Positions 1 through 64,000 of a stretch of 64,000 bases of DNA are shown one piece after another (position 1 is the first letter of the stretch; the number at the start of each line of letters is the position of its first letter). The DNA is taken from contig OY740797.1 in assembly GCA_963514005.1 (NCBI GenBank), forward strand, positions 18,786,001 to 18,850,000. Direction: 5' to 3'. This DNA is from Raja brachyura (Eukaryota). The translations under genes were made by a program, and so were the position numbers. The notes below the pieces were generated by a model that ran no database searches, was not told where the DNA came from, and was given only the letters and a program-made list of their open reading frames with translations.

Positions 1-227
1 AGCAATTGACTATGCAGATCTCTGGGAGGGCAGTGAATATTCAAACATTATATTACATTAAGTGGCTTTCACTCCAACCGAGGTTCAATGGTTCCATCTG
101 CATTTTGCAGTTTTGCTCAAGGGTAAGCTGAGTGGATGAGCAGTCCTCAGACATGGAGGAGCATTAATGTGGTCAGTGCTCTAAACAATAATTCATCACT
201 ATCATAATTCCTTCTTTACCTTGCTAG

Positions 228-390
228 ATCCTCCTACTGCCTCTGGGCCTTCAGTCAAAATCGAAGATGTGGATTCTGAAGTGGATTCTTTACTATCAGG
301 ACATAACAAGTTGCCACCAATCCAATCATCCTCTTCAACATTCCACAATCGAACACTTACTGTGCCCGGCGGCCACAAGACACCACAAAG
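228..390 (+). CDS. CNGB1: CNGB1 exon (approx. human exon 17): DPPTASGPSVKIEDVDSE...RTLTVPGGHKTPQR
   Basis: ttgctag|AT acceptor, AAG|gtatga donor, 163 nt, phase 1 to 2. Resembles human PEVQVEDTDAD..DTLIVPSS. Confidence 0.8.
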
Positions 391-3329
391 GTATGATTGC
401 CAGATGCATATTTAGAAATGGTTTCAGAAGTAAAGTCAACTGAAGAATTGGAATTCCTCATGTTTTACTATGGATTTGTATTTTCAAACTGTGTGATACC
501 AAAGTAGAGACAGAATGGTCTAGTTGGCAGCCAAAATCACACAACGACATTACAGGATTGCAGTGACAAATAAAGTTCAATAAGACAATGCTGCATGTGG
601 GTTATAAAAATGATAGGTAATATGTTTCATAGGTGGGATCAAACTTGGCAAAGGCCTCAGACAGAAGCAAACAGAGATAAAACAAAAAGGATGCTGGAAT
701 TTATTAGCCGTACTATTTGAATTCAATTTATCATTGAATCATTCATGTTGAATTAAAACAAAAATGATGAGGTCAGTCAAGATATGGCTCTTTTGCAGAA
801 AAGTTCAGAATGACTAAGCAATTAAGTGGATGAATGAACTTAGTATGAATAATGATGAATTTAAAGTTTTGTATGGTTGAACTTGTGAAAAGTAGTATGA
901 TTGAATGATATAGGTTCAAATGAAGAAGGTTCAAAGGAAGCAGAGAAGTATAATTAACCTGTAAATGTTGTTAATTATTTTTAATTTACTGCTGATTCTG
1001 CACTACATTCCTTAATAATCACGTGTAGAAGCAAAAGAGTCAGGATCACGGTCCAAGATTCCTTAATTTTAAAAGAGCAATGGGAATGACAGATCCACAG
1101 AAGGCATCCTTATAAGATACTTAAAAGATTATAAAATAAAACCAACGTAAAAATTCATGGCTGAAAAGAAAGATGGCAGAAAATACTTATTTTTACTGAG
1201 ACCAATCAATAGCTGGAACAGTTTGTCAAGAAAGGAAATTAAAGAAAAAAGCCAGAGGAATGAACACCTGGGAATCTTAGGAGATTATTAATTTAACTCC
1301 CCTGGACAATTTTTACAACTAACTGTATCAAGGTAACATCAAAAGAAACTGGGATGTGTGTCACTCAGGATTTTTTTCACAGTGTGTTGGTCATCTAACA
1401 TGTGAAAAACTTTTGTTAGAAAACGTTCCTGTCATATTTCTGCATGCGGCTTTTTATTTGTATATGCTCTCCTTGTAAGTAAATGTCTAACACTAAATCC
1501 CGGCAGATTTGGCATCGCCAAGGTTTGGGGACCCTGTGTGAATGATTCAATGAGTTATAGAACAGAAAATATAACACCACTTCCTTATGCCACTTCCATC
1601 TGCTCTCATTTACATCAACCCCACCATCCAGATATTACCCAACTCCACATGCACAATCTCATTGTTTTTTTATGGTTTACTTTATGCATTCAGATCTGCT
1701 AAAGATCTGGATTAAGCGACCAACATTTCATGTTGTGGCCGTATTTTTGGACCTGTAAACAGTATAAAGTAGTGGATATTTGTAGTAGAAAAAATATTGT
1801 ATAGATTTCCACGATTATAGATCAGTAATATGTTATTAGAAACATGTACAATATAGTAGTGTACTGTAGTGGTAGTGTTAGACAAACAGCATGCCATGTT
1901 GCAATGGGACAATACTTTGTATCCTTTTGATGTTATATCTTTTTTTGTATATATTCCTTGTCTGATGGGCAATCTATCTCAAGGCTGGGATTTTAAAAGC
2001 CAGAGACTTGTCACAGCATCAGCCACATCTGGATTTGCCTGTGGATAGTTATTGTTGATTTGAAACTCTTAGGCTTGGGATCATCTCCAGCAAAGGCATC
2101 TGATTCTTGCAAAATCTCCCAATTTATAAGACCACGCTGTATTCAAGATACTTGTATACAATGAGAGAATAATTAATTTCCTCCTTATGTGGAGAGAAAT
2201 GAGCATATGTTTCAGGATCAGGCCACTCAGCCCTCCAAGTCTATACTGCCATTTAATGATTATGACTGATCCAGTTAGAAGTGCAACTCTGCACTCCATC
2301 TACTCAGTATAACATCTCACCCCTTGCTTATGCAACCTAGCTGTTTCAACCAACTCCATTTCTAGAAAGGCGGTAAAAAAAATTTTGCTCAAACATTGCT
2401 GTTGTCAAGAATAGAGGACACAATTATGAAACTAAGCAAGTCAATTCTGGTGTGAATAAAGTACCTGAATGGCAGGGCATACCCGAGGGATGTAGGCAGG
2501 CCATACAGGGCATGACATGACCCAAACACAAATATTTTATCAAACTATACATCAGAAGAGACCTGAACCTGGCACATGTAGTTGAGTCATATTGGATCAA
2601 TAATAGGTAGCCATGCTGAGCTCTATCTGTAGTCTATCAATGACCAAATACCTGGAATGATTTCAATGCCAGATTGTCAAATCTACATCATAAGAAGAAG
2701 CCCAAGTAGTAATTACTGTGTAGCGGCAGATTTTTATATCGTTCAAGAGATTACTCCCTCTAGCTGCTAAATGGACAGCATGGTTAAGGGGAATGTCTTC
2801 ATTCGCATGCAAGCTCTCAGTCAGAGACCTTCAGAGCTTCTTCACAAATAAGTCTTCAAAACTGTCTTTTGATTAATAAATTCTTTATTGTTGATGAAAA
2901 ACAATAAGGTACATCCAAACTTCTTCCGGCTCGTTTCTATAATCTTCATCGAACTCCACCTTATCGCTTTAAAGATTAGAAAACTCCTCGTGTCTCTGTT
3001 ACACTTCGCATGGTCGAAGGGTAAACCTTCTCCATGCTGGTCCAAAACTACAGTAACAACTAAGCTTCTGAGCAAGAATCTTAGCTCCAAACACGCCCAA
3101 AAATACTTCATAAATCTTACCCACAATATAACAGGCAGTCTAAAATTTAAAGACACATGCCATCATTAATGACACACAAAACAAGCCAAATGGCCGCTAC
3201 AGTTTGGAAAGACAAACCTCCCAACAATGCTCGCCAATCTGGACTGAGAATGCATAAAGTCCAACCTGAATCCCCCACAGTGATACAGTTCTCTGTTCTC
3301 TGCAGCGTCTGATCATTTCGAACGCATTA

Positions 3330-3394
3330 ATGTCTGAACAAAGCAAATCTGCCAAATACAACGCACAAGGTTATGATCATGGTGAAAGAAGAGG
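3330..3394 (+). CDS. Candidate alternative first coding exon of CNGB1 (MSEQSKSAKYNAQGYDHGERR-G)
   Basis: ATG at 3330, donor AGAGG|gtaggt at 3395 in phase 2, in frame with exon 4373. Also has an acceptor ctctgttctctgcag at 3305. Confidence 0.45.
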
Positions 3395-3609
3395 GTAGGT
3401 GTGAGGTACCTCCTTAAACTATCTAATTTTTATTGGGAAAATGATGGGACTTGAGGATTATAGGATGTAAGAAAAATAATTAAATTTAAACATATCCTCA
3501 TCTTCCATGCTCTTTGGCCTGATAGATATCCACCAGCTCCTTGGCAACTGTGCCCATGATCTCCGGCACCCTATTTTACCATATTACCATTACTATATTT
3601 TAACCCAGC

Positions 3610-3925
3610 ATTGGAGGTCACTACAGCCCAGTGCATCTGTGCCAGTTTACAGAGCAATCCTATTCCCACTCCTGCTAATTTTCCGTGAAATCAATTCTCT
3701 CCACATTCCTATCAGTTCGCACCTCAAAATTCTGCTATTCACTTGCACATGAGGGGCAGTTTACAATGACTAAATAACTTACCTTTGAAAGTGGTAAGAA
3801 ACCAAAACACCTGGGGATATATTCACAACGAGGTTGTGCAGACTTCACAATGACACCGGTGGTTGGGATTGAACCCACATACTGGAGCTGTGAGGCAACA
3901 GCTCTATTACCTGCACCATTGGACT
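3610..3925 (-). mobile_element. Old tRNA-derived V-SINE (HE1-like)
   Basis: Reverse-strand B box (ggattgaacc at 3866), V-domain-like core and CR1-like tail. Similar to the 47.7 kb copy. Confidence 0.6.
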
Positions 3926-4372
3926 GTCTCTTATAGTTTCAGTCTGCTGTAACTTACCACTTTTACATTGAGGAGAGAGGGAGATATGCTGCAATATGTG
4001 TGTACACCATGTCCATCATGATTGCATATTGAGAAATGCATGTAGCATATGAGATGTGTACATGTATGAGCTGGAGTAGAGTTTGTTGGGAGATTAGCCG
4101 TAGTTTCAATCTACTTTAACCAACTATTAAACAACCCTCATATTAGAGCTGTTTCTTCAGCTCTTTCCTACTACTGCTTCCTATCATCTTGTGGAAGTTT
4201 ATTGGATCTTCAAATGTGCAGAACTGTTGGTGAAATAAGGCACACTTGGATCCGTGTTGCCACTTTTTCCCAGTGCTCCTCATGCTACACAATGATTTCC
4301 AGCAGTGATTGGGTTGAGTGCTTTTATTATTTATGAACAATAAGCAGTAATGGCACTTCTTTCATTGAACAG

Positions 4373-4471
4373 AGGGAAGCCTTCTTCCCATGAAGACAGT
4401 GTAGATGAGCAGTCTCAGGAGATACCCGGACAAGCTTGGCAGAGCCAAACCAATCTTCAGGTTGAGTATAG
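4373..4471 (+). CDS. CNGB1: CNGB1 exon: GKPSSHEDSVDEQSQEIPGQAWQSQTNLQVEYR
   Basis: ttcattgaacag|A acceptor, TAG|gtcagt donor, phase 2 to 2, fits both neighbours. Resembles human KKLPSEDDE..VAWS. Confidence 0.8.
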
Positions 4472-5060
4472 GTCAGTAATTTTATTGACCAACAGTTGTT
4501 TAATGGTTGATTATAATTACGTTTTTCTTCCAGCTTACTTTTGAAAATGTACCTTTCCACCACTGTTTCAAGAAGTTATCAAAAGGTGATGACTGAAATA
4601 ATATCAAAACGACAATTTTCTGATTCTCGATGATTGTGGGTTGCGGCAATGTGCTGAGATCACAGCAAACCTAGGACATTCTAGGTGGCCTGAAATTTGC
4701 TTTATTGTTCCATTTAAGAGTTTGACAAGATTCACATGAAATTAGTGTAAAATACTATCAGTGTTATTGTTAATAAGTATCTTAATGTATATTGGAAAGT
4801 ATAGATGGTGGGAAGATTTAACTCAGAAATGTGGTAATTGTGAAAGAGAGCAGGAAATGTATCCTCCTTACCTGGACTGATCGATATGTAACTCCAGACC
4901 CACCAGTGTTGTTGATTCTGAAGAATCTTCAGGTAAAGAGGGGGATAGGGCATCATAGATAAATTTCTTTAATCATTTACTCTTAACTTTTTTGTCCTTG
5001 TTGCTTGAAACATGACTGGGTTTGTACTAGCCAATCATACATATTTCTGACCAGCAGTCA

Positions 5061-5746
5061 AAGGTTCAACGGTCAGTTTATTGTCATATGTACCAATTAA
5101 GGTACAGTGAAACTTGAATTACCATACAGCCATACTAAAAAAGAGCAACAAGACGCACAACTACATAAAAGTTAACATAAACATCCACCACAGCGAATTC
5201 CCCACATTCCTCACTATGATGGAAGGCAATAAAGTCTAAACTGCTTCCTCTTTTTCTCTTCCGTGGTCGGGCCAGTCGAACCATCCGTAGTCGTGGCAAT
5301 CGAAGCTACTGCGTCGGGTCGGTTGAAGCTCCTGTGTTGGGGTGGTCGAAGTTCCTGTGGTCTGGTGCTCCCGAAGTCGGTCCCTAACCAGGGACTGCGA
5401 GCTCCACAATGTTAGTCCACAGGCTCCCGCAGTTGGAGCTCCAAGGTCGATCCCCGACAGGGGTCGCCAGCTCCGCGATGTTAAGTCCGCAGGCCCCCGC
5501 GGTTGGAGCTCCCGAAGTCGATCTCCAGCAGAGGCCGCCAACTCCACGATGTTATGCCGCAGTGCGGATGGAGATACGATACGGAAAAAAAAATCGCATC
5601 TCCGTCGAGGTAAGAGATTTAAAAAAGTTTCCCCCAACCCCCCACATAATACTAGCTAAAAAACATAAAAACATACATTTAACACATACTGAAAAAAGAA
5701 CAATGAAGGAAGGGACGAGACAGACTGTTGGCGAGGCAGCCATTGC
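5061..5746 (-). mobile_element. GC-rich non-autonomous retroposon with Rex1/Babar-like 3' tail
   Basis: Homologous to 41672-42465. The 3' end (reverse strand) has a tgtacc..ggtaca stem-loop plus tgacaataaa. Internal tandem repeats (gctccgcgatgttaagtccgcagg). Confidence 0.65.
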
Positions 5747-6459
5747 AGGCAGAGATTCAACATTGTTCTGGTCACAGAAAAGGATCTACGATCATCCATT
5801 ACAATCGTTCCATTCTTTTACTTGTATATAGCTTGATTGTACTAATGTATGGTTTGATTTGACCAGATAGCAAGCAAAACATGTTTTTCATTGTATCTTG
5901 GTACATGTGACAATAAGAACATGAATCTAACCTCTCTAGTTACTGATTGATTTTTCATACCCACTTTTCTGCAGGTTATCCACTCCCTCAAACATTATAC
6001 CTCTAAACCAATGTTCTGTTACCTTGTGCAGGAACCTTTTATGTGGCAAATGCCTTCTGGAAATCCAATCATTCTGCGTCACCTTTATCACAGCCTCAAA
6101 TAACTCTAGCAAATTTGAGAAATATGATTAACTGTATTAACTCTTGAGTGAATTACAATTTTCTCAATGTCATGTTATTTTTCTGTTAATAATGGATTCC
6201 ATGAATTTCCCAGAGTTCAGCAAACAGACCATTAATTTCCTGCCTTCTGTCTCCCTCCGTTCTTGAATATAGGCCATAATGTAGGGAGTTTTAATTGATA
6301 TAGTCAATGTGCATGACATCTAGTGCCTTGGGTTGTATTTTTGATATTGATGTTTTTAGTATAGCTGCGTAAATTACAGTTTTAATGTCTGCACATGATT
6401 GCACATTACCTAGTTGGAAAATCAAGGGGACTAAATTCATCCTTATTGTTCCGTTTTAG

Positions 6460-6611
6460 ATCTCCACAGGGTTCAACTTCAAGTATTACGAGTGCTATTG
6501 TTAATGAGCGCCTCCAGGAATTAGTTAAACTCTTTAAAGAACGAACGGAACGGGTCAAAGAAAAGCTAATTGACCCCGAGGCATCTGAGGATGAGGGAAG
6601 TCCAACAGCAA
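6460..6611 (+). CDS. CNGB1: CNGB1 exon with N-terminal calmodulin-binding site (CaM1)
   Basis: [35 protein letters not shown]. ttttag|A acceptor, A|gtaagt donor. Confidence 0.95.
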
Positions 6612-6718
6612 GTAAGTAAAGGGGGATTTGGGACTGAGTTCAAGACCTGATGGTTGGGGTGGAACTGGCAGAGTGTTTGTTTTAAATAACAACGTGAAAT
6701 GATAAAGTCGTTCTACTT

Positions 6719-7217
6719 TAGGTAGACAAAAGTGCTGGAGAAACTCAACGGCAGCATCTATGGAGCGAAGGAAATAGGCAACGTTCTGGGCGGAAACCCT
6801 TCTTCAGACTGATGGAGGGGGGGGGGGGGGTGGGGCGGGGAGAAGAAAGGAAAAAGGAGGAGGAGGAGCCAGAGGGCTGAGGGAAAGCTAGGAATGGGAG
6901 GAGACAACAAGGGCTAATGGAATTGGGAGAATTCAATGTTTAAGCCACTAGGGTGCAGACTGCCCAAGCGGAATATGAGGTTCTGTCCCTCCAATCTCCG
7001 GTGGTGCTCGTTCTGGCCATGGAGGAGGCCCAGGACAGAGGTTGGATATGGAATGGGAGGGGAGTTGAAGTGCTGAGCCACCGGGAGGTCAGGTCGGTTA
7101 ATGCGGACCGAAACGTTGCCTATTTCCTTCGCTCCATAGATGCTGCTGCTCCCGCTGAGTTTCTCCAGCACTTTTGTCTACCTTCGATTTTCCAGCATCT
7201 GCAGTTCCTTCTTAAAC
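6719..7217 (-). mobile_element. Truncated Penelope-like element with inverted terminal repeat, ~14-bp TSD
   Basis: Reverse-strand GIY-YIG C-terminus (PDLPVAQHFNSP..FRLGSLHPSGLNIEFS), then a + strand copy of the terminus from 7108. Flanked by aagtcgtt(c/t)tactt at 6705 and 7218. Confidence 0.85.
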
Positions 7218-7859
7218 AAGTCGTTTTACTTAATGGTTTCTCTGAGCCACTGAGTGAACTACAATGAGGGTTTCAGAAACATGATCGAGTGGCATGAATT
7301 TGGAGAAACACAAGAAGGTGCAAACATAGCAGTAGAGTTTCAGGGCTCAGAGGGTTATCATACAAACTTGGCAGACCATAATATGGGTTATAAGCCATGA
7401 AACCATGCTATCCCATGCAAATACCAGAGACAGCCCTGCAGAATGAGGAGGATGGGGGATGAGTATCTGAGGTGGTTGGAAGTATGGGTGGAGGAGAGGG
7501 GCATGGGAGAAAATGCAGGATTGGTATTTCAGTTATTCAACTGATCAAAGTTATGCAGATTTTCTCCCTTTTTTACACCATAGTTGAAGTTTACTGTAAT
7601 ATGTTAAAATTTGATTTCTAATTCATAAGAATTTCTTAAGAGGCGGATGGACTTGTTCATCATTGTTATTGTTACTTATCCACTGTTTTTTTTATCCCTT
7701 AAAAGTTGCATTAGTGAACAACCACATTGTTAAGGAGTGATACATTTACATCATATATATTTTTATTCTCCTTTTGTAGACAACATTGATAAAACACGTT
7801 TAAGTTAGCAGTAAAATAAAGAATAAGTATATTTGGTTAGAACATGCTTGGTACAGCCC

Positions 7860-8600
7860 AGTAGAGCCATAGAATCATACAGCATGGCAACAGGCCTTTG
7901 GCCCAACTTATCCATGCTGAGCAAAATGCTCCATCTAAGCTAGTCCCATTTGCCCACCTTGGGTCCATATCCCTCTAATCCTATCTGGTCCATGTACCTG
8001 TCAAATATATTTTAAAAGTTGTATTTGTACCTGACTCAAGTTCTTCCTCAGGCAGCTTGTTTTATATACCCACCATCCTGTGTGTGAAAAAATTGTCACT
8101 CAGGTTCCTATTCCCCTTTCACCTTAAACCTATTCCCTCTAGTTCTAAATTTCCATACCCTGGGACAAAGACTCTTTGCATTCATCCTCTCAATTCCCCT
8201 CATGATTTTATACACCCCCATAAGATCACCCTCCTGCGCTGCAAGGAGTAAATTCCAAACCTACCCAGCCATCCTCTGTTGTTCAAGCCCTCAATTCCTG
8301 GCAATATTCTCACAAATCTTCTCTGCAATCTTTCCAACTTAATGGTATCTTCCCCAGAGCTGGGTAACCCAAAACTAAACACAATGCTCCAAGTGTGGTC
8401 TCACCAACATCTTGTACGAGTGTAACATAACTTCCCAACTTCTCTAGTCAATTCTATGATTGATTAAGGCCAACATGCCAAAATATGCCAAAATCCTTGT
8501 TCATCTTCCTATTTATGTGCAAACCACTTTCAGGGACCTTTGCACTTATACTAGATCCATCTGCTTACACCACTCCCTAAGGCCCCACTGCTTACTGTGA
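7860..8600 (-). mobile_element. CR1 LINE 3' fragment
   Basis: ORF2 C-terminus remnant (IKLERLQRRFVRILPGIEGL..YSLQRRR) and CR1 tail. Confidence 0.85.
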
Positions 8601-8972
8601 AAATATAGCTGCTGTCCACAGTAGAATCTACCATCTAGCCCTGCGTCAACGCCCTCAAAGATTCCCAACACCCTCCTATTGGTGAATCTCAACTGAGGTT
8701 GGTATTATCTTCCAGTTGATATGCTCTAAATTCTGTCCTAACCTCTGAACCAGAGGCACTGCCCAAAATGGCAGGATGTTGGTTGGAGGATACTATTGTG
8801 ATGGCCGTACTTTCATTAAAGCCCGACTTCACTCGCAAATTCTTCCTTTGGAAGTTCATGAGGGCATGAAGGGCAGTAGAAAAAAATTACTTCTTTCTAT
8901 TGAGTTGTTCCATTAGAGAGCTGAGGTATTTCTAACTATCTTACGTATAAACCTTTTTACATGTCACCACAG

Positions 8973-9140
8973 CACCTGCGAAGAGGGCCCCGGAAGCCTC
9001 TCTCCCAGCTGCAGATGAAAAGAAAGAGGAGCTGGAAGAGGAGCACTACTGTGAAATGATATGCTGCCGATTTAAAACAACACCTTGGATCAGACGGATC
9101 AAAGCAGTGGGGCTTCCATCCAGTGTTGATCCTTTCAGCA
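8973..9140 (+). CDS. CNGB1: CNGB1 exon: PAKRAPE...EEEHYCEMICCRFKTTPW...SVDPFS
   Basis: caccacag|CA acceptor, A|gtaggt donor. EEEHYCxMxCCxFK motif of CNGB1. Not in the ORF track, translated by hand. Confidence 0.93.
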
Positions 9141-10345
9141 GTAGGTTAATTGAGACAGTCTTTGAAAGTTTGAAACTATGGTAGCCTGAATAGTGGATGG
9201 GTCCAAATGCTAACCAGTCAACAATCATGGTACCTGACGCAAACAGATCCTACTTGGGCCGAACATGGCCAACAAGGTTTTTTCCGAAGAGTAGGTAGTT
9301 AGCCAATATGTGTGAAGGGCCAAGATCCTAGCCATGGAAAAGCTGATTTATAGGTACTCATCTGAACATTGCAAAGGGAACTAAACCTGATAGACAGGAA
9401 TAGTGATCAGGTTTCCATCACAGCAAGACTGTTCACCAGAAACCAGTCAACAGTTTTGAGCCTGAGAGTTAACAAATTAATAGAAAAGAGTTTACAATCT
9501 CCACATCTCACAGGTATCAATATTTCAGGTCAAGTGGGAAAGGCAATAAGGGAAGTTCCTCATTGTTTGACTGCATGTTTCCAGCACTCTTGATCTGCAG
9601 CCACCCTGGTTAGAAAGTCCATGAGGAGCAGAACTTACGACTAATTGTCGACTAAACATATGTCCAGAGATCAAAGAAAAGGGAAGATGCTGAAAACCTG
9701 AAATAAATCAGACAATTCTGGAGATACTGAGCAGGTCAGGCAGCATCGGCGAGGGAGAAACAGAGTTAACGTTTCAAGTCTGAAACATTAGACATAAATT
9801 AGGTTAGAGTGATGGTGTAGTCGCTTGTTGATACTATTTTTGTAGAGCCATTAATCCAAGTGTGTTCCGCAGAAGAAGGAATGGTTTTATCAGACAACGC
9901 CTCGTCATCTTCTAAGCTATTAATTATCAGAACCAGAGATGCAATTGGCAGGAAATAATGAATCTGGTATATTCAGTACTACATACTGTGGTAGACTCTG
10001 TACTGCATTAACTTTATTTTCACTCAGTGGTATAAGTTTACTATAGGGTAAAAAACAGCCTACTTCCATAATATCACCCACTTTTTTCCCCATGGACCAT
10101 ACACAATGCTAACTATAGTAAAGTGTTTTCCTTGCTGTGGTTGTTACTCTGCATCCTGCTCATGTGCTGTGACTGTGACCTTATTATTGCAGCCATTATA
10201 TTAGAAGCAATTAGTCGGTAAATGGAAATCTTCATTCATTCAGTGCAAACGAGTACAGTGGCCACTCTGTTGTGTCTGTAGGTAGTTATATTCCTCTGCA
10301 ATACTAAACCCATTGTAACACAGTTATTTTTGTTTTCTATCATAG

Positions 10346-10554
10346 ATCCATTATACGTTCTGTGGTTATCCATCGTTGTATTGGCCTGGAATTGGAATGT
10401 TTGGCTAATCCCTGTGCGTTGCACGTTTCCCTATCAAACACACGATAACATCTATATATGGCTTTTGATCGATTATTTTTGTGATTTCATTTACCTGATG
10501 GACATGCTTGTTTTCCAGTCCCGCCTCCAGTATGTAAAAGGAGGAGACATTATA
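10346..10554 (+). CDS. CNGB1: CNGB1 exon, S1-S2
   Basis: [43 protein letters not shown]. catag|AT and ATA|gtaagt. Confidence 0.96.
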
Positions 10555-10754
10555 GTAAGTGATCATTTCAATTTATTTTGTGATTAATAAAACTTACTCT
10601 TGTAGTCTCCTATGCCAGCAATATGTGCCCTTTATAGATCTTAACAGCACCAGTGCAGAAAATACTGGAGCACATTTTTTTGGATCTTCACACCTTTTGT
10701 CAAAGTCAGCAAATTAAGAAAGGTAGCAAGGAGAAATAAAAATCCGTACATGTA

Positions 10755-12800
10755 GAGACATAGAAAAATAGATGCAGGAGTAGGCCATTTTTCTTGCATC
10801 TAGCCTGTCCAATCCTTTAAGAATTTTATGTTTCTATAACATCCCCTCTCATCTTAAATTCCAGTGAATACAAGCCCAGATGAACCATTCTTTCATCATA
10901 TGTCAGTCCTGCCATCCCAGGGAATTAACCTGGTCTACCTATGCTGCACTCACTCAATAACAATAACATCCTTCCTCAAATAAGGAGACTAAAATTTCAC
11001 GCAATACTCCAGGTTCAGTCTCACCAGGGCCCTGTACAACTGCAGTAGGACGTCCATGCTCCTAAACTCAAATCCTCTCGCAATGCTCCTCAAGCATCTC
11101 CCCACTACCGATGCAAGGCTAACTGGTCTATAATTCCCTGTTTTCTCTCTCCCTCCTTTCTTAAAAAGTGGAGTTACATTGGATCAGTTCCTGTGGACTG
11201 GAGGGTAGTCGTGAGGATATTGGAAAATGATCACCAATGCATCCACGATTTCTAGGGCCACCTCCTGAGTACTCTGGGATGCAGACTATCAGGCCCTGGG
11301 GGTTCATCTGCCTTCAATCCCAACAGTTTACCGAACACCATTTCCTGACTAATGTGGATTCCCTTCAGTTCTTCCCTACCACTAGATCTTCGGTCCCCTA
11401 TTATTTCTGACCTTAAAAACGCGAGTTTTCCTACACTCTCTTTCCCATTAACTGCACACACACACACGCTTCCATGTTGTTGACTCCACCCCTCTACTGC
11501 TTAGTTTAAACCCACCCGTGTAGCACTAGCAAACCTGCCTGCCAGAATGTCAGTCCCCCTCCGATTAAGGTGCAACCCGTCCCTTTTGTACAGGTCACCA
11601 AAGCCCAAGACGAGATCCCAGTGGTCTAGAAATCTAAATCCCTGCCCCCTGCGCCAACTCCTCAGTCACACATTCAGATCCCCCATCTCCTTGTTCCTAC
11701 CCTCACTAGTGCGAGGTACTGGAAGCAACCCAGAGATAACTACCCAAGAAGTCCTGCTTTTCAGCCTCCTACCTAGTTCTCTATACTCATGTTGCAGAAC
11801 CTCCTTCCTCTTCTTACCCACATCATTTGTGCCTACATGCACAACTACTTCCAGCTGTTCACCTTCCCTCACGAGGATGTTCTTAAGTCGGTCTGAGACG
11901 TCTTGGACCTCGGCACCAGGGAGGCAACTCACCTTCGCCACAGAATCTCCTGTCCGCACCTCTGACAATGGGGTCACCCACCACTATGGCTCTGCCTGAC
12001 GTCAGTCGAGCCTCAGCTGCAGGTTTCGGATCACAGACCTATCCGCCACTGGGACTGGAAGCGTCACCTGCCCTGACAGCTCCCAAAAGGGTGTACCTGT
12101 TTTCAAGAGGTACTTCCACTGAGGTCTCCTGTACTAGTTTCATCTCCTTCCTTTCCGCCTCTAACCATCACACCTCTCGTTTTCTTGGAGTGATGGCCTG
12201 ACTGTAGGTCCTGTCCAGGAAGCTTTCATCTTCCCGAATGGACCGCAGGTCATCCAGCTGCTGCTCCAGTTCTCTAACTCGGAGCTTGAGGATCTGCATC
12301 TGGACACAGTTCCCACAGGCGTAGTGGTCAGTGACACCAGCGGTGCCCCTGGCTTCCCACATATTGCAACTAAGGCACTGCAGTAATATTCCTGCCACCA
12401 CGCCAATGTTTAAATATTTAAATTAAATTAAACACACAACCGAATAAATGTAGCCTCCTCACTAAAGATTCTTGAGCCAAAGACTCACACTTTACCTCAA
12501 CACGCTCCCTAGACCATGTTCTACTTTTATTTGCTAATCAATTAACTACTTTACTAATTAACTAACTTACCAATTAACTAATATAGATCCTGCAGCCAAT
12601 GCCCGCACTCACTCCTTCAACAGTCGCTCCTCTGCCGACATTGAAGTTAAGTGCTGCAAGACCCTGACTGACAAAACCCTGACTGGTTTTTAAATGTGCC
12701 GCACTGAGAACAGTGAAAAAACTCACCAAGGGTTTACCTTTCTGCAGCCAATCCCTGCACTCGCTCCTTCAACTGCCGCTCTTCTGCTGACCTTGTAATT
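10755..12800 (-). mobile_element. CR1 LINE with 5'UTR and ORF1 retained, ORF2 heavily deleted
   Basis: ORF1 Zn-finger/leucine zipper (CLSCNMWE..CGNC..LRVRELEQQL) and SGNH esterase (CLPGA..VVVHVGTND..VVISGLLPVP). RT pieces (KADEPPGPDSLHPRVL). 3' tail at 10757. Confidence 0.9.
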
Positions 12801-13189
12801 AAGATTCCTGTTACACAATTGATATGTTTGTGGATCACATATCAGAGGATTTCCTTGGGATTTATGGGAAAGCATGGATTTTCACTTCAACATCATGGGG
12901 ATAACAGGGTGTTTTAGATCATTTTTGCTTCATTTCGCTTGCGAGGTGGGTTGTAAAAAAGATGATTGGGCAATGATTAATATCAGAAGGTAAAAAGGAA
13001 AGTAGTTCAATGTGCTACATTGAAGGATGGAATAGATGACAGTGGGAATGGAACAGGGAACCTGCTTATAAATGTATTTGCAGGCTGCTCCGTAAGTGCC
13101 TAGGCAATGCTTGACTCCATGCAACCAACAAGATTTACTCACTAAAATGCTTCTAGATGTTGAATAAACTTTGTTCTTCCCTATTTCAG

Positions 13190-13240
13190 ACAGAAAGGAA
13201 ACTTATGAGAGAAAATTACATAAAAACACCAAAATTTAAG
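13190..13240 (+). CDS. CNGB1: CNGB1 exon: TERKLMRENYIKTPKFK
   Basis: tatttcag|ACA and AAG|gtgagt, 51 nt, phase 0. Confidence 0.92.
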
Positions 13241-13499
13241 GTGAGTCATTACACTGGTGAACATGAATAAGGTTCACTGCGCTGTCCTTCAATAATCACC
13301 ATGAACAATGACTATTAGTGTATTGATGAATAGCTCTTGCCTGGAGTGGCATTGATGAGCTCTGGAAATAGAGTTTAATGAAAACTGGATAAATACATGA
13401 GAGAGAAAGGAATAGAAGGTCATGCCAAGGTTGTTAAAGGAAGGGAGATGGAAAGCAGCTCATGTGGACCAAATACCACATGATCAACTAAGGCCAAGT

Positions 13500-13965
13500 C
13501 CCACTGAATCTCCCGGTTGCTAACTATTTTAACTTCCCTTCCCATTCCACACTTGACCTTTCTGTCCTGAGCCTTCTCCATTGCCAGAGTGGGCCACATA
13601 CAAACTGGAGGAACTGCACCTCATATTCCACTTGGGTAGCCTACAGCCCAATGGTATGAACATTGAGTTCCCCAATTTTAGGCAACCCCTAACTAACCTC
13701 CCCCCACTGCACCCCCCTCCCCTTTCCCAGACTCACACCCCTTTCTTCCCCCTCCCTCTCTCTCCCAAATGCTTTCCTCCCCCGTGCCCAACTGGACTCC
13801 CACCTATTTCTCCCCTCCAACCCCCCCCCCCCCCCCCCCCCCCCCAGCCCCACTGTTACATTTTTCCCTCTGCCAACTATCTGCCTATCATAAACCCCTC
13901 TCCGGAGATGCTGCCTAATCTTCTGAGTTACTCCAGCACTTAGTGTCCTTTTGTTTACCACGTGA
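13500..13965 (+). mobile_element. Penelope-like 3' fragment
   Basis: KLEELHLIFHLGSLQPNGMNIEFPNFR, C-rich tract and terminal gatgctgcc..gagttactccagca. Confidence 0.8.
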
Positions 13966-15178
13966 TCCAGTGTAAAATCTAAGTAACTCCAACAGCTGCT
14001 GTAGCTACGCATGCACTGTGATCACATGGATAACCCTCGAGCTGTTTAGCAGTCGTAGTAGCATAGTCACACAGAAAGTGTTGCGGTGGCTCATTCACCC
14101 ATGCAGCCTGGTCATTTCCACCCACCGTATCTTGCACCGTTAGTTCTGTTGTGCATGAGATCTGTGCTCTGCTCATCATTCCATATCATCCAAGTAAGGA
14201 TATTTATGGGGACATTTAAATAAACAGCAGCAATGGACCAATAAACTCAGCTATACTGTAACCTCAGTAAAATGTCACTCGGCGCACCAGTATTTAACAT
14301 GTGTAAATTGTTATTAGGCAAAAACAATTGGCAAAATCAATGGGATAACTTAATGAGAAAATTATAGCTCAAATTGCCCCACTGCCCAGCCCTCTAGCTG
14401 TTATTGTAGTAGCCAAATCCCACCCTGCCCCACCACATTGCTTACACCTTCATCATTCATCCCTACTCCAATATCAGCCTTCAGCCTTCCTTATCAGAGA
14501 TGTGTTGATGAGGATAGGGCCAGGCATACTGCCAAGTGCCTGCAAAAGGCACTTTCAATGATGCAGGAAATTCATTACTGGTTATGTCAGCTCTGTAGGT
14601 TTGTACAGGACCTGTTGTACCCATGTTTTTTAATGGTATAATTGCTTCATTACTTTGTGTATGTTTCCTTTAGCATAGAGTAAAAAGCTTCTTTCCTGAA
14701 GGGTGATTGCCATTACTGCACCAAAGTGGCTGAATTAGCAGCACAGGCCAATCTCTTCAGGTAGCAGTGTCACATTCAAACCCTATCCCTGCTCAATGTC
14801 CAGTTGAACACCCAGTTTGTTAGTAGCGGCCCTTCAATCTATTCTGGAACTGGTTCTTAGAGAGAAAAGTATTTGTAAAACATTTGATGTCTACCTTGGC
14901 CCTTTTCTCTTTCATTGTAATCCAGTTTCTAAAGATATTACAGTGCAGTCACTTCTAATATTTCTCATCGGATCAAGACAGTTGAATCATTCATCAAAAC
15001 AACACTCTCCCATAGTCAGCAAATTGAATTGGTCCTCTGCTCTGTAGTTGGTGAATGAGCTTACATTCTGCAATTGTTTGCTGAGTGGTCAAACTACATT
15101 GAACAAAGATGTGTTTTATGCAAGAGAGGGAAATCTTCAAAAAAATAATAAAAATATAACCACTGATTCTGTTTCCAG

Positions 15179-15265
15179 ATGGATTTGGTGTCCCTTTTGC
15201 CTTTGGATATATTGTACTTTAAACTAGGCTTCAAAGTGTTGTTGAGAGTGCCACGCCTCTTGAAG
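15179..15265 (+). CDS. CNGB1: CNGB1 exon, S3-S4: MDLVSLLPLDILYFKLGFKVLLRVPRLLK
   Basis: gtttccag|ATG and AAG|gtaagt, 87 nt. Confidence 0.95.
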
Positions 15266-17112
15266 GTAAGTTTGGTTGATGTTTTCGTCCCTTGGCGAAG
15301 CTGTATCCAAAGTTTATAGCTTCTGGATCCAATGTCACCATAGGTTCTGATTTTAAAGGTCAGTAACTCATGGTAAAAAATGATACTTATCAACTGCTTA
15401 GATACAACCAGAAATAAATTAAAAATAAATTGTTAGGAGAAAAGAACTTGCATTATGTAACAATTTTCAGAACCTCAAAGCAATGTACCGCAAAATAACA
15501 ACTTTTCCAATATAGCCAGTATTGTAATGTAGGAAATTTGACATTCCTTTTGAGAACAGCTGGATGCTATAGCAATGTGGTAACAAGCATGTAGTATGTT
15601 TTATTGCTGGTAGTTGAGGTTAACAGATAGGACAAACTGTCACTACACCTGGTTCCCTGGTGCAAATACAAACCATTCTGTGGGCTAGCACAATTATGAC
15701 CTTTGAAGTATAGGCTGTAATGGTGGTGCTTGGAGTGTCTGGTTTTTAGCTCTGGTGAGCTAATACTGCAAAATGCAGACAGAGAGACTGAGCACTCATG
15801 AAAGTGAGAACGTTGTCTCCTGTGTTGTCTGAGAACAAAAGACTTCATTCACCTGTACCTGTTGTGGGTCTTTATTAAACATGTTCAATATGCGTAAACC
15901 TGCATCATTGGCCAATCCCACATTTTTGCCTCAGGAAAAAATCAAAATATATATTGTGTAGATAAAGAGGTAGGTACTTCATCTATTGTGTCTGTTTTTG
16001 ATTCCAAAATTCCCCATTTCCTTATCCACCAAGGCTTCAACCACAGGTCCTGGCCTGGTCCCACTGACCCCCATCACTGACCCCCACCTTCCCATTCACA
16101 ATCACTTGGACAACAAAGCTCCTTCCATGGCTCCATGGTGCAAACTCTCAAACCCTAATTGAACCTAAGTTATTGCTCAAGATCAGAACTTGCTCCTTTC
16201 CCTCATCTACGCAGTCCAAACACCAGATCTCACCCTTCACGAACCAACGCTGTCCAAAAATAAAATACCATCTCAAGACATCATTCATGGCAATAACTCC
16301 AAAGCTAATGAACACTCCATGAACCTATGATAAAAATGCCAAACACCTTGACCACCGTCCCTCAATCGCACAACTATCCAAAGATTCTGATTCCACCTGA
16401 AACGTGTCCAAACATTTCATTCTTCGCCACCTCTTTAACCTGAGCTCTTGTAGGCTGCATAACAATGGCCAATATTCATATCTTCCCCATCCTCATAACA
16501 AAACTTTCAAGGACCATGGTCTCACATCACATCCAAACATTTACAGACTTGGAGCAATTACCTGCTGCAACTTCCTTCTGCAGCAATATATTCCATATGA
16601 TAATATCGGAGGCTAATATCTTCAGCTGCTTAGACTTCCCAATTTAATAACCCTGCATTGGGTGGATCAAATGTACGGTACTTATGATTTTTTTTCTCAT
16701 AGAATATCCCAGCAGAGAACGTGGCCAGTGAAATAATCTGTCTGATTAGTTCCACACTGATCTTTCTCCATTGCCTTACAATATTCTATTTTACGAGAAT
16801 ATATCCAATTTCCTTTTGATACATAAGGATAATACAAGCACTCTTTCAAGTGGTTCTTTTCAGTTCATAACGAATCAATTAGATTGGGAAAAACTAGTGC
16901 TGGTCAAGTTGATCATATAAGTCTGCTTTTGAAAGATTCTGGATTACATTTTGTTTAATCTATCATTCATTTGGCATTATGATTGGAATGCCAATTAAAT
17001 GGTACTTTGTTAGTATTATAAGTGTGATTTAAAAAAATATTTAAGCCCACATTTCTTTTAGTAAGGTATATTGTGGTGTTACTGAACATCTTTCAAAAAT
17101 CTTTTATAACAG

Positions 17113-17177
17113 TACACAACCTTTCTTGAATTTAATGACCGACTGGAAGCAATAATGAGCAAAGCTTATATTTACAG
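17113..17177 (+). CDS. CNGB1: CNGB1 exon: YTTFLEFNDRLEAIMSKAYIYR
   Basis: ataacag|TAC and CAG|gtgcgt, 65 nt. Confidence 0.94.
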
Positions 17178-17949
17178 GTGCGTAACACTGTTTTATTTCT
17201 CAGATAGACTTGTAATCACACCTTGAATTTCCACCATGTACCACACACAAACACTCAGAAATTGTTGTGAGTTATTCAGAAGTACCTTATAATATTTTCT
17301 GTAAAACAGTGTTGCATTGGTAAAACATTGGTCTGACACTTTAAACCTAGGGAGAATCGGATATTTAAGCCTTTAAACATAATTGAAACCCTTGAAACAC
17401 AGTGATACACAGGTGCTGTCCCCTTTCAATACAGGAATGTTCAAATATTATTCCCTTTAAACACTGCAATCATTAGGTACTGTTCTTTTAAATAGAGATA
17501 CTCAAGAATTGTCCTTTCCTTTTAAAATAAAGTACCAAGGTATCACACAGCTGCGCGTGATAATATCAGGATACATTTTTGATACCTAGGGTAATACCAA
17601 GGTGCTTGTGCAACACATACATATCAAAGCCCCTTCGTATTGCTATCCAGAGATGCGATGATAGGTTCCTTTCAATCAAAGCTAGGTAGATCAGAAAAAG
17701 TCACATCATTCAATTGTGGCAGCAGCTTAAAATGAAACAGAGCTTGCTCATGTTAAGGAGTAGTAAAGTGCAAAAATACAGATCCTGACCCTTCATTCTG
17801 AGAGTCAGGCTGTTCAGGAGGGGAATGCACCTACTCGTGAATGGTGAGTGATTTGTTAAAGATACATACATCAATCCTCATCTCTCAAATAAGCCAATCA
17901 AGAAATTTCCCATTACGTTAAATGTAACAAAATGCTTTGTGCTTTACAG

Positions 17950-18072
17950 AGTAATCAGGACCACAATATATTTACTGTACAGCCTCCACATAAACAGTTG
18001 TTTATACTATTGGGCATCTGACTTCGAGGGCATTGCATCCACAAAGTGGGTTTATGATGGTGAGGGGAACAG
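17950..18072 (+). CDS. CNGB1: CNGB1 exon, S5: [40 protein letters not shown]
   Basis: tttacag|A and CAG|gtgggt, 123 nt. Confidence 0.95.
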
Positions 18073-18499
18073 GTGGGTTTAATTGTTAGATCTGATATAT
18101 TGCTTTTTCTGAGATTTTTATTTGCTACTTTCCTACATGATGTATTTGTAATAATATGTGCCAGTCTGTCCATCCAAATGACATCAGTAATCAATAGTTT
18201 GAAATAGAAAGTCTGTACAAAACTGCTAAAATTTGAAAATGAAAGATAAAATGCTGAAAATACTCAGTGGGTCAGACAGAATCTGTAGAGAGAGAAAATG
18301 TTAACATTTCAAGCCTATAATTGTTCATTAGAACTGGTGGAATGGGGCCAAAGAGACAAATTTGCACCCCATAGGAGGGAGGAGCAGAGTTTCTTCAGGG
18401 TGCGGATTCCCAGAGGGCAAGTGGCAGTGAATTCAGCAATAACCCAAAAGCAAACTTCAGTAGATGCTGGAAATCTGAAGAAAAAAGGCAAATGCTGTT

Positions 18500-18785
18500 T
18501 CAAAAACTATAGGTTTATATTGAGAAGGGAAAGATTTAAAAGAGGCTGAGGAAGCAGCTTTTCACCCATTGTGTGGTGCATATGAAGCATGAGCTAAAGG
18601 GTAAAGGTGCTTACAATTACAATGTTTAAGACATCTGAACAGGTAGGTGGGTTGGAAAGGTTTGAAGGAATATGGACCAGGCTCAGACAAGAGAGACTAG
18701 CTTATTTAGCGAATTTGATTGGCATGGACAAGCTGGGCTAGAGGGCTTATTTCCGTGCTGTATAGCTCTATGAGTCAATAACTCT
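18500..18785 (+). mobile_element. CR1 3' end
   Basis: Typical CR1 3'UTR/tail (gggc..tttccgtgctgtat..ctctatga). Confidence 0.7.
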
Positions 18786-19179
18786 AAACGATGAGCAGTA
18801 GTCTAGGAGCATTTACGGAGTGAGAAACAAGTCAACATTTTAGATCAATGGTCTTTCATTGGAATTGATTCTTTAAGTATTTTAATTTCCTCACCTTTTC
18901 CTGCAATATCCTGTAAGAAATCATAACCTTTTCTTCCTGTCTGGCTTTCAACTTGTTGATTCGATAAAAGTTGTCCTGAGCTATATGTGCTAAATACACA
19001 ACATGATGCATCTCTAAAATTTGAATCAATTGATTTCAATGAAATTTAACTCTGGAAGCAAGAATTGAAAGGCCATATGTTAGCGTTTTATCTGATTAGC
19101 TCTCATACATGAGGATAGATTTTCACTCCAAAACATCGTTTCTGCAGCTTAAGCATGGAGCAGCTGACACATCTGTTAT

Positions 19180-19395
19180 GTCAGCCGTGTCACAGTGATA
19201 GTACACTTGGTTCTGACTCAGAGTAGGGTTGCATGTCCTTTTTTAAATTTCTCTACCAGTTCTGGAACCGGCTCTGCACAAATTGACAATCACAGTTCAT
19301 ATATTCCATCCATCAGTGCACTTCAAAAGTATTTCAATAAATCCAAAGTGTTTTTGGGTACCTTAAAGATGTGAAAAATGCATTATCAAATTAGG
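19180..19395 (+). mobile_element. Old DeuSINE/SacSINE-like SINE remnant
   Basis: tRNA-like head remnant and 3' cacttcaaaagta..gtgaaaaatgcatta tail, recognised from memory. Confidence 0.45.
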
Positions 19396-19468
19396 GTAAA
19401 ATGTTACTCATAAAACTTTATATTTTCAAGTAATCTGCTCTTGCTCACAACAAGAATCAAAAATCATT

Positions 19469-20745
19469 GGTAGACAAAAATGCTGGAGAAACTCAGCGGG
19501 TGAGGCAGCATCTATGGAGCGAAGGAAATAGGTAATGTTTCGGGCCAAAACCCTTCTTCAGACTGACTGTGAGGATGGGGGGGGCGGGAAGAAGAAAGGA
19601 AGAGGAGGAGCCAGTGGGCTGAAGGAGAGCTGAGAAGAGGAGGAGAAAGTAAGGACTACCTGAAATTAGAGAAGTCAATGTTCATACCGCTGAGGTGCAA
19701 ACTGCCCAAGCGAAATAAGAGGTGCTGCTCCAATTTACAGTGGTCCTCACTCTGGCCATGGAGGAGGCCGAGGACAGAAAGGTCGGATTCGGAATGGGAG
19801 GGGGAGTTGAAGTGCTGAGCCACCGGGAGATCAGGTTGGTTATTGCGAACTGAGCGGAGGTGTTCGGCGAAGCGATCGTCACGCCTACGCTTGGTCTCAC
19901 CGATGTAGATCAGCTGACATCTAGAGCAGTGGATGCAATAGATGAGGTTGGAGGAGGTGCAGGTGAACCTCTGCCGCACCTGGAAAGACTGCTTGGGTCC
20001 TTGAATGGAGTCAAGAGGGGAGGTAAAGTGACAAGTGTAGCATTTCTTGCGGTTGCAAGGGAAAGTGCCTGGAGAGGGGGGTGTTTCGGGTGGGAAGGGA
20101 CGAATTGACCAGGGAGTTCCAGAGGGAGCCATCTCGGCGGAAAGCAGACAGGGGAGGAGATGGGAAGATGTGGCAAGTGGTGGGGTCACGTTGGAGGTGG
20201 CAAAAATGACGGAGGATAATTTGTTGTATGTGATGGCTGGTAGGGTGGAAGGTGAGGACAAGGGGGACTCTTCCCTTGTTACGAGTGGGGGGATTGGGGA
20301 GTGAGAGTAGAGTCACAGGGTATAGAAGAGACCCTGGTGAGAGCCTTATCTATGGTAGAAGAGGATAACCCCCATTCCCTGAAGAATGAGGACATCTTCA
20401 ATGCCCTGGTGTGGAACACCTCATCCTGGGTGCAGATGCGGCGTAGACTGAGGAATTGGGAGTGGAGGATAGTCCTTACAGGAAGCAGGGTGGGAAGAAG
20501 TGTAGTCCAGATTGCCATGGAAGTCAATGGCTTTTTAGTGGATGTCGGTCAGGAGTCTATCACCTGCGATGGAGATTTTGAGGTCAAGAAATGGTAGGGA
20601 AATGTCGGAAATGGTTCAGGTGTATTTGAGTGCCGGATGGAAGTTAGTGGTGAAATGGATGAAGTCAGTGAGTTGTGTGTGGGTGCAGGAGGTAGCACCA
20701 ATGCAGTCGTCGATGTAGCGGAGGTAGAGTGTGGGGATAGGGCGA
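19469..20745 (-). mobile_element. Penelope-like retroelement, 5'-truncated (RT C-terminus, GIY-YIG endonuclease, terminal repeat)
   Basis: LYLRYIDDC RT motif. RVPLVLTFHP thumb/linker. CNRKKCYTC..NLIYCIHCSRCQLIYIGETKR..RFAEH GIY-YIG. Frameshifted. Confidence 0.93.
19534..19561 (-). ncRNA. Minimal hammerhead-ribozyme motif in Penelope terminus
   Basis: Reverse strand reads CUGAAGA-A-GGGUUUUGGCCC-GAAA-CAUU. Core and stem II are intact, but the stem-III palindrome ACGU has decayed to ACAU. Confidence 0.55.
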
Positions 20746-21138
20746 GGGTCGGAGGAGTCGATGGTCAGCGGGTGGAGCATGGGATGGTCATTGATGGTCA
20801 TTGGGTGAACGTCAGGATTGGCAGCATCATTGAACCATATCTCAGTTAGCATTCACACCTTCAGGATAAATATCTAACAAGGGAATAGTGATGCAGGAAG
20901 AGGAGCCATCCAGGTGTTTTCTATTCTTTGTCTGAAGTGCTTCCTGAACACTCAATCTTGACTTTTGTTTTGCCCTCATTCTGGATTTCTCTTTCTGAGT
21001 TTGTAGTTTCTGTTTTTACTTCATTTAATCATCTTAAACACCACAAGTAGATTAGCGCTCAAACTTAAATATTCAATTAAAATAATTTTGTACTTGAAAC
21101 CTAAGATTTTATGCACTTTGCTTCTCCTTCCCCTGCAG

Positions 21139-21280
21139 TTATATGAGGTGCTATTACTGGGCTGTGAAGACTCTGATTACAATTGGAGGGCTACCTGACC
21201 CACAGACCGTGTTCGAAATTTTTTTTCAACTTGTCAACTATTTCATGGGAGTCCTCATCTTCTCCATCATGATTGGTCAG
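21139..21280 (+). CDS. CNGB1: CNGB1 exon, pore and S6: [47 protein letters not shown]
   Basis: ccctgcag|T and CAG|gtacag. TIGG filter lacks the A-subunit Glu, which marks a beta subunit. Confidence 0.96.
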
Positions 21281-22169
21281 GTACAGAACATACTATTGAA
21301 GGAAAAATAAATGGCAAATATAAATCTAAATGCAATTGAGAAGTGAGAAGATTAGATCATATGTCAGGTCTTCCCTGCATTAATATTGAAATGTACCATC
21401 TTTGTTTCAAAACCTATTCGCCTTGATTGCAAAATTCCATATTACTTTTGGTCATAGATCACTCATGTTAGAGAACAAAAGTGCTGTGGCTTAATGGATA
21501 GAATTGCCTGAAGGCAATGGATAAAGAGTCTTTGTGTACAACATCCTGCCTTCTGTCACTGACAGCCAGGTGATGCGGCTAGATTTCTAACGAATTGGAG
21601 AAAAAACATTTGAACAAACAAGTTAAACCCCACCCCATAAGTGACTCATTGCATCAGCAGAGGTCAAAAAGAAAGTCATTTTACCTACTTTGGTACTCGT
21701 TGTTATAAATGAAGATCCTTTATAAGAATTAAAATAACAATATAAAGGAATGTTTTTTATTTAAAAGCATTAACTTTCATTTCTGGCTAATCAGTTTGAT
21801 TACACCTCTCCGAGAGGTGATGGGTTTTCATTTCCCATGTTTAGAACATCTCTTGGTCAGAAGACTGAACTGTTATGGGTGTGAACAATACCCATTGTGA
21901 ATGAAGACTGAATTTGTTGAGTCTTTTCAGAATTACTCCTTTGTAACCCAAACATTTTGCAGAGTGTAATATATGTTGGCCCTCCCCACTATTGTATCTG
22001 TTATTCTCTTAGCACACTTGCATGCTTGTCTTATATACTTTCTGTTTGAACTTCATGCCACAGTTGTACATTCAAAATTGAGTATTAACTTATCTGTATT
22101 TGCGGTTTTGGCTTATATTGGCCGATATCCACAACTGAGTAAAGGCAAAATGTTTATATTGTTTTCAAG

Positions 22170-22329
22170 ATGAGAGAAGTGGTGGGGGCAGCTACTGCTC
22201 GACAGACTTATTATCGAAACTGTATGGATAACACAGTGAGGTATATGAATCTGAACAAAATTCCTCGAGGAGTCCAGAGCCGAGTGAAGAAGTGGTACGA
22301 ATTTACCTGGGAGTCACAAGGAATGCTCG
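22170..22329 (+). CDS. CNGB1: CNGB1 exon, C-linker: [23 protein letters not shown]...TWESQGML
   Basis: ttttcaag|ATG and CTCG|gtatgg, 160 nt. Confidence 0.95.
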
Positions 22330-23934
22330 GTATGGTTAAGTTACAATCTCATGATCAGCTTTTGTGAATGAACATGAAATATAGTTTATGTTTGGGAAAT
22401 CATAAAAATGCTGTTATGAGAGGACATTTCTCTTATGTGGTACAGTTCGTCGTCCTAACAATCGTTTAAAAAAAAAAATCATGTACTATGATTTTGAAAG
22501 ATAATGTGAAATTTCCTGTTGTAACTACATGGATCCTGAGAGCTTCCCGGAGACCGAAACAACTCCCTAAAAAGCAGCAGAGGTGAGTTTACTTCAGATT
22601 GGGACTGGGTCCAGGAGTTTCTTAACATCCAATGGAGAAGAGAATTTCTGTTCACCCTTGGAAAGCAAATGACCATTCAGAGGTATAAATAATGGGGAGG
22701 GTAAGAAGGTGACCACTGAAGATTCTGGGTGGTCAGAAATCCACCAAAGGCACGCTGAAAGAGAATGTAGCTGATGCACATTTTATACATTGGCGCGATC
22801 TCAAGTCAAGTGTGTATTATTGTCATATGTCCCAGATAGAACAATGACATTCTTACTTGCGGCTGCAGAACCGAATATGCAAACATTGTAATCTGTAAAC
22901 AATCTAATAAATGAGAAAATCGAACAAATGAAATAAACGAGTATTATGAGATATATGAAATTCAAATAACTATCAAAATCTAGAATTGAAAAGAAATGTT
23001 AAACTCTGTAATGATAAAAATAAAACAACTGGATTATTGTAGGATTCTATCTAAGGAAACCTGCCATCCTCAGCTTGTCCAATCTTTGTCTAACTCCAGA
23101 CCAAGTAACTACCTTAACTCTTGTCTCTCTTCTCAGTTTGTGAGTAGTTGGGAAAAACAAAAATGCCGGCATTGCTGGTAATGGCTGTATCTGGTTAATG
23201 GGAAAAAAAAATCTTTAAGATGGTTTATTTTTCTTCTTGCACGAATAGTCATTGAAAATTCTGCATTATGTCTTTAAATATTTATTGTTAAAATGGGGAG
23301 TCCATGGTCTCAGCTTTCTGTCTCAAATTTATTCCATGAATTTGTCCTCCAAACTACTTGTGTAAATTAGGCTGTGTCAATGGTAACTCTTCCATGACCA
23401 TTGGATCATTTGTGTTATTCATGCCGCTATTTTTTTTAATACTTGTCCAACTCTATAATTGGTGTTAGGAGATATGATTACTAATCCAGTCAATACTTTA
23501 TGCTGTTTGTTCTTTCTTAGATTTATACACACTAATTCTTTGTCCTAATCTTCTGGCCTAAGATCCTTTCTTTCTACTTACGTAATTTTATCCTTTACTG
23601 TCTTTTTGTTTTTGCCTTTCTAAAAGTCAATTAATTAAAAGTCAATATTTTGTTTCCAACTTTTGTTACCCTACTAACAGTAGTCTCATAAATACCTACG
23701 TCACACCCACTTATATTAACTTGTGCTGCTAATTGTTTTTCTTTGTTTTAAATATGATGAACATTCAGAAACAGTACCAATAATTTTAATTTATAATGGT
23801 TTGGCATTGGAATGAGTTTTAGAGCAGAGTACATGGCATTATTGAAAGTATTTTAATTTTAATGCCAAGTACACCAAGGTCTCATCTTTCTGGTTGAAAC
23901 CCAATTATATCTCTCTTCCTCATTATTTCTCCAG

Positions 23935-24032
23935 ATGAATCAGAGCTGTTGGAACAACTTCCTGATAAAATGAGGCTGGACATTGCCATTGACGTCAACT
24001 TCAGCATTATCAGTAAAGTTGCACTCTTTCAG
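23935..24032 (+). CDS. CNGB1: CNGB1 exon: [33 protein letters not shown]
   Basis: ttctccag|AT and CAG|gtactg, 98 nt. Confidence 0.95.
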
Positions 24033-24109
24033 GTACTGAGTTAGCCATTGGGAGAAGGCTAAAGGAACAGAAAGTGGGATGCTTTGCTGTAGATGAGGAA
24101 AACTAGCTG

Positions 24110-24990
24110 GAACACAGTCATGGAGCTACACAGCACAGAAACAGGCCCTTCAGCCCACTTTGCCCATGCTAACCAAATTTGCATATTGGACTGGTCCCAT
24201 TTCTCTGCATTTGGCATGTAACTCTCAAAACCATTCCTATCCAAATGCCAAAAGTCATATTTGTATCTGCTTCTATAGCTTCCTTTGGCAGCTCATTCCA
24301 GATATGGATTACCTTCTGAGTGAAAAGTTGTCCCGAGGTCTGTGTAAAATCTCTTCATTTTCACTCTATCCCCTGTAGTCTTTGAATCCTCTACCCTGGT
24401 AAAGGGACTGAACATTCACTTTATTCATACTCCTTATATCTTGTATACCTCAATAAGGCAATTCATCAGATTCCTACGCTCCAAAGGAAAAAAATTCCAA
24501 GCCCATCCAACTTTTCCCTCCAACTCAAGACCGCAAACCCAGGAAGCATCCTGGTGAATCTGCTCTGTACCGTTTCCATCCCCTAATGACTATTTCCCAT
24601 AGCTGGGTGACCGGTGCTGCACATGGAACTCCCAGTGTGGTCTCAAAAATGACTTATGCAGCTTCATCATGATGTCCCAATGTTTGTACTCAGTGCTCTT
24701 CCTGGTGAAGGCAATCGTGCGAGATGCCTTCTTCATTACATTGCCCACCTGACTCACCACCATGGGAACCATGCACCTACACCCCAGATTTCTCTGTTCT
24801 ATAATACTCTCCAGGGATCTACCATTTACTGTTTAAATACTGCCATGGTTTGACATATCACACTTGCCAGAGTGAAATTCCATTGGCCATTCCTTGGCTC
24901 ACCTTCACAATGAATCTAGATCCTGTGTAAACTTAGATACTTCCTCACTGTCCACTATACCATCAATTTTGGTTTCATCTGCTAATTATC
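24110..24990 (-). mobile_element. CR1 LINE 3' fragment
   Basis: KKASRTIAF..EYKHWDIMMKLHKSFLRPHWEF ORF2 remnant plus tail. Confidence 0.85.
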
Positions 24991-25050
24991 TGCAGACTAC
25001 GCAAGCGCTGGAAGCTCAAATCTCATTCTATTTATTTGACCTCTGTACAG

Positions 25051-25134
25051 GGCTGTGACAGACAGATGGTTTTCGACATGCTGAAGCGACTCAAATCAGT
25101 TGTATATTTGCCTGGAGACCACGTATGTAAAAAG
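25051..25134 (+). CDS. CNGB1: CNGB1 exon: [28 protein letters not shown]
   Basis: ctgtacag|GGC and AAG|gtaacc, 84 nt. Confidence 0.95.
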
Positions 25135-25496
25135 GTAACCACAAAATGCTTAAACAGGTTTAATAAAATAAAGGTTGGCATATGTGCAGCATATTTAGCA
25201 AACTCCTACTGACGTTTCTGGATATTTCTGGCACAGTAACAGGTCATTTGACCAATGTGTCCATATTGGCATCTGTGCTCCCCTCCCACCTCTTCCTGTC
25301 TATTCCTCTCAATCTATTTGTGGAAAAACGCCACACATGGCAGTACCGCATTCCTTCAGTAAGGCAGTGGTGGATCAGCTCAAATCTTATACCCGTCTCA
25401 AGTGTGGGAATTGACAATATTTCTAACTCCGAGGCAAATGTGTTAGCACTGAGCCAACTTTGAACCAATAAACATTTGCTGAATGAGACAAATAGC

Positions 25497-25760
25497 TAGT
25501 CTAAAGAAGGGTCTTGATCCGAAACATCACCTATTGTGTAGGGAGGAACTGCAGATGTTGGTTTATATGGAAGATAGATATAAAATGCTGGAGTAACTCA
25601 GCGGGACAGACAGCATCTCTGGATAGAAGGAATGGGTGACGTTTTAAGTTCAGACCCTTCTTCAGACTGTGTCAGAGGTGCTGAGAACGCCACCTATTCC
25701 TTTTGTCCAGAGATGCTGCCTGACAAGCTGAATTACTCCAGCAGTTTGTGTCTGTCTTCT
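25497..25760. mobile_element. Nested Penelope terminal-repeat copies (a - strand copy inside a + strand copy)
   Basis: The + copy is interrupted after gaaacatcacctatt (25535) and resumes at aacgccacctatt (25686). Confidence 0.75.
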
Positions 25761-26159
25761 CTAAATAACCATCCAGCTAAGTTGCCAAAACAGCAGGCAA
25801 TTTGAATTGGTAATTGTGATTTCAATTAATTGCTCGGTTTCCATTTTCTGCACAGACAGAAATATGCTGACAGTACTGTAGTAGTACTGGCTTGTTTTAT
25901 TTATCTTTTGATTTTTAATTCTACTGAAATCTGCAGGGGTGTAAATATACTGATGATGCCTCTTCGAAAGACTAAAGATTAAATAAAATATACTTTTTTC
26001 ATTTGTACTAGAACATTATGAATTACGGAATGTAGCTCCGTCTGCTATTGATAAAATGGGGCGAAATTATCTTTCGCTTTGAACTTTGTATTCATCATCA
26101 TTGATTTGTTTAACAATCAGCAGAATAGCCAAGCCATAAATTGTGAATAGATCAGATAT

Positions 26160-26652
26160 TCACCTGCTGGAGGGAGTACAGCGTAGGTTCACCAGGTTAA
26201 TTCCCGAGATAGCGGAACTGACATATGATGAAAGAATGGGTTGACAGAGCTTACATTCAATGGAATTTAGAAGGATGAGAAGGGATTTTATAGAAACAAA
26301 TAAAATTCTTAAAGGATTGGATGCAAGAAAAATGTTCCCGATGTTGGGGGAGTCCAGAACCAGCGGTCACAGCTTAAGAAGGCCATTTAGGACTGAGATG
26401 GGGAAAAATGGTTTCACCCAGACAGCTGTGAATCTGTGGAATGCTCTGCCACAGAAGGCCGTGGAGGCCAATTCACTGGATGCTTTCAAGGGAGAGTTAG
26501 ATATAGCTCTTAGGGCTAACGGAATAAGGGATATGGAGAAAAAGCAGGAACGGAGTACTGATTTTGCATGATCAGCCATGATCATATTGAATGGTGGTGC
26601 TTGCTCTAAGGGCCGAATGGCCTACTCCTACACCAATTTTCTATGTTTCTAT
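26160..26652 (+). mobile_element. CR1 LINE 3' fragment
   Basis: LEGVQRRFTRLIP..EFRRMRRDFIETNKILKGLD..VNLWNALPQKAVEA and ttctatgtttctat tail. Confidence 0.9.
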
Positions 26653-26933
26653 ACATTGAAGCAGGTCCATTTTAATCAATTGAATGGTTACATCCAACCC
26701 AATTTTCATGCCAACTGATTTAACTCGCCATTGACAGATTAAAATTAGGTATAAACTAGCGATGAGAAAAATAGAATGGGTGAGATATGTATCTTTGTTC
26801 GTGTACTAATCTTCACATTAAAATAAATGTACTTTACACACATTAGCTATGTTATAATTTAAGAAAATTGGCAGTTTTTTTAATGACAATGTTTCAAACT
26901 ATCTGCTTAATAGAAGCTATTTGTCTTTTTCAG

Positions 26934-27052
26934 GGAGAGATTGGAAGAGAAATGTACATAATTAAAGCTGGCGAGGTCCAGGTTGTTGGTGGCCCCGATG
27001 ATAAAACCGTGTTTGTGACTCTGCGAGCAGGCTCCGTTTTTGGTGAGATCAG
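26934..27052 (+). CDS. CNGB1: CNGB1 exon, CNBD: [39 protein letters not shown]
   Basis: tttttcag|GGA and CAG|gtgagg, 119 nt. Confidence 0.96.
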
Positions 27053-27754
27053 GTGAGGCTCTACTGAGACCAATTTATAATCAAAGTTTATTTTCTCTTA
27101 AAAAAATTGTAAAAATAAAATCCTGCAAGATGTAATTAAATGAAATCAGTAAAGATTTGCAGGAACAATGCCCTTGACAAATATTCAAGCAAGTTCTTGT
27201 TTATTTTCCAGGGACAGAGTCGTTGAGCATCAGGTTAAACACTAGGTCAGATGGATTTGACACTTCAACTAAGACAGCAAGAATGAGCAGTTTGCTCACC
27301 TATCAGGAATCATTACAGCCACCCCTGATCCCAAGTACATTTTGTTCCATATATTAGTTGTCCGACTGCACTTGAGTGTTATTAGATTGCAATCAGTGAC
27401 AACTGGATAACAGTTGAAAACCAGACAATTAAATTTAGGAAAAGACAGCCTGCCCGATTTCTCCTTTTATGAACTTTGATGGTGAAGCCATGTTCCTACT
27501 GTGTCACCCTCCAACACTGATCAGTCACTGAGCCCTGTATTGTCCCTATCTGTTGGGCTCAATTATTTGTGTACTATAATTATTGAGGCCTCAGGTAAAT
27601 ATGAGTGCAATATGTTCTAGCTATCATATCTACACTATTGTGTTTTGAATTTAAAAAGTAATCTTTTTTTGTGTGATCGAAGCATCGGATGATTTTATTT
27701 TCTTATTCTCCTCATCTTATCCACTCTCCTCTCTCACCTTTGTTAATATAATAG

Positions 27755-27901
27755 TTTGCTGTCAGTGGGAGGTGGAAATCGGCGGACTGCCAACGTCGTT
27801 GCTCATGGATTTGCAAATCTTTTCATCCTCAACAAGAGAGACTTGAGTGACATTCTGATCCACTACCCGGATTCTCAGAAACTTCTCCGAAAGAAAGCTA
27901 A
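27755..27901 (+). CDS. CNGB1: CNGB1 exon, CNBD: [48 protein letters not shown]
   Basis: aatag|T acceptor, weak AA|gtctgt donor, 147 nt, phase fits the next exon. Confidence 0.94.
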
Positions 27902-28649
27902 GTCTGTGCAAACTCTTTTAATACTTATTGTTTTCATTCATGTACATGGGGTACATGTACATGAATGTAATAGGGGTACTGTTTTTGATATGAGTCATTT
28001 TATGCAATTAAGCAATTAAATATAATTCAGGATTAGTGATTCTAAATCCCAATTTTAGTGCTAGCTGCTTCTTGTACAGTCAGGTCAGGAAAAGCAACCA
28101 GTTTGCCATCGATGCACCTCTGCCAGGCAATGGCCTGGTCCCAATACCGAGACTTTACTCACTGCAACCCTGCTGCTGTAAACAGGGTGGAGTGCGAATT
28201 CCAACTTCCTGTCAATCGCATCACTAATGTAAGAAATGTTCAAGTGACTTGAATATTTCCTGCAGGTTTCCTGGCAATTAGACTGCTTTTCTTAAGGAGC
28301 TCACCACGGGAAGGAAACAGAAACTCTAATCTAGTGCAGGATTTGATTCAAAAACAGAAATGCTGGTTTGCTTGACTGGCTGAGTTCTCCAGCATTTCTG
28401 GTTTTGTTTAAGATTCCAATATCTGCAGTTTTATTTGTTTTCTATTACAGCAGGATTTTATTCACTGCTGTGATCTTTGAATTCCAAATGCTAGCTGTTT
28501 CCTGCACATCTAAATCCTGTCTGTACAACTCAGAGGGAGATCACAGTTTTGTATGAATGACTTAATTGTAGGCAGCAGTAGAATAGTTGTGAAGTTAGGT
28601 AGGAAAGTAATTCATAATGATATAAAATTATACATTTTATATAGGAAGC

Positions 28650-29290
28650 TACATCGGGATATAAATAATGAGAGGTCAAAGAACTGGCAAATATAGTATT
28701 ATCTGGGGAGAAAAGTGAAATTAACCATTATGGCAGGAGAAAAAGCATATGGTGAAAGACTGCAGAGTGTGAAATGTAGAGGGTCTGTATATTCTAGTAC
28801 CTATTTTGCAAAAGGCTAAAATTCAGGTTGGGTGATCTTTAAGGAAGTTAATAGAATGTTATTATTTATTACTAAAGAGGTTGTGTGCAAATTAGTTATG
28901 CTTCAGTTGCATAAGGAATTTCTGAAACCAATTTTAGAGTACCATTTAGAATACCGATCGGCTTATTCAAGGGAAGTTGTTAATTTGTTAGGAGCAGTTC
29001 AGAGATAGTTTACTAGACTAAAACGTGGACTAGACTAAAACGTGAGTTATATTTAACCCTTTAGAAGTAAGGGATTAACATTTAGGACAGTGTGAAATGA
29101 TTTTTTTTCTCAAAAGGTAATGGGCAGAGTCTGAATGCATTTAAGGCTGAGGTAGATTGATGGTTGAGAAGCAAGTGGGTGAAGGGAATATAGAGTTGGA
29201 TTACAATCAGATCAGCTACTATTTCATTAAATGTCAGAGCACGCATGAATGCTCAAATTACATTTGCTTGCTCCTAATGCATATGTTTGC
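28650..29290 (+). mobile_element. Old CR1 fragment
   Basis: Decayed ORF2 C-terminus and 3'UTR. Confidence 0.6.
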
Positions 29291-30161
29291 ATTCCACTAT
29301 TAAAGGTGAGAGATCTATATACTAATATATCGTGATATTTGTACTGAACTGTATACAAAAATGAATTTCACTGTACCTCGGTACATGTGACAAATAAAGT
29401 ACCATTGAACCACTGAACACACACAGTTATAGCAAAATTATCCTACAATCTGCTATCGAGAAATTAGAACGAACTGTCATTTGGGACAGAACAACTAAAC
29501 ACATAAAAAGTATTCATCTGCTCCGGTAGAACAGGAATACAGTTGCAAAGATATTTGGGCCTTGACAGTTGTCAGAATAATACTAGAACTCCAATGGTAC
29601 ATTTATTTTGAGACGTTACACAAACTAGGGTTGGACTTTAGAGTATTAATGGGGATATTTTATTAATGTATTTAAGACAAAGGTAAGAATAGATAGCATG
29701 TCTATAAACAGAAATCTTTGTCTAAAAATAGAGATACGCCCTTTAGGAATGAAGTTCAAAACCATCTTTACATGCAGACAGTAGCAGTTTGAAATACCTT
29801 ATGCAAACCACACCTCATGCCTGGTCACTTGTTACTTTCAAATCTAAGAGTTATACATTTTAAATCCTGACTATAAATTGTCCCTAAACTGAATAATGCC
29901 ACTGCTGAGTGTTGGTCTATACACTGTCCCTAAATTGAGCTTCACCACTAATGAATGTCAATCTATTATATGGCCACAAACTAGATAACATGACTGGTGA
30001 CTGTTGACCTAGACTTTACCCCTGCAACCAGGAACATGATTGGTTAATTTTGGTGTAATCACTGCATCTTTAATCTGAATAAACACAGTCTGCTTAATTT
30101 TACTAGATTACAGTGGAAACGTAAGATTATATCAAATAATTGCTTTTCAATTTACTTGCAG

Positions 30162-30348
30162 GAAACTTCTTTCTAAAGATGATGGAAAATCAGTAAAGCC
30201 AGAAGGAAAAGGATTCCAGCATATCATTCCACCCAGACCAGAGACTCCTAAATTATTCCATGCAGTCCTCTCAGTAGTGGGTAAATATGGATTCAAAGGA
30301 ACATTCTCTCGTATTAAAAAGAAACTTGGAGAATCTGCCAGCATGCAG
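30162..30348 (+). CDS. CNGB1: CNGB1 penultimate exon: KLLSKDDGK...IIPPRPETPKLFHAVL...GESASMQ
   Basis: acttgcag|G and CAG|gtagaa. PPRxxTPKLF motif. Confidence 0.92.
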
Positions 30349-30580
30349 GTAGAATTAATTCAAAGATTTTCTTGGAACAAATGTTAATGTTTTAAACTGT
30401 TATTAATAAATATTAGTAAAATTGGGCAGAAAATTAAAGTTCATTCCTGTTTTGGGTAATTCTAGAAGTTGACAGCATAAACCAGATGAATGGAGAAGTG
30501 TGGAAGGGTGTTTTAAATTCATTATCAGTGAATTCAGGGACAATGGTAACAATCAGTGTGATAATGGACTTAGTTAGGGT

Positions 30581-30662
30581 TACACAAAAAGCTGGAGAAA
30601 CTCAGCGGGTGCAGCTTTTTGTGTAACCCTCGATTCTCCAGCATCTGCAGTTCCTTCTTTAA
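30581..30662. mobile_element. 82-bp fold-back Penelope derivative with 14-bp TSD
   Basis: gacttagttagggt at 30567 and 30663. The interior is made of Penelope terminal sequence in both orientations. Confidence 0.8.
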
Positions 30663-30951
30663 GACTTAGTTAGGGTGTTTGCTTCCAGTCTGTGCTGGGT
30701 TAGTTGCAGTCAGCTTGGGAAACGTCAGCCTGCTATCCAGCACATGAATACTGTCAAAGAATTCCTGCCAAGAAATGTAGCTATGCAAAGAATCAGGCTC
30801 ATTTTATACCCCCACCCACAGTTGAATAGCATTTCTTAATGACAAGATTTGTATTGGTGTTTTAAGGGTGCGCAACAAAAAACTTGTGGCTGGCTGATAT
30901 TCAGCATTTCGATTTTTCTAATTTTTCTAAAGTAACGACTTTCTTCTAAAG

Positions 30952-32150
30952 TGACGACTGCATTGGTGCTACCTCCTGCACCCACACACAACTCACTGAC
31001 TTCATCCACTTCACCACTAACTTCCACCATTTCTTGACCTCACTATCTCCGTCGCAGGTGATAGACTTCTGACCGACATCCACTATAAACCCACAGACTC
31101 CCATGGCTATCTGGACTACACTTCTTCCCACCCTGCTTCCTGTGAGGACTCCATCCCCTACTCCCAATTCCTCCGTCTACGCCGCATCTGCTCCCAGGAT
31201 GAGGTGTTCCACACTAGGGCATCGGAGATGTCCTTATTCTTCAGGGATCGGGGGTTCCCGTCTTCGACCATAGATGAGGCTCTCACCAGGGTTTCTTCGC
31301 AACCCCGTAACACTGCTCTCTCTCCCCCCTCCCCCCCCCCTGTAACAAAGGCAGAGTCCCCCTAGTCCTCACATTCCACCTTATCAGCTGTCACATACAA
31401 CATTATCCTCCGTCATTTTCGCCACCTCCAATGTGACCCCACAACTCGCCACATCTTCCCGTCTCCTCCCCGGCTCCTTTCCGCAGAGACCGCTCCCTCC
31501 GTAACTCCCTGGTCAATTCGTCCCTTCCCACCCCCTCCCCGGGCACTTTCCCTTACAACCGCAAGAAATGCTACACTTGTCACTTTACCTTCCCCCTTGA
31601 CTCCATTCAAGGACCCAAGTAGTAGTTCCAGGTGTGACAGAGGTTCACCTGTACCTCCTCCAACCTCATCTATTGCATCCGCTGCTCTAGATGTCAGCTG
31701 ATCTACATCGGTGAGATCAAGCGTAGGCTTGACGATCGCTTCGCCGAACACCTCCGCTCGGTCCGCAATAACCAACCTGATCTCCCGGTGACTCAGAACT
31801 TCAACTCCCCCTCCCATTCCAAATCCGACCTTTCTGTCCTGGGCCTCCTCCATGGCCAGGGTGAGGACCGCTGGAAATTGGAGGAGCAGCACCTCATATT
31901 TCGCTTGGGCAGTTTGCACCCCAGCAGCTTGAACATTTTCTCCAATTTCAGGTAGCCCTTACTGTCTCCTCCCCTTCTCAGCTCTCCCTCAGCCCTCTGG
32001 CTCCTCCTCTTCCTTTCTTCTTCCTGCCCCCCCCCCCCACCCACCCTACATCAGTCTGAAGAAGGGTTTTGGGCCGAAACGTTGCCTATTTCCTTCGCTC
32101 CATAGATGCTGCTGCACCCGCTGTGTTTCTCCAGCATTTTGTATCTACTT
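30952..32150 (+). mobile_element. Penelope-like retroelement, 5'-truncated, sense to CNGB1
   Basis: Reverse complement of the 19.5-20.7 kb copy: DDCIG..GIY-YIG..terminal repeat. Confidence 0.93.
32056..32083 (+). ncRNA. Minimal hammerhead-ribozyme motif in Penelope terminus
   Basis: CUGAAGA-A-GGGUUUUGGGCC-GAAA-CGUU. All core nucleotides and the ACGU palindrome are present. Stem II is weakened and stem I is only ~2 bp. Confidence 0.55.
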
Positions 32151-33596
32151 TAGATTTTTCATTGCCTGTTTTTATTGGATATTACAGTGAACTTCAACTC
32201 TGTCTTTGCAAGCATGAAATTATAAAGAATCAAATGGAAGAATATTGTCTGATTAATTTCCATTTGTTTATGTTCAAGTAAAACTGTGAGGGTAGGGAAT
32301 GAAACTTGCCTCCAATAGTAGTGTAAAATGGGCTCCTAATTAATTGCTGCCTGCTTCATATTATAGCTGCAGGTCATTACATTCCCCCCCCCCCCCTTCC
32401 CCCAGGTGTACCGATGTCTTGATCACCCAGTATCAGGCGCTTGCAAGGAAATGGTGGAGTTCTGTGGTTGCACCATTCAAAGCCATAATGGAGAAAAAAT
32501 ATGACTGCATTGTGATAAACAATGTATTTAGTAATGGAGATAAACTCGAGTCAAGTGTTTATTTGCATCAACAAGATGTTAATAATGCAGAGGAACGTAT
32601 TAATAGAACTGAAGAAATTATTCTGCCTGATATGGTATTGTACTGTTTATGTTACAGTAATGCAGGGGCAATGAGTTCCAATCTTGCCAAAATAGTATGA
32701 GGATTGGAACTCAAGTTTTAAAATGATGTAAACAAAAAGCTGGCACAATTACCAGTAACTAAGGAACAGTTGGATTGTTATGTTAACACTGTCAGTGATG
32801 CTCTTTAAGGAAGAGGAACTATGTTTCACAATCAATCTGGCTGATGTCTTTCAGTCCCAGACCAACATATTTGGAGCTGGCAAGTCACTCAGTTGTTGCA
32901 AGCTGCCACCAAATGTGATATTGTTTCCACTCCTTGTCCCACATAGCCTCCTTTACCTATTTTCCGGTTGTGGGCATCACTAGCAAGGAAAGCTTCATTG
33001 CCCATCTCCAATTACCTTAGAGGGGTGACGATGAGCCACCTTCTCTAACCCGGCAGTCCGTTTGGTGAAGATACTTCCCCAACACAGATGCCTCACTGTA
33101 TTCGTATTTTCTTAGTATGCAGCCTTTATCGATGTCTTCACACATGCTAGTCAGTTGGAGCTTTCATAAATTATACTCTGCTTGTCTGAGCTGACTTTAC
33201 CCTGTTCATATTTTTGGGTTTAAACTTATTCCATCGTGTCAAATTATTTACAAATTGTATCCATTTAAAGGCAGCTTCTCCCTAAAACCTGCAGCAACGG
33301 TGACAGAAAATGTCTTCCGATTCCTGTTCAGAAATGATCATTAGCATGCTGTCTAGTTCCCTGAGGTAAACCTGAAAGAAGGCACATCTTAATGTGAAAT
33401 GTTTTCCAGCTACGCTGGGTTCTCCAATCAAAGTGGATGTTAAAGTACTATGATCCATAAACTCGCAAAACAAGGCAATTTCGCCAGAAAGCTAGTGTGC
33501 AGAGGGACCAATAGAAATGAACATCAGCTGATCGCATCATGCATTGAAGCACTTCATAACTGAATATTCCCTATTAAAATATACCCCTGATAACAT

Positions 33597-33717
33597 TGAA
33601 GATAGGCACAAAAAGCTGGAGTAACTCAGCGGGACAGGCAGCGTCTTTTGAGAGAAGGAATGGTGAATGGGAGACTTATCGTCGGTTTAAACCAGCATCT
33701 GCAGTTCCTTCTTACAC
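33597..33717. mobile_element. Short bipartite Penelope derivative with perfect 14-bp TSD
   Basis: acccctgataacat at 33583 and 33718. Confidence 0.8.
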
Positions 33718-34211
33718 ACCCCTGATAACATCGGTTTTTGCTAGCCATGTGAAATATCACACCTACATTACTTCTACAATCCACTTCACCACTGGTCACA
33801 CTGCCAAAAACATAAACATTTATGCATTTTTGAAACTTTTCTTATCTTAGAATTCAGTTTATATAGAATATTGCCCAATACTACTAGGCCCTTTGAAGAT
33901 AATTTAGAATATTTTCAAATCCTTATTTGGAAATATCTAAATAGGTCTCACATTCCTATTGCTGCTCTGAATTTGGTTCATTAATGGAATGTGGGTAATG
34001 TTTATTGCCTCTACCTAAACGTCTTGAATAAGTGGTGCTGATTGGCCATCATAAACCAACATGGATCTGTGTCGACATTAGAAACAATGTACAAACGCAT
34101 CAATGTTCTTACACCCACCAATCAATTGAATATAGATATTTGTGCTACCTATGCTGGGCATTTAATTGTTTTCTTTCTTTTTCTTGCAACCCTTCTCTCT
34201 CCACTTTCTAG

Positions 34212-34424
34212 CCAAGTCTGCAGCCTCCTCCCTCACCTTACCATCGGCGGTCACCTGTTACAGCAAAAAAGCTGGATGAACCTGACGATGAGGACGATGA
34301 TGTTATTTCAGAAATGATGGATTCCTCTGTTTTGATCAGGATGTCTCCTGCTCACGATGGGACAAAGGAACAAATTCTGTCCGTGGAAGTTCCCGATGAG
34401 GAAAAAGAGAAGTCGGAAAAGTGA
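34212..34424 (+). CDS. CNGB1: CNGB1 terminal coding exon: PSLQPPPSPYHRRSP...SVLIRMSPAHDGTKEQILSVEVPDEEKEKSEK*
   Basis: Long pyrimidine tract, ttctag|CCA (in-frame alternative acceptor 12 nt later). Matches the human C-terminus SVRICMSP..EQILSVKMPEE. TGA at 34422-34424. Confidence 0.9.
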   Translation, partial: PSLQPPPSPYHRRSPVTAKKLDEPDDEDDDVISEMMDSSVLIRMSPAHDGTKEQILSVEVPDEEKEKSEK

Positions 34425-34532
34425 TACTGCTTTGGATTTGCAATTTGTTTTGTTAAAAGTAGCAATTTAAAAAGTGAGCGCAGTAAATTGTTAAGAATTA
34501 GGCTCGCTGTGATGTTGCATTGTAATGAAAAT

Positions 34533-34720
34533 GTTGCATTTATTCAGCACATTTCACATCTCAGGATGACCCAAAATGCTCTATCGCTGATTACGTAACT
34601 TTGAAGTCCAGTCACTGTTACAATTTAGAAACACGCAGCACAATCTGTTTCAGGTGTTGATTAGGGCTAAATCTGTTAGGGAAATCCAGCACAACTGTCT
34701 TCTGCAGTTGCTAAAATTAT
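34533..34720 (-). mobile_element. DeuSINE/SacSINE-like remnant in the CNGB1 3'UTR
   Basis: ttgcatttat..tttcac..ctcaggatg.cccaaa..ctttgaagt.cagtcactgtt matches the reverse complement of the SINE tail also seen at 15440-15560 and 19320-19395. Confidence 0.5.
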
Positions 34721-35904
34721 AATATATTTTAGGAAGGAAACTATAGTTGTGCTTGTGCATAGGAGAATACTTACAAAACCACAGTGTCGCATACAATCAA
34801 CACAATTTACCTTTAATGCTCATATAGAACCACTCCTAAATATAATTCACATATGGATGTACTGTTAAATAGAACTTATATACATGGTCATGTCATCTCA
34901 TATACATGTACTCACATTTAAACTTCATATATATTGCACATCAGATATGCAAGACACAAATATACGCTGTTAAGAGATTTAGGAGCAAATCTTGTCCATG
35001 GTGGTAGCAGTTACCACATTACACAGTTACACAGAATGTAATTACCTACAAAGGTCTTTACAAATATGGCTTACATGATTTATATGTGGCTTTACAAGTA
35101 GCCACATATAAATCAACTTACTGCAATGGACATTAATAAATGTCCACAGAATCAGCTGCACACACCACATACAACATCTACACCGACATTATTGATGATC
35201 ATGCAGATATAATGCTAAATGTGTACCATAATCATACAATAATTCTCACTCAATATAACTCAGTTGTTTGTCATTAATTAAAATTTTAAAATGGTGTTAC
35301 AAATCGACTGTAGATGTTCTTCGCTTTTCCAGAGGTTCCATCTTTGCTTTTCCTTTTAGGACCAAAACAATAGCAGTCTCACTGTAAACTAGAACTTTAT
35401 TATTTATCTCCTTGTACATTCCCAATAACCAACAAGGGTAGCTCAGTGAGGTAGGAAAGAATATCTTGCCCTCTTTCCTTAATTAATATTAATCCTCCAT
35501 TATCTTATTTTTATTATCATTGGTGTTGGGATCCTTCCACTAAAAATTAATCTTAAAGGGAATTAAATTAATCCCATTGTGTTCTAATCTCACAACCCCA
35601 CTCATCATGCAAAATAGCACAGGGTAAGTGGAACTATCAATGATGGAGTTTCAGGATCTTGGATAGATTACAGCAGTTCCTAATGTTCCTCCTATCTTTC
35701 CCTACAGTCTGCAAAACAGTTCAGTAGATAATCAGTCACATCTACAAGACGTGAATCTTTATGATAAAGGAAATAGTTGCCAGTTTTAACAGACAGGAAA
35801 GCAAATCATGTTTTCATACAATTTCACAAACTTACATGTACCTGCATGCACTCACAACTGATCCAAAATATGTAATTAACAATTTATTTGGAAGAAGTCT
35901 GCTA

Positions 35905-35910
35905 AATAAA
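35905..35910 (+). terminator. Probable CNGB1 polyadenylation signal AATAAA (alternatives at 35135 and 36120)
   Basis: AATAAA followed by GT-rich and T-rich downstream sequence, ~1.5 kb after the stop. Confidence 0.45.
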
Positions 35911-36984
35911 CCTGTTGTGTTTGGAATGCTCCCATTGTTCTTCGTCTAGTTCATCATTTTTTTTTACAGTTAATGCTTTATGATGAAAGTGAAAGATTTG
36001 TTGAGTGGGCAGTTGCTGTTCTTTAAGAATATTCCTGCATTATAACACAGCTACTATTGAACTGACTGTAGTTACATAACGCTCTGTAGATTCAAGAAAC
36101 AAAGTTAACACCAATGAACAATAAATGGAATTTGAGATAAATGGCTAAATGAAAACATTGCCTCCACCTTTTTATTTTAAGGGCAAAGGAAGTTCTTGTG
36201 CAAGTTTTATCATTCTTCATAGTACCATATGGGAACTGTGCAATTTACAATACCATTATATGAGCTAAAATCAAGAAGAATTTTGATAATTAGTGTCGGA
36301 AATTTGCCATTTTTTAAAAAAGCTGCCTTATTTCAATGTTGTTGGTTGTGAATCAGAGATGATACTGCTCAGAAAATTGGAGTTAGACCACAGTTCTTAC
36401 ATCCTGTCATCATGTTCAGTATTGGACATATACCTAGAAGAAAAGCATCCGCTAGTTCACAGGAATAAGCAAAGACAAAATCCATCATTCCTTTGAAAGC
36501 TGGCCAGCTGAGGCATACAGAAAACGGAGAAAAATCTTCAGGTCTTATTCCAGGAAATGGAAGGGCTCCTGCAGAACCCTTACTTATCTCTCAATAACTA
36601 CAATGGCGCAGAACGAGAGGAAGATATTTACCAGCACTTCCCCTTTCCTCTCGTGTCCACTGGACACTAATATGACAATATTTGAGACTCCACGAGATAA
36701 TGCACACATTGTTTTTATAGAATGGGCAGTAAAAGTTTCCAAACTAAGTCTGATTCAGGTTCTAACCCCTGCTTCACTTCAAATAACTGATAATCTTCCT
36801 GGCAAGCCTCACAACTGCTATTTTGCATGTAGCAAAAACACGAGATATTACTTGAAGCCTATATTGATGTTAGAATACTACTGAATTTGGGAAATTTGAG
36901 GGGTTATGTGTTGGTTATACTAAATGGCAACAACGTCAGGCTCGAAGAGTGTGTTCTGACTGATGTTATTTTTAGTACTATTTT

Positions 36985-37118
36985 TCCTCATCTCAGTCCT
37001 AAATGGCCGGCCCCTTATTCTTAAACTGTGACCGCTGGTTCTGGACACGCCCAACATCGGGAACATTTTTCCTGCATCTACGCTGTCCAATCCTTTAAGG
37101 ATTGTATATGTTTCTATA
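36985..37118 (-). mobile_element. CR1 fragment
   Basis: Reverse complement of the ILKGLD..MFPMLG.SRTSGHSL segment seen at 26.3 kb. Confidence 0.8.
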
Positions 37119-37439
37119 TTAATTCTATTTGTTTCTACTTCGGTTCATAAATCGTGACATCTTGATTTACTTCTCGTGATAGATTGAAATTACTTATTTG
37201 CTAGGCCACAGGTCTATCCTGTGCCTTTCTAATTGTTAAACAATCCTCCGTTGCCTTATTTTCGTTGTTACTGTCGCTTTTTCCCCTTCGTTCACATTTC
37301 ACCCTTATACTTGCTTTCTGTCCTTTACCATTGTATTTCCCTCGTCCTCGTGATTTCTCCCTGCATTTACCCAATGCTCTTGTGTCTGCCTATCGTCCGA
37401 GTTTTACCCTTGCATTTACTCTTCCATTCCCAAATTTGT

Positions 37440-37830
37440 CCTGGCTTTAATTTCTAATCCATGAAACTTTTTCCTCTTGTTCTCAAAGCCCTGCTCCCAC
37501 CCCCTGGACGCCGGTTGGTCGGTGCCCTGCGAGCTGCTGAATGTGAATGGTGGAGGGCGGCTGTCAATCGGCGGGTTGGTCGGGTCTGTACGGGGAGGGT
37601 ATGGGAGCGCTGCAGTGGGTGGACGGGCTGTGGCTGTGATCTCGGTAAGTAAGAGCTTATGCCGAGACTGGAGGTAGAGAGGCTTGGAAAATATTGGTGG
37701 GAGGATTATTGCACTTTCTCCCGTCTCTCCCACCGGGCCCTGCCCCGTGCCTCCCATAGTAAACGCGGGGATGCCTTCACAGGCTGAGTGTCGGCGTTGG
37801 AAACATGAGACCGCCGTGTGGTTCTTTAAG
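37440..37830 (+). promoter_or_regulatory. CpG/GC-rich putative KIFC3 promoter and first exon (donor CTCG|gtaagt at 37645)
   Basis: Non-repeat CpG-dense patch in otherwise CpG-poor DNA, a consensus donor, and a position between the CNGB1 3' end and the KIFC3 exons. Confidence 0.55.
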
Positions 37831-38749
37831 ATGTAGCGTGCGAAGGAGCCGGGAGAAATTTTATTTGTGTGTTCAGTAGCCCTGCAGTGGTATCCAGGTG
37901 CCAAAATGACAAAGCGCCAGCCAGTAAAACCGGCGAGAACATTGTTGCGAGAAGGCGAAATCGGTTCCACCTCGGCTGGGGTTTTGAAAGTCTAGCATTC
38001 CACACGTATTTATTGTCGGAGGGTGTGTGCGGATGTGTCACTGTCCCATTTCAACATTCCGTCTACCTAACTTGAAATATTTTTTGTCGGGATCGTAGGG
38101 AAAGTGGGGAGAAGACTCGTCTGCACAATTACAAGACAAGGCTATAGTGAGCCTGTGGGAGACTGCGGCATTATATTTAAAATACATGCCGCCATATCCA
38201 TGGGAAACCTATTTGCAAATTTATTTCCACCTGGCATTCCATCTCTGGTGCTGAGTGGCGGTATTTGTTCTGTTTCTTGTGTTTAAGGTGTGCGACAGCT
38301 GCTTGCTTAGCCTATCCCCAGACTACATGCGTGCCTTTTTGTTACACTTCAATGTTGCAGTTCAGCTGTTTCCCTGACAACATCATCTCTGGTGTCAATC
38401 TACACACCTGTATAATACCAGTGCACTCACGCCCGATGTGACCCCTTCAAAAAGTAAGAAGCCTGTGGGTAGGTTGACACTGGAGTGCTGGGTTTCCGGG
38501 TCAGTTGTAATCATTGATGCTTGGAGATCCCATTTTTCTTTGTGATAAACTGCTGCAGAAAAAGGAGTAGAGAGAGGAAAGTGTATTTCTGGTTTGGAGT
38601 CTGTTGGAATGGGAGTGGCCTCTACCACTGGTGGTCTTGTTTGTCTGGGTCATTGTGTCTGACTGTGTGTGGGAGAGATGCTCTCCTGTGCTGAAGCAGA
38701 AAGTCCTTTGTGTCTGCAAACGAGCCGTTCAGCAGCAGTTACTATCAGA

Positions 38750-40860
38750 TTGTCATAGAGCCCCGCAGCGCAGAACCAGGCCCTTTGGCCCAACCTGTCA
38801 ATGTCAAATATGCCGTCTAAGCTAGTCCCATTTTCCTGTGTTTGGCCAATACCGCTCAACTTTTCCTATTCGTGTACCTGTCCAAATGTCTTTTAAATGT
38901 CATTATTGTACCTGCCTCAATGATTTTCTCTAGCAGCTCATTTCATATATATCCACCACCCTCTGTGTGGAAAAAGTTGCCCCTTACGTTCTATATATGT
39001 CCTCTCACCTGAAATCTATGCCCTCTAGTTCTTGATTCCTTTACCCTGTGAGAAAAGACTGTATTCACCCAATCTATTTTTTAACTGATTTTATAGCTTA
39101 GCCCCTCGAGTCCTGGCCACATCTTTGTAAATCATTTCTGCGCACTTTTTCTTTAAAAGGTGACCAAAACTGAACACAATGGTCCATGTGTGGGCTTGCC
39201 ATCATCCTGTACAGCTGTAACATAACATCCCAACATCTAAATATTGAATTTTCGAATTTTATATATATCTAACCTATGAACGCCCCCTTCTCTCCCCCCC
39301 TCTCATCCCCTGCCCACCTCCTCTCTTCCCTGTGCCTCAGCTGGATATGCACCCATTTCTCCTTTCACCTCTGCTCTACAACACTCCCCAGGGGCCTATG
39401 GTTCACTGATTTGACTTCCCAAAATTCACGCCTCACATTTATCCGTTAGAGTCTATTTTTCCATTCCTTGGCCCTCTTACCCAGCTGATCAATATCTTGC
39501 TGTAATTTTTAATAACCACCTTCGCTGTCCACATTACCACATATTTTTGTGTCATTTGCACACTTACTAATCATGCCTTACTTACTAAAAACGTACTAAT
39601 TTGTGCACGCCAGGTTGCACGTGAAGGTTGCAATCTCCCACCCCTTGATAAAGTTGACGAACAGCAATGGGACAGGCACCAATCCCTGAGGCACACCACT
39701 AGTCACAGGCCTACAACAACCTTCTACCGCCACATTCCTGCTTCCTACCATGAAGCCAATGATGTATCAAATGGCTAGTTCTCCCTGGCTTTCAAGCAAT
39801 CTAACTTTCCACAGCAGCCTACAATGTGGAACCTTTTCAAAGATCGTGAAGTCCATCTATACCACTGCCTTCATCAAGTTTCTTGGTTACTTCAAAAAAC
39901 TCAATTACATTTGTGAGACACAACCTCCCATGCACAGAACCATGCTGACTATCCTTAATCAACTCCTGTCTTCATGAACTTGTATCTTATCCCTCAGAAT
40001 TTTCTCTAGTAACTTTCCTACCACAACGTTAGTCATACTCATCTTTAGATTGCAGGATTTTCTTTGCAATCCTTAAATAGAGGCACAACGAACATCAGCC
40101 ACCTTCTAGTCATCCGGCACCTCACTGTGTCTAACAATGATTCGTATATATCAGCCAGGGCTTCTGCACTTTTTCTTGTCGCTTCCCACGGTATTCTTGG
40201 AAATATCTGATCAGGCCTAGGAGATTTATCCATCCTCAAGACGTCTAGCAGCTCCCCGACTAACATGGGATATCCTTGACATCTCCATTAACTTTCCCAA
40301 GTTCCTTAGTCTACATATCATTCTCCGAGGTAAAAACAGAGGAGAAATAGTCACTGAGTACCTTACCAATCTCCTGTGGCTCCAGAGTAGATGACCGCTT
40401 TGTTTTTTGAGGGGCCCTATTTTCTCTATAGATACCCTTTTTCACTCAGTGCACATGAAATCTCTTTGGATTCTCCTTAATCTTATCTGCCAGTGCTATC
40501 TCATGACACCTTTTTATCCACCTGTTTTCCTACTTAAATATGCTCTTCATTCCCTTATACTCCTCCAGGGATGCCATTGACCCCAGCTGCCTATATCTGA
40601 CCCAAATCTTTTTCCCGTCCAGTGCTTTAATTTATCTTGCCATCCAGGGTTCCTTACTCCTACCTGCCTTGCTCTTCATCTAACAGGAACATGCATACCC
40701 CAAACTCTTACTATCTCACTTTTGAAGACATCTGACTTTCCAGACCTCAATTTTCCCGCAAACAATCTACTCAAATCAACATTTGTGAGTTCCCAATGTC
40801 TCCTAAGTTGGCCATGCCTCAATTTAGAACTTTAACTTGTGGACCAGCCCTGTCCCCTTT
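38750..40860 (-). mobile_element. CR1 LINE, decayed ORF2 with deletions
   Basis: DKSPRPDQIFPR..ALADIYESLL..VVPLFK RT-upstream motif, gtcacaggc/caatccctgaggcacacc (SGVPQG) motif, and 3' tail near 38750. Confidence 0.85.
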
Positions 40861-41089
40861 TTATGTCTCATTTCCATCCATAATAGTTTCGCTGAACAAA
40901 CCATCAGTAAGGTCACCTAAAATTACTACTGTGATGTACTCCTTAATCTATAAAACAACTTCCCTTCCTCTTTTACTCGCACCTGAATATCTCACCCGTA
41001 GCCTGGAACATTAAGATGACAATTTTGTCCCTCCCTTATTGATCAACTACTCATTTGTACTAATCCTACATTGATCCGATTTTTTATTC

Positions 41090-41325
41090 TTTCCACATTC
41101 TCATAAATTCACCCCGGATTCTACCATAGACCTACACACCAGGGAAATTTACAGTTAACCTCTCAACCCACAAATCTGCGATTATGGGAGGGAAACTGGA
41201 GCAGCAGGAGGAAAACCACATGTTCATGGGGAATCTGTAAACGGCATGCAGACAGCACTAGAGGTCAGGATGGAACCAAGGTTTATAGCACTGCAAGGCA
41301 GTGGCTCTACTAGTTGATCCACATG
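41090..41325 (-). mobile_element. V-SINE (HE1-like), old
   Basis: gggagggaaactggagc..gaaaaccca V-domain and ggatggaacc B-box remnant. Confidence 0.65.
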
Positions 41326-41671
41326 GTGCACTAGGTCAAAGGCTCTTATAGAGGATGTCTCATAGAGGATGGATTCAACCCAATGTCGCGCTGGTTGTCC
41401 TAAGTTCCTGTTCATTCCTCCTTGGCTGTTGTTCATCATTCTTCCTCTCTACATTTCACTCTGAGATTTATCGCAGTCCTTTTTTCAGGGGCTTCAGGTG
41501 AGGCTTCCTTCACCCTGTGTGCACATGGTTCACAGGACCACTGATCTCCAAGCACACCAGTGAGTGGTAACATTTCACCTTCTCACCGCAGGTCTGACCT
41601 GCTCTGTGTCATTCCTGGAGCCTGTACAGGGAATGTTCGGATAGTCTGCGGAGTAAGTTGGGATTCCTTCA

Positions 41672-42465
41672 CTTTCAGATTCACATTTATTGTCATGTGC
41701 ACCATTAGGTACAGTGATATTTGAGTTGCCAGCAGCCATACAATTAAAAGAACACAACACAATTAAAAGAACGAGAGAATTTAACATAAACATCCACCAC
41801 AGTGATCACTGTGATGAAAGGCAATAAGGTTCAGTCAGTCTTCCTCCTTTTGTTCACCCGTGTTTGGGGCCTTGACCCTCCGCAGTCGCCGCTATGGATG
41901 GCCCGATGTACAGGCCCTTTCGTCGGGATGATCGAAACTCCGACGTCGGGACGGATGGAACACACTCCGCGGCTTAGATTGCACGAATAGGCCACTTTCT
42001 TACCGGAGACTGCGGCTTTTCGATGTTATAGGCCAGCGGTCGGAGCTCTTCTCTGGTGATCCCCGGCAAGGGATCCCTGGCTCCGGGATGGTAAAGTCCG
42101 CTCCACGCCTGCTGCTAGAAGCTCCGCAGACCGCGACTTCACGATGTTAAAGTCAGCAGGCCGGCGGTCGGAGCCTTTCTTCTGGCTCCGCGATGGAAGT
42201 CCCGCCGCGCCTGCTGCTGAAGCTCTGGGCCATCTCCAGGAAAGGCCGCACCAATCCAAGTTGTTAGGCCGCGAGGGAGGGCGAGGAGAAAAGTTGCATC
42301 TCCGCCGGGGTAGGTGACTGGAAACGGTTTCCCCCTATTTCCTCCCACCCCCACATAAAAATACACCGAGAGACATTAACACATGCATTTAGACATACTA
42401 AAAAAACAGAATTAGTCAAAATGACAGACCCACTGCTGGTGAGGCTACCGCTCGCGGCACCACCC
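41672..42465 (-). mobile_element. Second copy of the GC-rich non-autonomous retroposon (Rex1-like tail)
   Basis: Shares both ends with 5061-5746 (ttaacataaacatccaccacag..; ccccacataa..acagac..tggtgaggc). The internal repeat region differs. Confidence 0.65.
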
Positions 42466-43599
42466 GATGACGCAATTCACCCGATGATGTAACTGCCTTC
42501 CCAAACCAAAATAACTGTGGATTGAACCAAGTACCCCATAATGTGCAATATTGGTCCAAGTTCGGTAGAGGGAAAGAATCTTGGTAGTTGTAGAAAATGA
42601 AATTTCAATTACAGTCAACATTTTATAGTCCAGATTTGTTTATTTGTGAAATCTGATTTCCTCCTGGGTAGATAATCCTATACACTCGAGCAACTTTCAG
42701 CGTGTAATGCCATTTGCTAGATATTCCTAAACCTTCGACTTTTCTTCCTGCCGACCAGCCATCCTCATACAAATGTGATGACCCCATTTCCTCGACCCTT
42801 CCTTCAATGTAATGCTGCAATGGGTGAGGTACGCTGAGAGTGATTGTGCTGTCAGGATGATCCCAGCGTCACCTGGTGTGGCATTCGTGGGAGAGCTGGA
42901 GGTGAATGCGGTGCATATTCACATATTCTGTTGTGCTGCAGCAAGAAACAATTTCATTGTCCCATCCGGGACATATGACATTAAATCACTCCTGACTCTT
43001 GTCTTGACTCTTGATCTGCAGCAGCATTGTTGTGGTTACGTGACTGACAGAGTCTGCGATCAGGCTGGGCAGCAGCAGCCTGCTACCTGACTGAAGAAAT
43101 GTGGGGGCAGACACCACAGCTGTGTCTGGATGGACTGCGTTGCTGCTGCTTAAGAACTGGGTGAGGCGGAACAAGAGTAGACGTTTCTGCTGTGTACCCA
43201 GGGTCCTAGTTGACAACCTCTGCTGTCAGTTACTAAATCTGCTCCAGACACCCCTTGCTGTGTGTGCTGGCAATTGCAGGCTGCCTGGTGAAGTTTAGTG
43301 GCTGGTATCAATCACATGAATTGTATTGTCCAGAATCCAAATGTACAGACAATGAGAATTTCTGATAATAACCAGCCTGCACATTTACCTGTTCTTGCTT
43401 TTCTCCTGCCTTTCTCCATTTACTTCCCGTTAGGTTATTTTAATGTAAAATGGCTGAGAAGCATCTGTTACAGAATGGAGGTGCCCTGCACACCAGCTGA
43501 CACTAATCCAGTGTCAGATTATCTAAATGAGCTAATGATTAAGGCTGCTGGTACATGCAGTGAAAGAGGAAGAACAAGATAATGAAGGCATAAATTCTA

Positions 43600-44350
43600 T
43601 GCTTGAGTTTTGCTTCAAACAGTTGGAAGGTGAAGGGATGTGTTCTGCCTCATAGTGTGGAGGTAAGGGAGGCTTCTCTGCAGTTTGGATGCAGATACCC
43701 GGTCACTTAATTGTAACCAACGCTAAGCACAGAGAGCACGCCCATTGTCAATGTTTGTTCTTCCTTTGTGCATGTTGTGAAGGTGAGATTCTTTGGAAAA
43801 TATGTTTTAATTGTAAGGAAGTCCCTTTGCCCTGGAATCAAGTGGCTTCAAACTTGTGTTCTGAACTTTTTCTCACATCTGGGAATCCAGTTGATCAAAG
43901 AGTTGATCAAGTTTGTTTTTACAGATTGGGTTTCATAGTGGTGGGGTGAAAAAGCTGCCTTTATTGTCTGGATATTTGGAGCTGAGAGTGGATGGGTTAG
44001 ATTATCAGGGGTGGGTATTAGTGGCTGGATTGGCAGGGGTTAGATGCTAGGCAATGGTAGATGTGGTTGGAGTTGTGTGAGGCTGCTCCTCAAGGTACAG
44101 AAACGTGAGACTGCCCTGGGAGTCCCCCGGGTTTATGAAGGGCTTTTGCCAATGGGTTAATAATTCACCGTGCTGAGGTATTAGCAGCTGGGAGGTACAG
44201 TTATTGGTTCAAGATGAAAAGTATACAGGCTTGGCTTGGTGACTACTTGCTTGGTTAGTCAGTCATGCCTGGGTTCACCACAGAGACTGTTAAGGGTGGT
44301 TGTGATGTTGGGCACTTTCACTGAGGCTCGAGGCTGTCCAATCGGCTGCC
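43600..44350 (-). mobile_element. Possible ancient Penelope-type RT remnant
   Basis: Only scattered motif remnants (DNKG, TNIDNG, QGKGT) on the reverse strand. Confidence 0.3.
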
Positions 44351-44739
44351 TCAGCAGATAATGAAGGAAGTGTCTGTTTCCTTTCTATCATTTCCATTGT
44401 GCAGCTAGCATGAATGGTGAAAGAGGATATGGAAAGCACTGCGCTCTGTTGCTTATATTGAAGCCTGCCATAAATTTCATGGAATCATAGAATTATACAG
44501 CATGAAACTGGCCATGTGGGTCAACTCATCCACACTGACCAGTGGGCTCCCTTCCATATTAATCCCATTGTCCAGCAATCGGTCTTTCAGTTGCTAAGCA
44601 TTTGTTTTTGTGTGATTTTATTTAATTTAATCTGAACTTTCAAGAAAAATATTGGTTCCTGAACCGAGGGGTTTGATCAGCAATGTTGATCAACCTGTCA
44701 TTGGAAGCAACACTTGCAGTAAAGGCATCCAAACTATTT

Positions 44740-45030
44740 GCTGTACCTTTGTGTATCATACCCTTGGATGCCCAGCTCCCTTTTACCACAGTATTTTGTA
44801 ATCTCATTCCATTGCAGTAATTTTATTTGTCTTGCTTCAAAACTGGATAACCTCACATTTTCTCACAGTATACTAGGTATGTTAAATTCTCACCCACTCA
44901 CCTAATCTATATCCATTTTACAGTCTCCCTCTGCACCCCTCGCAATTGCTAACCCACCAAACTTTGAATCATCAGAAAATTTGGCTGCAGTCAACTGTAT
45001 CCATTCATCCATGTCAGTAATATAGATTAT
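44740..45030 (-). mobile_element. CR1 RT fragment
   Basis: LFIIYITDMDE..AKFSDDSKFGG (FADD motif remnant). Confidence 0.7.
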
Positions 45031-46684
45031 GAATAAGTATCCATCCCACCACCTCACCTGATATGGGAGTAACCCCCCTATTTTCACAAAAAAAAACTGC
45101 CTACCATCCCCTTTCCCCCTGTAAACAGCATGTGCCCCCGGTATCTTTCTCTCAGAGCCCAGGTGAGTGTACCTAGAATATTGTGTGTAGGTTTAGTCTC
45201 CCTCCTGGCCAGGGAAAGGGTGCAGCAAAGGCTCACTGGATTATATCCTGAAACAAGATAATTTACTTAGAGGTGAGGTTAAGCAATTGTGTTGACACTG
45301 TCTTAAATCTGGTGGAATATGAAGGGATTTTGTTAAATTGCATGAAATTCTTTTGGGATTTTGTGGTGTGGATGTGGAGTTGGTGTTTCACCTGGCTGGG
45401 AAGTACAGAACAGTCTGACAAAGGGGCAGCCATTCGCACAGCAATGAGGTGAAACTTCTTCTCCCACTCGGATGCTAATGAGCTGTAGAATCCTGTACAC
45501 ATGAGGCCTGTGTATCCATTGACCTCTGGATATTCTGACTTTCCCTGCTACCGCAAACCCAACGTCAAGACTGACACTGGGGTGGTACTTTTATAATGCA
45601 GAATTGTGCCACACCTCTTGGGCTTCATGCCTTGCCTACCAACTGACTGTCGTTGGACGGACGGTGGGCTAATTTTGCAGTGAGTTTTGGATGCATAACG
45701 TAAAAAAGCTGTTGGACATGCATAGAAGAGGTTAAGGTATTGCACAACAAAACGTTAAAAGATTTGTCAAGCGAGGGTGCTGTTGTCTCCTCCACGAGAG
45801 GCGATCTAGTATCTTTGGGATGACCTGAGTATCGACTTACAGGTTAGTAGCTGACACATTCACCTGGAAGGCTGTAGCTTCAAGCTGCATAGCAACAATA
45901 TACACTGACTGCTGCAGGCAGTGGCAAGAAGCCGCCCCCGTTTTCAATGGAAGAGGTAAATCACTTGGAAATTTGCTTCATTCTAATTCCTCCAAGATGC
46001 TTTAAATTCTAGGCCACAGGCACGCAGTTCCACTGATTTCCCAGCCTCACCTTTTTAATCTGCTGAATATAAACCTTTTTTCCTTTTCAATGGGATCAAA
46101 ATCTGCCAAATCATTTTAATTTTGATTTTTCAAACTTTCTGCCCCCTTTTCCCCAATTATTTTCCTTTAAAAGCTAGACTTTTGTTATGCATTCTTAACA
46201 GATTGCATTTTACAATTCCTTGGCTAATATTTAAACCTCGCTTCATGATTCAGTCCATTCTGTTGTTATCTTTTCCTTGGAACCACAACGGTTGACCTTG
46301 ACATGTAAGCAGTTTAATCTTATTTTTTAAGGAAAGTTTTGCTTTTGTATTTTATCCTTTGGTGACCTCTGCCCTCCTGTGGTTTGGCACGCAGTTCATT
46401 GCAATTTGTATTTGGTGCTGCAAACATAAATGAGTGAAAGTTATTTGAAAGGGGGATTTTTTTTTGGGCACTGGAGAGGCTCACAGTCATGTGAACACTG
46501 CCTGAACATTTCTCCACATAGGTGTCAAAATCTACAGCAGAGAGGCACGGCATTTGATGCATTGCCCCCACTTTGGCTAAAATTAAGTTATTGGGCTGAT
46601 CCTAAATCCTGAATCTCTGGATTGTGAAATTTAAGGCAAAACTTCAAATGCTAATTTCAGTACATTTTTCAAAATACTTTGCAA

Positions 46685-46885
46685 AAGGCAATAGACAATA
46701 GGTGCAGGAGTAGGCCATTTGGCCCTTGGAGCCAGCACCGCCATTCAATGTGGTCATGGCTGATCATCCACAATCAGTACCCCGTTCCTGCCTCCCCATA
46801 TCCCCTGACTCCGCTATTTTTAAGAGCCCTATCTAGCTCTCTTGAAAGCATTCAGCGAACCTGCCTCCACCGCCCTCTGAGGCAT
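46685..46885 (-). mobile_element. CR1 3' end
   Basis: Reverse complement of the 26.45-26.65 kb tail. Confidence 0.8.
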
Positions 46886-47317
46886 TTCTACTTCTATTAT
46901 CCTTTCAGCAAGTCTTGGAATAGCTCCACTCTTTGGGTGAGCAGCCGGCATTCCTCCAATGTTCTATCAATTGGCCCTAGTCTTTGGTGACACACATGTA
47001 GCAGTTATTGACTTCTCTGCAAAGGGAAACTGCTCCTTTCTGTTCAACCTGCTTCAGCCCATCATGTGTGCAGGCAGATTAAATCTCCCCTCAATCTCCC
47101 TCCGAACTAATGTTCTCCAGCCCTTGAATGTCCTCGATTCTCTGTATTACCACCACCTTTACGTTGGTTGTGACACTTCATGGGTGTGATGGGGTGGGAA
47201 GGTTCTGGTGATGAGGATGGCTGGTCAATGGAGTAAGGATCTTTCACTGCTTTTATTACCCTGGCAAACCTGAAGATCTGTGTCTCCTCCTCTTGGGAAA
47301 GAAGGATACAACTACTT

Positions 47318-47446
47318 AGTTTGAAGAAGAGTCCTGACCCGAAATTTCACCTATCCATGTTCTCCAGAGATGCTGTCTGATCTGTGGAGTTACTCCAACA
47401 CTTTGTCTCTTTTTTTGTAAACCCGCATCTGCAGTTCCTTGTTTCA
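47318..47446 (+). mobile_element. Penelope terminal-repeat copy with degenerate hammerhead motif
   Basis: ttgaagaagagtcctgacccgaaatttcacc..ccagagatgctg..catctgcagttcc. Confidence 0.7.
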
Positions 47447-47717
47447 ACTCCAGAGCTCATGGCAGCCTGCTCTGCAGTGTGATGAATACAGCAATTTTGG
47501 AGTTTCTGCTCTTATGAATATAGGGCACCTGCCTCAACACACTGCTTATCTGCAAATTATCAGACTGCCTGATCAAGCTTCCATACTGAATGATCAGATG
47601 TTTCCCTAAACACTAGGAAAACTGTAGCCACCGTCTCTGAGCTGATCATTCTTGGGCCATGGAATCCACCCCAATCCCTGGCATGGATATGATACGGAGC
47701 ACAAGGTGCAGCGCCAC

Positions 47718-48035
47718 TTTAGTTTTAGTTTACTTTAGCAATACAGTGTGAAAACGGGCCCAATGACCCACCGAGTCCGTGCCGACAAGCGATCCCTGTA
47801 CATCAGCACTATCCTACGCTAGGGACAATTTACAATCTTTACCGAAGCCAATTAACCTACAAACCTCTACATCTTTGGAGTGTGGGAGGAAACTGGAGCA
47901 CCCGGGGAAAACCCACACAGACACTGGGAGAATGTACTGGGAAATTCTGCACTGACAGCACTCATAGTCAGGATCGAACCCGGGTCTCTGGCGATAAAAT
48001 GCAGCAACTCTACTGCTGCACCGCCATGTCGCCCC
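47718..48035 (-). mobile_element. Full-length tRNA-derived V-SINE (HE1-like)
   Basis: A box (tggcggtgcagcagt), B box ggttcgatcc (47971-47980), V domain tgggttttccccgggtgctccagtttcctcccaca, CR1-like tail and (ctaaa)n. Confidence 0.85.
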
Positions 48036-49247
48036 AAACCACTGGAAAGTTCCTGGCTCACACCACCCTTTCATAGAATTCCTGCCAACTTTTCTCAATA
48101 AATTTGACTTTTTAACTCCACTCCTGGCTGACCTCCTCCATTCCTCTCACTCCATAAACGTGAGATTATCCAAATCTCTGCTGTTTGTTCACTAACTTGT
48201 ACTGTGCCGCTCACTACTACCCCTGTAAGTACTGACCTCTATAAGCTGCACACTAATGCCTCATCTTTTAAAAAATGATTGTAGAAATATTTTCATCACT
48301 GTTTCTCACCATTGCCTGCCTCTCATCTCAATCTCTTTGCCCCTTTGTATTTTCTGCACTTCTACATTTCTGGCACATTGATCATTCCAAATGTCCACCT
48401 GTCGGTGTATCAGAACTCTCATTTTTGGGACCACCTCTATCGTTTCTATCACTTTCAATAGAGGGACCGACCTCTATCCCTTTCATTTCTCAGGAACCGT
48501 CTTAAAAGCATCCACCTTTGACCAAGCTTTAGTTACCTCCCATAATCCCTTTGATGGCTTGTTGCCAACCTTTTGTTGAAAAACACTCCTCTGAACTGGC
48601 TGGGACATTGCAGTATTAAAAACACTCTCCAAATACAATACAATTTATTTGTTGTCATTTGAAGGTTCAAACTGAATTTGGTTTCTGCAAAGTCATACAA
48701 ACAAGAAAAAGAACCAGGATGCAACACAATTTACCCAAACATCTATCACAGCGAATCTCCTCCTCACTGTGATGGAAGGCAAAGTCTTATCTCTCCTGCT
48801 ATTGTTAGACTTCCAGGTATTGCGTGTGCACTATACCAAAGTAATGCAATTAGACAAGCTTATTTTTAAAATATATACATTCTGCTGTTTTATTTTGTTT
48901 TAGGCTTTCCTGGGTTGTCCTCCTTCATCTGATTCATCCTTAATCTGTGGTTCCTTGAGTGTTCTTGTAGCTTTAAGGCAATGGCCACTGATTGCAACTG
49001 TAGGGTACAGGGAAGGGGCGATGCCTGTAATGGAGTTGGCACAAGATGGAAGGGAACCTTGCAGCAGTGTCTGGTCTGGGGGGGGGGGGGGGTGATGATT
49101 TGATGCAACTGCAGAGGAAAGAGGTGGCTCTGGGTGTTCCACCGGTTCAATGCTGTGACCTGTGTTGTGTGAATATAGTTGAGATCTGTTGGTGGTCAGT
49201 GGCTGCCTGAATTTGAAATGTTCTGTGTAGGAAGGGGCATCAGTATG

Positions 49248-49340
49248 GTCTGAAGAAGGGTCTTGACCCATAATGTCACCCATTCCTTCTCTCTAGAGAT
49301 GCTGCCTGTCCTGCTGAGTTACTCCAGCATTTGTGTCTAG
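49248..49340 (+). mobile_element. Penelope terminal-repeat copy (hammerhead GAAA mutated)
   Basis: ctgaagaagggtcttgaccc-ataa-tgtcacccattcc. Confidence 0.75.
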
Positions 49341-51634
49341 TTTTCAAATGTTCCCCTCCACGGTCCTGCTTTGTAAGTAGATACTTGTCCTTGACCCATA
49401 GACCACCCTAACCACCACCTCCAGCCTCTTGGAGTGACCAATAAATACAGCTGTGCCAACATCTGGTGTCTGATTATTAAAAAGTAAAGTGACTTGGGAA
49501 GATGGCAAATTACTGGCTTGGGGTGGGCTTGAATTTATTTGTGAATAACAGTAGGGGGAAATGATGTGCAATGGATGGTGAGACAAAGCTGTCTGTTGCA
49601 AATTACTGTATAGCTGGGAGCTGTAGGTGTGGGAGCAGTGAACTGCAATGAGGGTTTTATCCGAATGGTTCATCACTAACTCCATGTTCGCCAACATGCT
49701 TGGCTCCATCTCACCTGAGCTTTGTCAAACTAACGTCCTGTACAGGACGATGAAGAGTTTCCTTTATCTAAACATTGGGAAGACCAAACCTTTGTTGTCC
49801 TTATCACAAATTACATTCCCTCACTACCTACTCCATCCTTCTCCTGGACCATCGCCTTGACCTGAACCAGACCACTTGCAAGCCGGCTGCCCCCATTGAT
49901 CCTGTGCTGAGCCTCTTGCCCTCAAAACCGCCACCTGTGAGCTATGATCTGCCACCTCCTGTCCTGACTTGATCTGCTGTTGAATCCCTCATCCCTTTGT
50001 TTGTTACTTACCATTAGTCTTGACTGTTCCAATGGTGTCCTGGCTGAGATTCCAGCCAGCCCTTCTCCCAAAATTCTCATTCACTTCTAATGTATAATGT
50101 GGGTCCAGGTGAATGTGAAGTCATGGGTAGTTTGTGAATTGGCACAGGAGATGTGGTGACTGACCAATAACTACTGAACCTCGTCTTTCCTTTCAATTTC
50201 AGAAGCTCTGGCTGGTGATCATTTCTTGCCAAAGCAGGAATCAAAGCTCCACGTCATCCCTTTAGGCATTGGGAAAGCAAGGGCACTCATTGGAAAACGA
50301 GCATCCAGATAAGTGGAAGAAACTGGTGGAGCTGCATTTTTGAGATGGTTTACACTATCGGGCGTGTCGAGGAGACTTTATTTTGAGTGAGGGAGAGCTA
50401 TTGTTTCGTCAGTTGATCAGAGCGTGGTGTGGAAGTGCTGCATTTGAAGATGCTGGCCGATACATTTGGATTTATCAATGCTTAAAAAGGAACGGAGATA
50501 TTGAGAGGTAACATTCTTGAGGTCTGACCTTATTGGAGGGTACAGTATGTTTATTTTACGCTCCTTCCTATTTTGTAATCTCCCTCCACCTCTCGTGGGA
50601 TCAGGGATTTTGTGTTAAATTGAGCCATGGGTTAGAGCGTGCATGAAAAATACTTCGGGATAGAAATTATGCTCGGCGGTTAAACGTTCCCGGGGCAGTT
50701 ATTTACTTACATTATCAACTTGTGGCTTGCTATCTCCTGATATGTGACAAAGGCCATTGTGAATTTACCACAAATTTTTGATTTGTTTTTAATCCCTCTC
50801 AGAACCCATGTTTGCACTCGGCAAGGAGATTTAAATGGATGGCAGAATTCACAACTCTGCTTGGGTCCGATCCTAGTTTTGCAGAATGTGTATTTTTCTC
50901 ACGATAGACAGAACGAGGTGTGGGAAAGGCGAGTCTCTACACTAGTTAAACAATAACTCTTTTTGATACGAGTTGTACCAGTCCGTGAGAGATCTGAGTA
51001 TTTTGGATCACTAGTCCCTGTAGGAAGATTAGAAGCATAAGGCAAGATTGTACTTAAATGTCAAATTATACAATTACAAGCCCTTAATTTTTAAGCTGGT
51101 GCAACGCTTTGAAGGAACAGTCCTGACTGCAAGTCAGTGCTCGGAATAAGGTTCTTGTCCAGGATAAGTGTTGGACTGTGGTATGACCTGGCCTCACCTT
51201 TTATCCATCATCAGACTCTCACCACAGTTTAGTTTATTGTCACCAGTACTGAGGTACAATGAAAAGTGTGGTAAGCGGGACCTTTAGATCATTTGGAGAG
51301 GCTGTCAGATTACTAGGAAATGGTAGCTGGCTTAGACTGGCCAATGGCAAGTCGATCTACAGTTATTGCATTGAATTCTTTAACATTATAAATTCGAACT
51401 TTCAAAAGATGTTAGAGGAAGTAACATAACAGATTGTTAACAAAATTAAAGCCATGAGATAAAATGGAGCTTGAAATAAAAATGCTCAAGTGAGGAATGC
51501 AGGTAACAATTAATCGTTTTTTTTTAATGTAGGGGGAAAAACTGGTGTTTTAAATGCGTATTAATGACCTGTACTGATTGCTCTATCAAAGTTTACTATT
51601 GATGCAAAACTTGAATGGGGTAAAGGTTGAGGAG

Positions 51635-51730
51635 ATGATACACAAAATGCTGCAGTAACTCAGCGGGTCAGGCAGCATCTCTGAAGAAAAGGAATGGGTG
51701 ATGTTTTGGGTTGAAACCCATCTTCTGAGG
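51635..51730 (-). mobile_element. Penelope terminal-repeat copy inside an old CR1 fragment (~51.4-52.25 kb)
   Basis: acacaaaatgctg..gtaactcagcgggtcaggcagcatct..gggtgatgtttt. Confidence 0.7.
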
Positions 51731-52773
51731 TTGAGGAGGACAGTTGCAGGAGGAGGATGTGCGGTGGGGTGGGGTGGTGCATGGGTGCTGAAATTCAATG
51801 CAGAAGAACTCTAAAGTACTGACAGGAAGAAAAGGGAAATGTTACAATTTTAGAGATTGAAGGGCGGGAACCTGTGGGTATATGTTGACAAATTTTAGAC
51901 GTTGGTGGGACAGGTTTAGAAGTATGTTTTGGGGTTGAATGGGCCACAACGTCCTTGTTTTTTTTTAACAGAAGAATATAAACAAAAGTTAGGAAATTAT
52001 GCCAAATATTTATATCACTTGTTAACGCACAGCTAAAGTGTTAAATCATTCTGGACACCTCTTGAAAGCAGAATATCGAGGTTTTGGAAAGGGTTCAGCA
52101 GTATTTGACAGGGGAGCGATTTCAGCTGCCTGAATAAACTGGGCTTTCTCTTTTGGAGCAGATTTAATATTTGATTTATCATTTGATAGAAGTGTTCAAA
52201 ATCATGTATGATTTTGGTAGGGAGAAATTATAAGGCAGAAAGGTCAGGGGCATGGGCTTAGAAAACAAGAAGTAGTGCTGTGATTTTTATTATGCGGCAG
52301 GTTATGTGACGTAAAGAAAAATAACGAGAAAGAGTAGAGGAATGCAGCTGATCACATCGTTCTTTCAGAGTGCCACAGGTGATCGTTGACAGCCCTCCTC
52401 TTGTTCCTCTCGATTGGAATATTTGGAAACGGCATAAAGATCGATCGTTACTGGCCTGACTCCAGTTGCAGGGAGAGGCAGTTCATTATGCTACTAGCAT
52501 GAATCTGAGGGAACTAGTTGCCTTGTTAGTGATCTGGTAATGGTCCCAGTGTGTGACGTATGCGTTGAGTGCAACTGGCCATGGCTTTAAGCCTAATGCC
52601 TATTCTATTTCTGGTGAAAGTTCTTGCCACAACTCGCTGTTTACAAGAGGTTAACATCCAGCAGCAGGTGACCAGGGCACGGATGGCATAAGCTAAAGCA
52701 CTGCCAGGTTGAGAGCTGTCTGGTTTCAGTTTGGAGACTTTGGGTGAGTCAGAGGGATGGGTGTGAAGCTTAA

Positions 52774-52952
52774 TGGGCCTGTCCCACTTAGGCAATTTTT
52801 TGGGCGACTGTAGGTGACTGCCGCAAAATGTTCAACATGTTGAAACATTTACAGTGACAGCGACAATTTTTGCTGTCATAGGTTTTGTCGTAGGTGAGTT
52901 AAAACTAGTCCCTGGCAGTCGCCTAAAGAGTCGCCTAAGTGGGACAGGCATT
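52774..52952. mobile_element. PIF/Harbinger-type MITE
   Basis: TIR gcctgtcccacttaggc / gcctaagtgggacaggc, TAA on both flanks, central palindrome ttcaacatgttgaa. Confidence 0.8.
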
Positions 52953-53196
52953 TAAGAAATGAGTTATCTTCAGTGACTTTGGGGATTGTAATTCCTGTTG
53001 CTACATGGGTGAGAAACAATGTTACTTCAACTGGCAACACATCCATCCAATGTGGCTTGAGAAGTGGGTCTGACACAGATGTCAAATAGTGTCACCAGGT
53101 GTTTAAAACAGCCTGTAGCACAGTAATAACTGAACAATAAAGGTCAGGTTGCACTGACAGTTTATGTTTGTCAATTGAGAGCTCTGTGAACGATAC

Positions 53197-53330
53197 GTGT
53201 AAGAAAGAACTGCAGATGCTGGTTTAGATCGAAGGTAGACACAAAATGCTGGATTAACTCAATGGGTGAGGCAGCATCTCTGGAGACAAGGAATGGACGC
53301 TGAGTAACTCCAGCATTTTGTGTCTACTTC
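53197..53330. mobile_element. Fold-back Penelope derivative
   Basis: gtagacacaaaatgctgga..aactca / tgagt..tccagcattttgtgtctac inverted arms. Confidence 0.75.
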
Positions 53331-53629
53331 CATGGATGATATAATGTCCAAGACCCCCCCCATGAACCTTTGACTGTAGGTGTATATCTATTGACGTAGT
53401 GCACAGGTTCTGTGTGACGTCATTGCTCCTTCCTGCATCACTGATTGCTCCTGACCAGGTCAGACCTGACTGCAGGAATGAATTTACAATCAGTTTAGTA
53501 TTGGCAATTGATATCCAATGGTTGTCATTGCTTTACAGAGAGTAGATCTACATGGTACAAAATCCGGATGCTCGTGTGACTTATGGTGGCCAGAAGGTGG
53601 CACCACAGGCCGAGCTCCAACCATTTTAT

Positions 53630-54488
53630 CAGTGGCGGAAATCCTGGGGGGACCAGGGGGGATGTGTTCCACCCTGCTTTGAGAGGTGGGGGGGACAGTC
53701 CCCCCCCAATTTATTGTAATCCGGATTTTAAAACCCAGTGAAATCTTCGCTTTCTACGAGACTGGGGGTGGGACTGATGATCGAGGGCGCCGTTTGGACG
53801 ACATTAGAGACGTCGGTCAGAGGCGGAAGTAGGGGGGGTGGGACGGAGGATAGAGCTGGGCGATTGGAGGAGGGAGATGTGCCCAGGTCATAGGGTCACA
53901 ACGGCAGTCCTAAAATCTTTGGTCCTGGACACCAAAGCTAGGATCTCCGCTATGGGATCTTTGTTGGCACAGACCTGCGCCTCATCGGTAGCAGGATCGA
54001 TCCCAGGTCTCCAGCGCTGCAATCGCTGCCGAACCTCCACTGGACCATCCCTGTCTCCATCCGAGTGCCCCCCCCCCCCCATCCCACGCCCGGGGGTGGC
54101 CAGAGACGTCGGGAGTCAGACGGGCGCGGTGACCGCAGGCAGCGCAGAGAAGCATCGCTAAACTCAGCTCAACTCTGCCTCTCCTTGCCTGGACTTGCGG
54201 GAAATATGGCCCAGGCTTACAGCCAGCACGGAGAAGCAGCGCTAGCTCCATGGCTCCGGATTCGTATTCCGTCAATCCAGGCAGGGCTGTAGGTTAACCC
54301 CGTGAGACAGGCAGAGTTGAGCTGCATTTAGTGTTGGTTGAGCTGAAATTACCATTCACAGGGACCATGGCAGAAGCCTCCGAAGCCTCGCGTGTGTGAG
54401 TGTGCGCATGCACGCGCGGCCACCAAGAAACTGCGTCCCCTCCTGTCCCCCGGTCCCCTCCATATTTTGATAGCGATTTTCGTCACTG
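53630..54488. mobile_element. Non-autonomous hAT-type DNA transposon (859 bp)
   Basis: TIR cagtggcggaaatc / gattttcgtcactg. Perfect 8-bp TSD cattttat (53622 and 54489). Subterminal gggggac/gtccccc repeats. Confidence 0.9.
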
Positions 54489-55684
54489 CATTTTATCGTG
54501 CATTCAAAGCCACATTATGGGGTAGTTGTGTTCCTAGAAATCGACCTGTATCACAGTTTTCCATAACACAAAGCATGCATAGAGAAGCACAAGTTTGAAA
54601 AAGTACATATTATTGATTTACTTTTTTCACGCATATTCCATGACAGAGAATTTATTCTGACGGTCAAGTTTTGGTTAGTGTTTTGTGAATGCGTTGAAGG
54701 CGAATTTCCATTATGTCGATGACTGTAATGGAAGGATCACCAGTAAATCACATGTGTGACCCAGTATTTAATATAATTTGGTTTGTTGTGGGATCCTGTT
54801 GGAAAGAATGGTTGTTGCTAAAATAAAATTAACTTTCCTCGTGCATGCCTGCTAAAATAGAATCCTGCCCCCACCTTCCAGGCACCAGTCTCATTCTATG
54901 TTGTTAAGATGCCTTCACCTCACAGAATGTCAGTGGCAGAGGATAATTCCGTTATTTGGTTTGTGGAGCAGACCTCCAGTGCAATGTAGTGATTGCATGG
55001 GATACTTGTAACCAGTTGTATTCTGTGAAAGGAAAGCTTATCAGTGATGTGTTTTCATTGAAACGTGGCCATGGAAGCAATGCACTTGGTCTCTATTGAA
55101 CCAGCATTGGTATCAGAAGCAGCGGGATTGGTTGTTACATGTTTATACCCGGATTTGTTGCATTATCAGCGCCAGGAAGAGGTGGGGAAATGGAGTAGAG
55201 GGAGAGAGGGTTCAAAATTGATCAGGGCAACGGTAAAGAAGAGCAAAAATGAGCAGGCAAAATGAGCAATGATGAAATAATGATAGGAATGGATGAGTGA
55301 AATAAAACGGAGGGTAGTGCATTAAAAGAATTGGAGTACGCAAAGGAGACCAAAGTCAAATCCAATTGTTAAGATGAAATCTTCTTATCTTTGTGCTTAA
55401 AATATAATAAGACGCAGCTGAAAATTGGCAGAAACTCTTCAAGCATTTTGCTGTTCTGCTGAATTACTACTTTGTTGCATAGGATCTTCCAAATACATCC
55501 TTTTTACCAAATGAAGATTTGGTAAGGTGCTTTACGATTTTTAACCTTCTCTATTCGTCCTCCTCTCAGCAACTCTATTGATCAGTACGCTGCTAATTTA
55601 ACAGGGTGCTGATGGTTCCAGGCTTTTGTGTTCTGCTAACTACGGTTGCACCTATCCATTCCCAAAAAGTGGAAGAGTGGTGAA

Positions 55685-56230
55685 TGTAGAACAGTACAGC
55701 ACAGCACCAGGCCCTTTGACTCACAATGTCTGTGCCAAGTTAAACTAATCTCATTTACCTCCATGTAATCCATATCTCTACATTCACTGCATATCCATGT
55801 ACCTATCTAAAAGCCACTTAAATGCCCCAGTTGTATCTACGTCCACCACCCTCCCTGGTGTTCCAAGCACCCACCACTGTCTGTGTAAACAAAGTTGCCC
55901 CGCACATCATCTTTACATTTTCCCCTCTCACTTTAAAGCTATGCCCTCATGATATTTCCACCCTGGGGAAAAGGTTCTGACTATCTACCTTATCTATGTC
56001 TCTCATAATTTTCTATACTACTTTCAGGTCTCCCTCAACCACTGACAGTCCAGGGAAGACAATCCAGGTTTGTCCAACCTTTCCTTATAGCTACATCTCT
56101 CTAATCCAGGCAGTGTTCTTTTGAGCCTCGCCTTCACCCTCTCCAAAACCTCCTTGTAATCGTGCAATGAGAACTGCACATAACACTCCAACTGTGATCT
56201 AACCAAATCCTATAAAGCTGCAACATGACT
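55685..56230 (-). mobile_element. CR1 3' fragment
   Basis: VRSQLECYVQFS..VLERVKARLKRTLPGLE..YKERLDK. Confidence 0.85.
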
Positions 56231-57114
56231 CGGTGGGCCATATCTGTATCTCTAAAGTCTAAAGTTTATTGAATTTCGAAGCAGGCACAAGGAAGTGCTT
56301 CTGTTTCCTTTGATTGCAAATCATTGAACTGACAGCCCAAAGGGGGTTTTGTTTTTGTCCTTGTCAAATCCTATTTACATAAATTACATGTACTTTTGCT
56401 TTTCATGGGAATGTTATGTCAGATTTGGAACCCAGCCGCATTCAGACAGAAGACGAAGTACATGGTCAATTCTAGCAATTTTAAAGCAGCATTAGTAGGA
56501 TTAGATGGAAGTAGATTTAGAGAACCTCTGCCTGTGGTGTAGACAACTTGACATGCAGCACGGTGCGTGTGAAGTGAAAATTGGAAGGCTGGAGAGTTCT
56601 TGAACTCTGTAGGGTTGGAAGAGAATGCAGGTATGGGGAAGGATGAGACCATGCAAGTGTTTGGATGCAAGGATGAGAATTATAACATGGAGGTAATTGC
56701 AGAGTGTGGCTGGTGCACCGTAAGCATACAGATGAACAAATTAATTGGGAGGCCTGAAGTACCCAGATGTTGTGCTCATTACTGCACAGTATTTATAATG
56801 GATCAGGAGCAAGTTTCATATATCTGCTTTGTTCATACTACATGCTTTGAACCTACTAAGAGTTTGAATTTGTTGCTGCACCCGCCGAAGATGCTTCAGG
56901 CGAAGATTTGTGAAAGGTGCAAAGGGCGGCACTGGGAACTCCTGCAAGGAGTGATAATATAGGTAGGCCAGTTCCCACCAATGTATCACTGACAGCATCA
57001 CTGCACCATCCCGATCTTTGCCTATGGGGTACATTTGGCAAGTGGATTGCTAATAATTAGGAAAAAAGTGTTGCAATTCTCAGTTGCATTACAGCCAATG
57101 ACACTGGTGAGGTG

Positions 57115-57270
57115 AGGTTTTAGTTTAGATACAGCATGGAAAATGGTCCTTTGGCCCACTGAGTCCATGTCATCTGTCGATTACCTGTTTATACTAGTTC
57201 CTTGTTATCCCACTTTCTCATCCACTTCCTACGCATTGGGGGCATTTTACAGAGGCTAATTAAATGTGGG
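57115..57270 (-). mobile_element. V-SINE 3' fragment
   Basis: Same tail as the 47718-47860 copy. Confidence 0.6.
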
Positions 57271-58582
57271 AGAGGAAAAAAGAGTTGGGGGTTGTGGAAG
57301 CATTTTGTGTGTCAGAAATAATATTGGGTGATTTTTGCTATAGATAGGAAAGAAGTTTGTACATTTGTTTGAAGTAGAACACCTTTTTCTAAAATGCACC
57401 CTTAACTGCCCAGATCACTCTTTCTTGACCCTTGAAGAAACTTTGCATGGTTTACTTCTGGGAAATGTAGCGGAGCAACTAACTGTGAGAATGGTTGGGA
57501 GATGGTGATTGTAATTTAACTTCAGGTTACACTAGAAAACCATAATGTTGCAAGTGGGAATGGCGGGATGAGCCACGATTGACAAAGTGAGTAGGGCTCT
57601 GACACCATTAAACATTCAACAAGCAGATCAAGAGGCTAGCAATTGGCACGATGGTATGAAGGATGGTATGTTAGATGATCATTTTCAGATGAGGCAAAAT
57701 ATCAAAGGATAAAATTAATTATTAAATTAATTAAATAAAGATTAAAATGCAAATTGATATTTCAAAGGGACTTGTATCATATAAAATTAGGCCAGATGTA
57801 AATGTGGTTAAGAGGCATGTGCAAAACAAAAATTAACGAAGTAACATTTAAAATCGGGTTTTCTTTTTTTTTAAGATGTAAAATAATTTTGTGGACTTAA
57901 TTGTGGATTGACAATTGAAACTGAGTATTTGTTTTGAAGAAACAAATGGTTTAGTAGGTGAGATGGATAGTTCGGAGTTGGGTTTGCCGGTTGTTGATTA
58001 TGAAGAGATGTTCACTAAGATGTTTTGATCACATTTGTTCAAACTTGTTCAGAAGAAATTCATGCAGTGCATGCTGTTGAGAGACATGGAGGAAAAACTG
58101 GTAAATGGGTATCATTTTTGGCTAAGAATGAAATTGATGAGCTTTCAGTATTAGTTTTTCCCCACCCAACCTCTTCCCATGATGTGCAAGTAGAAAACAC
58201 CCGAGTTTGCTGACAGCACAAAATAGATGATTCAGCACAGCGTGAGAAGTTCTGCAGAAGATGTTAACAAAATAATACAACATGATTTAATGTGGATTAC
58301 GTTTGAGGTAATAGCATGCAAAAAGGGTGTGGATACTCCGTGAGCCCAAGGGCTTTGGATGCACAAATTTTGACAAGTGCAATGCTGACAGAATTTCTGA
58401 TTGCTGCCTCACCAGTTTTGATTTACTCTTTTGTGTGTGTGATGGCTGTATGTACTCTCAATTTATTCATTATTGCTTTGATGTCACTGTCTGCAGGATT
58501 CTCTAACTTAAGGGGGTTCTTGGAAATCCAAGGCCATATTTAGTCTCAACATTTGGACTTGACCACCTCACTCCAAACAAAC

Positions 58583-60114
58583 CAGGCACGTGCCGTCAGG
58601 GTAGGAAAGGTAGGCACTGCCTACCCTGACTAAAATTATGAAATGGCAATTATTAAATATAAATAGTAAAGGCATGGGAGAATTATGCCTGTCTAAGAGA
58701 TCGATCTCTTAGGTAGGCATAATTTTCCGTGCCTTTCATCCGCAGCGCTTGTAACACGCGAAGGTCTGTGCAGCCCACGTGCCGTCAGCGCTGCCTGAAG
58801 CAGTCAGTTTCAAGGGGAGCTGAAGGCAGCTGAAATTCTGCCTTTGCAGTACTGCGCATGCGCAGCAGCCTGCTGTGCACGCGCAGCAAGAGTTTCTTGG
58901 CGGGATTTTCAAATATGGATTGCCATTATTTTAATAGTATCTTAGGAAACAAAGTGTGAAGAATGGACTTAATGTACCAATAACGTGGTAAGTGCATTTC
59001 TTGGTGCTTTATGTTTTTAAATGCTGTATTTCCCAGGGTGGGGGGAGAGCTCCGTTCACAATGTTTGGGGAGTCTAGCTTTGTGAAGGAGCAGATTGGGG
59101 TCAGTAACCCACTTACCATGTTCCGGTCTGAGTGCAGGTAGATGGGACTAGGTGAGAGTAAGTGTTCGGCACGGACTAAAAGGGCCGAGATGGCTTGTTT
59201 CCGTGCTGTAATTGCTGTATGGTTTAATTGTGGCCGGGGAGTGCATTAGCTCGGGTGGCTGCCGCAGCACTCCTGGCACAGACAGCAGAACTGGCCGCCA
59301 CTTCCGAGGAAGGAAGCAGCTCGGGTGTCTGTGTGTTGCCGCCGGGGCCCAGCCACTTCAGCCCCTTCTTCTGGTCCCCACTCACCTCTGGCAATGCTCT
59401 CCGTCTGAACATCTCTCACCCGCCGCTTGCCAGCCGGCTTCCCGCAAATCTTTAAATTCCGACAGCGCACTCACGGGACCAGTTGAGGTTACTTGGCTGT
59501 GGGAATTTAAGGATTTGCGGGACGCGGTTGACATGAGCGAAGCCGGCGAACGGCAGGTGAGAGATGTTCAGATGAAGAGCACTGCCAGAGTTGATCAGAA
59601 GGCACTGAAGAGCAGCTGGTTCTGGTGTTGGGTCCCGGCGGCCACTCGCACCCGAGCTGCTTCTATCCCCGGAAGTGGCGGCCAGTTCTGCTGTCCGTGC
59701 CCGGAGCGCTGCGGCAGCGGTGAGTGAGTCTGATATGATCTCTGACCCCCTCCTTCTCAAAACTTCTGCCTTCTTGCATATTTTAACCCCTGCCGCAGGC
59801 TCCCCACACGCTGTGAAAGGAACTCCCCCTCCAATTGGACCCTTGAATTAGTATTGTCATTCAATAAGATGACAACTGATTCAACGTCCCGGTGTGCTCC
59901 CGTTTTTCCCACCATCTCTCCACCTGCCTTCGTCCTCCGTCCCCCACCCATTCAGTAATTAAAAAATGAAGGAGATTTAGAACCCTTGGGAAAATTGAAA
60001 TGTTACTTATTTTTTATTTTTTATGAAGAGAACAATCTGCGCACGCGCGGTTTAAGATTTTTTTTAAAGCCGGCTGACTGCCTACCCTGAGTAATTATTC
60101 ACGACACGTGCCTG
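58583..60114. mobile_element. Non-autonomous hAT-type DNA transposon (1532 bp)
   Basis: TIR caggcacgtgccgt / acgacacgtgcctg. Perfect 8-bp TSD aaacaaac (58575 and 60115). Subterminal actgcctaccctga at both ends. Nested CR1 tail at ~59130-59225. Confidence 0.9.
59258..59718. repeat. Long imperfect inverted repeat (arms 59258-59466 and 59496-59718)
   Basis: gctgccgcagcactcctggcacagacagcagaactggccgccacttccg pairs with cggaagtggcggccagttctgctgtccgtgcccggagcgctgcggcagc. Pairing continues inward to a 29-nt loop. Confidence 0.9.
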
Positions 60115-60143
60115 AAACAAACCTGCCATCTGTCTCTCACCAG

Positions 60144-60307
60144 GTTGGGGGCTCCCAGCTTTTCTAGTCTGTTGGAGGAATCCCATCAAGGCACTCAAAC
60201 TCATCAAGATGATCAGCTGTCTGCAGGAGGACAAAGTGAAGCTGCAGGAGGAACTGAACACGGCTGAGTCTATACAACAGTGCCTGGGCAGCACTCCACC
60301 ATCTCAG
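60144..60307 (+). CDS. KIFC3: KIFC3 5' exon (likely ATG at 60209: MISCLQEDKVKLQEELNTAESIQQCLGSTPPSQ)
   Basis: tgtctctcaccag|G acceptor, CAG|gtaatc donor in phase 0 with exon 61011. Open frame and heptad-like content. No clear match to the human N-terminus. Confidence 0.6.
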
Positions 60308-61010
60308 GTAATCTGGCACTGCATGTAAACATTGAAAGGACTTGAATTATTTTATGGATAAGAGCATCCATGGATGGAAACAAGTTTTTTGTACTCATCC
60401 TTAATTGCCTTTGAATGTTGTTGAGATGCCTCCCTGGATCTTTTAGGGGTTCTGGCGAATGTACCCCAATGATGCTCTTGGGTAAAGTCCCTGGAGATAA
60501 TGGTGGTAGATTTGCTAGTCTTGTCAGGCCTGGTCAAACCAGCATCATTAATCCACTATGCTGTTTTATTATCCCTTCTGTGGAGATAGTGGCACTTTCA
60601 CTTTGCACTTCGGACAGATCAGCTTTCAGCTTTGGACAGTGTTCCCGTTGCACTGCACTTGTCCCGGTGCCAGGTGATGATGCTGGGAGGTCCTGTGCCT
60701 CTGCTTGCTGCATTGTTGCTGCCTTGAATCTCAGCCACCAGTAGACTTTACTAATTTGCTTGTCTTGCCTCTTGTAAGTAAGAGACAATGGGTGAAAGGC
60801 TGAGATGGGGTACATGAATAATTCCTGGGCTCATCTCTGCAGCTCGGGGGAGCAGAATTGAAGCAGACTCACCACTTGCAGGAACGGAGGAAGTTGCTCA
60901 AAATTGAAAATAATTCCATCTGATTAACCATTTGGAGACCTGCTTGAATCTTGTGCTGTTTTGGTGCTCGTAGTAACTATCCCTACTCTGTTCCTGTCTC
61001 TGTTCGCCAG

Positions 61011-61151
61011 GGCACCACGGACCTGGAGAAACACTTAGAGATCCTGGTCCTGGAGAATGATCGACTGAAGCAGGAACTGAACAGCAGCCAGCTCCGGTTC
61101 CAGCAGCTCCGGGCCTCCATCCCCACCTGCACAGACTGTGAGCACAGCAAG
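61011..61151 (+). CDS. KIFC3: KIFC3 coiled-coil exon: GTTDLEKHLEILVLENDRLKQEL...CTDCEHSK
   Basis: tcgccag|GGC and AAG|gtaaga. Matches human GGTDLEKHRDLLMVENERLRQEM..CPGCEHSQ. KIFC3 is the downstream same-strand neighbour of CNGB1 in human. Confidence 0.9.
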
Positions 61152-61714
61152 GTAAGAGCAGATCTGGATCACTACAGCAGGGCATGTCACGTCACACAGC
61201 ACCTCTCAGCCATGGAGCACGAGGCCAGTGGTGTAACGGGGAATGTGGCAGCAGGTTTGCACGCACAGAGGATCCAGGACCACACTGATATTGACCTGAA
61301 GAATGCCAGCTTTAATATGTTGGTTCAGGGAGAATTCTTGGCCAGGACGCTGGGAGAGAAAACTCTAGATCCCTTCATTAATTCTATGAGGTGGTTTTCA
61401 CCGAGCTGAGAGAAGAAGGTGGGACTGAAAGTCAACCTTGAAGAGCACAGCACTCCCGTGGTAGTTAGCACCTGGAATGGTGCTTAAACACATAACCACT
61501 GAACTCAACGTGTAGGTGCCATTTACTAAGCCACAGCTAATGAATTGGGAATCGGGGAAAGTGCTGGCTTTCTCTTTAGGTTTAGCTTACAGTGTCCGGT
61601 GCAGAAACTTTGTTTGTAGCTGAAGTGTGTAAGTGGAGCTACTGTATGCAACAGGATTATCTGTTGTCATTTATCCTGGGTGCTGGGCCTAGCCAGAATT
61701 GGTGCTCAGTAAAA

Positions 61715-61885
61715 ATAAATAACTGCAGATGCTGGTTACAAAAGCAAACACAAAGTGCCTTGAGTAACTCAGCGTGTCAAGCAGCATCTCCGGAGAACAT
61801 GTATAGGTGATGTTTCGGGTTGGTTCCATTTCCTCCAGAGATGCTGCCTGACCCGTTGAGTTATTCCAGCCCTTTGTGTTTTCGT
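61715..61885. mobile_element. Fold-back Penelope derivative
   Basis: Reverse-strand terminus followed by + strand ctccagagatgctgcctgacccg.tgagtta.tccagc. Confidence 0.7.
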
Positions 61886-62905
61886 TGGTGCTCTGTGCTT
61901 ATCCTAGACGTAAGGGAGGCGAGCTGTCTTTGTCCGGCACTGTGGTTATGATGCCTCGATGCTGTCAGGGTATGGCGAGGGGGCCGGAAAAACCTTGCCT
62001 GCTCGGGGATCCATTCAGTGTATCAGCCCACAACTCGGCTTCACCACCTTGGAGAAGCATGTTGGCTTTGTCCTGGGAGGAGGAGGAGGTGGGAGAGTTG
62101 CACAAGAGCTCGGGTTGTATTGTCAGGTGCACTCCTCCTTGGGAAGGTCTCTGTGTCTGATCAGTGCTGGAGACGGGCAGGAGCTGATGAGGTGCATGTC
62201 AGGTTGATATTGTTGTGGCTGAATCTCTGTATCAGCTCTACCACCTCCCCCCTCCCCCGCTTCCTTTTACCCAAATTCCGTGGTGACCTCGAACTGCTGC
62301 AAATCCACAGCCCTCGGCGGCAGATAATTCAAGAAATTAAGAACAAATTCATCTTCGCCTCATTCTCAAATGGCTTGCTGCTACTGTAACCCCTCACCAA
62401 TATCAGGGACACACCCTCATTATCTACTAACAAGCCTTCTCGAGAATTGCCTTATATGAACAAAAGAGGCCCTAAACCCTTTGAGTAAAGAGGTTTTTTA
62501 TAAACTGACTTAATCTAGCTTTGTGGTGATTAGTTAAATATAAATTAAACAAAAGCATAGATAAAGATGTGGGTTATGGGCAGAGAATAGTAAAACATTA
62601 ATCCAAGACTTGGCACTTGCACCCAGGTAAAATATGGCAAATATTCTCCCACGCTTCATCCACTCAATGAGCTGACAAGCTATTGCTTCTGCCCCAATCA
62701 TTCTGGTTGTCAGTAACTATTGGAACTACTGGGGAGGTGCAGTGTGTGTGGCTGATGTTTTAAACATACACAAGCTCAGAATATGCCTTATATCTATCAG
62801 AACCCGAGGAGCTTAGGAATCGAACCTACATGTTAGAGAGATTGATCAGGTTAGCAATTTGTCTGTGGTGCTGCGTGTTAAATGTGTTCTCATTCCCTGT
62901 CACAG

Positions 62906-63097
62906 GAAAATTCTCGGTTACGAGAACAAACGTCCGTCTTGCGGTTGGAGCTGGAGGAAAAGACAAGACTGCTATCGGAGCTGGAACAGCACCTCAAAGA
63001 TGTCCATCAGGACAGAACTGAGAGGGAAGAGAGGCTGAATAAACGCATCAGGGACTGTCATCTCGCCCTGGCCAAACACCCCACACCTGGAATGAAG
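62906..63097 (+). CDS. KIFC3: KIFC3 coiled-coil exon: ENSRLREQTSVLRLELEEK...EERLNKRIRDCH...GMK
   Basis: gtcacag|GAA and AAG|gtaaaa. Resembles human ESAQLRDKLSQLQLE..EEERLSRRLRDSH. Confidence 0.87.
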
Positions 63098-63239
63098 GTA
63101 AAAAGGTGGCATTTCTAACCAGCGCATCATTGATGCACGGATACTGGGTGGGGTGGGCTTTACTTCACACGTCTGGATATAGAATGGTTAAAGATATATA
63201 TTGTAGATTATAATAAGAAAACAACAATGTACGGGTATG

Positions 63240-63626
63240 CCTCAACTCGCATTCACCTTGCGTATTCCTCTCATGATTTTATACACCTCGATAACATTAC
63301 CCTTTGCCTCCTACACTCCAAGGAATAAAGCCCTAGACTAAACATCTCCTAGCTCAGGCCCTTGAGTTCTGCCAACATCCTCGTAAATCTTTTCTGCACT
63401 CTTTCCAGCTGGACGACATATTTTCTATAGCACAGTGACCAAAACTGAATCCATATGCCAAATTCGGCCTTGCCAACGTGTTTCACAACTCTAACATAAC
63501 ATCCCAACTTCTGTTCTCAATAATCTGACTGATGTTGGCCAATGTACCGAAAGCCTTCTTGGCCACCCTATTTTCATGTTGTGCCACTTTCAGGGAATGA
63601 TGTCCTTGCACTCCTAGATCCCTCTG
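63240..63626 (-). mobile_element. CR1 fragment
   Basis: RDLGVQGHHSLKVAQH..KKAFGTLANISQIIENRSWDVMLEL. Confidence 0.85.
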
Positions 63627-64000
63627 CAGGGGCGGATTTAGATGAAGAGAGGACCTAGGCTGTTCCACTTGTGAGGCCCCTCCCAATCCCCCACCCTCAC
63701 GACTAGAGAAGATGGTCCACCAGATTGACGCCGATTTGTAGCCGAGTGTGGCCAATGAGACAAGGGGCTGAAAAATTGAGCTTTTATTTATTTATTTATT
63801 GACAATGCTATTGTCGAGTTATCGGCTTAAAACTATTATTATGAAATGGAGGGCAAGGAAAATTACTGAAGGGTTGTTTAGAGACTACATTGCGTTGTGA
63901 CAGCATATGTAAGGAAGGACTATGACGGTGTTAAAAATATTATACACCTTGCAGGGCTCTCACTTAACTTTTTTTCTCTGTTGTCAGCCGGGCAACCTTG
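63627..64000. mobile_element. Left end of a probable hAT-type element inserted in CR1 (runs off the window)
   Basis: The CR1 sequence stops abruptly at caggggcggattta, a hAT-like terminus. The other TIR/TSD is not visible. Confidence 0.5.

Follow-up and report, generated by a model that had tools for sequence, protein, structure and literature searches.

A minimal hammerhead motif in the terminal repeats of a likely Neptune-type Penelope-like element in a skate, with short insertions that are probably copies of uncut RNA 5′ ends

The window analysed here, a 64,000-nucleotide stretch of the genome of the skate Raja brachyura (contig OY740797.1, positions 18,786,001 to 18,850,000), contains exons matching CNGB1 and KIFC3, both on the plus strand, the KIFC3 match being 96% identical to a skate protein. 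Scattered through it is a family of terminal repeats from a Penelope-like element (PLE), whose 17 clusters represent 15 insertion sites with a total length of 4871 bp, or 7.6% of the window, and fall into at least four subfamilies that differ downstream of a hammerhead motif: A, which is linked to an open reading frame (ORF), B, C and an old D. An earlier note, made from these letters alone, had placed the motif inside CNGB1 and KIFC3 introns. For CNGB1 this holds: five copies lie in its introns, one of them (32056, plus strand) in the last, which spans 30349–34223 on the plus strand with GT-AG borders and an in-frame join. For KIFC3 it holds only in part, as mapped batoid coding exons begin at 60209 and the single insertion clearly between coding exons is that at 61713–61884; a weak upstream exon candidate at 50416–50490 (E 0.009; one isoform, sawshark) would cover the copy at 51700, not those at 47322 and 49250. 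Among other features of the window, GC-rich, partly tandem repeats at 5266–5562, 41686–42400 and 59150–59850 (with 5077–5293 homologous to 41686–41888) are probably ends of another retroelement family, and a near-perfect hairpin at 58667–58737, with arms of ~33 bp and a weak Rfam match to mir-1972 far below cut-off, is probably a small transposon remnant.

Four ORF pieces carrying reverse transcriptase (RT) or GIY-YIG endonuclease sequence lie in the window. That at 30950–32148 (plus strand), in the last CNGB1 intron, is a dead, 5′-truncated and apparently Neptune-type copy comprising the end of the RT, a Cys linker, the GIY-YIG domain, a 3′ UTR and the terminal repeat; a second dead, 5′-truncated copy, of subfamily A, occupies 19469–20741 on the minus strand, its motif (first core base, C3, at 19561) having a mutated palindrome. 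An endonuclease fragment of a second subfamily at 13444–13950 (plus strand) is joined to a C-type terminus without a hammerhead, and another forms part of the two-armed insertion at 6720–7217, where it stands with a short end on the minus strand beside an inverted tail arm (7105–7217, plus strand), between copies of a 14-bp duplication (6705–6718 and 7218–7231). All four are 5′-truncated or fragmentary, the two long ones have stops or frameshifts, the longest PLE pieces measure 1.2–1.3 kb, and no intact full ORF between two terminal repeats was found; the autonomous RT/GIY-YIG element proposed in the earlier note thus has no copy in the window.

Sharks and rays supply the closest protein relatives (the best 5 of 23), at 55–64% identity; unnamed proteins and those of gar and corals come next among the 23. 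The order of RT and then C-terminal GIY-YIG was established by tblastn, Pfam scores in the window being below the curated cut-off. A C-x4-C-x2-C linker (CNRKKCYTC in the 19534 copy) precedes the endonuclease, and such a CX2-5CxxC linker between the two domains is shared by Neptune and Nematis and marks an element with a C-terminal nuclease as one or the other (PMC8557442). Because a survey of 35 genomes recorded Neptune and Poseidon as the PLE groups of its vertebrates (bioRxiv 2026.07.22.740005), the element is likely of Neptune type, a placement made by linker motif rather than by tree. Along with RT, linker and C-terminal GIY-YIG, it shares with described Neptune PLEs an inverted truncated arm, an optional tail of 30–40 nt at one end and a target duplication (PMC8557442, PMC3846280). 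The subfamily A ORF stop (31948–31955) overlaps a splice-donor-like CAG/GTAG, and a stingray gene model (P0003) departs from the PLE protein at this donor-like site to continue in other sequence; the terminus is part of a little-skate model (P0067), and PLE ends may thus enter host transcripts. Splicing from the donor-like site into the terminus was set aside, no such RNA joint appearing among the best 15 of 71 candidates.

The hammerhead motif occurs in eight copies, with C3 at 6807−, 19561−, 25501+, 25665−, 32056+, 47321+, 49250+ and 51727−; every copy recorded in the earlier note (6780−, 19534−, 25500+, 25636−, 32056+, 47322+, 49250+ and 51700−) is therefore present. Its layout is CUGANGA-A-GGGU-loop-RCCC-GAAA-CG-U-H: CUGANGA, an extra A, a 4-bp stem II with a 4-nt loop, GAAA, CG, U and then U or C, with a stem I of 2 bp. 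In the 32056 copy it runs from C3 to H17 at 32056–32083 (plus strand), agrees with the published consensus and is predicted to be cut between 32083 and 32084. In subfamily A the motif follows the GIY-YIG stop and the 3′ UTR, and in three copies it lies ~100 nt past that stop, within the terminal repeat. The note's caveat that each copy has at least one defect applies to 8 of 8: GAAA is broken in 6780, the palindrome in 19534 and, with G5A, in 25500; 25636, 49250 and 51700 share G12A; 47322 combines C3U with broken stem II and palindrome; and 32056 has a G-G mismatch within stem II (32066/32073). Its density estimate of more than one per 10 kb is likewise borne out, with eight core-bearing copies in 64 kb and an older one near 18331 on the minus strand.

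Homology among the copies is well beyond chance, the 32056 copy matching the other seven with BLASTN E values of 1e-4 to 1e-35. A strict hammerhead descriptor returned two matches (32056+ and 19561−), where 60 Markov shuffles averaged 0.22 and reached 2 at most, so that the descriptor alone is weak and the case for the motif is made by homology. Rfam gave seven matches in the window at E ≤ 5, none to a hammerhead family. Pattern scans yielded 3 viral and 54 metagenome matches, every one an unrelated chance match on inspection, and no match in prokaryote genomes or viral contigs; when the motif was searched as a translated peptide, the matches were one little-skate gene model, with subfamily A, and three unrelated repeat proteins.

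Judged by its sequence, the motif is the already-known minimal type I hammerhead-ribozyme motif of PLE terminal repeats. Cervera and de la Pena (2014; PMC4209133) define the minimal form as CUGANGAH G..C GAAAN palindrome NUH, with examples from fish, coelacanth, frog and reptile. The skate motif shares with these metazoan forms the core (CUGANGA, one extra non-G base after A9, then GAAA, kept intact by two of the eight copies and by the majority sequence of the reads described below), a stem II that opens with G10.1-C11.1, here of 4 bp, and a palindromic CG at 15.2–16.2 ahead of an NUH triplet (ACGU, then U or C), without a monomer stem III. It also shares their location in terminal repeats and their occurrence mostly as solitary copies tied to truncated PLEs. 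Of these traits, the earlier note had rightly pointed to the extra base after A9 and the palindromic stem III. In a coral (Acropora), a Neptune motif matches the 4-bp stem II and the tetraloop, and the motif of D. virilis has a stem I of 2–3 bp like that of the skate (PMC4209133). The density here, counted in one window in which all copies are damaged, may exceed that reported in the same paper for Xenopus and coelacanth, at 4,000–9,000 per genome. Fig. S3 of the paper includes no cartilaginous fish among 56 motifs, and two of its supplement files contain neither 'shark' nor 'skate'. In the literature covered, repeat databases and subscription journals aside, we found no account of this PLE hammerhead family in sharks or rays; the supplements of bioRxiv 2026.07.22.740005 cover one chondrichthyan genome and may hold it.

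Whether the core is better kept than its surroundings was asked both of the copies and of reads aligned to 31870–32190, which comprise 8302 reads from one polyA RNA run and 50586 records from one contig set, possibly of species other than that of the window (a DNA run with 18 low-likeness reads was left out). The earlier note had named a core no more conserved than its flanks, together with a consensus that fails to self-cleave, as grounds for rejection. Among the copies the core is indeed no better kept, with mutations at 2/33 core against 6/162 flank positions in subfamily A and 4/44 against 21/220 in B/C; the B/C majority has A at G12, three of four copies sharing a CpG change, and scoring by hand against G brings the core count to 6/44. 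Such a null result is expected of dead insertions whose motif contains two CpGs (C11.1-G12 and the palindrome), and it does not refute a ribozyme in the master elements. Within the motif, subfamilies differ in ways that the fold allows: stem I and stem II each show U-G/U-A, and the loop and H17 each U/C. Of 96 possible single changes in the motif, 28 would be tolerated. Reads vary within the motif at 32068 (C, ~30%), 32072 (A, 33%) and H17 (C, ~38%), and show two reversions of the 32056 copy's own mutations (32070 and 32073), with no difference at a core position among the best 40 of 168. Covariation in stem II, which the note had proposed as a check, is weak among the copies of the window: 76% of cells are paired, changes are mostly one-sided, the two pairs with change on both sides are equalled by 147 of 500 shuffles, and no compensatory double change separates subfamily majorities. 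Selection on the ribozyme fold in master elements is likely. Predicted energies for a dimer in the active fold (−7.1 kcal/mol, against −20.8 to −40.9 for the best dimer folds, from models that do not score the catalytic core) imply that the active fold would not dominate.

The short insertions have an anatomy of their own. With arm offsets counted from C3, so that a predicted cut product starts at +28, the two-armed insertions have inverted arms that in 6 of 6 cases combine one short end (+83 to +100) with one tail end (+123 to +129), an outcome with a probability of 1 in 64 if ends were independent. Those in the last CNGB1 intron include an 82-bp insertion without the motif (30581–30662) and a 121-bp insertion (33597–33717) whose minus arm begins at +26, beside the predicted cut, each with an exact 14-bp duplication. 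At 49225–49341 an 11-nt inverted tail end faces a direct arm from −2 (12–13-bp duplication), at 53197–53333 the tail arm begins at +30 (no significant duplication), and the KIFC3 insertion at 61713–61884 has a ~12-bp duplication. Protein-less copies comprise one with a tail at 47318–47443 (plus strand), which begins at −3 and has no clear duplication; a decayed one at 51636–51730 (minus strand; C3 at 51727); and an older one at 25498–25771 (plus strand), also starting at −3, which is split at the cleavage-site region by a younger tailed copy (25536–25684, minus strand; ~13-bp duplication). This nesting fits PLE insertion into its own terminal repeat; ~15 further bases within the duplication of the younger (25636) copy are unexplained. 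Also old are a subfamily D copy at 18235–18347 (minus strand), with a U-A stem I pair where A, B and C have G-C, the 3′ part of another at 9674–9779 (minus strand) and a terminal-repeat fragment at 28379–28430 (plus strand).

Of the 16 intervals tested, 6 gave a significant target duplication (p ≤ 0.03), of 12–14 bp and in three cases of 14 bp, and five of these 6 are two-armed; the other ten gave no significant duplication. Together with the paired arms the duplications match known PLE anatomy (PMC8557442, PMC3846280, PMC8969392), differing in length from the 8–10 bp of rotifer Penelope examples, which belong to another clade, and in setting: very short duplication-flanked insertions dominate in the skate, whereas rotifer solo repeats lack duplications and are ascribed to recombination (PMC8557442, PMC3846280). 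The PLE of an anole cleaves both strands and primes reverse transcription at two internal positions, which delimit the tail (PMC11167929). Here CCAGCAT occurs twice, ~30 nt apart (7136–7205 and equivalents), once ahead of each of two 3′ ends; the second pairs with an upstream AGATGCTG in a predicted hairpin, and the two may mark the two RT start sites.

At the other end, five protein-less copies that keep the 5′ core begin at about −1 to −4, mostly 2–3 nt before CUGA, and those of −1 to −3 have no upstream sequence in common (scores of 8–16, against 24–38 among A copies). This common boundary coincides with an initiator-like TCAGTCT at 32051–32057 (plus strand; A at 32053), which also supplies the 5′ strand of stem I. 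The strict pattern of the initiator (Inr) consensus is TCAKTY; it occurs at 0.18% of positions, and the TCAGTC with its A at 32053 is the sole match within 31941–32150. Drosophila Penelope uses an internal promoter, and its RNA begins within the terminal repeat (PMC2377424). Transcripts contain the skate terminus in abundance, ~0.11% of polyA-run reads (8302 of 7.3 million examined) falling on the 321-bp stretch, and depth in that run is 367 at 32045 against ~3400 at 32068. Among the loose read ends listed at the 5′ side of the motif, those before 32053 (400 reads) and 32054 (415 reads) lead, with near-random flanks (agreement 0.37 and 0.34); a mix of subfamilies whose 3′ UTRs differ could account for part of them, and RT pausing at a fold would yield a similar 5′ boundary. 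The polyA run shows no pile-up of read starts at 32053, nor any position in 31870–32190 where many molecules begin or end.

These observations are best accommodated, at a probability of roughly 0.7, if the motif is a hammerhead in the terminal repeat of a PLE, likely Neptune, with all copies here damaged, and if the short protein-less copies are likely run-off copies of the uncut 5′ end of its RNA. The element RNA would start at or near the initiator-like A three bases ahead of CUGA, and a ribozyme forming its first 31 nt would explain a stem I of only 2–3 bp. As the anole PLE suggests, the protein would nick both target strands ~14 bp apart and prime RT at two internal sites ~35 nt apart; on a single-unit RNA the enzyme would run off after 95–135 nt or stop sooner, leaving short copies, and ORF-bearing copies would require either read-through or an RNA of tandem units. 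In masters that are active, the ribozyme may cut weakly, as a dimer or with protein help, cutting being dispensable for insertion, and inserted copies would then decay neutrally, probably without cutting host pre-mRNA.

The short copies might instead form a separate, SINE-like non-autonomous family with its own masters, internal promoter and RT start sites, moved in trans by the Neptune protein. We regard this as unlikely. In its favour, insertion in trans requires no more than PLE terminal repeats (PMC3846280), the boundary at −3 is constant, none of the 15 insertions is an ORF-linked copy of subfamily B, and terminus reads exceed ORF-end reads by ~4–6 to 1; two-armed copies, however, begin at many offsets, from +15 to +118, and the two strands are covered to the same depth at the motif (~1620 versus 1580), as with read-through from host genes. 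The copy at 13444, moreover, joins a C-type terminus to an ORF piece, so that a terminus other than A can be ORF-linked too.

A variant of the run-off reading would make the short insertions a fossil map of the element RNA's 5′ ends, with one class from the transcription start (uncut) and a second from the cut site (cut). Of the 12 arms that start inside the repeat, three begin near the start of the cut product, at +26, +30 and +33 (P ~0.05, post hoc), which is a lead at most; we consider this variant unlikely. It is improbable, too, that the motif no longer cuts and persists chiefly as an internal promoter or a site for protein binding, an initiator with an ACGT-containing downstream element. 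The initiator-like site at −3 would serve such a role, the downstream RGACGTGY of the Drosophila Penelope promoter (PMC2377424) loosely resembles bases 32077–32084, and in the predicted fold of the majority sequence a competing hairpin hides the core. Base composition by itself would yield as much: when the downstream 15 nt are shuffled, stem II pairing still falls below 0.1 in 96% of cases, for which reason we also discarded the hairpin as a selected switch; nor does a promoter account for CUGANGA, GAAA, both stems and a base other than G at H17 being kept between subfamilies.

The earlier note had further pictured the ORF-less derivatives as a retrozyme-like system, and non-LTR retrozymes of animals are indeed protein-less, hammerhead-bearing and related to PLE termini (PMC7229834; bioRxiv 2026.07.22.740005); they derive from PLE terminal repeats and are found in one chondrichthyan genome (bioRxiv 2026.07.22.740005). 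Retrozymes form tandem arrays, with classically canonical hammerheads and circular RNAs, whereas the skate copies are dispersed, often two-armed and minimal in motif; no tandem array of the unit appears among 61 tandem-repeat entries for the window, and the cut site lies inside the copies, whose boundaries do not follow it and which are thus not cut-to-cut monomers. Spread of retrozyme monomers through circular RNA is accordingly very improbable.

Equally remote is the prospect that intronic copies on the sense strand, chiefly 32056, cleave host pre-mRNA and alter CNGB1 expression. The earlier note had rightly located its best-preserved sense copy in the last CNGB1 intron, where 32056 retains all 11 core bases, the palindrome and H17. 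Its further suggestion, that cleavage there would cut the pre-mRNA, is not supported: stem II contains the G-G mismatch and has a predicted pairing of 0.0 in context, the sole other sense half-site in CNGB1 (7107) is 25 kb away and without CUGA, and in vitro a single minimal motif gave no cleavage and dimers gave low cleavage (PMC4209133). Four of the eight copies are sense and four antisense, and RNA reads show no pile-up of ends at the 32056 motif, a weak test, with one fragmented polyA run from an unstated tissue and perhaps another species. The conserved intronic hammerheads of amniote RECK and C10orf118 are single, active and kept at orthologous sites; the skate copies are minimal, damaged and in a recent insertion. 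Cleavage of CNGB1 pre-mRNA by the 32056 copy is unlikely, and as regards CNGB1 that copy is most likely an ordinary dead insertion.

Both the motif and its link to PLEs are already known, and what is new is a member of that family from the skate lineage. A close comparison is PAc, a Poseidon element from Anolis (Frangieh et al. 2024; PMC11167929), which shares the optional ~35 nt tail, a hammerhead near the RNA 5′ end and the lack of RNA reads ending at the cut site, and which belongs to another clade; the ORF of PAc starts inside the ribozyme. The role of PLE hammerheads has been called unclear (PMC8557442), and in vitro the ribozyme was protein-assisted and dispensable (PMC11167929). Cartilaginous fish offer scale: a very abundant family of short insertions between target duplications, in which both ends can be placed exactly, an abundance and sharpness that make PLE hammerhead function testable from genome data. 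If the short insertions do record the 5′ ends of the element RNA, their boundaries across what are likely hundreds of thousands of skate copies would provide the first in vivo evidence on cutting by a PLE hammerhead.
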